Program-made: the position numbers and the translations under genes | The notes under the pieces: generated by a model | The model's input: only the letters and a program-made list of their open reading frames with translations | Told to the model about the DNA's origin: nothing | The model's database searches: none | NCBI GenBank assembly: GCA_044892525.1 | Contig: CM097888.1 | Coordinates: forward strand, 72,664,001-72,728,000 | Reading direction: 5' to 3' | DNA from: Schmidtea polychroa | Taxonomy: Eukaryota | Length of the DNA stretch: 64,000 bases | Shown here: positions 1 to 64,000 of the stretch, in pieces | Numbering within the stretch: position 1 is the stretch's first letter | Layout: each line of letters starts with the position of its first letter

Positions 1-63
1 GAAAGAAAAATAAAATTATATTTATTTGGATAGGGAAGAGGCTGAAATATGGAAATGTTTATT

Positions 64-447
64 TTAGAAATCTGTTTTCTGTAGTTCATTATTATAAAAT
101 CTACCTAATATTTTTTCATTATTTAAATCAATGATGCTATATGTTATTGGAATTGTATAATGTATTTTATTTATAATAAAAATTTCATTTGTCCATTTTG
201 CTGTGAATCCTTTTTCAAATTTATTTTTATATTTAAATATTCTTACTCGGTCGCCAATTTTAAACTTTGGTTTTTCATTTACCACTTTAACGGTTTCAGG
301 ATTTATAAGTTTTAAAGGATTCAAGGAAACATTTAAAGGTGTTGATTTTATAGAACTATGTACATCATTATTATATTCATTTACAATCTTTTGTAACAAT
401 TCATTGTTCCATTTTTGTTTTCCAATAGCAGTAAAATATTTCCACAT
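64..447 (-). pseudogene. C-terminal part of Polinton-type DDE integrase, cut off by a 1-nt frameshift
   Basis: MWKYFT...W...L..IV..YN...HSSIK.TP and FKIGDRVRI...FEKG....WT.E.F are typical Polinton integrase C-terminal motifs. Removing one T in AAT-T-ATA-ACA (~467) joins it in frame to the upstream ORF as ERLN-ITLKNK-MWKYF. Confidence 0.85.
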
Positions 448-448
448 T

Positions 449-1432
449 TTATTTTTTAATGTTATAATTTAATCTTTCAACTACGACTGCTTTTCCTTCG
501 TTTTCTGTTGAATATAATTTAATATCATTTTCATTTAAAAACTTTGTAAAAACTTTGCTGTAAAATTCTGTTCCTTTATCACACCATAAATATTTTGGAA
601 TTCTTTGATGTTGTTCAAATATGTTTTCAAATGCTTCTGTAATTGAATATCCTGTTTTGGTTTCTAAACATCTTGCAAAAGCAAATCTTGTATATAAATC
701 TATTACAGTTAAAATTATTTCATATTTTTCAGGGTCTGATGATTTGGTTGGCATAAAGACTAAATCAGCAAACCATGTTTGATCTTTTTCATGTACTTGA
801 ACTTTTAAATATTTTTTATTTTTTCTAAATTCATGGTGTAATTCGTTGGCATATTTTATTTGTGATTCTGTTGGGGTTTGTAAATTTGTAGAATCAAAGA
901 GTTGATTCTCAATGTCTGCTTGTTGAATAATCTTTTTGTTGGCAATGTCTTTTGCTGTTCTAGGAAGTCCGGCTCCAATAAAGATCTTACCTTTCATTGC
1001 TAATTTAACTAGAGCTCTTTGAATCTTTTCTTGGGTTGATGGGTTTTCTATATTATTTAAATCATGTATTAAATTAACATCTGCAAGGTGTCTATCTCTA
1101 AGGTCTTCAGAATTGTAAGCAATATCATGTTTTAAAGCTGCTTGATCAATTCTATTTATCGGTTCTTCTCCGGGCTTGGGATTATTATTTTCATCAAGTC
1201 TAATATCTAGACGTGTTCTTGGTCCAGTATAGTTGTGTTTAAATAAATGTCTTTCGCCTGAATATTTTTCAGTAGTAAAGGGTTTTAATATTGAAGATGT
1301 TGTTTTTGAAGATTGTAGGTCTCCACCAGTCGGGGAGCTCCCCAACCTTGTATGTTTTTTAGTTTTGAGATGACTTGCTTTATGATGTTTTCTAACTTGA
1401 CAATTACAAATTTCACATCTCCAATAAGACAT
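449..1432 (-). CDS. Fusion protein: C2H2 (U1/jaz-like spacing) zinc finger + parvovirus-like phospholipase A2 (PLA2X) + rve integrase core
   Basis: The N-terminus has C-x2-C-x11-H-x5-H. HNYTGP...PINRIDQAALKHDIAY...RH.AD...K.KIFIGAGL is a PLA2X domain with the HDxxY motif. ELH...TWFADL, VIDLYTR, WCDKGTEF and VVERLN form the integrase core with a D..D(33)E triad. All three are in one uninterrupted frame. Confidence 0.85.
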   Translation of the reverse strand: MSYWRCEICNCQVRKHHKASHLKTKKHTRLGSSPTGGDLQSSKTTSSILKPFTTEKYSGERHLFKHNYTGPRTRLDIRLDENNNPKPGEEPINRIDQAALKHDIAYNSEDLRDRHLADVNLIHDLNNIENPSTQEKIQRALVKLAMKGKIFIGAGLPRTAKDIANKKIIQQADIENQLFDSTNLQTPTESQIKYANELHHEFRKNKKYLKVQVHEKDQTWFADLVFMPTKSSDPEKYEIILTVIDLYTRFAFARCLETKTGYSITEAFENIFEQHQRIPKYLWCDKGTEFYSKVFTKFLNENDIKLYSTENEGKAVVVERLNYNIKK

Positions 1433-1449
1433 TTTATATAGAGATATTT

Positions 1450-2727
1450 TTAATTTTGTGCATCACCTCTTACATTTTCAATAAATGAAATCTTTCCACC
1501 ATATAATTTCATTTCTATTTTCTTTTCTTCTAATATTAATGTATATACTTTAGCTTTAAAATCAGAATCCTTTGTTATATGAAGTGTAACATCAACATTA
1601 TTTATAGCTAGGCGATCATCTTGATCTGAAACATTTATACAAAATATAGAATATAAATTTTTGAAATCTTCTAAACTTAATTGTGGTTCAACTTTAAAAT
1701 CATAACATGTTTCAATATAATTCAGATATGGGAATATGTTTTCATTATTTTCAATATTAAATTCCATTCTATTTATTGAATAATAAGAACTATTTAATTG
1801 AATTTGTATTGATTTTAAATTATCATTTCCAATCTTTTGAATAAACAAGCTGTTATTTTTTTGGAATGATAAATCTACTTCTTTGAATCCAATAAAGATG
1901 AATCTCGGTCGGTATGCTAAATTTGCAACCTTTATAGAATATGTTGAACCCTCTGTCATACTAAATTCACTACAGACTCTATTTAAATAATTTACATTTA
2001 TAGATTTGTTGGAATTTAATCTTTCAAGGAGTTTGATTTCGGAATGTGGGTTTAATGTCCATTCAGGTATATGTAATTCAAGTGTTGATAATTTTAATTT
2101 AGCTTTTATATCTACACCTCCATAGAATAATACTTTATCAACTATTACTCTATTACAAAGTAATTCTATAAAAACATTATGAAGTATACGGTTATAGTTT
2201 TGAAGGAATCCAAACAAGTGTTTTAATTCAAAATAACCTTCAAATTTTTTAGATTTATAAAGTTTAACTCTTTTATGGTAACCATTATTTATATCTAAAC
2301 CATCTTTATCTAAATCACCTTTATTAACATCGGGAATCCAACCTGTTAATTCTCCATATTCATTTTTATAATCACAACCAGTTAATATAAAATTTAACAT
2401 TGTAGAATATATTCCTGGATGTAAAACAGTTTCAATTTCAGATGATCCTAGTTTTAATCTCATGTTGGAGAATAAATTTGGAAAGAAATTATTTTCTAGG
2501 GTTATATCTTTGTTTGCTTCAATTTCTAATTCAATTTTATAATATAATTTTGCATTACAAATATCTATAGGATTTGATGTTTGAAGAGATTGAAAAACTA
2601 TATCACCTGAACGATTTAAGTTTGCAATAGATCCCGAAGTTGGTGATATTTTTAAAACATCAATTTTTTTAATTTCATGCATAAACTCTTTATTATAATC
2701 AAGATTTAATTTATTTTTATTAGCCAT
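1450..2727 (-). CDS. Polinton/adintovirus-type double-jelly-roll major capsid protein (425 aa)
   Basis: The intact ORF carries NFFPNLFSNMRLKLGSSEIE...PGIYSTM, PRFIFIGF, LKSIQIQLNSSYY and IFCINVS.Q...VDV...AKVYTLIL. These match the pattern of Polinton PY/hexon-like capsids, and the gene is adjacent to an integrase. Confidence 0.75.
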   Translation of the reverse strand: MANKNKLNLDYNKEFMHEIKKIDVLKISPTSGSIANLNRSGDIVFQSLQTSNPIDICNAKLYYKIELEIEANKDITLENNFFPNLFSNMRLKLGSSEIETVLHPGIYSTMLNFILTGCDYKNEYGELTGWIPDVNKGDLDKDGLDINNGYHKRVKLYKSKKFEGYFELKHLFGFLQNYNRILHNVFIELLCNRVIVDKVLFYGGVDIKAKLKLSTLELHIPEWTLNPHSEIKLLERLNSNKSINVNYLNRVCSEFSMTEGSTYSIKVANLAYRPRFIFIGFKEVDLSFQKNNSLFIQKIGNDNLKSIQIQLNSSYYSINRMEFNIENNENIFPYLNYIETCYDFKVEPQLSLEDFKNLYSIFCINVSDQDDRLAINNVDVTLHITKDSDFKAKVYTLILEEKKIEMKLYGGKISFIENVRGDAQN

Positions 2728-2745
2728 TTTTAAATGCTATTAAAT

Positions 2746-2767
2746 TAGCAAACTGCGCAATTTGCTA
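2746..2767. promoter_or_regulatory. 22-bp near-perfect palindrome 18 bp upstream of the capsid start codon
   Basis: TAGCAAACTGCGCAATTTGCTA is self-complementary except for one pair. The regulatory role is inferred from position only. Confidence 0.4.
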
Positions 2768-2791
2768 GTTTTAAATATTTTATGTTTTTCT

Positions 2792-3019
2792 AGTAGTGGG
2801 GGTATGGCCCTCACGGACGCTGACCTTCTTCATGTTTCCCCCTTCAGTGGCTTGGGCCATAGGGTTTTGGGTTCGTGTATTTGAGGGTTTTATGGATGAA
2901 AGATGTAAAAATAAGGGGTTAAAAGATGAAAAAGTTTAGTTTTTTAGGCTGAATTTGAAGGGGCTTGACACTGGAGGACTTGGGGGGGTTGGGTCCGTGA
3001 GGGCCATACCCCCACAACT
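2792..3019. repeat. 27-bp inverted repeat pair (2792-2818 / 2993-3019) enclosing a G-rich spacer; putative element terminus
   Basis: AGTAGTGGGGGTATGGCCCTCACGGAC versus GTCCGTGAGGGCCATACCCCCACAACT: 26/27 match as reverse complement. No flanking target-site duplication was found. Confidence 0.85.
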
Positions 3020-4999
3020 TTGGGTACATTTTATTTTACTTTTGGATTTATTATTTTGGTGTTTATGTTGTTTAGTTGATGTTCGAACGTGTTCTAATTT
3101 GACTCAATTTGGTGTTATGTTTGCGTGCTATGCACCAACACCTTTCCGTCACGATTCAACCACTTCGGCTCAAAATCAGTTCTAGCCCAACATCTTTCTC
3201 TTTTCCATTCGCAACTCTGTAATAACTATTGTTTACCACTAAGTGTCCATCGCATGTGACGTTGGTACTGCATTTATTTGGTGGCCACTAGCAAAGGATG
3301 ATCCCAATTTAAAGACAGTTAATATCCTGACGTGTCCCTGGATTCACGAACATACTATAGAAGGTACAGCGCCCTATCCTTTTCATTGGACCATTTTAAT
3401 ACTGTTGACGATACCTAAATAGCAGATAATATAATAAATAAGTAAATTACCTGGGGGATCGTCATGACAAACGGGACGATCTATGGGAACTCGGAGAAGT
3501 AAGGAAAGTAAAAAGTAATGAAAAATGAGAAAAATAAATCAAATAAAACACAAAACAAACAAGAAATTAAAGAAAAGGCCATTGTTAATTAAGAAGTTAT
3601 TAATTAGTTATTAATTAGTTATTGATTGACTTTAGAGTTCACTTTCCAAGTTTGTTGATAGATTGCTTTAAATTTTCTTTTAGGTTTTAAATATTCGGAT
3701 ATTTGCAAATTTTGTGCTGGTGCTAATTGGGTCATCGTGAGTCACCAGATCATTATGTTCAGTTGCTTACTAAGCACCACTAAGAAATATCATGCAGGAT
3801 TTTATGGTCTAAGTTTAGGTAAAAAATAATAACTTGGCAAAGTCATTTATAAAACAATTTTATGTTACTAAATTTCACATAAAATCGCTCTCAACTTTAT
3901 TTTCGCCTTGGTAATTATAATTATTATATCATCCAAAATTACTCTAAAATTTCTTATTCTTTTTTTATCTAAATAAATATAATTACTACACTTCCAAGAT
4001 CACCCTAAAATTAAAATTGATTTATTGTTTTAATTAGGCTTTATTTTTATTATCAATATTAATCAATTTTATTTTTCAATAATTCATTTATTTGTTTTAA
4101 TCGGAATTTATTTAATTTTCTTTTGGGTCCAATTTTCTGGAATTTTTCGTTTTAAAACAATCTTATTTTCGTATTTCACTATTTTATCTAGATTTTCTGT
4201 TTTCAATTTCCCATTTTTGTTGATATATTTCCTTCTTTCTTATTTCAGATTTATGAAGCGGTCGGCGGGCGTCAAAAGTATATGATTGGGGATCCCTGCT
4301 CTATAATTGTACGAATTTTTATTATGAATTTATAGGTCTGAAAACAATTCATCAAGATATTCAAGCATTCTAAGCTTGTTTCTGAACCATTCAGTTTTTT
4401 AATGTGTTATATTTCAGTGGGCATTTTATTCGAAAACAACTTAAATATATTAAAAATATATTAAATATTAAATATATATTTACTGAAAACTCGAATAATA
4501 TTCTGTACTATTAGTATTATATTATATTCATGTGAAGACTTTACTGGCGGCTCGATAACTGTAAATAAGTTAAAAAGGTCACATCTACCAACTAAAATAA
4601 TATTAAAATTCGCTATTTCATATTTAAAAACGTGATAAAACGGAAAGTTTGGCAAATTTAATAGACTTTATTGACAATTTTTATACTCTATCTTTCCTCA
4701 AATTTGAGGCCCATTGTGAGTTTGCGCAATCAGCTTATTCCTGGAAACATATTTGAATGAAAAAATTGACTATATTTCTTTTTTAATTAGAATTTAAAAA
4801 TTACTTACCATTTAACAAATGCACATCAATACTTTTCCTGTTCCTTTTCCGACTGAATATATTTCTGAGTGATTCTTATTTTTTTAGTTAAAAATTATTT
4901 TGAAATTATTTACTAATTCTCTTTTAAAACAAGCAAAATTACAAATTTTTTTTATAACACAAGATTAACATTTACGTGTCTTAATTATTATTATTATCA

Positions 5000-7900
5000 T
5001 CAACTAGGATTTCTCTCTGGCTCAGTATTATTCTTATCTGGGATTCTATCAGTTTTGTCTCTTGAAAATTTAGATTTTATTATTGACAAATAACCCCGAA
5101 TATTTATTTCCTTGATAAATTTTGTACAATATTCACTCGAAATAGCAAACCCACCAATACCCTCGTATTGCATGCAAGACATCCCTATGACTTTACCATG
5201 CAAATTTACCAATGGTCCGCCTGAGAATCCTGGCTAGATAATTACAGACATCTCCTTAATTAGCCTATATATAATATTAAAGTACTTGTATATAAGCATC
5301 TGTTTGTATATATTTTACATTTTTGTAAGCAAAAAGGCTGCCGTAACGCCCGATTCCAGAAACAACCCCCATCGTAGCATTTATTGTGGAAAAATGGCTC
5401 CCTAGAGCAAGAGCAAACTCACCAACTTTTACTGAACTTTGATTCTCAAATTTCAAAGATTTTAGTTTTAATTTTCCAGAATTTATCTATATATATACTT
5501 GTGACAATCAAAATTATTTATTTTTTGTATTGCTAAATTTAATTTGTTGATATGATTCAAAGTATGCCAAATTTCTCCTACGACTAAATACTTTTCAAAT
5601 CTTGAAATTCTAACGCCTGGTCTTGAATAAGAATAGAAGAAATGAGTAATTATAGTAATTATTAAAATCGAATATAATTAAAAGAAAAAATATTCAGTGA
5701 CAAAATAAATAATAACAATAATAATAAATATGTTGGGTTTTTATTTTTAAAGTCGGTTCTCTATCTGACTCCTCGTTTTCTTATTCAACCAAATAAATCG
5801 AAACCCAACAAAGAATAATTTTATTCAATTTCAAATAAATTACAACTTGTCACTATTTGCACCTTTCGCTCTGGCTTTCTGAACTCCTTATGTTTCGCGG
5901 CTTATGTTTCTGAGCTCTCTTTTTATATTGTTTCTGAGAGGGCAATTATCTAGAGAACTGCAATTAATTATCTCCCGGGAATCCTAGGTAAACATTTGAG
6001 GATTTCCAGATTGTTTTTATTTGTTTATCCTAGATTGGGGCTTGAAATATTCCCTTTCTTATATAATTGCTCGAGTCTCATTGCGCATTGGGATTCCTTC
6101 AGCGCTAGGGTTTCCCATTGACTCAGATCTCCCATTGGCTCGGGCTTTCCATTACAGATTAATTAATTTTAATTGATTTGCTTTTTCGCATTCACTTTCT
6201 CTGTGAACACCTTATTAAATTTTGATTATAATTTCTGAACTCGTCTATCAATATCTCGAACAATTTTTCTTTCGGCAGTAGTTCTGAAACAGTATCCTCT
6301 GTATGTCATTATTTCTTTCTATTGTGATCTCATTCAAAATTATAAAAAACTGAACCTTTAAAACCTTTATTTTTGAAAAATTACAAAATAGACAACCTTT
6401 AAACTCTATGTATATTAACTTCGCTGATGTTTTTGATTTACACAAATTTTGTGAGGCCAAATCAACCAACTTTCCGTGATCGGATTGAACTGAAATTGGG
6501 CAAGTAGATTTGTTGTCGAGAACACTGCACACTATCAAAATTTCAGATCTATCCGATCACGGAAGGTGGGTTGATTTAAAAAATATTGATATGTCAAATC
6601 TATTGTTATTTCTTTATTTCAATATAAATTCTTATCTATTCATTAACTTCGGATTAAAGAAATAACGTAATTATATCTAAAAGATGTTATATAAGTTTAA
6701 ACCATATGTCCATATAGGTACTTAAAGTGCAAAATAGTATGAACAATTTCCTTACGGAGATTTCGAGTTGACATTCTTCAATATTTTGTATGAAATATAT
6801 TGTTCTTGTGTTATAAAAATAAAATTTTGGACTTAATACAGTGTAAAATTGGTGTTCTGTGATTAAAAATTGGAAAGTAAATGTTCTTCTTCGATTGGCT
6901 ATTAAATTATAACTACTTTTAGACGAACCGGACTTTTAGTTATTTGTGGGTAGCAGATAAATACCACTCAAGATTTGACATTTGTTACCTCAAAATTAGG
7001 TGAGTTGAATTTTCCTTTGTATCCGAAGAAATAATAATGAAAATGCAGTTCAGAGAAAGTGCCGACTTGCAAAAGAAAGGAAAAACGACAGCTTAAAAAG
7101 GCGACCAGAGTCATCGTATTGAAATTTTAGTTTTTAGTAAAATTAATAGAATGAAATAAATAGTTTTAAAAACCATGTTTTAAGGTTGGTTTTTTTAACA
7201 AACTAAATCCTAAATCATACAATTCCAAAAACTTCAAAAATAGCTTTAATTTGTTTTAAATCGTTTCTCCCATAACTTTGTAATCCACCTTGGGGTTAAT
7301 TTTAATTATATTGTCTTTTTATTTACAACTTGTCTTGCCTGTCTTTTCTTTTCAAATTCTATCTGCTTTTCCTCATCTACTATTTATGCCCTTTAGTTCA
7401 GGCTGTGTTTCCTTTTATAGTCTGCAATCTAATGGTACTACTCATTTTGACCAATTTAAATTCCATTCTCATGTACATACCCTTCATTCATCTCAAGCTC
7501 TTTTATAATCTATGACACCTGTCGAGATACATAACTTTTAAAAGACGCCATCTTTTGACTTCCCCGGTGATCCTCTTTCTTTATTTCAGACAGACTATTG
7601 AGATATGCTAATTTAATTTCGTTTTGTGTTTTATTTTTCTTTTGTCACCTAGTACGTGTTAATTAAGAATGACCTTGTCGTATTTCATTGTAAAATTTTT
7701 ATTGACTGTTATTTTTCTCTCGTTTTCGATTTCTTTTTCTCGCTTTTTGTTTCTCAGAATTCTGGAACAAGCCGTCCTTCATTTATTACATTTCTCCATG
7801 AGCATTTTATTTATTTAATAATTATTTAATTTTATTATTTAGGTATCCTCAACAAATATATGAAGATGTCAACTAAAATGATGAGCGAAGATAAATAAAT

Positions 7901-10900
7901 TAATAGTTTAATGGCTGCAATGGCTGCATTTACTGACATAACAATTGTATTCATCTTTTCATGTCTGAAATTGAGACAAATTTTGTGATTCTGGTAGACC
8001 AGGCTTGAATAATGTTAAATAACATTATTAGAGATAACATAAAATGTTAGTCTAGCAAATAAACATGTAGGTAATAATCAAAATATTGATTTTTGAATGG
8101 AATATATAAAAGGATTGAAAAAGTAATAGATAAAGCCAAAAGATAATTGCTAGCAATATATGAGAAACGTTGAGAAAGAAATCCTGTAATGTTTATTGTG
8201 GATAATTTTATCCCACTGTTGTATTCTAGTTGAGAAGTAACTCATCGTTTATGTCCAAAGGAAAAAATATTCAGAAAAATACATTGCTCCTTAAAACTAG
8301 ATTTACGAACTGAGCCAATTTAACTCATTTAAAATTCTACATATACAGGTGACCCTCCTATAACACGGTTTCTCTCTAACACGTTCAGGCTTTTTATGGT
8401 AGCGCTCCTATAACACGGTATCCGATTTCGCTCTTACACGTTCAGATTTTTTATAATTTAAAATTTAACCAATTCTGTATACATTTCAAAGAAAAAATAT
8501 AATTAAACAAAAAAACCGAATTTGCTTTATTTTTTTTGGTGCGAAATTACGACGTTCCATCTAGGGGCGTTTCTGTCCAGATAAGTAAATACATTCTATT
8601 AATGGCTAGAAAGTTCACCGTTATTGTTTACGATTACTATTTTTTTAGATTTAATCCCAATATGTCCGGTAAAAATACAAAACCATCGTTGAAGAGAAAA
8701 TTCATTTCTCTAGAACAGTGCTTTCCAACCTTTTCATGCTTATGACACACTTTTTAGACTTCCATCATTTCGCGACACAGCAAATCAGTTTTACCAGAAA
8801 ACCAGACGTCATACAACTTACGCCATATGGTAAACCGTTATACAAGAGACAATGAAACATATTTAAATAGAAATATCGAATTCCAACGATTAACTAATAA
8901 ATAGGGTAAACAAGCGTTCTTGCAGCTAAAACACGACGGACCATATATGTGTATTGTATTTCAGTCTAACAATCGTTAAAAAGTTTATAAAATTAAGGGA
9001 CTCTGTGGCTTTTCATTATGTTCACGCGACACACCGATGCAGCGCTGCCGACACACTAAAGTTTCGCGACACACCGGTTGGAAAGCTCTGCTCTAGAAGA
9101 TAAGATACAAATTTTGGATCGTAATATGAAAGGGGAGAAACCAGCACACATCGCAAAAAACATTAAATTTAAATGAAGCAACAATCCGAACCATTAAAAA
9201 CAATGAGAACAAAATTAGGAGTGCTGTGACTGCAAGATCTTCTATATCTACTATATCTTCTATATCTATATCTCTCAGCATTTGGATTGACGATTGTTGC
9301 CAAAAAAGGATTCCACTGAATGGGCACATTATTAGACAAAAATCTCTTAGGATTTATAAGCACCTTAAGGAAGATGGAAAGTCTTCCATCAGTTCGGACT
9401 TTGTGCCGAGCAAAGGATGGTTTGACAAGTTTAAAAAACGATTTTAAATTCACAGCATTTAAATACAAGGTGAATCCGCATCAGCTGACTACGAAGTTGC
9501 AAGGACGTATCCAGAAAAAAATTTTAAAAATTATAGATGAGAAAGGATACACAGCCGACCAAGTTTTTAATACTGATGAAACTGGGCTACGATGGGAAAA
9601 AATGCCTAATAGAAAAAACGAGAAAAAACAGCACGAGGGTTTAAGGTATCTAAAGAACACATAACTCTACTTTTGGGCAACCATTACTCGTTCATAAATC
9701 ATTAAATCCCCGTGCCCTTAAAAGTGTAAACAAAAACAATTTGCCGGTACATTGAACAGCAAATTCAAAAGCTTGGAATACAGGAGATTTGTTACAAAAT
9801 GGTTTTTAGAGTTCTTTGTGCCAGAAGTAGAAAATTATTTGAAGAAGAATTTGGATTTCAAGATTCTTTTACTAATTGACAATACTCCAGGACATCCACA
9901 AGATTTGAGTCATCCCAGCACTCAAATAGAGTTTCTACCACCAAACACTACGTCACTGATCCAGCCATTGGATCAAGGAATCATTTATACCTTCAAATGT
10001 TATTACATTAGAAGATCATTACAATGGATTTTAGATATAAGTGAATCGAAATCGATTGGCGTCATAGTACCTTGGAAGTAATTCTCAATCAAAAACTGCA
10101 TTGATTTGATATCCTTCTCGCTGAAGGCGTTAATACCGTCTACATTAAATAGAAGCTGGAAAAAAATCTGGCTTTCGTTAGTTGAAATAGGAAACAGTAC
10201 AGAATTGTCAGAAAATGAAATTGATAACATATTAGAAGTTGCAGCATTGATCGGAGGTAAAGGTTTTGAAGATATGACTACACATGATGTTCAAGATTTA
10301 TTTATGAAGAAATTGGTGAAAAGTATTTACTGAAAATGCTTCAGAAGATGTGCATCAAGTCGATTCCGAGGATCACATTAGTGATAAATATTGTGCAATT
10401 AATAATTTAAATCTGCAAAATTACGGGAAGGTCTAAATTTCGCGGAAAATCTAGAATCGTTTTTCGTGAATGCGGATCCATCTGCTGAAAGAAGCCGTAA
10501 GTTCAAAAGAGAACTGCAAAATTGTTTGGCCCCATATCAAGAAATGTTTAACGAGCTATTAAGGAATTGCAAACAATCCAAAATTATAGACTTTTTAAAG
10601 AGGACAGGATTCGAAACGAATGAAAAGGATTCAGAAAAGAGAACAATTGATCCAAACAATGACAAAACTTCGTAAAAGAACATTGAATACGAAAATGATG
10701 AGAAGAATACAGAACAGAGTACAGATGATCCGTATGATTCATTAAGAAGTTCTGAAATATAATTAAATATAAAAATTAAATACTTACGTGAAGTTTGTTT
10801 TGTTTCTAAATCTTACATTTCTAATAAAATTGAAGTTATTTCTATGTACTTTAAAAAATATGTGTATATATTTTAAATTTTGGAACCTAACTTGGAACCT

Positions 10901-11651
10901 TTTTATATTGGCCCTGGGTTCCATATAACATGGTTTCACACAACACGCCGTTGTCCTGGAACCTATCTACCGTGTTATAGGAGAGTCACCTGTATATAAT
11001 ACTGATTTATTATTTTTTGAAAACATATGTTGGTTTTAGATACGTTGAAATAAAGATAAATATTAATTACTTTCCTCTACCGACTCCCTCATTTCGCATA
11101 TCGAATGAGGGATATATATTTTTATGGCTAATTTTTACCCGTAAATCTAGTGTTAAAATATACTAATTGAGAAATATGAAGGAATATTAATATGAAAATA
11201 TTTACTTTTATTAGAGCTAAATCCATTTGATCATCCATCATAATAACATGAGCTTTAAATATTTTGCCACTGTGAACCTTAACTAAGGTATTATGCCTAT
11301 CCAAAATTACGTGAGCACATGTCAAAATATATCCGGATTCATCAAATACGAAACCAGAACCTCCAGCCATTTCTGTGTCAGCTCTGAATGAATTATTAAT
11401 CCAAAATCATCGTGAACATCAAAATTTTACTTGAAAACTTTAACAACACTTGGTTCAACGATTTCTACAACATCAGTCAACCGACTCAACGGCTTAAATA
11501 AATTGAATTCATTTGTCAAAGCATTTGCAAATTTGATTCTTTTTAATTCCGGAACTTGAAATTTCTTATTAGCAAATATTTTGTTACAATAATAAAAAGC
11601 TGTTCCACCCATTAAAATTGGTAATATAATTTTTTGGTATTTTCTGAACAT
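5000..11651 (-). CDS. HTRA2: HtrA2/Omi-like serine protease, 4 exons, about 277 aa, no PDZ domain found
   Basis: Exons 11651-11431, 11383-11206, 5486-5286 and 5233-5000 have GT-AG introns (47, 5719, 52 bp) and compatible phases. The catalytic triad is TCAHV / DLALIK / GFSGGP, with IQTDA and VGEFALALGS also present. The N-terminus is basic plus hydrophobic (MFRKYQKIILPILMGGTAFYY), like a mitochondrial targeting/TM segment. Confidence 0.85.
5731..6260. repeat. Diverged partial copy of the LTR-like family also at 25500 and 55228
   Basis: Shares TGTTGGGTT...AAGTCGGT...TGACTCCTCG, CCATTGGCTCGGGCTTTCCATTA and the ATTAATTAATT block with the other copies. The right boundary is approximate. Confidence 0.55.
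6459..6577. repeat. 119-bp fold-back with 39-bp arms (4 mismatches) in HtrA2 intron 2
   Basis: AAATCAACCAACTTTCCGTGATCGGATTGAACTGAAATT ... AATTTCAGATCTATCCGATCACGGAAGGTGGGTTGATTT. Confidence 0.75.
8346..10992 (+). mobile_element. Tigger/pogo DNA transposon with decayed transposase
   Basis: 24-bp TIRs CAGGTGAC(C/T)CTCCTATAACACGGT, flanked by TA. Transposase remnants run from ATG 8662: KRKFISLE, KGWFDKFKKR, DQVFNTDETGL, LLLIDNTPGHP, LPPNTTSLIQPLDQGII. They contain several stops and frameshifts. Confidence 0.95.
8716..9090. mobile_element. Non-autonomous hAT (Charlie/Buster-like) element inserted into the Tigger transposase
   Basis: 15-bp TIRs CAG(T/A)GCTTTCCAACC and a perfect 8-bp TSD CTCTAGAA. 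It splits the transposase at ...KFISLE|DKIQILDR... Confidence 0.92.
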
Positions 11652-11869
11652 AATTAAATAATGAAATCTAATACAGTTAAACAAATCAACCAAAATAAAT
11701 TCATTAAAAAATTTCGCCAATTTAAATGTAAATTGTCTGAAATTAATTTAATTGTTGAATATTTGAACATTTGAACATAATTAGTTTTGTGAGTAAATAT
11801 TTTATAAAATGATTAAATATTATTGCGTGAATTTGAAGAATTTATTTAAGAATTAAAGAAATAGTTGAA

Positions 11870-12005
11870 NNNNNNNNNNNNNNNNNNNNNNNNNNNNNNN
11901 NNNNNNNNNNNNNNNNNNNNNNNNNNNNNNNNNNNNNNNNNNNNNNNNNNNNNNNNNNNNNNNNNNNNNNNNNNNNNNNNNNNNNNNNNNNNNNNNNNNN
12001 NNNNN
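11870..12005. other. Assembly gap (136 N)
   Basis: Run of N. Confidence 1.
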
Positions 12006-13726
12006 TCATAATATTTTCAACGGGATTTATTCGTGCTCACCCCACCCGACGAGGAAGTTTTTGGTATTGGTTACTATTATGTTGGAAAACTCGGAATTCA
12101 GCAATCACGCTCGATAACGTCCGAAAACGAAAACCTCGGATTCCTAAATTTTCAGTATTGATGCTGGTGTGAGAAGATGTACGAACACTGAAGATTTTGA
12201 AACTCAAACACTGTATAACAGGAACTAATAAATACAGAATAAATATACATGTATGGGATAAACATTATTATATTGTGATTATTAACAATTTGAATGTGAC
12301 TAAGTTATGTTATCAAGCTGGAATTATATATTTTATTTTTATTGATTTATTGGTTCTTGGTGATATCTTATATTAAAAAATAAACCCATTTACAATTTTA
12401 TTTTAAGTTATGAATAATACTAATATATTCTTATTTTAATTTTCTGAGAGTTATTTTTATTTGTTAGTTGTTAGTGACGGCTGTGCCAGATCTACATGTT
12501 TGTATTAATTGAAATAAAAATAAAATACTCTTTATTCTAAATAAAAATGAAATTGAAACAACCTCAACGGCGACCCCGACCAGATCCCTGCTAAGAGATC
12601 TAGTTGGTATCGACCTGCTGCTAGTTACCATGCAGGTTTGCTACGCCGGCGAAGAAGCAAGTTTTGACTGCTTCACACTACTCTTCCACTGTGCCTACTT
12701 TCCAAGTTAGTTCATAAATTCATGTATAAAATTCATTAAATTTCATTATGGTAAAATTGCAAAATGTCATATCTAAAGGAATTAGAAAATTCAAAAATTT
12801 CAATACCAACGAGGGAGAACGAAATATCATTTGATTAAATCATTTTATTTTTAAATTAAAATGTACAATGCTAATATTAAACATCATTATTATATAATAC
12901 CTTCAAAGTATAAAAAATGTACCATTATTACAAGAAAAACAATTTCGAAAGAAATACAATCCATGTCAGTTCAAACAATCAATAGGACAAAAATCAGCAA
13001 AAGCTTGGAAATCTATCCGGCACGAGATGTAACCACTCTGAACAAGTATCCACCAGAGTTTGCTCTACGGATAAAACAACAATCGACTGTAAATATAAAC
13101 TGGTTTCCTTGGGTTGGTAAGAGATAACTGAAGTAGTAGTTCTGCGAGTGTGTATATAGGAATGATTCCCGGTAAAGTGGTTCAAATTTAGAAATAAGCT
13201 TTCGAAAATTTGACTCTTTTTAGAACTCGAAAAGTTTTAAATAAAATAGTTACAGAATAGCTTCTTTCGGGAAAATTGGTTTTGTAGTTTTTTTTTGCTT
13301 CTGAGATGGCCCTTTGTATACTTTTTTGTGTGTACCTTCGACCAATCAAAATCGAGGATGTGTTTCTAGTTAATTCTATTTTTAATTCTATTTTAATTCT
13401 ATTTTTTAATTCTATTTTAATCAAAAATTCCAATCATTTTGATTGGTTCGTTTCCATTTTCTTTTGTTTAAATTGTTTGTTTTTAAATTAATTCTTTTAT
13501 TTTCTATTTTTTTTGATTGATCGAAGGATCGCCTTTGAATATTACCCCTACTCAGTGCTCGAAGTGAGGCGGGATAGCCGGGATATTATCCCGGCATTGA
13601 TTATGTAGGCGGAATTGCATCCCGGCACTTCATTTCATATAATCTATAGGTTTATCCCGGTACTTATTTCATTTTATAGGCACACAAATACTGCAATTAA
13701 GGTCACACATAGTACATCCATATATG

Positions 13727-13732
<6 letters not shown>

Positions 13733-13808
<76 letters not shown>
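13733..13808. repeat. (AT)n microsatellite
   Basis: Uninterrupted AT dinucleotide run. Confidence 0.95.
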
Positions 13809-13811
<3 letters not shown>

Positions 13812-14311
13812 TTTATTCTCTATTCCCTATTCAATTAAGAATTTCCCAAGCAGCAGTAATGGATAGGTAGGTATATTCTCTTATTTATTTTAGTTAAACC
13901 AGCAAGTTGTTTGTTGAGTTATTTATACTGCGACCCCATCTATATATAATGTGTGCATGATTTCACATGCAGAGAGCTGTTATAATTAACGTGATAAGAA
14001 AACATATATGTGCTACGCAGATATACATACACATGCACATATTGACAATCACAATATGTAAGAGATAGGACCGCTTCAATGCCTTTATCGTACTTCTTAT
14101 CCACTGTATATAGTATGAGTTTTGATGTATTAAAGGTGTGTGTGTGAAAGTGTAGGCATGAGTTTCTTGTCACGGGCACTGCGTAGCTTACACAAAGGGT
14201 GTGTTATTACGTATTTTGTGTCTATGAAACAAAATTTCCGATTATTTTTCAGACAAATTTACACATGCAAAAAATCTCTGTCATTTTGCTTGGTTAAAAA
14301 TGAGAATCCCG

Positions 14312-14453
14312 CAGGGATTTACCCACCCCCCAAAATTGTTTGACACCCCCCCACATTAAAACAGGTACACCCCCTGAAACTTATGATTAAATGGGTGGAC
14401 ACCCCCCAAAGTTTTGCAACACCCCCAACTGAAAATTTCTGCATAAAAGCCTG
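14312..14453. mobile_element. 142-bp hAT MITE nested in 13553-14513
   Basis: Imperfect CAGG... / ...CCTG ends, internal CACCCCC repeats, and a perfect 8-bp TSD GAATCCCG. Confidence 0.85.
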
Positions 14454-16694
14454 GAATCCCGGGTGCCACAGCATGCCTATCCCGGCACATATTTTGTTCC
14501 ACTTCGAGCACTGCCCCTACTTGAGGAGTAAAGATAATATTTTTTTTGCTATTTCATGTGTATCTTTTCGGCGATTCTTATTATTTTTATGCTTTCGAAA
14601 TGTGTTTCGTGTGCAACTCCTTGCGGTTAATAATTTTTGTTTTAATTATTTTATTCTTGTTTTCTTTCTACTATTGTTTCTTGCTTTTTCTAGGTTATGT
14701 GGATCATCGCAGTTACCCTATTACCTGTCAGATTAAAGTGAAAGAAAATAATTGAAAGAAGAAACTTGCTTTTCAGCCCAACAGAGAAAAGGTTGGCATC
14801 AATTGTAATATGATATAAAAGTGTTCAGAAAACAAGGCTTAGAAAAATTTAAAACATACTCTTGAATATATTATATTGAAGAGTAGTGTAATTCATAATC
14901 ACATTCAAGGTGTGACAAAAATAGAAGTAAATAAAACGAGCTGTAACAACTTTTTGGGCTCAAAACCAAGTGACTTAGGAGATTTACCGGATTAGAGTAA
15001 TAACGATAAAAATAAGTAACCAAATCAAATAATCACGAAAACATGTGATGATTTGACATAACATGAAAACGCAAGTTAATAAAATAAAACCGCAAGAAAT
15101 TAAACAAGTAATAAATTAAACTAAGTAGAATAAAGAAATCACCAGAAAGACACAAATTAGTCAAAGAAAAATAAAGATGGTGACCAGTGAAGGCACATGG
15201 CTAAAATACGGGCGATATGGAGAATAATCAGGAAAAGGAAATATAAAAATTAATCGAAAAATAAAATAAAATGTGGTATACCCTCACCTGATTAGTCGAG
15301 TTCAGTATATAAAACTCCTATATTGACACGATTATTCTATCGCACGCCAAGATTTGAATATCAGTTAGGAGAAAATCTTGTCTCAGAATTAAGAAATAAC
15401 ATAGCAGAGAAATGAGTAACTGCGGCGGATAAACGATGCTTCAAAATCTGTTTACTAGAGATGTATCACCTAATTCATTAAAAGAATTTTCTACGTTCTG
15501 CAAAATGTTCAATGCCTGGAGCTACACTAAATTACCGAATGAGTAATTATCAAAACTAGCTACGATAAATAGGACGAAATTTGTCAGTCATCGAAATGTA
15601 GATTTAGGCTTGTGGATATAGTAGGACACTCATTTTTGACGGCCTTTTGATCTGTCGGTGTTATGCTTGACCTTAGTGAGATCAACAAAAGTTTACCAGT
15701 ATTGTGAAAATAATCTTTACTTAACTTTGCGAAAAGGATTTTTTCGATTAATTATAAAGCCTATAAATCAAAAATTTAATCTATAAACTATATTAAAAAT
15801 AGTAACTGAATAATACTCAATTAAATTTAATAATAATAATATTCATGGAGCTTAAATAAACACAAATGATATGGATTTTATAGCCTTCAGCTTGGCATCA
15901 AAACTTTGGCATCTTCCATACTTTAAAAGTTGTTTTTAGATCCTACTGGAAAAATTAAAACAATCCCATATTATGTGTAAACAAAAATACGATGATTTGC
16001 AAAATTTAATAAATATTTTGTAATACTGAAAACTAATAAACTCAACCAGTGGCGTACGCAGGGGGGGGGGGGGGGTTACTGGGGGTTTAACCCCCCCCAT
16101 GATTCCAACAACAATATAAAAAACTATAATTAATAAATATATAAACTTAAAACAATTTAAGAAATATTCCGAATGCCGATATATATACAGGCCCGACAAG
16201 AGGGGGGGTTTGATGGGGAAAATACCCGGGGCCCCGGAGAAAAAATCTATCTTGATTTAAATCACTAGATTTTTTTATGAAAAAATCATGATTTCAATTT
16301 GTAGGAACTATGTTCCTCCTTTTGTAGTGCGTGTGTGTGGGGTACGTCTGGAGAGTGTCCGTTGCCAAGATTGCTTTCGGAACCCCCGTTGCGAAAAAGT
16401 CTACACGGCACAAACGCATCTTGCAGTAATGGTAAGCACATGTGGCAATCTTTTGTTTGTCAAGAGTCAAGTGCTTGCTATCACTAGTTTTTGACATTTT
16501 GAGCCTGTTTCATTATTTACAAACTCTATTATTATTTAACTAAAAGAAAAATTACAAACATTAATAGTGTAGTAAGTGTAGTTGTTTGATCAATGTGAAA
16601 ATCTCCAGGAAGAAGCGGATAAAGTAATCGTGTTTGTGAACTAAGCCGAAATTGAATAAGAAATTAACCTAAGCGTTTCTTTACCGGTGCTGGA

Positions 16695-17345
16695 GTGCTG
16701 AAGTCTGATTTTCGATTATTAGTAATTAGCAGTCAATGGGAGACCGCCATCGACTCCGATATTCGCGACGTGGATGAATTAGAAATGACACCAAGTGACG
16801 AATTCAGAACAAATGTTTTCAATGTTTTCTTAGATTGTATTATTGGAAATATTGCAAGAAGATTTAATGCGGCTAAAGAAATTGATTCGTTATTTAATGT
16901 ATTATGGTTATTTCATAACCTTAATGATGAAGAAATACAAAAGAAGTCCGAAAAATTACAAAAGGTATATGAAAATAATATTGACCATAATCTTGGTGAA
17001 GAAATACTCCATTTAAAATCAATTTATGATGCCAATATACAAAACAAATCTCTCTCGCCCATTGAGTTTCTAAACATCATTAAAAAAATGAAACTGGATG
17101 TATTGTTTCCCAACATAATAATAGCAATAAGATTATTTTGTACGATCCCTGTAACCGTTGCTGAAGCAGAACGATCCTTTAGTGTTTTAAAAAGGATAAA
17201 AGATGTTTTGAGATCCACAATGTCACAACACCGATTGAATGATTTAGGAATGTTGTCGATTGAATCTGAAATGGCTAAGAAAATTGATTTTCAAGACGTA
17301 ATTAATTTGTTTGCTAGGCGCAAGGTTCGGAAAGCAACATTCTAA
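16695..17345 (+). pseudogene. C-terminal fragment of hAT transposase (ZMYM1-like, hATC dimerisation domain)
   Basis: LFPNIIIAIRLFCTIPVTVAEAERSFSVLKRIK..LRSTMSQ.RL..L.MLSIE. The N-terminal and catalytic parts are absent. Confidence 0.9.
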
Positions 17346-17531
17346 AAAATAATTTGTTTTTTCTACTTTTTTGTAATTTTAGTTGTAAACGTTTTCATTT
17401 TTGTAAGAGAATTTTTGATGAATACATTGTTCCAATAACAATTAGGACATTTTTCGGTTTCCCGCTTCATTTATAAATAGCCCAAAGTCCGAGGGGAAAA
17501 TTTTTTTTTCACGCTATTGGCAGGGGCCCCA

Positions 17532-17688
17532 NNNNNNNNNNNNNNNNNNNNNNNNNNNNNNNNNNNNNNNNNNNNNNNNNNNNNNNNNNNNNNNNNNNNN
17601 NNNNNNNNNNNNNNNNNNNNNNNNNNNNNNNNNNNNNNNNNNNNNNNNNNNNNNNNNNNNNNNNNNNNNNNNNNNNNNNNNNNNNNNN
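17532..17688. other. Assembly gap (157 N)
   Basis: Run of N. Confidence 1.
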
Positions 17689-18320
17689 ATCCTGCGTACG
17701 CGCCTGAACTCAACTCAAAATTTACTTATTATATAAAATAAAGCATTCAATTGATAAGGTAATGGAATAACATTTTAAAATATGGTATTAAAATTAACAA
17801 TCTGGCCGAATATGTTTACTATCATGATTTAAATGACAATCAATCAAAATGAAATTAGATTTACTTCCATAAACATTAAAATAGAGAATTAAAAGCTTTA
17901 TTTATTTCAGCAGGTTGCACAATTTATTGATGAACTTTATTAATCTTGTTTCCTAAAAAGGGTTATATACATTTTCATCTGTTGTCAAACTTTATGTTTA
18001 ATCCCATTTTGAAGTCGGTTTGTAATAATCTGAATCAGATGAATCTTTCGAATAATTCATATTGTAAACGTATAAACTACAACCTATGAAAGTCAATGTT
18101 CCAACCATCATAACATATCGATTCTAAAATCTAAATTTCACATGATTAAAAAATTTTGAAAGCTATTACTGGTTTCATAAACAATTCAAAATTTAAAGTT
18201 TTGAAGCCAAGTGTAGCATCTTTCTTAATTTCATTTTTTCTATTCATTTAAATTTCGCCTTTTAAACTAAATAATTAAATAATTTTAAACAAAAGAACCT
18301 CAATTAAATTATATCAAATA

Positions 18321-19261
18321 CAGTAAGACCCCGTTTAACGCGGTGGATACGTTCCATCAAAGTAGAGTGTAATGCTAAATAGCGCTAAACGAGGCTATCT
18401 TAACCATGTAAATAATGGGGTTTGTGGAAGTTGGATGGAAAATTCGTTAGGTATTAAATTTTTCAAAATTATGATTGTTTTTTATAAAAATAAAACCAAA
18501 CATTTATTTATTACAAAAATAAATAACAATATAAACGAATATATAATAAAAACAATTAAATTTTTAGTCAATCAGATCATTCAGTCTATTCTGTGTTTCT
18601 AACTGTCTGCGTTTTTTTCAAGAAGGCATCTAATGTAGTTTGCGTTTTCCTTTTGCGTTCTGCTAGAAGTTGTTGATAAGTAGATAAAGCATCTATAACA
18701 CTCCATCTTGCTTTTGAACTCTTGTCAAAATTTGGATCATTTTCAACAAATTGGTCCATAATTTTAGTTATAGTGGTCAAGCTCCTTTTTACAAACGCCA
18801 TCGAAGTAGGTAGTTAGTAGCCTACGGGAGCAATGACCAAATTTGTATTGAAAATCCCAGGACCATCGATACCCCCTCACTATAGTCTGAAAATTTCATG
18901 CTTTTCATAATATATATTTAACTTATATTATATTTAAGAATGTAAATTGTAAATTTTTATAAATGACCCCCCTCAGATCATATAGTCATTAATGATTACC
19001 CAAAAGTATTTATTTAATTTGTTTTCAGATATATTCAACTTATATTACCTTTAAAAATATAACTTGTATTTTTTATTTAACCGACCCCCCTCAAATCATG
19101 TATCCATTGACTATTACGTAGGTATACTAAATTATATCACATTCATAGACAGTTAAATTATATTTCATTTAAAAATATAAATTCATAAATTTTCGTAAAT
19201 AACCCCTCCCCCATATGTAGTAATCTTATAAAAATATAAATTTACATTTATTATTATTATC

Positions 19262-19292
<31 letters not shown>

Positions 19293-21447
19293 GTATTGTT
19301 ACCAGTAACATTATCACTCTTACTGTTATTATTACTATTATCATTATTATTACTATTATTACTATAATTATCTTGATTTCATGGAAATAAAATTATAAAA
19401 CAAATTATTGATTTTGGGATTCCCCTATCTCTAAATTTAGTTTCAAAGGCCCTATCTTCCAATAAAATTGCGGAAAATCACTAAAATCTATTTTTAGTAA
19501 CACCCCCCCCCCTGAAAACGACATCAATATTATTAATTTAAATTATATCCATATATGTATATATGTGTGGGTGTATATGTATATGTATATATGTGGATGT
19601 GTGTATGTATATATAGATTTAGAAAATAACAAATACCATAATCTTCCCCCTCAAGACCCCATGTGGAATAATTTCCACAGCCCCTTTAAAGTAATAAAGA
19701 TAGAATAATTTATAAAAATTATGTTCAAATCAAATCAAAAGACAAAACCCAATGGTAAACTAAATTTATTAATTTCAATCACCAAATTTATTTACATCAT
19801 TGTCTCTTTGAATCATATTCATACCAAAAAGTCCTTCGAGCACAGTTGATGGACCATCCCAATGAAATACATTTCCTGGAGTTGGAAACTTTTGGGTAAT
19901 TCCTTACTTTCTGTTACAGTTTTTTTTGGTTCAATGACTTGCATATTACTTTGATGTATTAAGGTTGGATGGCCAACTGTATTTCTTGCATCTCTTTTAA
20001 GTAGTCTCCGTCAGATAACTTATGGTGAACTCCGCCAGGAGCTGACCTTGGGGCAACCAAACCTTTATACCTCATTGAATCATTATAAACTCGATTGCTA
20101 AGGAGATCTCTAAATTTTCTCATTAGTGTTGCAAACGATCTTTGCTCATTCGAGATGTCATAATACATTATTGATCAATAGTAATTGTTTCGAAAATTCG
20201 GCCGACTGCTGATATTACTGAAATATTATTAAAAAGTATGATATAAATATTTAATATTTTAATTTAGTTACATTATTATATCAAAATTAACTAAAATTAT
20301 ATATTTATTCGAAATTTATTATTTAACATTAATTATAATTACTATAGTAAAACAATGAAAATTTAAATAACATTAAATAACGTTAACAAAACAAAAAGTA
20401 ATAATGAAATCAAATTTCCATTACTTTATTTAAATTATTAGTTACCAACTTTTTCTAGTATTTTAGCATAATGAATTCAAGTATATTAGGAAGTTAATTT
20501 GGTCATTTGAGGAATATTATAAATTAAAAATTTAAGTAAATTAGAATTGTTTACTCTTCATAAGAACTTTTATGATTTTAATGAATTTGAACTTCATATA
20601 TTAATATTACCCATAATTTAGAAGTGATATTTGGATTATGTTAAAATAGGTTTTAAGTTAACTTAATTAAATTGAAATTTTCTTTTGATCAAGTTATCAT
20701 GGGGAATGCATGTTATCTTTATTATTTCTATTATTCCAGTTTATTAAGTTGTTTTTTTTTGATTATTTTCTAATTAAATTCATTATTCTCAAAAATTTCT
20801 TAAGGTATGTTTAATAAACTATGGTTATGTTTCACTTAATTTATATTCAAACATTTTAGATGTGGTATTGTATGAACAGGTTTTAATAGATTAATGTATG
20901 ATTCCTGATGACCTATGATCGTTTGAGGATAGAAAGTTTGTATAGGCATATTTGAGAAAGTAATTATAATAAGGGACCAGTATAAATCGGACATAAACTT
21001 TCTAACGGTAGTCCGTGAACTCAAAGGAGTGCTCGACAATTACAGTGCAAGTAGTGCGCTCACTTTTTGCGAGCACTCACCCTCTTGATACAGTACCAAC
21101 GTTGATTACTCAACGGGTATCAAGCGGTAAACAATGTTGTATCTTGGGTTACGCTGGTAACAGCACTAAAGAGCAAAATATTTGATCATCAGTAACCCAC
21201 CAAAAGGTTTATATTTGCTACAGCATTCATGATATTGTAGTTTTGTCAATTATATAAATTTATAACTACAATAATGTCAACAAATGTTTTAAATAATAAA
21301 AATGCGTCAAACAATACCGCAACAAAACAAGAAACACAACTGTACTGTATTGCTGGGAATCCCCGTATTTCTGCGAGCAATCTCGAGGAATACCCGGGTT
21401 GAAATAAAAGAGCGCTAAACGAAACAGTGTTAAGCGGGGTTTTACTG
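18321..21447 (-). mobile_element. Tigger-like remnant; paired TIRs enclose a transposase C-terminus plus unrelated filler
   Basis: TA|CAGTAAGACCCCGTTTAAC at 18321 and GTTAAGCGGGGTTTTACTG|TA ending at 21447 match at 17/19. 18586-18801 (-) encodes DPNFDKSSK....YQQLLAERKRKTQTTLDAFL, a Tigger C-terminus. Pairing of the two ends is an inference. Confidence 0.55.
19245..19370. repeat. Degenerate (ATT/ACT)n microsatellite
   Basis: Imperfect trinucleotide run. Confidence 0.8.
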
Positions 21448-22088
21448 TAGTTTGTAATATAAAAGTTTATTTGGGATACCGTTTACAAAATTATGGAATT
21501 ATTTGTAATAAAAACTTAAATTTGACCGTCAATTGTTTATAGTGCCATTACCAGATGGTAGATGTTAAATAATCGAATAAACATGCACATGAAAACACAC
21601 TAAATTGATACAAAATTCACGGAAGCGCATTAACTAAATCAAGGTTAAGAGGATAAAATATTAAGAAAAAACAAACAAATATGATTTACATTGTACGTCT
21701 CCAACAATTTAACACATCTGTTGAGATAGAGCCGCCAAGCAGCTGAGGCCACTCAAATAGTTCCGGAATTAGAAAGAAATCTGAATAAAAAATAACAAAT
21801 TTTGATAAAAAGTTTCAAAAAAATTTAATGAAAATAATTAGAAAGAAAAACTTTAAATTTTTTCAAATAAAATTAAAAATTCTACGAAAATTTGATCGTA
21901 CGTATCAAAAAATAAATAAAATATATGGAAACTAAAAAATTTGTCTTACCGAACTACTTGAGAATGTTAGCCATCGTGGGAAATTCATCCTTTAAATGAA
22001 GAATATTACCTAAAAATTCACTTATTTACTTTCATTTTAATGCTAAAATTTGAATCTTGTTAAACTTTCCAAGATAAGTGAGTAACTT

Positions 22089-22330
22089 CAGGGCCGTCGA
22101 GAGCCAAGCCAGGCTCTCAATGCAATTCATCAGTACGGGCCCTCTTTGCAATTACAAACTGATATATTTTTTAAAAAAACATTTGTTTTAGTTATCTTAT
22201 TTATTACTTATGAAATTCCATGATACATATCACAAACTTAGATTTTTAAAATTATTAAATTATATAAAAATGCCAAATATGATTATATTGCGGGCCCCGA
22301 TGATTTACATCGCCTGCATCGCCCTCTTAT
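22089..22330. mobile_element. Degenerate hAT-like MITE
   Basis: Starts CAGGGCCGTCGAGAG and has internal GGGCCC motifs. The right end is decayed and no TSD was confirmed. Confidence 0.35.
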
Positions 22331-25300
22331 CATTGACGAGTAACTCTTCTATTATTCATTGTAATGAATTGCTGTATTCCTTAGATATTAATGATACAAA
22401 TTCTTTTAATTCATTTTTTTAGTAAAAAAAATAAAAGTACAGTTGGAGGGACGTTTTTGTCCATCTTCATTTAATGATTTTAATTAATTTATTATTTTAT
22501 GCAGAGCGATTCATTTTTAAAAAATCATAAATTAAAATTTAATGGACCGAATTTGCACGTTTCCAGTAAGGTTCGCCCAATAGACCAGTTACCTTCCCTT
22601 TTTGAAAAGATTCAGTTCATAATTTCCTTTAGAAACTATTGTTAGGTTCGATGGGTAGGTAGTCGAACTAACACAAGATACGTTCTATCTGACTCCAAAT
22701 AAATAATTTATGCGTATAGGTAATAAATAAGAAATATGATTTACAATATTTATTAATGATAAAAATTACACGATTGTTTATTTGTACAAATTATTTCACG
22801 CTGCTCTCTGAAGAAAAGAAAACGGTTATGCAAACCGCCCTGAAGAATATTTCTACGAATCAAGGCTGGCCCTAAATGCGCCAACAGCCCGATATAAGTG
22901 AAAGGAAAAAGATAGGGAAAATCACCAAATTTTACGCGATAGAGTCAACCCAGAATTGGTTAACCCTTTAAATTATATTTGAAACAAAACAGCTACAAAA
23001 AATATGTGCTGACGTTGCAATCCCCTTTAATATTAATTTAAATAAATGAAAATATTTATATGTATATATTTCAAATCAAAAATACTAACTAATTAATTAT
23101 TCCAACAAGGGCAAGATAAAACCACAGATTGGTTGTCGAACTTGCTACAAATATTTCCTCCTTTTTCTTTAATTAATACTCCAATAGATATTGGAGTTAC
23201 GATATTGTATAGATGATGCGAAAATTCTGATAAAATATTCTTTGGTCCCGAAGAATTTCGTAATAGATAATTCCAAATTATTTGTTAATCAATAATCGTT
23301 GATTGACTAAGACTGTTAAATGATGATCTGTATCTATCTGTCTCTTAATGCGAGCTAATCAATTTTGATTTATGTCGACTTTTGTTTTGAACTACTTTTA
23401 ATCCGATCGTTTTCTCTCGTCCTTTCACAATGAAATTTTTGTGGTATTTATATTAGTTTATTTGTATTAAATCTATTTATAGTAATTGTTTAATTCCTAT
23501 TTTTATTATATATTTTTAAATAATTTCTATAATTCTATTTTTAGTAATTATTTATTACTAATTATATTTTAGTTTTAATTTTTGTATTTAATTTCTATTT
23601 TTTGGTAATTTTAAAGTACTATTTTTATTTTACTTCATATTTTCGTAATTAATTATTATTTTAATTATTATTTAATTTCGAACCTTCAATTTCGGTTCCT
23701 ACTGAACCCCAACACTATCTGAAAAATATTATGATAACATTTTCAGTAAAAGTAGGACCAGGCGCTATATTAGATGAATGAACAATCAATGTAAGTCATA
23801 TTTCTGAATTAAGTGCAAATATCTTAATTTACCTTCTATTTCATTGTATTCTTGCACGATAATTGATAAAGCTTTGTGTAATCTCTTATATACTATATTA
23901 ACTCTTTCAGGGCAAAATTCTGCAACATTTGCTATTGTCAAAATATATCATTGCAGTCCACTGAAAAAATTCCACATATTTTAATGACGACAATGAAATA
24001 AGGAATTAAAAGGAATTGAGGCTATGAAATCCCTCAAGACTACTGCAATGTTGTATTCAAATGATTTCATAGTAGTATTGGAAACTGTGGATTTGTATCT
24101 GTTGGACCTTAATTTTTTTTGAAAAAAAGTAGCCAGAAATTTTATTGTATGAATGAAAATATTTCAGCAGTCCATAGATGTAGGACTTGAAAAATATCCA
24201 ACTCTTCTCTAATTTAAAAGATTCTTCTTTAGACTATATTTGTTAAAAATACATGCCATTACTTCACTGAATACCTCCAAATTAACCCACCAATGACAGT
24301 TCTTGAGATCACATTTGTTTCAGTAATTGTCCCTTTCAAAATATTAACCTCATTTTGTAGTACAGAAATCGTGGTAATGATCAGAATGAGGTTGTACAAT
24401 ATCTTACCTCTCTGCTTTAAGAGTGGAATGCAACTTTGTAAGTCGGTGATATTACCATTTCTACGATAATAATAAATTTCTTTGTATTTATTACTCATAC
24501 CGAATGCCACAAACTCGTGTGGTACGGGAGCGCTGAGTGACCGATGAAAGTAGGCGATCTACCAAAATATGGCGCATAAGACCCCAATATTCGACAACAA
24601 ACGAAGAAAGTGATGATGCGGACCTGAACAAAAGTTTTATTAATATCTTACCTGGAGTATTTATGTCTATTCGATTTTAGATTATGGTATATAATGACCC
24701 CTACAGGTATTACATATTGATTAATTTTATTAAAAATTTTAAGAAAATAATTATCAAATAGTCAAAATTCGAATATTTCAGAAAAATTTACTAAAAAATG
24801 ATTGCTGTTTCTGCGTCCTTGAGATACTACGCTAACTAGACCTCGTACCGATGCTGTGTTGAAAATTTTCTTTCACTTTAAAAATACCAAATTAAAAATA
24901 TTCGGATTTCCAAGAGAGCATTATATCCAAATATTTCATAGATAAATTTAAGAAAACTATTTGATTTGTAAAATCACAGGTTTACATGATCATTTATTAT
25001 TATATATACTAGAAATTGACTAAATTATAATTTTTAAGAATATAAAATGTTGTTTGTCTAAAAAATCAAACCCTTGATTTTTAGTCAACATTGAAACTGG
25101 AAGAACTAATATTACTTTATCTTCATTTTTGTCAGGTAATTTCAACCTCATCATTGGCAATATTCTCACAAGAACTGTTCCAACATTACCATCTCTTTCC
25201 AAAATAGAGCTAAAAGAATGAGAAAAGTTCATTCGACTACTACAGAAAGACGTTGCATAATTATGAATGTGTAGGTTAATAAAATACACTGGATGGGTGA

Positions 25301-25499
25301 AAATAATTTTGGCATATTAATTTCAATTGTTCAAATTTCATTTAAATTGGTAGCCAATTTTGACACCACTGTGTTGGGTTATTATTGTTGAAGTCGGTGG
25401 TGACTCTGACTCCACGTGCATTTTGTCTCAATACAAAACACTTTATTAAATGTCTACAAAATTCGATACAAAATTCCCAATTACACTTTTTTTTAATTT

Positions 25500-26570
25500 T
25501 GTTGGGTTTTATGATATCAAAAATCAACCGTTGGTTACTTTGACTCCACGTGTTCCAAAATTTAACAAACACAACTCCCAACGTATATTTGTTTTATAGA
25601 AAATTTACAATTCACAATAAATAGCTCCACTTTTAGTTAACCACAATTTTCTTACAATTTCCGATCGGACTCCGCTCTGGAAGGTCTCGACCTTGTACGA
25701 TTTAAAAATAAGTTTCACCTTTTTATTTGATTCTGCTCTCTGATCCGAACTCTTTTAATATTCCTTTCTGACTCCTCACTTCCTCTATATTCTTTTCTTT
25801 TATTTCATTCCTCGAACTCCTATCGTTTGATTCTTCTTCCCTACCTAAGGCCACCGCCGATTATGTAAATTTGGAGTTTCCTTATCTACTCCCATAATCG
25901 ATGTAATTGCCCCATTTTTGACCTAATTGGTTTTGACTTCCTTAGTTATCATTCTCTAATTAGCTATTTCTGTTGATCCTCTTCGTAATTACCCTTCTTT
26001 TGTTTAACCTCTTTTATCCGCCGGTTTGGACAATTGCCCTCTGAATTCCTCTTTTGTTTATCCTTCCAAATTGCCGTGCTGTAGTTTTCTTCATCGCTCG
26101 GGTTCTCCATTGGCTCGGGCTTCCCATTAGCTCGGTTTTCCCATTAGCTCGGGTTTCCCATTAGCTCGGGTTTCCCATTAGCCAATTAATTAATTAATTA
26201 ATATTTTGCGTTTTTTCAAATTCACCTGTTTTACAACCCTTTCTAAACATTTTCTAACAATTTCTTGCTCACTGTCTTCTTCACCATCCTCTAATCTACC
26301 CCTCTCCCGTTTTCCAGCTTCAATTTCGATAACTTTTCACTTTATTCCACTTCCTCAGGTTTGCGCATTTTCCCATTTCGTGTCTGATTGTACCATTTTA
26401 TAGTTCTGTTTTCATCATATCTTTCTTTGCCATTACTTCTCTGCTTGACCGCCATTCAATTTCGGTTTTCCTTTTATTCGGAACTATTCAATTTAATATA
26501 ATTTAATAATTTACTTGTAAAACATCAACAATTTGCACTTTAATGAAAATCGAAAACAGGGACCTAAAAG
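25500..26570. mobile_element. Diverged solo-LTR-like element, same family as 55228-56266 but in opposite orientation
   Basis: Starts TGTTGGG and aligns by eye to the reverse complement of 55228-56266, including the GCTCGGGTT..CCATTAGCCAATTAATTAATT block and a GGACCTA end. A partial duplicate of the TGTTGGG end lies at ~25373. Confidence 0.6.
26096..26180. repeat. 17-bp tandem repeat x5 (GCTCGGGTTTCCCATTA consensus)
   Basis: Five consecutive units read directly from the sequence. Confidence 0.9.
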
Positions 26571-27926
26571 ATACCGTTTTCATCAGATTTGGCAATGATT
26601 TTTCTGTTCTTATCAATTTGAAATAACACTTATAATATATTTTTACACTTTAATCATGATATTGTAGTCTCCTCTCTTCGACCAACTAGCATTTACCCAA
26701 TAGTGCACTTTCCTTTTATATTAGTGTTCAGCTCGCTTAATCGAATAATTATATTAGCCATTGACCAAAATTTTGGAAAAACAAAATAATTGAACACGCA
26801 CCCTTTCACCTTTGTTCACAGGTCTCATCTCGCTTATTCAAAACTAATCATCTTTATTGATTTTGAAAGGAGACCTTATGTCATTATCCTCTTTTTTCCT
26901 GCTCGGGTTTCCCACATAACTTGGGTTTTCTACATAAATCGGACTTTACACATAACTAATAAATTATTCATTTATTTTTAATTAATTTGTATTTATTGAA
27001 TATCTTTTTCTGGGAACCCCCAATCGTACATTCGCTATTCGAACATACCAATTTCCTCCAAAATACGTCATTTTAATATATACGACCTTTAAAATTATAT
27101 TCACTCAAAATTAAACTTGATCAAATTAGTCTTGAACAGTTAATCTGAACAAGACTTCAATATAAGACTGGTATGGCAAAAAAGTCTAAAACATTGACAC
27201 ACGACACAATATTCATTTACAATATGCACACAACAAGCACCGAGTTTGGAATTTGATCTTGTATTTCAAATTGAATCAAAAAAGCATTTGTGTTATTAAT
27301 TTTGTAAGTGTTATTAATACATAATAAATATTTAATAAAATACTTCATTTGATATTTACTATATTACTATATACCTGTGCAAATCGAGAATCTCGTATTT
27401 GGTACCATAAATCGGATCTTTAAATTAAATTATTGTTAATTGGAGATAGGAATCGCAATCACAGTATTAATGCAGCACATATAAAGCGACCGTCCTGGAT
27501 ACATAGGCTCAGCAAAACCATAGGGATGCTAAAAAGGTTTCCATAATTGTGAGAAAATGTCCTCATCAAATAGTTTTAAATGCTTAAATTAAAGATATAA
27601 ACCTTTACAAATGAGTATTTCTAATATTTCCTCGTGATTTTTACTCATTCGCTAGGTGACACAAGTTTATTTTGATTTCATTATTGTTTTACATTGGTTT
27701 GTATATTGGTGATGACCACACCAAAGTGGATAAAATAAATACGAGATAAAGAAGCTCCAGCGCTTAGACTACTAAAAATAAATTTATCACAACCAATAAA
27801 ACGTCAAGCATAACGTGTTTATTATTTTGTTAGAGTCTTCAGGGGCGCAATTTTACAATGTGTAGGATTGTGGGATATATTAACTGATTGATGTAATTTG
27901 AAGGAATGAGTGCTAAATTGCAATTA

Positions 27927-30229
27927 CACCAGAGTCTCTTTTTACACGGTCTTACTTTAACACGGTTTTTTACACGATTTATTTATATTTACACGGTTTT
28001 TTTACACGATTTATTTTAATTCACACGGTTTTCAAAAAATTAATTTTAACCAATTGCATCGTAAGTATGTACCAACACTGTAAATTTCAATCATTAAATA
28101 AAGATTTGTATGTATTTATTGAAAATATTTAATCGTAGTATGTAAGTTGTTAATACATTTATGCATTTTTTATTTTGATAGATGTTTTAATTATTTTCTT
28201 ATTATTAATTTGAAGTTCATTCGGTTCAATTAATTCTAGCTGATATCATAAATATATAAATTTAAGAATTTCAACTGAATTTTGATATATTTGAATAAAA
28301 AAAACTAGTTTCGTTAGGATTTACCTGCCCTACGATGATGCCTGTTAAGAAAAAAAGAAAATGTATTTCATTAGAAACCAAAATTAAAATTTTAAACCGT
28401 ATTGAAAATGGAGAGGGTTCTACGAGCCTTGGTAAAAGTTTTGATGTGAATGAAGCTAGGATACGCACTATAAAGAGAAATGAAAGTATTATCCGAAGAT
28501 CTGTGATGGTCGGAACTAAACTATCTTCCAAGTACTCCTCATATATAAGATGTAGCGTTATGGAAAAAACAGAAAAGGCATTGGCTGTATAGATAGAAGA
28601 CAACAACCAAAAACGAGTTCCATTGGATGGAAATACCATCAATAGAAAGCATTACATATATATGACAAGATTGAACATTTGCAATCATCTGATTCAACGC
28701 AGGCCAAGAAAACTGTTTTTTCTGCAAGTACAGGATGGCTAAGAGCATTTCTAAACAGAAACTCGCTTCATAACGTGCAAATTAAGGGCGAAATTGGCTC
28801 AGCCAACGAGAAATCTGCTAAAGAATTCCCCGAAAAGTTAGCCAGAATAATTGAAGAAGGTGGATACACTCCAGACCAAGTTTTTAATGCAGATGAAACT
28901 GGTCTTTTTTTGGAAGAAAATGCCAAAAAGAACATATGTGGCTAGATCTGAAAAATTCGCCAGTGGATTTAAAGCAGCTAAAGAACGTATTACTTTATTA
29001 TTTTGCAGCAATGCTTCAGGGGATCGGCAGTTAAAACCTCTATTTATTAATAAAACTTTGAAACCACGTGCAATGAAAAATAAAAACGTAAAAACCTTGC
29101 CTGTTCATTGGATGGCCAATAACAAAGCATGGGTAACATCATTAGTTTTTACAGAATGGTTCAATACGTGTTTTATTCCAGAAGTTAAAGTGTATATGGA
29201 AGAAAAAGGTTTGGAATTCAAAATTCTTTTGCTTATAGATAATGCTCCCGGACATCCACATTTAAAACACCCAAATGTAAAAATTGTATTTTTGCCACCT
29301 AATACAACGTCTTTATTACAACCACAAGATCAAGGTATAATTGCCACGTTTAAAACCTATTATTTAAAACAATCATTTCAATATATTTTGGATAAACTAG
29401 AAAATGACAGAGCAATAACAGTTATTGATGCCTGGAAGAAGTTTTCAATTATGGATTGTGTAAAATTTGTAAATATTGCAGTACATGAATTAAAACCATC
29501 AACTTTAAATGCGTGTTGGAAAGCGGTTTGGCCAGATTGTGTCAAAGATAAAAATTGTGTGCATCCAATTTCAACCGAATATTCCAACATTATAAATTTA
29601 TCAATGGCAGTTGGTGGAATAAGGTTTGAAGATTTGGCTTTTGAAGATATTGAAGAAGTCATACTAGATCCAGTTATTAGCGATGAGTCATTAATAGAAG
29701 TTGCTCTAGAGGGTACTGATTGCCGAGAAAAAAGTGGAATTGTGACGTCTGCTCATCTCAGTGCCGGTTTAATTATAAAAGGATTGCAATTGGCAGAAAA
29801 GTTGGAAAATATTTTTATTGAAAACGAAAAAATTCTCGTGACTCGTGCACTTCATTGACTTCACAGCTTCTGTATGAAAATACAGAACCTAATATTTCGA
29901 GCGAGGAATCTGAATGTGAAATCAATTTTAAACCAGTCTCAAGAAAGCGCATACATATTTCTTCAGACACTGACAGTGATTAAAAGATTATTTTTTGTTA
30001 AATTGTTAATTATAAATTTATTTTTTCGTAATGTCTATACATATATACATTGAATATGCTTATTTTTCTAAACTATTGTTAATTAATAAAAAAAATTTCT
30101 TAATTCTGCTGTTATTGGATCTAATCTACGAAAATGCTTTTTTTTTCTTTGTTAGTAATTTTTTTACATTATTTTTAACACGATTTTTTTACACGTTACC
30201 TATCCACCGTGTAAAAAAAGACTTAAGTG
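27927..30229 (+). mobile_element. Near full-length Tigger/pogo transposon with pseudogenised transposase (28335-29858)
   Basis: 23-bp imperfect TIRs (..AGTCT.TTTTTACACGG) flanked by TA, with subterminal ACACGGTTT repeats. Protein motifs are KKRKCISLETKI, FSASTGWL, DQVFNADETGLF, LLLIDNAPGHP and LPPNTTSLLQP.DQGII. There is one in-frame stop and several frameshifts. Confidence 0.93.
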
Positions 30230-31086
30230 TACTAGTGTGAGGATAGATAAGAAAAACTTTCATATAGCTCTAACAACCATGTGTATTGCAAGGATAAAGT
30301 ACAATTGATAAAAAGTATTCACAGTGATAAATAACTAGTTGCTATTAACCACAGCCTAGTAGTTTTGTTAGCAGAAATAGAGAATTATTAGGCGTTCTAA
30401 AATCCAGAACAACGTTAGCCACAATGACATTGTAGTTGGATAACCCAGAAAGCTAACACAAATGTTGATTCGTTGTCTTAAATGAAGATAAAAAATTAAT
30501 AATTTCAGTGGCAATGTATACATAATAATTTTTTCTTCACTTCTGTACTTTTTTAATTATAGGGTTGGCTTACTATTCAAATTTGCGCCCAAATCTAATT
30601 TAACATTTTTACTGTACTAAAACATTTTTACTGTACTAAAACATTTCATCATAACTAATGTTTTATTATTGCAACTTTAATTTTATCTTACTTTTTTAAA
30701 CGCTTTATTAAAGAACGTTTTAAGCAGAACTTATAATTTTCTTTCATATGTTTTACAATAAAAGTATTACAACTCCTTTTATTTCATTAATGTATGGTTT
30801 TTTTTCAATTTTATAATTGCTCATAAAATAAGGGATTAAGGTTGAAGTTTTCCAATGCTATTGAATTAAGTCTTTAGATAACAATTTTAATATTAACTCT
30901 ATAAATTTGTTATAATATTACTACATATGTATTTTGTTAGTATTAAGTCGTTTATTAAATAATTTCTTTAAAAAATTGGACATAACTGATTGTTAAATAA
31001 TCAAAATTAATTTAAAATTTAACATATTTTTATTTAAAATTTTTCATTTAATCTAATATATTATAGTTAATTTAAATTTAATTTAG

Positions 31087-34000
31087 ATGAATACCTCAAT
31101 TGAAATGAATTTCGCTCGTAATATATTGACGAGCATTATGTCAAGCAGCTATTCAATTATTACAAATCCGTTTTTAAACCCAATTGATCCTAATAAACTT
31201 AATTTAAAGAATTATAGTAACATCGTAAAAGAACCTATTTGCCTCAATCAAAGTAAATGTTTAAAACTAAAAATAGTATTTGAATTATTTGCTTAATCAG
31301 TGAATGCTAAAATGGAAATGTCTGACTACCTTAACATTAAAGAGTTTGTATGTGATTTTCGGCTCATGTTATTTAATTGCTATCGCTATTTTGGCTGTGA
31401 TTCTAAAATGGGTAAATTGGCTACAAAATTAGAGTCAATGTTTGAGCAGAAATTGATTTTATTGCCAATGTAAATGTTAATTTTTTGGATAAACTATTTG
31501 TAACTGAATACTGTAGAGATATTAGAGTCAAAACCTCTTTAGATGCAATTCTAATGGATGATACTCAATCAGAAATTGCTGAAAGCGGTAAGGATTTTTA
31601 TCCAATTATATTTGGAAAATTTTGTAAAAATTGAAATTACAATAACCATTTATATTAGGAATGTTGCGGCGTAGGTGCACAGACCGGGCATTTAGTACAG
31701 ACATTAGATTGGTAACACCAATTAAGGCTATATTGGATGAAATGGAGAAATTCGGTACAATTTCCTCGATGTTTTCTGATAACACTGAATTTCAACATGA
31801 CCCGATGAATTTTTTGATTGTAAAATTTCGCAAATGGCAAGATAAACGTCGACATCAGCAATTTATTCGGACATTCGATGAATGGTTTATGGGAAATGTG
31901 TCAGAAATCGATTATCAAACATTGAATAATTGCCCTGAGGTAGTAAATTTCGTTTTTAATATTTTTGTTTTAAGGCTTGTAAATTATGATTTAAAATTTA
32001 TTTTAAATGCAATTTTAATTATTTAATATTTTGTTTTTAAATTTTATTTATAATTTATAAATATATATTTAATTAAATTTTTTTTAAATCTAGTTTCATT
32101 AGAATCTTTTTTAAATTATTTTATAGAACTTTTAATGTTTTAAAAATCTCGCTATTTCATATTAATTTTATTTAAAAGGCCGTATTTTAATATTAAATAA
32201 AATATTCTATTTTAATATAATTGTTAATTTTTAAAATCAAAAAACTTTTTAAAAAATTTAATTAAAAAATATTTTATTTAAAAATCCATATTTAAACATT
32301 TCAAATTTAAAAGTGCAAATTTGAAAAAAAATCTGTTTAATTCTGATTTAAATTCAATTTAATTTTTTTTAGAATTTTTTTATATTTAAAATTTTATTTT
32401 TCAAAAAAAAATTTAATTAAAAAATATTTTATTAAAAAATCCATATTTAAACATTTCAAATTTAAAAGGGCAAATTTGAAAAAAAAATCTGTTTAATTGT
32501 GATTTAAATTCAATTTTATTTTTCAAAAAAAAAATTTAATTAAAAAATATTTTATTTAAAAATCCATATTTAAAAATCTGTTTAATTGTGATTTAAATTC
32601 AATTTAATTTTTTATAGAATTTTATATTTAAAATTTTATTTTTCAAATATAAATCTTTGTTTAAAGTAATTAAAAATAATTATTTTTTTAATATAACGAT
32701 TTTTTTCATTTTTCAAAATCTGCACAACTAAAGGGCAAAAATTTATTAATAAAACAAAACATAGATATAACAAATATATCGCAGATAGACATGTTCCCAT
32801 ATCTATATAATATACATCAAGTGTGCCATTTTTCGGATGCGGTACAATCATCCCGGTTTTTTATCTTGCTTTCCATGTGTGGAAGCCACGATGGTTTTCG
32901 TAAGTCTTCCGTGAACCTTTTATAACTCTTTCAATCATTTTGATCTTGGTTTCTTTGTAGCTTGTGTATTTGAAGCCGAATTTTCTTAGGATATCGGTAT
33001 TCTCTTTCCACCATGTTCCCAGAGGAGAGCAGGCAATGAATGTCTCAACCTTATTATAACGTATTCCTGTTTCCTCATTTATATCCTAGGCTAGCTTCCG
33101 ATATTTGTCCATGTTCTTGTTCTTTGGACTCACTGTTGCCAAATGGACACCTGATATTCGTTGTCTTGTATTTACGACTATATCTGGTTTGAGGATTTCC
33201 TTTGCTTCTTTCGGCTTTGTTTTCGTCTTGAATTTGATGTTTTTTCTTCCAGCGCCTTTTATATTTCGTTAAGCTTGTTTCTGCGCATACGTTGAGGACA
33301 TGTGCTGCAGATTCATGTAGGCATTCGCAGTATCTGCAGTTTGTTGGTGCACTTCTACCGCCCTTATTAGCCTGTTTAATGTTTAGGTTTAATAGTAAAA
33401 TAACCAATAGTAAATGATAATAAAATAACAAATCGTGAGAAGACAGTAAAAGTTTCTAAAAATGTTCAAAATCACTTGATATAATATTTATTTATTGTCT
33501 AAAATACTATTGAATGAGAATATAAAATATTAAGATAATATATCGGAAGAAATAAAGGAACATTTAAAAAAATTTATTGATTTCAGGACATAAGATTGAT
33601 GGATCAATAAATTATTAGTTTAAAAAATACTTAAATCGTGCCAAAAATTCATATTCCATCAACTTTTCCCTTTGAAACCATGAATTTTTAAACTCTTTTT
33701 TGAAACAAAGTTCTGATTATAATGTTAACTGATTTCATTCGTTTGAAATATTAAAATATCTATCTGCCAAATATTACAAAATCAAAGTTGTCAGTAGAAA
33801 AATTCAATTCTGTCTTGAGACTTCTGAAAGTATATACTTTTTTCTGGACACTTTTTGAGTCGTGGCAGGGTCGTAGCAAGGGTGGTTGCACAGGGAGCAC
33901 ATCTGAAAGGAGCGCAAAATTGGGATGTACCAATTTTTTAATGTCACCAAAAAATGAAAAAATATAAATAAAAAATAATATATGACATGAACGAGAAAAA

Positions 34001-36497
34001 ACGACATCCTAGCTAGCCTATCTTTAACATTACTGGTTGGACTGGTCCATTAGCGTGCCTTCGTAGGTGTGTATTTTATAAAATGTTAGTCCACAAAATG
34101 GGCTGCTGTCATTTTTTCAATTAGCAACAGAATTTTAAGAGCATTACCACCTATTACAATAGCTGGAGATGAATAGATAGTTAATAATCTTAACATGAAT
34201 ATTATAATTATTATATTAGACTGTTATGAATTCTTGTGTTGGGGGCGCCAGATATATGAACCGCACAGGGCGCAATAATGCCTTGTTACGGCCTTGAGTG
34301 GTGGAACACTATTTTTCTTGTTTCTTTATTGTAATCCATTATAAATTTTCTGATTCTTTGACGTGCTAGTTATATCGTATTTACATTTTCTTTTGAATAC
34401 ATTCTAGAACTGGGTCCCCAAATTTTGTCGATAGTTGATTTTTTGTGTCGAATATTTACATTTATCATATTGTCAGCATCAAATTGATTTAAAAATAGAA
34501 TCGGATATTTATTATGTTAATTGTTTTTAATTTACTTTTTATATCGACTGCTTTCAATGTTATTTCGAATCATAAAATCTACAACTTTAACGATCTCTAT
34601 TCTAGAAGTTTTTTTTAATTTCCTTCAAAATCAATTAAAATATTAAATACTCTTCTAATTGTATTGGTTAATTATTCAAAATTTATTTTATATCTGATAT
34701 GAATGCTGAGAAATAGTAATTCAAATTGATGGAACAAGAACCAATTTGTATTTTGTCTATATTTTAATATAACTACTTAATCAATCATTACAAATGTTTA
34801 CCAACTCTAAATAACCATTTACTAAAATAAAATATATATTGTTAAACTTCTAATACTTCTTCATCTTCTATTAATTCCTCGTTACTCATTTTTGAGAAAA
34901 AAGATGAAAATTTAAAATAATTCCCCATCTAAGAACAAAAAATAAAAAATATATCAAATTAATAGATATTTATATAAATTTTAGATTATATTCAGTATTA
35001 AACCAAACCATCAATAAAATTTTGAATTTATTTTATATCTCAGTTTTTTCGATAAAATAAATCAATTACTTTATTGATTAAAGATGTAATTTTAATAAAT
35101 TTAAAAATTGGAAATCTTCTCATCTTTAAAGTCGAGGTCGACATCATAAGCTAATGCTAAGCTACTGACTTTCATACACTTCTTGAACCTTCGAATAATT
35201 AATAAAAATTAGGTTTAATACCTTGCAACGAAAAAAATATAAACCAACTTGGAATTTTAAATCTTATTCGAAAAACTTCTGGCTGTTATTTTGTTCAAAA
35301 CAATAAATAATTTCAAAATCTAGAATAAATTAGACGTAGAATATTGATTTTCATTTATCATCAAATATGTGTTAATTAGGACAAAGCTTTGATAACTGAA
35401 AGTATTCTTAATATTTAGGATTTCTGTTAAACAAATTAATAATTCATTGTGTTGAATTATAATCTTGATCTATAACTGAGATATATGCGCACAGAATCTG
35501 GAAATAAGTTGAGTAAATGTACCAGTAGCGTAACAATGGGGGACAAGCAATAGGGGGCCCATTTTCAAGCCTGAAAAATGAAATATTTTAATTAATAAAT
35601 CCACAGCAGAAAGCCGGAAATTGAAACTCCTTGTAAAATCAATAAATCATGCAGGCGGGCAGATGATGTAGAATATTGCTATTGACTCGCGGTCAGCGCA
35701 TATTTTTTAGACTTTGTTTAATTCACTTTGCAGTTATTCATTTCATTTGTTTCACTTCCAATCTTTGATCTATGTTCTCGAGCTCGAATACAGAGATGAC
35801 GGTATGTATGTGGCATTACACCCATTACATATAAACTGATAAACGAAATCGGAACACAATTCGACTGGAATTCAAGACTTATTAATGAACATATTTTGTA
35901 CCTTCCATGAAGTTGACACGATCCTATAGTTTAAATTCCCTAACTGCTTTCTTATCTTCACTTTATAATCCTTAAAACATTCTGATTACGGCAATACTAA
36001 CACAAATTTAGGCTCATCATTCTGACGTCATTAGTCTCATTGCCAAGTTTCCGTCGGTTGTCGTTGTTGACATTTATTTAAAAAGTTTCTTTAAATAAAT
36101 TAACAAAATAATTTTTTACAATATCAGATTGTCATTGGCTGTATAGGTGAACATTTTGAGAATCTTACAGGGGGCCTAAAATTTGAAGTTACGCCACTGA
36201 AATGTACTGCAATGGTTTCATTTCCATGTATTTAACAGAATCTTCATTTCTACATCAAGTCATTTTAAAATCTTTTATGAAATCTGCAATCTTTTTTTGT
36301 TTATTCAATCAAATTTTTATTGAAATACAATTTTCACTATTTAAAATAATGCAAGTAATTGTAAATGTCTCATATTAGTGAAGTTACCAGCACTTATGCA
36401 TGTACGGATTGTAAGATGTGCTTATCTGTTAAATATTCAGATTTAAATAGTCTTGAGTTTTCAGTCACCAAAAAATCGAAACTAAAATGTGTTGTGT

Positions 36498-36533
<36 letters not shown>

Positions 36534-37849
36534 AGGAGGCCAATCCAGCACAGTCCAACGTTGCTTACTGATCCGTTCTTTTACTATTGTGCTGCGATGA
36601 CATGGTGCACCATCATCCCCTATAACCCAATCTTTATTATTACCAAACGCCTCTTTAACGGAACTGCATACTTCATTGTAAAGAGCCTTTAAATACCACT
36701 GGGAGTTGCATCTTTCGTCATTGCACAAGAACCGAACTTTTCCAGGCCCACGAGCAGTGAAGAGTTTAAACAAAATAATGATCTCATTGATGTGAAATAA
36801 ATGAAACAATATTAAATATATAATATTGGAATTATATTAACATTTTCTCCTTGAGTACAATAACAACAAACATTTAGATTTTTACATACAGAAAACAATA
36901 GGTGTTCACTACTTTTTCGGGTGACTGTATATATAAATCATATATTTTTTTAAAACTATTTTCGGTTTTTATAAAGTTTCAATTGAATATAACAATTTCA
37001 GCTTATTCAATTTGTTCAATTTATCAGCGCAGCATTCCAAGGTTTGGGTTTGGATTTGATGCTAGAAGAGCATCTGAAATTGACTCACATTACCATAGAA
37101 GATTTAGAGTACGCTTTGTTATTTCCCCGAAGCAGTCGCTTGTTATGTGCACTCGTACCTTTAATTACTACAGCGTCCAAAAATCGTCAATCAATAATTA
37201 AACATGGATTGTATGATTACGATTCATGGAATAAAGAACTTTCTGAAAGAATTAGATTTTTATATAAATTATGGAACGACAGGCAGTTTAGTAACCAACC
37301 CGAGGTTTTCGTTAGACGTTACAGTGTAGATCCTATTCTATTCAAAGTCTTAGGCAATCGCAAACCAATCACTGATAGGAAACAATTCCATGAAATATCT
37401 GTTTTCCAAAGATGTCATGTTTTACTTGCCATGTGCTGCATGTCCCTAGTAAAATCATTGATATTGTTATCATTACCTAAGTTCATCAAACAATTTAGAG
37501 ACTGCAAGATACAATTCATTTTGGAATGGATAAATCAATTGAATGGAATGATCATCGGGTTGTTTTATTAGCAGAAATCGGTGGTTATGAATATGTAAAC
37601 TTTGGAGGATTAGGAGAATTTGCAAGTTATTTCATTTTTCGTATTGAAACCCGTAAAATTGATGATGAATTGGCCCAATATTCTGTACAAGACTCAGTGA
37701 AAATTGATAAAAGAAAGAAAAAAGAAAAACCGATCGATAAATACCGTATGCCTACGTGGTACATAGACGAAATGAAAAAATCTAAAACCAAAAAAGCGAA
37801 AGCGACTTCAAATAATAAAAGAAATAAATCAATGGAAAATGGTTAGCAA

Positions 37850-37911
<62 letters not shown>

Positions 37912-38076
37912 TATTTTCTTATTATTGTTTATTATTATTTAATATTACAATTTATTGTTTTAAATAATAAATACTGCTACCTAGAATTCATCACTTTATT
38001 ATTAGAGTTGTTATTTATTTAATTTAATATTATTAATTAAGTTATTTTTTATATTATTTATTTACTTTTTATTGTT

Positions 38077-38109
<33 letters not shown>

Positions 38110-41100
38110 GTTATTTATTATTTATTCATTCAAAAGCTTGAAGACTATGAATCAGTAAATATATCGATGTTTTTGATATATTTACTGATTCAGTCTTCAA
38201 GCTTTTGAATAAGTACAACGGAAAAGAAATCAGTGGTGAAATTTGAAAAAAAATGTTCTTATAATATGAATCAATAAAGATATAAAAAACATCGATATCT
38301 TTACTGGTTCACAGTCAAATTTTTAATAAATACAATGTCAATTGAAAAGAAATCAGTGATAAAAATTGAAAAAAAGTTCTTATATTATTATTATTGAATA
38401 AATAGTTAAACGTACATGACAATGATTTAATTATAAGATAACGCCAATCAAACATTCTTTTCATGATATATTTCGACAGTTTTCTTGTCATCATCAGGTG
38501 GGATTATAATAACTATATAAATTAAAGATTTTAAACAAATTTATTAAATTATTAATTTTTTATAAAAATTTATTAATTAATTAATTTAATCAATACATAC
38601 AATATACAAAAAATTATTTAAAAACATTTAAAACACAAGTATTCAATGCATTCTGCACATTAATTTTTGGATTCAATGACTTTATCGATAACGCCTCACA
38701 ATATACACAATATTCCCTATAATTATCGAATTTTTTTAATAAAATTTTAGAATCAGACATACCTATTTTAGTCTTACTGCCCTTATTGTGCTCACTAATA
38801 TGGGTCAAAGCCTTCGGTCTACAATGTTCTCGAGCTCGAATGCAGTGATGACGGGAAGCCTCTCCAATGTATGTGGCATTACACCCATTACATGTAAACT
38901 GATAAACGCGATCGGAACACAATTCGACTGGAGTACTTGTGTACTTTCCATGAAGTTGACACTATCCTATAGTTTAAATTCCCTAACTGCTTTCTTATCT
39001 TCACTTTATCATCCTTAAAACCTTCTGAGTACGGCAATACTAACACAAATTTAGGCTCATCATCCTTGCTCACACTATTTAATTTATTTAACTCATCAGA
39101 CTCACACACCTCAACAACTTCACACCCAGATTTTCTCAAACATTGTAGACCGAAGGCTTTGACCCATATTGGTGAGCACAATAAGGGCTGTAAGAGTAAA
39201 ATAGGTATGTCTGATTTAAAATTCTATTAAAAACATTCGATAATTATTGGGAACGTGTATATTGTGAAGCGTTATTGATAAAGTCATTGAATCCAAAAAT
39301 CAATGTACAGAATCCAGTGAATACTTGTGTTTTAAATGTTTTGTGAAATTAATTAATTAATAAAATTTTTTAAGAAATAATATATAATTTTAATTAATTT
39401 TTAAAAATGAAATATTTTTATTAAATAATATAAAAAAAATTTTTTTTAAATAAATAAATAAAAAAAATCACTAAATTATTGGGTTCGGTAGTGCTCTTAT
39501 GAATAATTTCTTTATTATTTCTTCATTTTTAGAAGGATCTTCTAGAAATTTTTCTTAATTGCTCTTGATGCTTTGAATTAGTTTCTGTGGCTTTATTTGG
39601 CTTAAACTGGTATTTTAAAATATAACAATCAAACTGATTGTATCAGTATCATATTAATTTCCATATGACTCTTTGCTTGTTAATATGGATTCCATTTGAT
39701 AGTGTAGAAACCTGCTAGAAACTTTTCGAATAGTAAGGCATTTTTTAGTTGTTTGTCAAGTGAGTTTCGACATATTCTTCCTCGTTCGTGCTATATTCTT
39801 ATGATACCATTTAGTTATGAATTCAAAAATAACAAATTACACAATGCTAACTATTTTCCAGCTCTACTTTACTGTTTCGAATTATAAAATATAATTTCCT
39901 TGAATTCCAATTTAATTTATAACTATATAATTACGGGATACTACACCTTCATACGATTTGATAAACTAGGTATCAGGTTCTTCTCAAGTGACAACTGTTT
40001 AAATTTCGTTAAAATCAATAAATTGGGCTTTTTATTTAGAAATTAATTATTTTCATCAAAAATCATTGAAATAAAATCCATTGAATTTAACTGAACACTG
40101 AAATAATCAAATTCAATATCATGATCATAATTCCTTCTGCATCATTTAAATCAAAACCAAAATCTCTATGTTTAAAACTGTTTTAAAAAGTTATTGGACT
40201 AATATAATTTATTTCTTGATTCAACAATATATACGCGTGTTAAAGAGAGTAACTATACTAGATCAAAAGTTGAAGGCGTTGTTCAAATATTCTTGCTATA
40301 ATTCATGCTAAATTATTGACGACATAATCTGCCATTATTCACAGGAAATCAACATTTCTCGGGAATCTTGGCATAGCACTTTTCCTAATTATCAGAGATT
40401 TTAACTTATCTCCAACTGCATTCACAGCTAATATCAAATTTATCCGTTCTTTCCTTGTGTATCTGTCATTTAATGCATCAAATCTAGTGTGTTACTTTTC
40501 CAGACATTTTTGACTCCCGGGATTCTGGATTTCACTGTTATTAATTTTTACAATAAAAAATTTGGGGTTTTGTTTGTTTAAAATGAATAATATATTTAAA
40601 TTCCATTCAATCACATTAAATCACTTAAGTTTGATTGAAATCATAACAAATCAAACTATAAAAAAATTTAATTAATTTAAATTTGATTCATTTAAGGAAA
40701 TAAATCAAAAATTATAGTACCTGTTATGATTTGACATGATGATTTAACAAAATTCAAATATTTATTTTATCACAATTAATGTTTTTCTAATCACAACAAT
40801 TCTCCCCTCCTAATTTGATTGCCATGCTGGTTTTAGACGATCGACTGATACATTCTCCCCATTCTATTTTGGCTGCTTTTCTAATACACGAAACGGACCT
40901 GTATATGGAGCTTCTAATGATTTTCTTACATCTTTTCTTATATACACGAATTCACAGTCATTATAGATTCTGGGATCGTCATACCATCTTGCAATGGTCT
41001 TTCGATTATTCTGAAGCTCTCGATAATTTCTTTTAATTGATGTGGAGAGGCTTCTTTTGGGGAATTAAACATAATTCCTGGTACAGCAGGATTACATCCA

Positions 41101-44100
41101 AATGCTTTATGTGCCGTAGAGTAACCTGTTGAATCGGGACTGTTCCTTTTCGTTAGTTTTATCCATTGAAGCCATAACTTGAGATTTTAGTGTCCGATGG
41201 AAGGTTTGTTATGGCGCTTTGATATGACGATATACTTTTGATTTTGACTGACACCACATCTGAACATCCTTTGTCATCTTGTGACATGTATATGAGCTCA
41301 ACAGCAATCTTTTGGTCCTTCGTATTCCTGGATGAGCGACATTGTGAATCATCTGAAAAACTTTCATCTGAGACTCGGAGGTAATATTAATTTCCCATAA
41401 TTCATCTTTATTATGCTTCAACTCTTCTTTCTGCTTTTGTAGTATCTCTTCATTTGGCCAGCGGTAAACGTTTTCTGAAACTAATTGAACGTCTGTTCTA
41501 GAGAGTGCATCAGCAACTTGGTTTTTATTTCCAGGGCAGTAAACTATCTTGCATTGAAATTCTTGAATATATTGGAGATGTCTCCATTGTTTGTTGCTTG
41601 GGTCTTTACAAATTCAGTGGCTTCGAGAAAATGATGGAAGTGCTTGTATATTACAAGTAATTCTCTGTCGTATGTACTGTATCTTGATTCTGTCTTCCTT
41701 AACAGTTTGCTAAAAATGATATTGATCGCTCGTTTTGCAACAATACCTGATCCTGAGGCATCTGTTCTCAAGGTAGTAGGTTCTGATTCATGAAATTGTT
41801 CTTTACAAAGTCGATGGAGCATTTCGTAATCCAAATGGCATAAAAAAGATTCGTACATACCAAACGGAGTAGTTATTGCTGTCTTTGGAATGTCATTTTC
41901 GTTCATTGAAATTTGTAGATACGCCTTTTTAAGATCGATAGTACAGAAGTATTTTTTTATTTCTCACAATCTGCAATATATCCTCGATTCTTGGAATTGG
42001 ATATCTATCAGGGATGGTTGCTGTATTCAAATTTCTTTAATCACCGCAAAATCTGTATTTTCCATTTTGATTTACAACGACTAGTGGAGAAGAAATTGGC
42101 GAGTTTGATAATCGACATTTGCCAGTGTCTACCATTTTATTAAATCAATCTTTGGCAGCTTTTAATTTGTCGCCATATAGTCGTCTTGCTGGAAATGATC
42201 TGACGATATCGTTTAAAACAATGTCATGTTGTGTTGTGATCTTGGCGCTACATTCTGATTTGTTGAAGTAACTCAACAGATTATTATCAACTATCGAATT
42301 AATTGAAACTCTTTTCAACTTGTAGTCGATTAAAGCGTGATGTGTTGCTAGAAAATCTGCACCAAGAATAGGCTGTGATACATCCCATACATGGAAAAGC
42401 CAACTAATTGTTTTGTCATCGATTCGTAAATCAATCTTCCTATTCCCATAACATTTTATTGGAGTACTATTAGGAGCTGTAAGTCGAGATGAGCACGGAA
42501 TTTCTGGCTTGAAAATTTTTCGTGGCAAACATGAAACAGATGCTTCTGTATCCACTTTTGAATACACACTTTGACGGTGGTTAATTTCGAGGCGTTTTTC
42601 CATTTCCCAGCATATATAAAGCACATCGGGATCCATCTTTCAGCTTGTCACATTTCCTGGCGTTTTTTTCATATTTACTGTGATAGAACCAAAGGCTTTT
42701 TGATTTCTGGGGAGTTTCCTTTAAATAGAATATTTCTTCTTATAATTCCGCGATTTCATCCAATTAATGCATGTATTTTAAAATTGTCATTCGAATATGG
42801 TGTTTCATTTTCCATGCTTGCCATCATCCCGTCCGCTATTGCTGCCAATTCTTCCATAGACTTTTCTTGAAAACTTGTAATTATGAGCTTAATATCCTTT
42901 GGGGGAGCTTTATAAACATGTGTCGCAATAACCGTTGGTCTGTTTTTTGGGCTTATGTGAACGCGTACTAATCCTCTGAAAAAGTTGTTTGGGCTTTAAA
43001 TCGTATAGATTAAATTTTCCAAGAGCGTACTCAATACATTTTGTCAGTGACTTGGCAAAATTCTTCACAATAATTCCTTTGATGCATTGGTAAGATTCAT
43101 TAACTGTCTCAGGAATATTGACGACGACATCTTCTGGAAGATATGCCATAACGTGATGAAATTTCGTCGAATCATTTGATATTTGAGACAATTTGAATTG
43201 GGATTCTAGCAGTCTGAACCATAGAGCCTGATTATTTCTGTAGAATGGACATGGTTTGATTGAAACATGCAAAATAGCATCTTCTGATTGTTTTTGAATT
43301 GTCATGGCGTGGTCGCCAATGTTATGATTTGACATGATGATTAAACAAAATTCAAATATTTATTTTATCACAATTCTTAGTTTTTAAACAAAATTAAATT
43401 AATATTTTGTTAAAAGGGTTTTGTGTGATTAATGCATTTCTAATCACAACAGTACCTATTGACTATTGAGTACCTATTGTGTTTGTGTTCTACTTTAGTT
43501 TATGTAATATTATACAGTTAATATTAAATATACTTAAATTTGTATTATAATACAATAATATTGTGCGAAAGTGGTAAATTTAACATGGATTCTTGCTAGA
43601 TGTGAATAAATTTTATCACAAATGAAATCCCAGGAGTGACATACTAATCAAATCTTAGAAATTTGACTGATGATTTATTACACATACTGAAAAGCTTAAA
43701 GCGATGTATGAATGAGGTAGCAACGCTGCAGATGGTCATTACCATATAAAGTTGCAAATTTGTTTCTGAAAAGGCTATAAAGAAACTAAAATGTAAAGTT
43801 TTTATAGTTTAAAAAACAAAAAAACTATTTTTATATTGTATTTCATTTCTTATGAAAAACATATTCCTTATATTTATTTATACATATGCAAATCATTTTA
43901 TTCATTCAAAATGTTCAGCACCCAAGAGTTCTTCAAAATAAATTTTGCTTGTTTGCTTAAAATTTTTAGCTATGTTGCTGAGATTACATTTAATTAGATT
44001 TGAAAGGTACTTCGATTGGCTGGGGTACTAGAAGTAAACGATTGACAGAAAATGAATCAGTTTCAAACATTAGTTGTGATGCTGTGAAATTGGAAAGTAA

Positions 44101-47100
44101 AATTGTTGATATTACAACTGACAAATCTCCAGAGGAAATAAAAACTGAAAACCTTCCCAGTGAAGGTACTTCTATGTCAATCATTGACGATGATGATGGC
44201 CTTGATACTGGAAATTATCAAGAAGCGGAAGGTGAAGAAGAAGAGGAAGATGATATACCAGAAGTTATAGTATGAGATAAAACTAATTATTTCAAATTTT
44301 AATTAAATAAAGGCCCCAAAAGACGGTGAACTTAAATTGATAGCAAGAGATCTATCTGGTGTAATGGCATTCAAAAACGAAATACAGGAAATAATTGACA
44401 GTGAGAAATTCAATGAACAGGATCGTGAAGTAAATATTTTAATTGCCATAACTTCAGCATGAATTTATTTCCGATAATATTCTATTGGACCAATGAAAAA
44501 CTTGGTTTAATTGTATTTAAATTTTAAAAAATTTGAAAATCTGCATTATTTTATCCTATATTGAGACATTCAATTAACTTTTATTTATTTGTTTGTAAAT
44601 AATTATTAATCATTTGTTAGTATTGAGACCTTTGTCATTTTGTGAGAAATTTGATACTCAAGCGTTTTTATAGAAATAAAAAACTATTACATAATTATTT
44701 GACATAGAACACTTTACAATAAATTTTAATCAATAGTTATTAATCCACTGTTATTTAAAAATCAACTTCTCCATCGTTTAATGTATAATTTACCCAATTT
44801 AAACCAAACTGTTTTACTAAATGATTTTAATTAAATTTAATATATTGATTCAAATTATTACCTAATAACTTTTAATTTTAATCGATAACATGATATTTTT
44901 ATTTTATTTGAAAATTGAATTTTATCTATTGAATGATGAATAATTTATAAAATTTAGGGCTAATCACATTTTTCCGTACACTAGATTTATTTAAATCCGT
45001 TGCAATAAATAAAAGTTTTGTTATTTAATTGAACAATATCGCATTAGTGTGTATGAGCCATTTATGCTCCTGTAGCCAGCTATCATAGAAATAGCATTTC
45101 CTTTTTTTGTTGTAATGTTCATTTTAGCAATATAGTTGATATTCTAAATAATATTTAAATAATTTCAATTCTTTATTTAATACTTAATATTAAACTGATT
45201 TTAACAAATCTTTATTAAAATTGATTTAAATCTTTGCTTTGAATTTTAACGAGAAAAAGGGAAAATGGTTAAAAGTAGGACTGTCCTACCGAAAGTAAGA
45301 CGTTTGGCATATTTTCAATGTCTTTGAGTTTCCATAAATTTATTGCAAAGTACACTAGAATTCACTTATTCTGTTTACATTTTTATTCTAAAATGATCTT
45401 TTGTTTTCTCAATGGAAACATTTATTTAATTTTACAGTTCATCTTACTGCTTCTCATACCAATAGCCTATCATCAATGAAATGTTACTTAATATCAATAT
45501 CATCTCGATAAATAATTCTACTTGAAAGTAATCTTATTCTTTTTCGTCCACAGCATATATTCACAGTATTTTCCTTTTCATCTTCAGTATCTATAGAATC
45601 CAACTGACTATCATTTGAAACCAGTATATCTTTATTTTCAGAAAATTCATCTTCACCAATTTGCGAAAACTATTCGCCAATATTATTTATATCTTCTAAA
45701 AACTTGTACTGTCTTGTTTGCTTCGACATGTATTTCTAAAGCCATCAAAATAAAATATATAATATCAAAATATTTAATACCTTTTCAAACACTAAAAAGC
45801 TAAATCCAATATAAAATTTTGATATTTTCTTGAAATTATTCTCAGCTATTTTGATTGAACTACTTTACGCAACAGTTTTTGCAGAAATGTGCAACTAAAA
45901 CTGCTTAAAACAAACGAATGCTCAAATGACCCACTGTGGTAGATAACAGTATACGACAAGTATTACTCAACATAAACAAAATAAAATATACTATATTAAC
46001 TGTAGATTAATTAGTTCGAAAAAGTCATGAAGTCAAATGTGCAAATGACCCGTTATGGTATGTCTAGTGTTAAATTTTAAAAATAGTTGCAGCTATATCA
46101 TTGCATGCTTCGAGAATTCACAAAAAAACATTTCGAATCCTCACATTTCATTAATTTTTTTACCAATAACATTCTGAATGCTTGATGTTACACTTATATT
46201 TGTTTTGTACTTGTATACAATTCGTATGGACTTTTAAAATTTACTACGAAAGAAATATCGCATAAAAAGAAATTTGTCTTTAAAAACTCTTGGTACTTCC
46301 GTGTTATCTTACCCGCAAAAATTAAATTAAAAAAGAAAACATATACCGTATATACTCGTGTATAAGCCGATCCGTATATAAGTCGAAGTGAGTTTTTATA
46401 GTCTATTTTTTGTCCAAAATCAAGTATCCGTATATAAGCCGAGGTAAAAAAAATAGCTAAAATCTGACGAATTATTTAAATAATCACAAAATCTTGTTTT
46501 TGACATGTGCACAATTTGAGAAATTCACAATTGAGCAACATGTTAGACAAAAAATTGTTTTTTGGGCGAATTTTTATTTCAAAGTATATGTAAATAATTC
46601 AACAATAATAATTTAATGCACATTTTAATAATTATTTTGAAATACTGAGTGTTTGCACCAAAGTTTTTTGCAAACAATAAATATTATAATTTACAAAAAT
46701 TGGAATGGGCAGATTAATTGTCAAAAATTTCAAAATAACTGAATACAGAGAAGAGAGAATATTTAATTCACAAAAATAATAATTAACATAAAATTGATTA
46801 AATAAATATTTTTAATCTTACAAGAGTGTTAAATTAAAATTAATGTTTTTTTGGCTGGCAAAAAATATTGGTTTTTGTTACCCGTATATAAGCCGAATGG
46901 AAAAAATTAGCTTAAAAAATTGCCCAAAATTTCTCGGCTTATACACGAGTATATACGGTAATTATTATATTTATTTTCTAAATCACAGTTACAAACTCAG
47001 CAAATGTTTGTAAAGAGTTTGTAAATGGTCATCCAGGTGACCATAAAACCACAATGTTGTTGAGAATAGTGTCGAACACATCGGCTCTGTTGCTTAGAAC

Positions 47101-48103
47101 ACGTTTGCGCCACATAAACTCACATAAATCACAGATAGCCTTAATAAATTCATGTTCAATAATGTTCAATAACGTCATCAATAATATATATTTTTATATT
47201 GTTATTTTAATTGTATTTTATAATTTAATTTTTGGGGGTAAGATAACACGGAAGTACAGAACTCTTTTGCATAATATAAATTTTTTTTTGTAAGTTTCGG
47301 TAACAATTTATACATTCTCTGCATATACAATTTCACTTTGATTACATTTTTTATTATCTCTACTTAACGATTATTGTGGTAAGTTCTGTTTAATCGACTT
47401 GTATACATTTCTAAATGTTACTCCACACTAAATGTCCTTCTTAATTAACCTGATAAAAAATGCATTTCAGGGATATGAGACTCTTATGAAAAATTTATGT
47501 AAAATCCAGCAATTCTTTGAAGTTAACGAAGCTAACCGAAAAGAAAAATGCAATCAAAGTCGTCTGAAATTAAGACTGGAAGTTGATGCATTTGAAAATA
47601 AAGAAAAACAATCCACTATCATAAATAAAGAAGAGAAAAGTTTTTCGAAATCCGATACAAAGGATTCGTATTCAGAGTTTGAATCTGATTCAAGTAGTGA
47701 ATCGGAATTCACTGCATTATCTAAACAAGGAGCGACAAGAGCTGAGCGATTAGCTCGTCGTCAAAAGCGCAAGTTTATCGATGTCGATATCAACCCCCCT
47801 AAAAGACTGAAACTCGAAAGTTCGATGGAAAATAATTACGTTCGTCCGCCAGAAAATCAGCCAATTACTCCCCAACAAGTGAAAAAGAAAGTCTATCGCA
47901 TATGTGATGATTATTTCACAGAAGATCTTGAACCGGTGCAAATTAATGAAGATGGAACACTTTTGCATTTGTCGCGGGAATTGATTAGTAATGATCGGTA
48001 TGAGCTAGCGAGGAAAATGATTGCCATGTACAAATTGAAGAATAACGCTATCATGTCACCAACTCAGAATGGGGCGACCAGACCTCTCGTTAGTAGCTCG
48101 TGA
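31087..48103 (+). CDS. BRD10: BRD10/KIAA2026-like bromodomain protein, 9 exons, about 832 aa
   Basis: Exons 31087-31252, 31301-31469, 31517-31587, 31659-31939, 37002-37448, 37499-37841, 43998-44269, 44313-44429 and 47471-48103 have GT-AG introns and all phases are compatible. The bromodomain (PFL.PID...Y...V..P..L, FVCDFRLMLFNCYRY...KLESMFEQKL) is followed by DLEYALLFP, LFKVLG, FHEIS.FQR and VVLLA...YEYVNF, which are KIAA2026-type blocks. The ATG follows an AG, so an upstream exon is possible. Confidence 0.8.
32250..32640. repeat. AT-rich imperfect tandem repeat (three units of ~125-150 bp)
   Basis: AAAAAATTTAATTAAAAAATATTTTATT(T/A)AAAAATCCATATTTAAA...AATCTGTTTAATT.TGATTTAAATTCAATTT recurs at ~32253, ~32405 and ~32530. 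Confidence 0.8.
32850..33385 (-). mobile_element. 3' fragment of an R2/NeSL-like non-LTR retrotransposon
   Basis: CRYCECLHESAAHVLNVC (CCHC knuckle) is followed by a frameshifted KPDI-type restriction-like endonuclease region and ..SPLGTW.. motifs. Confidence 0.7.
33866..34296. mobile_element. hAT MITE (431 bp)
   Basis: 16-bp TIRs match at 13/16; 8-bp TSD AGT(C/G)GTGG. Confidence 0.75.
35523..36199. mobile_element. hAT MITE carrying a Penelope fragment (~35770-36100)
   Basis: TIRs CAGT(A/G)GCGTAAC and a perfect 8-bp TSD AAATGTAC. The internal segment is nearly identical to 38820-39070. Confidence 0.85.
36462..36927 (-). mobile_element. Internally deleted Tc1-like element
   Basis: CAGTCACC...GGTGACTG|TA ends. 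The minus-strand frame reads DDGAPCHRS...VLDWPPQ and is broken by an (AT)n run exactly where SPDL is expected. Confidence 0.8.
37850..37910. repeat. (ATT)n microsatellite
   Basis: Direct reading; a second run lies at ~38080-38110. Confidence 0.9.
38128..38210. repeat. 83-nt hairpin (36-bp stem, one 2-nt bulge); family also at ~38270, ~58610 and ~60420
   Basis: ATTCAAAAGCTTGAAGAC(TA)TGAATCAGTAAATATATC-GATGTTTTT-GATATATTTACTGATTCAGTCTTCAAGCTTTTGAAT. Confidence 0.85.
38440..39345 (-). mobile_element. Penelope-like element 3' region (GIY-YIG endonuclease) with an inverted duplicate of its 3' end
   Basis: 38614-38922 (-) reads VYQFTCNGCNATYIGEASRH...RAREH...EALSIKSLNPKINVQ. 39140-39345 (+) is an inverted copy of ~38620-38820, an arrangement typical of Penelope elements. 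Confidence 0.85.
38465..38497 (-). ncRNA. Minimal hammerhead-ribozyme-like motif downstream of the Penelope ORF
   Basis: CUGAUGA-U-GACA(agaaaac)UGUC-GAAA-UAUAU-C shows the core, stem II and a self-complementary stem III. Stem I pairing is weak. Confidence 0.45.
40722..43451 (-). mobile_element. Internally deleted Ty3/Gypsy LTR retrotransposon, both LTRs present
   Basis: LTRs are 43320-43451 (132 bp) and 40722-40798 (77 bp; 55-bp deletion, 3 mismatches), with TG..CA ends and a 5-bp TSD GTACC. The PBS is TGGCGACCACG (43318-43308) and the PPT is GGAGGGGAGA (40810-40801). Coding remnants are gag (PFY...ALWF..LESQF), protease (VDTEASVS...ILGADFL), RT (DIPKTAITTPFGMYE), RNase H (TDASG) and integrase (H..AHPGI). 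Confidence 0.95.
45400..46069 (-). mobile_element. piggyBac-like remnant (one end)
   Basis: On the minus strand TTAA|CACTAGACATACC...GGGTCATTTG, with a repeated CAAATGACCC subterminal motif, followed by a decayed acidic frame. The other end was not found. Confidence 0.4.
46292..47258 (-). mobile_element. Merlin (IS1595/ISXO2-like) non-autonomous element
   Basis: Perfect 21-bp inverted core GTACTTCCGTGTTATCTTACC and an 8-bp TSD (A/G)AACTCTT. The minus strand at ~47030-47130 reads LCEFMWRKR...DVFDTIL..I...W, a Merlin transposase C-terminus. Confidence 0.8.
46346..46958. mobile_element. Tigger/pogo-type MITE nested in the Merlin element
   Basis: Perfect 25-bp TIRs CCGTATATACTCGTGTATAAGCCGA flanked by TA. 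Confidence 0.93.
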
Positions 48104-49589
48104 AGAGACTGATTTATGAATACAGATTATTAGATTAATTCCATTCTCGGGATTTTCGCATTTTGCATTTATATATTTGTAAAGATTATTATTAATACAA
48201 ATAAATTTTATAATTGTGTAATGCTTGTATATTTTGTATTGGCCAAATACATTGAATTGTGTTGTTCATTTATGATGAGCTGATTGCTTTGCTATTATAT
48301 GCTTCTTTTGCTTGGGTTGGCATTTGTAATCATTTCGAGTTCTGTTTGCAAAACATGTAGAAAATGAAAATATAATTTGTTTTGTTTGTAACGTTCTGAA
48401 AAGATTCCTCGTTGTTATATAGGAGTTTTGCTTCTAATGATTTCAAGTTATAATAGATTAGCCAATTAAAAAATTGCACTTCTTTCCTCGTATATTATTG
48501 GACGATTAGGAATGGATTTTACTAATCTATGGCAAAAATAAATATAAAGTTATGAATTTTAAAATAAGTGCAAATCAATATTTAAGGGTTTATGGCAATA
48601 GCTTTGAAAGACAATAATTAAAATTTTGAGACAGTGTTTAGTAACATTTCAAATGATAGAATTCCTTTTTCAATTGGAACTCGGCGAGGGATAAAAATAT
48701 GTGTTGGTGAAATGGTAGATCAGTGGTAATGGTAACCCCTCTGAAGTTACGTAGACTTGATTAGTCGGTTAGTTTTTGACTCCTTGTGTCCTTTTCAGAC
48801 AAATAACTAAAGCAGACTAACTTTATTCAAATTTTTTCACAATTACAATTAGTCATATTTCACCTTTCTATCAAGAGAATTTTATCGCAAGGTGGGTTGC
48901 CTTTTCTGGTACGATAATTCATAATTCTCATAAGTCCTCTAATCTGATATTATTTTCTTCGACAAACTCGTGGCTCATCTCTTCAGTTTTTTCTTTTATT
49001 ATTTTCTGAGTCATTAATCTAATATTGTGTAAACATCAATTGAAATCTTTTTGAATAATAATCACTTAGAGAGCATCACTTAAGGACATTTCCCCTCCCA
49101 TTTTAGGAGACACCAAGGTTGATGATATGGATACAGAATGTTTAAAGTTCAGGAATTTGTATGTAAACATGAAAATTTCAGCTGTAACAATTATTAAATC
49201 TTTAGGCAAGCAGCGATATCCTCAAACATATAAGTCAATTTTAGGAATTTAACAGTATCATATAATATTTATATTTTTTGATCCACTGAGTTATGTATTA
49301 TTTAAATATTATTATATTTTTGTTTATTAATCCTTCTATATATATTGAGGTGTGATTGGATTCTTGGTCTTCAACATAAACTTTTATATATATTAATATT
49401 TGTCGCCATCTGTAAAGTTTTTAAAATTTTTAATATTTATATTACTTTTTTAGATAAAATCTGTGTGATGTTTTAGATTTATTCAATTAGTCTATAAAGT
49501 AAAAAGATTATTTAAATTGTAAGGTTTATATATAAAGGTTTATATTTGTATATAAAAAAATTAATTAGGTAAGCCTAATCTAATTATAC

Positions 49590-50282
49590 CAGTCACGCAT
49601 ACCGAAGTATATGGAAGTTGATCACATGCGTAAACAATTATTTCAAGAAAAATAAGAATGTACTAAAGAAAATTGCGATGCACTATTAAAATAATTTTAA
49701 AAAAGCACTAAAATAGACCATATAAAACTAACAACTAAATTTAATCAAGAGCCACAAAATGAACATGCAAATTACTAAATAATGAGATCATTCGTATAAA
49801 CTAAGTATGGGATACCTTCAGTTTTACTTTATATTGTGAAATTATTAAGATTGTTGATATCATAAAACCTGAGTATGAAATTTAAAAATTAATTTATAAA
49901 ATTGAGAAAATTCGACAAATACAAATATTAAAATAATGCAATTCGATTTTTAAATATATAAAAATTAGGGTAAACGGAAGTATACCCCCCCCCCATATAG
50001 TCAGAGTTTATCCGACAACATATTCTGTCTCCTATGGGTACGGCTTACAAAGGTAATGAGCAGTACCCTTGTGAGAAGTACCCTTGCGACCATTATCCTT
50101 GCGAGCCGTACCCATAGGGGACAGAATATCTTGTCGGATAAACTCTGACTCAATTAAAATCCAATTTGGGGGGGGGGTATACTTCAGTTTACCCAAAAAA
50201 ATTAAATTTAATAAAAATAAATTTTATTAATGACATCAATTCATTATCCATATCTTCTAACAGACTAGGAAATATTTAACAG
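49590..50282. repeat. Direct duplicate of 52440-52864, interrupted by a MITE
   Basis: The shared block runs from AGTCAC.CAT...ATGGAAGTTGATCAC to TAACAGACT.GGAAATATTTAACAG and includes the last codons and 3' UTR of the secreted-protein gene. Confidence 0.85.
49968..50194. mobile_element. 227-bp fold-back MITE, Mutator-like
   Basis: GGGTAAAC.GAAGTATACCCCCCC termini with long internal arms. The 10-bp TSD A(T/A)AAAAATTA is confirmed against the empty site in the duplicate at ~52775-52795. Confidence 0.85.
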
Positions 50283-62000: not shown

Positions 62001-63820
62001 TGATTAATTATTATTATTATTATTAATATTAATATTGTAATTCATTGAGTTTAATATACTTTCAACAGTAGCTACAAAAGCAATACGTGGGAGTCAATAC
62101 TTTTTAATCTTGAAGCCTACAAAAATTTATTTTACTAACTGTCAAGTGACAAAGTGACGAAGTTTTTTTATAAATATTGATAAATATACTTCAATTGAAT
62201 TCGTTTCAAAATCCATTAAAGTAATGGTAATACAATGTATAATATATGAAATTTATAAACCTCGTAGTCTATAAAATTTAGATTTAAATACTTTATCTCA
62301 ATATCTCAATAATTTTTTTACGGTTAATTTCTAATTATATCAATTTATTTTTTATCAATCGGAATCGTTTTTACTAAATATCTATGTAGTAGATTGTTGT
62401 ATTTTTGACGTTATGATTATTTTTGACTATAACCAAATTAGGCTTCGTTTTCTTTTTCGAACATAAGCGTTCCCGTAGAGTTGGGGAAATTAGATTAAAA
62501 AAACTATATAGCGATAATTTACAATGGTAAATGACAAATTAAAATGACAAATTAAAAATGACAAATTAAAATGACAAATTAAAATTTGTCATTTTTAATT
62601 TGTCATTTTAATTTGTCATTTACCATTGTAAATTATCGCTATATAAAAATGACAAATTAAAATAAAATTGATAAAAAAAAATTTAAAAAATCTATAATTC
62701 CCTGACGCCGAAGCTAAAGATAATCGTGCGAAATAGACGTGGATATAAAAGAAAACCAAATCAAATTGACTCAATTTATTAACAAAATATTATCCAAAGA
62801 ATAAACCAAGTGTCAAAAGAAAACAGAAGCCAAATAAACTTTAACTATATTGTCAAGCAAATAAACTTAGAAACCAAAGAAAACAGAAATAAAGAAGTCG
62901 AAGAGATTCGAAACATTTATAACATCGATCTCTCCCTCAACAATATAAAGTGCGTATCTATTTTATTGTTTTTTTAATAGAAATTGTAATTTTAAAGTAT
63001 TGTTCTTTACACTCATTTGATTATTGTAATATTTTGTAACCTACATACATTCACCCCAGCTGTCCCGAGACAGTTTTGTTTACTGGTGACTCGGCTGGGC
63101 TCTTCAAATCTCTATTACAATCTATATTAATATAATATAAATATCAGCTAAAAATTCAACAGTTGTACGGATAATAAAATTGAAAACAATTTAAATTCTC
63201 ATTTAAAAGTAAAATTATAATAATAAATTTAAAAAGTAGAATAATAAGTCTAAATTTAAATTAGTGATTGATTGTAAAATCCATATTTTTAAATGTTTGA
63301 AATTAAAAAAAACAAAATATTTACTGAATGCTTGTGTATGAATATTCCTATACAATTGTTAAATCATACTTGCTAAAATATCATCAAAAATATTTAAATT
63401 AATTGTTAAAATAATTCAAAAACAAATATGGAAATCGAACAAGACATTTTTTGTTTAAAAAATAATTTTGTTTGTGATATAAATAAATTTTGCTATTATT
63501 GATGGATATTCTAAATTTAGGGAATCAATCACCCATCGTCACCCATCTGTTATTACAAGAGATTTTTTGTATATAATTTTGCAAACTATGGAACTATAAT
63601 CCAAAATAGAAGTCTTGCATATATTGTGTATCATACAACAAACGTGAAAATATTATAAAATACGCATGATAAATGAAATATGGTTTGAAATGATAAAATT
63701 GTAATTAATAAGTATGAATCTACCAGAAAAATAACGGCTGGTATCGGCGTCAAGTATTTGATACTGACCATCGCTAGAGATTCCGGCAAATGACCTTGCC
63801 CAGCTGCTGTGTATGTCAAT
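59096..63820 (-). CDS. Last four exons of an SLC7/LAT-type amino-acid transporter (minus strand)
   Basis: Exons are 63820-63724 (LTYTAAGQGHLPESLAMVSIKYLTPIPAVIFL), 61019-60870 (AALSVVF...LRIKCPNLPRNFK), 59381-59204 (LPIILPIMFL...LGIPIYIIFVVWKSKP) and 59157-59096 (SLTIYIQKTFLVVPEEKEK*). Phases are compatible and the exon boundaries match those of SLC7A5-type genes. Confidence 0.9.
62505..62645. repeat. 141-bp palindrome with perfect 63-bp arms built from AAATGACAAATT units
   Basis: 62505-62567 is the exact reverse complement of 62583-62645, with a 15-nt spacer. Confidence 0.95.
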
Positions 63821-64000
63821 CTAATAAAAATATCTATAATATATGAAATTTGTAAAATCTCAATTTGCACATTATTATAAGTTTATTTAATATACAAAAT
63901 TATCTATAAGTTAACATAAATTTATGTTGCGGAGGCTCTCTTTCTAACCATAGACCTACAGTATGGCAAATTTTAGGTCAATGATGTAATTGAATGACTT

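Follow-up and report, generated by a model that had tools for sequence, protein, structure and literature searches.

A Polinton lineage with a widespread phospholipase A2-integrase fusion that may serve as a virion precursor

Results

Near the left edge of the window (the whole 64-kb stretch of Schmidtea polychroa DNA analyzed here), the minus strand carries a stop-free open reading frame of 327 amino acids (449..1432) that runs through a zinc finger, a phospholipase A2 (PLA2) and an integrase, is cut short where the gene is broken, and is 88% identical to its relative P0004. Pfam reports Phospholip_A2_4 at residues 62-143 of this frame (E 6.2e-9) and rve at residues 214-307 (E 3.9e-11), both above the curated cut-offs, which bears out a preliminary description of the locus that had placed a finger, a PLA2 and a D-D(33)-E integrase core in one frame. 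The C2H2-type finger, C-x2-C-x11-H-x5-H at residues 6-27 (1352..1417, minus strand, like all features of this frame), was recognized from the sequence and from the structural model, in which it forms two strands and a helix at a pLDDT of about 90; at E ≤ 1 it was absent from the Pfam output. Only 16 proteins, all close to the branch of the window (15 relatives and the window ORF itself), have this finger pattern.

The parvovirus-type PLA2 domain (residues 56-151; 980..1267), identified by Pfam, has its catalytic His, Asp, Tyr and Asp all in place, and its model gives a weak to middling fold match to rice PLA2 (2wg7; Z 6.6, rmsd 4.0, 94 aligned). A short glycine motif stands on either side of it, each a candidate protease site: GG at residues 36-37 (1322..1327), preceding the domain in a low-confidence loop of the model, and G-x-G at residues 153-155 (968..976), read from the sequence past the last PLA2 helix. 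The rve integrase (455..853), supported by Pfam and by fold, comprises an N-terminal helix and a D-D(33)-E catalytic core whose acidic triad is residues 223, 285 and 319, with 33 residues between the last two; its model superimposes on foamy virus integrase (4bac) with Z 15.3 and rmsd 1.8 over 113 aligned residues. Modelled from 76 sequences, the fusion as a whole has a pLDDT of 83 and a pTM of 0.42, a low value partly attributable to the truncated query; the single domains are well modelled and their packing is not fixed. In retroviral integrases an N-terminal HHCC zinc domain adjoins the core. The window protein has the DDE catalytic core of those enzymes, and its arrangement is a different one, with a CCHH finger and with the PLA2 standing between finger and core.

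No pX-like part follows the PLA2: the integrase starts about 40 residues on, without a pX-like hydrophobic stretch before it. PLA2X is defined, in the available text of Starrett et al. (PMC8502044), as a PLA2 plus a pX-like domain and is drawn apart from the integrase. Because the window protein has the parvovirus-type PLA2 domain of that definition and lacks its C-terminal pX-like domain, the name PLA2X, under which it had been described, is wrong for it.

A break in the gene at about 450-470, just past the integrase catalytic Glu, accounts for the early end of the 327-aa frame; the PLA2-integrase junction is intact. The remainder of the integrase lies in another frame (64..468, minus strand), corresponds to residues 327-463 of P0004 and stops without a chromodomain, with AATAAA directly after the stop at 58-63. 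P0004, an unbroken relative of 463 aa fused through the same junction, is 88% identical to both window pieces. A chromodomain profile found no match anywhere in the window. The departure from the usual Ca-loop of the PLA2, noted in the preliminary description, held as to the residue, which occurs in none of 121 fused relatives and is therefore particular to the window copy, and less so as to the position, which is itself variable and takes 11 residue types. The window copy is a decayed Polinton, and a whole integrase cannot be made from it.

A 17-bp spacer (1433..1449, minus strand) separates the start codon of the fusion from the stop of a 425-aa open frame that encodes the major capsid protein, or hexon (1450..2727, minus strand). 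Previously called capsid-like, this protein matches Pfam DJR-like_dom (PF21738, E 9e-24), and its model, built from 28 sequences (pLDDT 88, pTM 0.88), is a double jelly roll for which Foldseek returns the capsid of Sputnik (3j26; E 7.5e-14, TM 0.65) and the mavirus major capsid protein (E 1.1e-13), with a resemblance to the double jelly-roll capsids of NCLDV as well. We found 33 relatives, the best of them 92% identical. The capsid profile matches hexon-like ORFs of the Polinton contigs L001, L017 and L004 (E 2e-14 to 1e-5), and tblastn with Polinton-contig ORFs returns a hexon match to the window at E 3.8e-5; comparisons with phage proteins and, by sequence, with the PDB gave no match. A cleavage motif at the capsid C-terminus finds no support, as a motif of the GG / G-x-G type occurs there in just 7 of 27 relatives, unlike mavirus. 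One capsid relative (P0143) and one relative of the fusion (P0026) both lie on contigs of 6,660 bases, which is a hint only.

A 228-bp unit (2792..3019, unstranded), located 65 bp upstream of the capsid start, has 27-bp inverted arms (2792-2818 and 2993-3019; 96%, E 7.6e-6) and a folding z of -6.05. The arms open with the Maverick end motif AGTAGT, with one mismatch in the right arm; (AGT)2//(ACT)2 is given as the commonest Maverick end in vertebrates in the available text of PMC8097293. No second copy of the unit is present within the 64-kb window, and no 6-bp target duplication is seen at its flanks, where three of six bases agree. The unit probably either terminates a (rearranged) element or is a miniature derived from one. 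Between it and the capsid start, a perfect 7-bp inverted repeat with an 8-base loop (2746-2767) is a possible promoter element. The closest published relatives have an ORF-bearing region upstream of the hexon, at the place where the window has the 65 bp and the 228-bp unit.

Searches of the 64-kb window with 48 ORFs from Polinton contigs and with an adenain profile found no further Polinton gene, be it a protein-primed PolB, a packaging ATPase, a penton or an adenain-type protease, so the element continues past the left edge. The same side is indicated by the nearest, Dugesia-labelled relatives, in whose available annotation the ATPase, penton and adenain come after the integrase, that is, left of the window here. 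Rfam gave no match on the window. To the right of the element, a host-like gene on the minus strand at about 5000-11750 has exons that encode a trypsin-2 / HtrA-like protease (Pfam E 1.2e-9 at 11131-11406) and, by eye, pogo-type transposon remains within an intron (9130-10675). Beyond it are a hAT dimerisation domain (16668-17345), a DDE_1 (pogo/Tigger-type) transposase (28851-29858), a KIAA2026 helical-domain exon (36993-37571) and, by eye, remains resembling a GIY-YIG retroelement (38614-39223) and a Ty3/gypsy element (41209-43359). Assembly gaps occupy 11870-12005 and 17532-17688.

Searching with the whole protein yielded 204 relatives; among the best 120, PLA2 and integrase are found in one chain in 99, PLA2 only in 10 and integrase only in 11. 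Because a whole-protein query favours fusions, a second search was made with the integrase part of P0004 alone, and among the best 120 of its 614 matches 68 are fused to PLA2, 11 to adenain and 41 to neither. Judged by reading their N-termini, 19 of these 41 are plausible stand-alone integrases, which start at the same point, 6-19 residues ahead of the first helix, and 22 are fragments. Fused proteins number 129 in all, and PLA2 and adenain are the partners recognized, with no other, among the 197 matches examined.

On the integrase tree, the window's clade comprises 72 rows (65 fused, six fragments and the window; support 0.99); once the 22 fragments had been removed and the tree thinned to 80 rows, the clade was fused throughout (39/39, SH-aLRT 100). 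An ending without a chromodomain is seen in 56 of its 57 complete members. The suggestion that the locus marks a distinct lineage is thus upheld, both by this uniformly fused, dereplicated clade and by the absence of the usual chromodomain. The PLA2 label changes six times across the tree and the adenain label three times; fusion and splitting were therefore not single events, or else several losses of an old fusion took place. The PLA2 catalytic His, Asp, Tyr and Asp are retained in 118-119 of 121 fused proteins and the integrase D, D and E in 75, 75 and 74 of 75 relatives, and the linker between the two domains measures 3-51 residues among relatives.

On the PLA2 tree, which is built on a short alignment and has modest support, the stand-alone PLA2 proteins P0070, P0086, P0104, P0111 and P0121 nest among finger-bearing fusions, and the PLA2 module therefore seems to move as a cassette. 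Four fusions of 561-641 aa (P0310, P0366, P0368 and P0371), two of them from the coral Oculina patagonica, have extra segments in front of the PLA2, where GG / G-x-G motifs occur several times; they may represent a longer core polyprotein or may be gene-model artefacts. The best 50 matches in BFVD include no viral model spanning both PLA2 and integrase, and ESM Atlas clusters named PLA2/integrase (184, 111 and 72 members) score 0.82-0.85 and are leads only. A scan of genome contigs returned 20 loci (L001-L020), all distant Polinton integrases in GTDB bacterial bins, 11 of them in a single Ignavibacteria bin, which amounts to eukaryotic-virus contamination; at 19 of the 20 no PLA2 lies beside the integrase, and L002 has one in another frame.

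The fusion is not new: it is labelled in deposited genomes, and we found no text that analyzes it. In the available part of the supplement to a 2024 preprint (Buck et al., PMC11071296), the label 'PLA2-Integrase' is attached to a gene in at least two full adintovirus genomes, Adinto15303 (BK066759; 15,249 bp, from sediment) and Adinto6405 (BK066529; 13,891 bp, from an acoel worm dataset). The preliminary description had treated the fusion as unrecorded and had named a fusion already common among described Polintons as a ground against itself; these two labels go part of the way there. The same supplement lists two unsubmitted sequences, uAdinto15034 and uAdinto11140, labelled 'dugesia flatworm endogenized', with the gene order hexon, finger-PLA2-integrase (labelled just 'Integrase'), packaging ATPase, pX-type ORF, penton and adenain, and with PolB elsewhere. 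As listed there, each of the four genomes has an adenain and a separate pX-type ORF (the pX likeness being judged by eye), so that PLA2X is divided in them, with its PLA2 half attached to the integrase. The available annotation of Adinto13074, AdiHACZ01167797 and AdintoBK012049 has PLA2 and integrase side by side as separate ORFs. The main text of PMC11071296, in its available portion, does not use 'PLA2', and searches of the literature outside subscription papers and Repbase reports turned up no account of the fusion or of its being cut.

By eye, uAdinto15034 and uAdinto11140 are the closest named relatives in that supplement, in keeping with a probable planarian-type host for the AT-rich window. 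They share with the window the order of hexon and finger-PLA2-integrase, a near-identical PLA2 start (32 of 36 residues, hand count), GG before and G-x-G after the PLA2, the lack of a chromodomain and, again by eye, a similar capsid; they differ in a finger that ends in Cys rather than His and in having several ORFs upstream of the hexon. Adinto6405 and Adinto15303, as far as their entries are available, likewise combine an in-frame PLA2-integrase with glycine motifs and an integrase that ends without a chromodomain (by eye), and besides the pX-type ORF and adenain they list hexon, penton, ATPase and PolB; unlike the window they have no N-terminal finger, follow another gene order and are complete.

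Judged by its sequence, the locus is a member of a Polinton lineage in which the PLA2-integrase fusion is widespread. It has the rve-family integrase and the double jelly-roll capsid of the Polintons/Mavericks (Polintoviricetes), in agreement with the Polinton/adintovirus origin first proposed for it. Among the adintovirus features set out in the available part of PMC11071296, the hexon is recognizable by sequence here, the C-terminal chromodomain on the integrase is absent (the gene ends at 64), and the definition also includes a PolB that bears an OTU-like domain at its N-terminus. Because the chromodomain is absent and PolB falls outside the window, we file the element as Polinton-type and not as a canonical adintovirus. 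The Alpha adintoviruses or group 2 Polintons with PLA2X, as presented in the available text of PMC8502044, resemble it in a PLA2 that ends in G-x-G, an rve integrase with the same N-terminal helix and a double jelly-roll capsid, and depart from it in that their PLA2 continues into pX, while the integrase has a gene to itself and a chromodomain at its C-terminus. The mavirus virophage (PMC6048507, available text) shares the rve integrase, a clan CE protease acting at GG|X and GX|G, and the capsid fold, whereas its integrase and hydrolase are separate genes, its host is a protist and it needs a giant virus.

The glycine motifs recur across the family. Counted over sequences that are related and not independent, of 98 fused relatives, 86 have GG or G-x-G within eight residues past the last PLA2 helix (background 4.3%) and 12 lack it at the junction, and of the 55 with enough upstream sequence, 41 have it ahead of the PLA2 (background 2.3%). 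After identity thinning, the junction motif is present in 42/46 sequences at 70%, 18/19 at 60% and 8/8 at 50%. A second Gly follows at +1 or +2 for 99 of 115 junction glycines, versus 27 of 1136 glycines of the integrase part. According to the available text of Born et al. (PMC6048507), cleavage by the mavirus protease takes place at GG|X and GX|G, and the adenovirus protease acts alike; motifs of these two forms, which are expected of a precursor processed by a clan CE protease, are what stands at the domain borders of the fusion. The residue four before the putative cut is mostly Lys, versus the Met, Ile or Leu of adenovirus sites. The motif is short, and its first Gly could merely cap the last PLA2 helix. 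It also closes the PLA2 in 8/8 PLA2-only matches and, read by eye in the available sequences, divides PLA2 from the remainder in published PLA2X proteins; since those unfused proteins have it too, the motif may be inherited baggage. Comparison with parvovirus PLA2 gave weak matches only, which end short of the motif position.

A parallel arrangement is seen in the 18 adenain-integrase fusions (including P0102, P0105, P0109, P0110, P0115, P0118-P0120 and P0122), in which the protease comes first and shows protease-like His and Cys motifs, and the join bears a glycine motif. The motif lies within 32 residues ahead of the integrase in 18/18, against a background of 23%. The term 'adenain-integrase' has no occurrence in the searched text of the PMC11071296 supplement.

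Discussion

In retroviruses, the integrase enters the particle at the end of a structural precursor, Gag-Pol, from which the viral protease frees it. We propose, at a probability of roughly 65%, that the PLA2-integrase fusion is a virion precursor of this style, which would carry the integrase into the particle and then be cut apart; given the glycine motifs, a linker of 3-51 residues and a domain packing that is not fixed, a precursor is the simplest reading. The PLA2 part, as a particle component, would bring the integrase into the assembling capsid, and cutting of the fusion at its glycine motifs by the adenain of the same genome would release three products: a small peptide with the finger, the PLA2 (about 13 kDa in P0004) and the integrase (about 37 kDa in P0004). 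By analogy with parvovirus VP1 (PMC8502044, available text), the freed PLA2 would help to breach the endosome, and the freed integrase would stay with the genome and integrate it on arrival. Packaging of the fusion protein is plausible because the integrase of mavirus is a virion protein, found in the virion together with a cleaved hydrolase (PMC6048507, available text). The available texts of PMC8097293 and 10.64898/2026.06.19.733378 state that no Maverick-Polinton virion has been seen so far. The likeness to Gag-Pol is conditional on the precursor reading, and the window system is no member of that class, being a DNA virus with a cysteine protease, no reverse transcriptase and no HHCC domain.

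The preliminary description had instead envisaged a single protein that couples membrane penetration to integration. In such an uncut bifunctional protein, the PLA2 would stay joined and tether a membrane-opening enzyme to the genome-integrase complex, as might befit an in-frame fusion maintained across a deep clade, relatives without a junction motif (12 of 98) and linkers as short as three residues. We consider this unlikely: glycine motifs flank the PLA2 on both sides, linker length ranges up to 51 residues, the model (pTM 0.42) holds the domains in no fixed packing, fusion of the integrase to adenain, a protein with no membrane role, occurs just as readily, and the fused part begins where plausible stand-alone integrases also start, all of which points to a precursor that is cut. 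Another account appeals to economy only, with adjacent genes merged via stop loss, their ratio fixed, and an integrase that works in the cell to copy the element within the genome, unrelated to packaging. The three genomes in whose available annotation PLA2 and integrase are adjacent yet separate agree with it, as do the six changes of the PLA2 label, which make fusion and splitting look easy; that both partners seen are virion proteins, with no other among 197 matches, and that the integrase of mavirus is packaged (PMC6048507, available text) render it improbable.

The remaining two accounts concern the element or the copy. A minimal two-gene satellite of about 3 kb, made of capsid and PLA2-integrase and borrowing polymerase, ATPase and protease from a helper, would explain why there are just 65 bp from the capsid start to a Polinton-type end motif, why 48 query ORFs and the adenain profile reveal no other Polinton gene in the window, and why contigs with capsid relatives reach at most 9,190 bases. 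We rejected it as very improbable: the closest named relatives are, in their available annotation, complete elements that encode PolB, ATPase, penton and adenain (13,891 bp in Adinto6405 and 15,249 bp in Adinto15303), and an ATPase placed after the integrase, as in those relatives, would fall left of the window. That the fusion is an accident of this copy, as the preliminary description had allowed, or of its assembly draws on the evident decay (the break at about 450-470 and the unique Ca-loop residue) and is refuted to the point of negligible probability by P0004, 88% identical and fused via the same junction, by the 99 of the best 120 relatives that carry both domains, and by the 129 fused proteins in all.

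The precursor reading extends beyond the window's lineage in a proposal whose odds we judge to be even, namely that animal Polintons repeatedly attach the integrase to a virion protein, PLA2 or adenain, behind a protease site, as a form of Gag-Pol-like loading. More doubtful is the idea that some split-frame lineages join PLA2 and integrase by a programmed -1 frameshift at A-AAA-AAC, a heptamer that is the slippery site of several retroviruses. In L002, a contaminant contig of 584 bp, the PLA2 frame stops just past the glycine motif and the integrase is in the -1 frame; the two overlap at 150-204, with an in-frame A-AAA-AAC at 183-189, and the integrase has no start codon ahead of its first Asp. 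The overlapping translations in the available entry of AdintoBK012049 imply the same heptamer (worked out by hand), and the integrase there has its own start codon. An RNA stem behind the L002 heptamer does not rise above shuffles (z -0.83), heptamers of this sort are no rarity in AT-rich DNA (four in 330 bases), and an indel in the A run of a decayed L002 would look the same as a programmed frameshift. The frameshift lead is inapplicable to the window's own copy.

Deposited genomes already carry a label for the fusion, and the copy here is broken and has many counterparts; the observations are therefore of value for the pattern across the family and for the mechanism, not for the locus. They bear on how the integrase reaches the incoming genome, to which the conserved PLA2-integrase fusions and the parallel protease-integrase ones suggest an answer. 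If that answer is true, Gag-Pol-like fusions would constitute sequence-level evidence for Polintons spreading as particles that integrate on entry.
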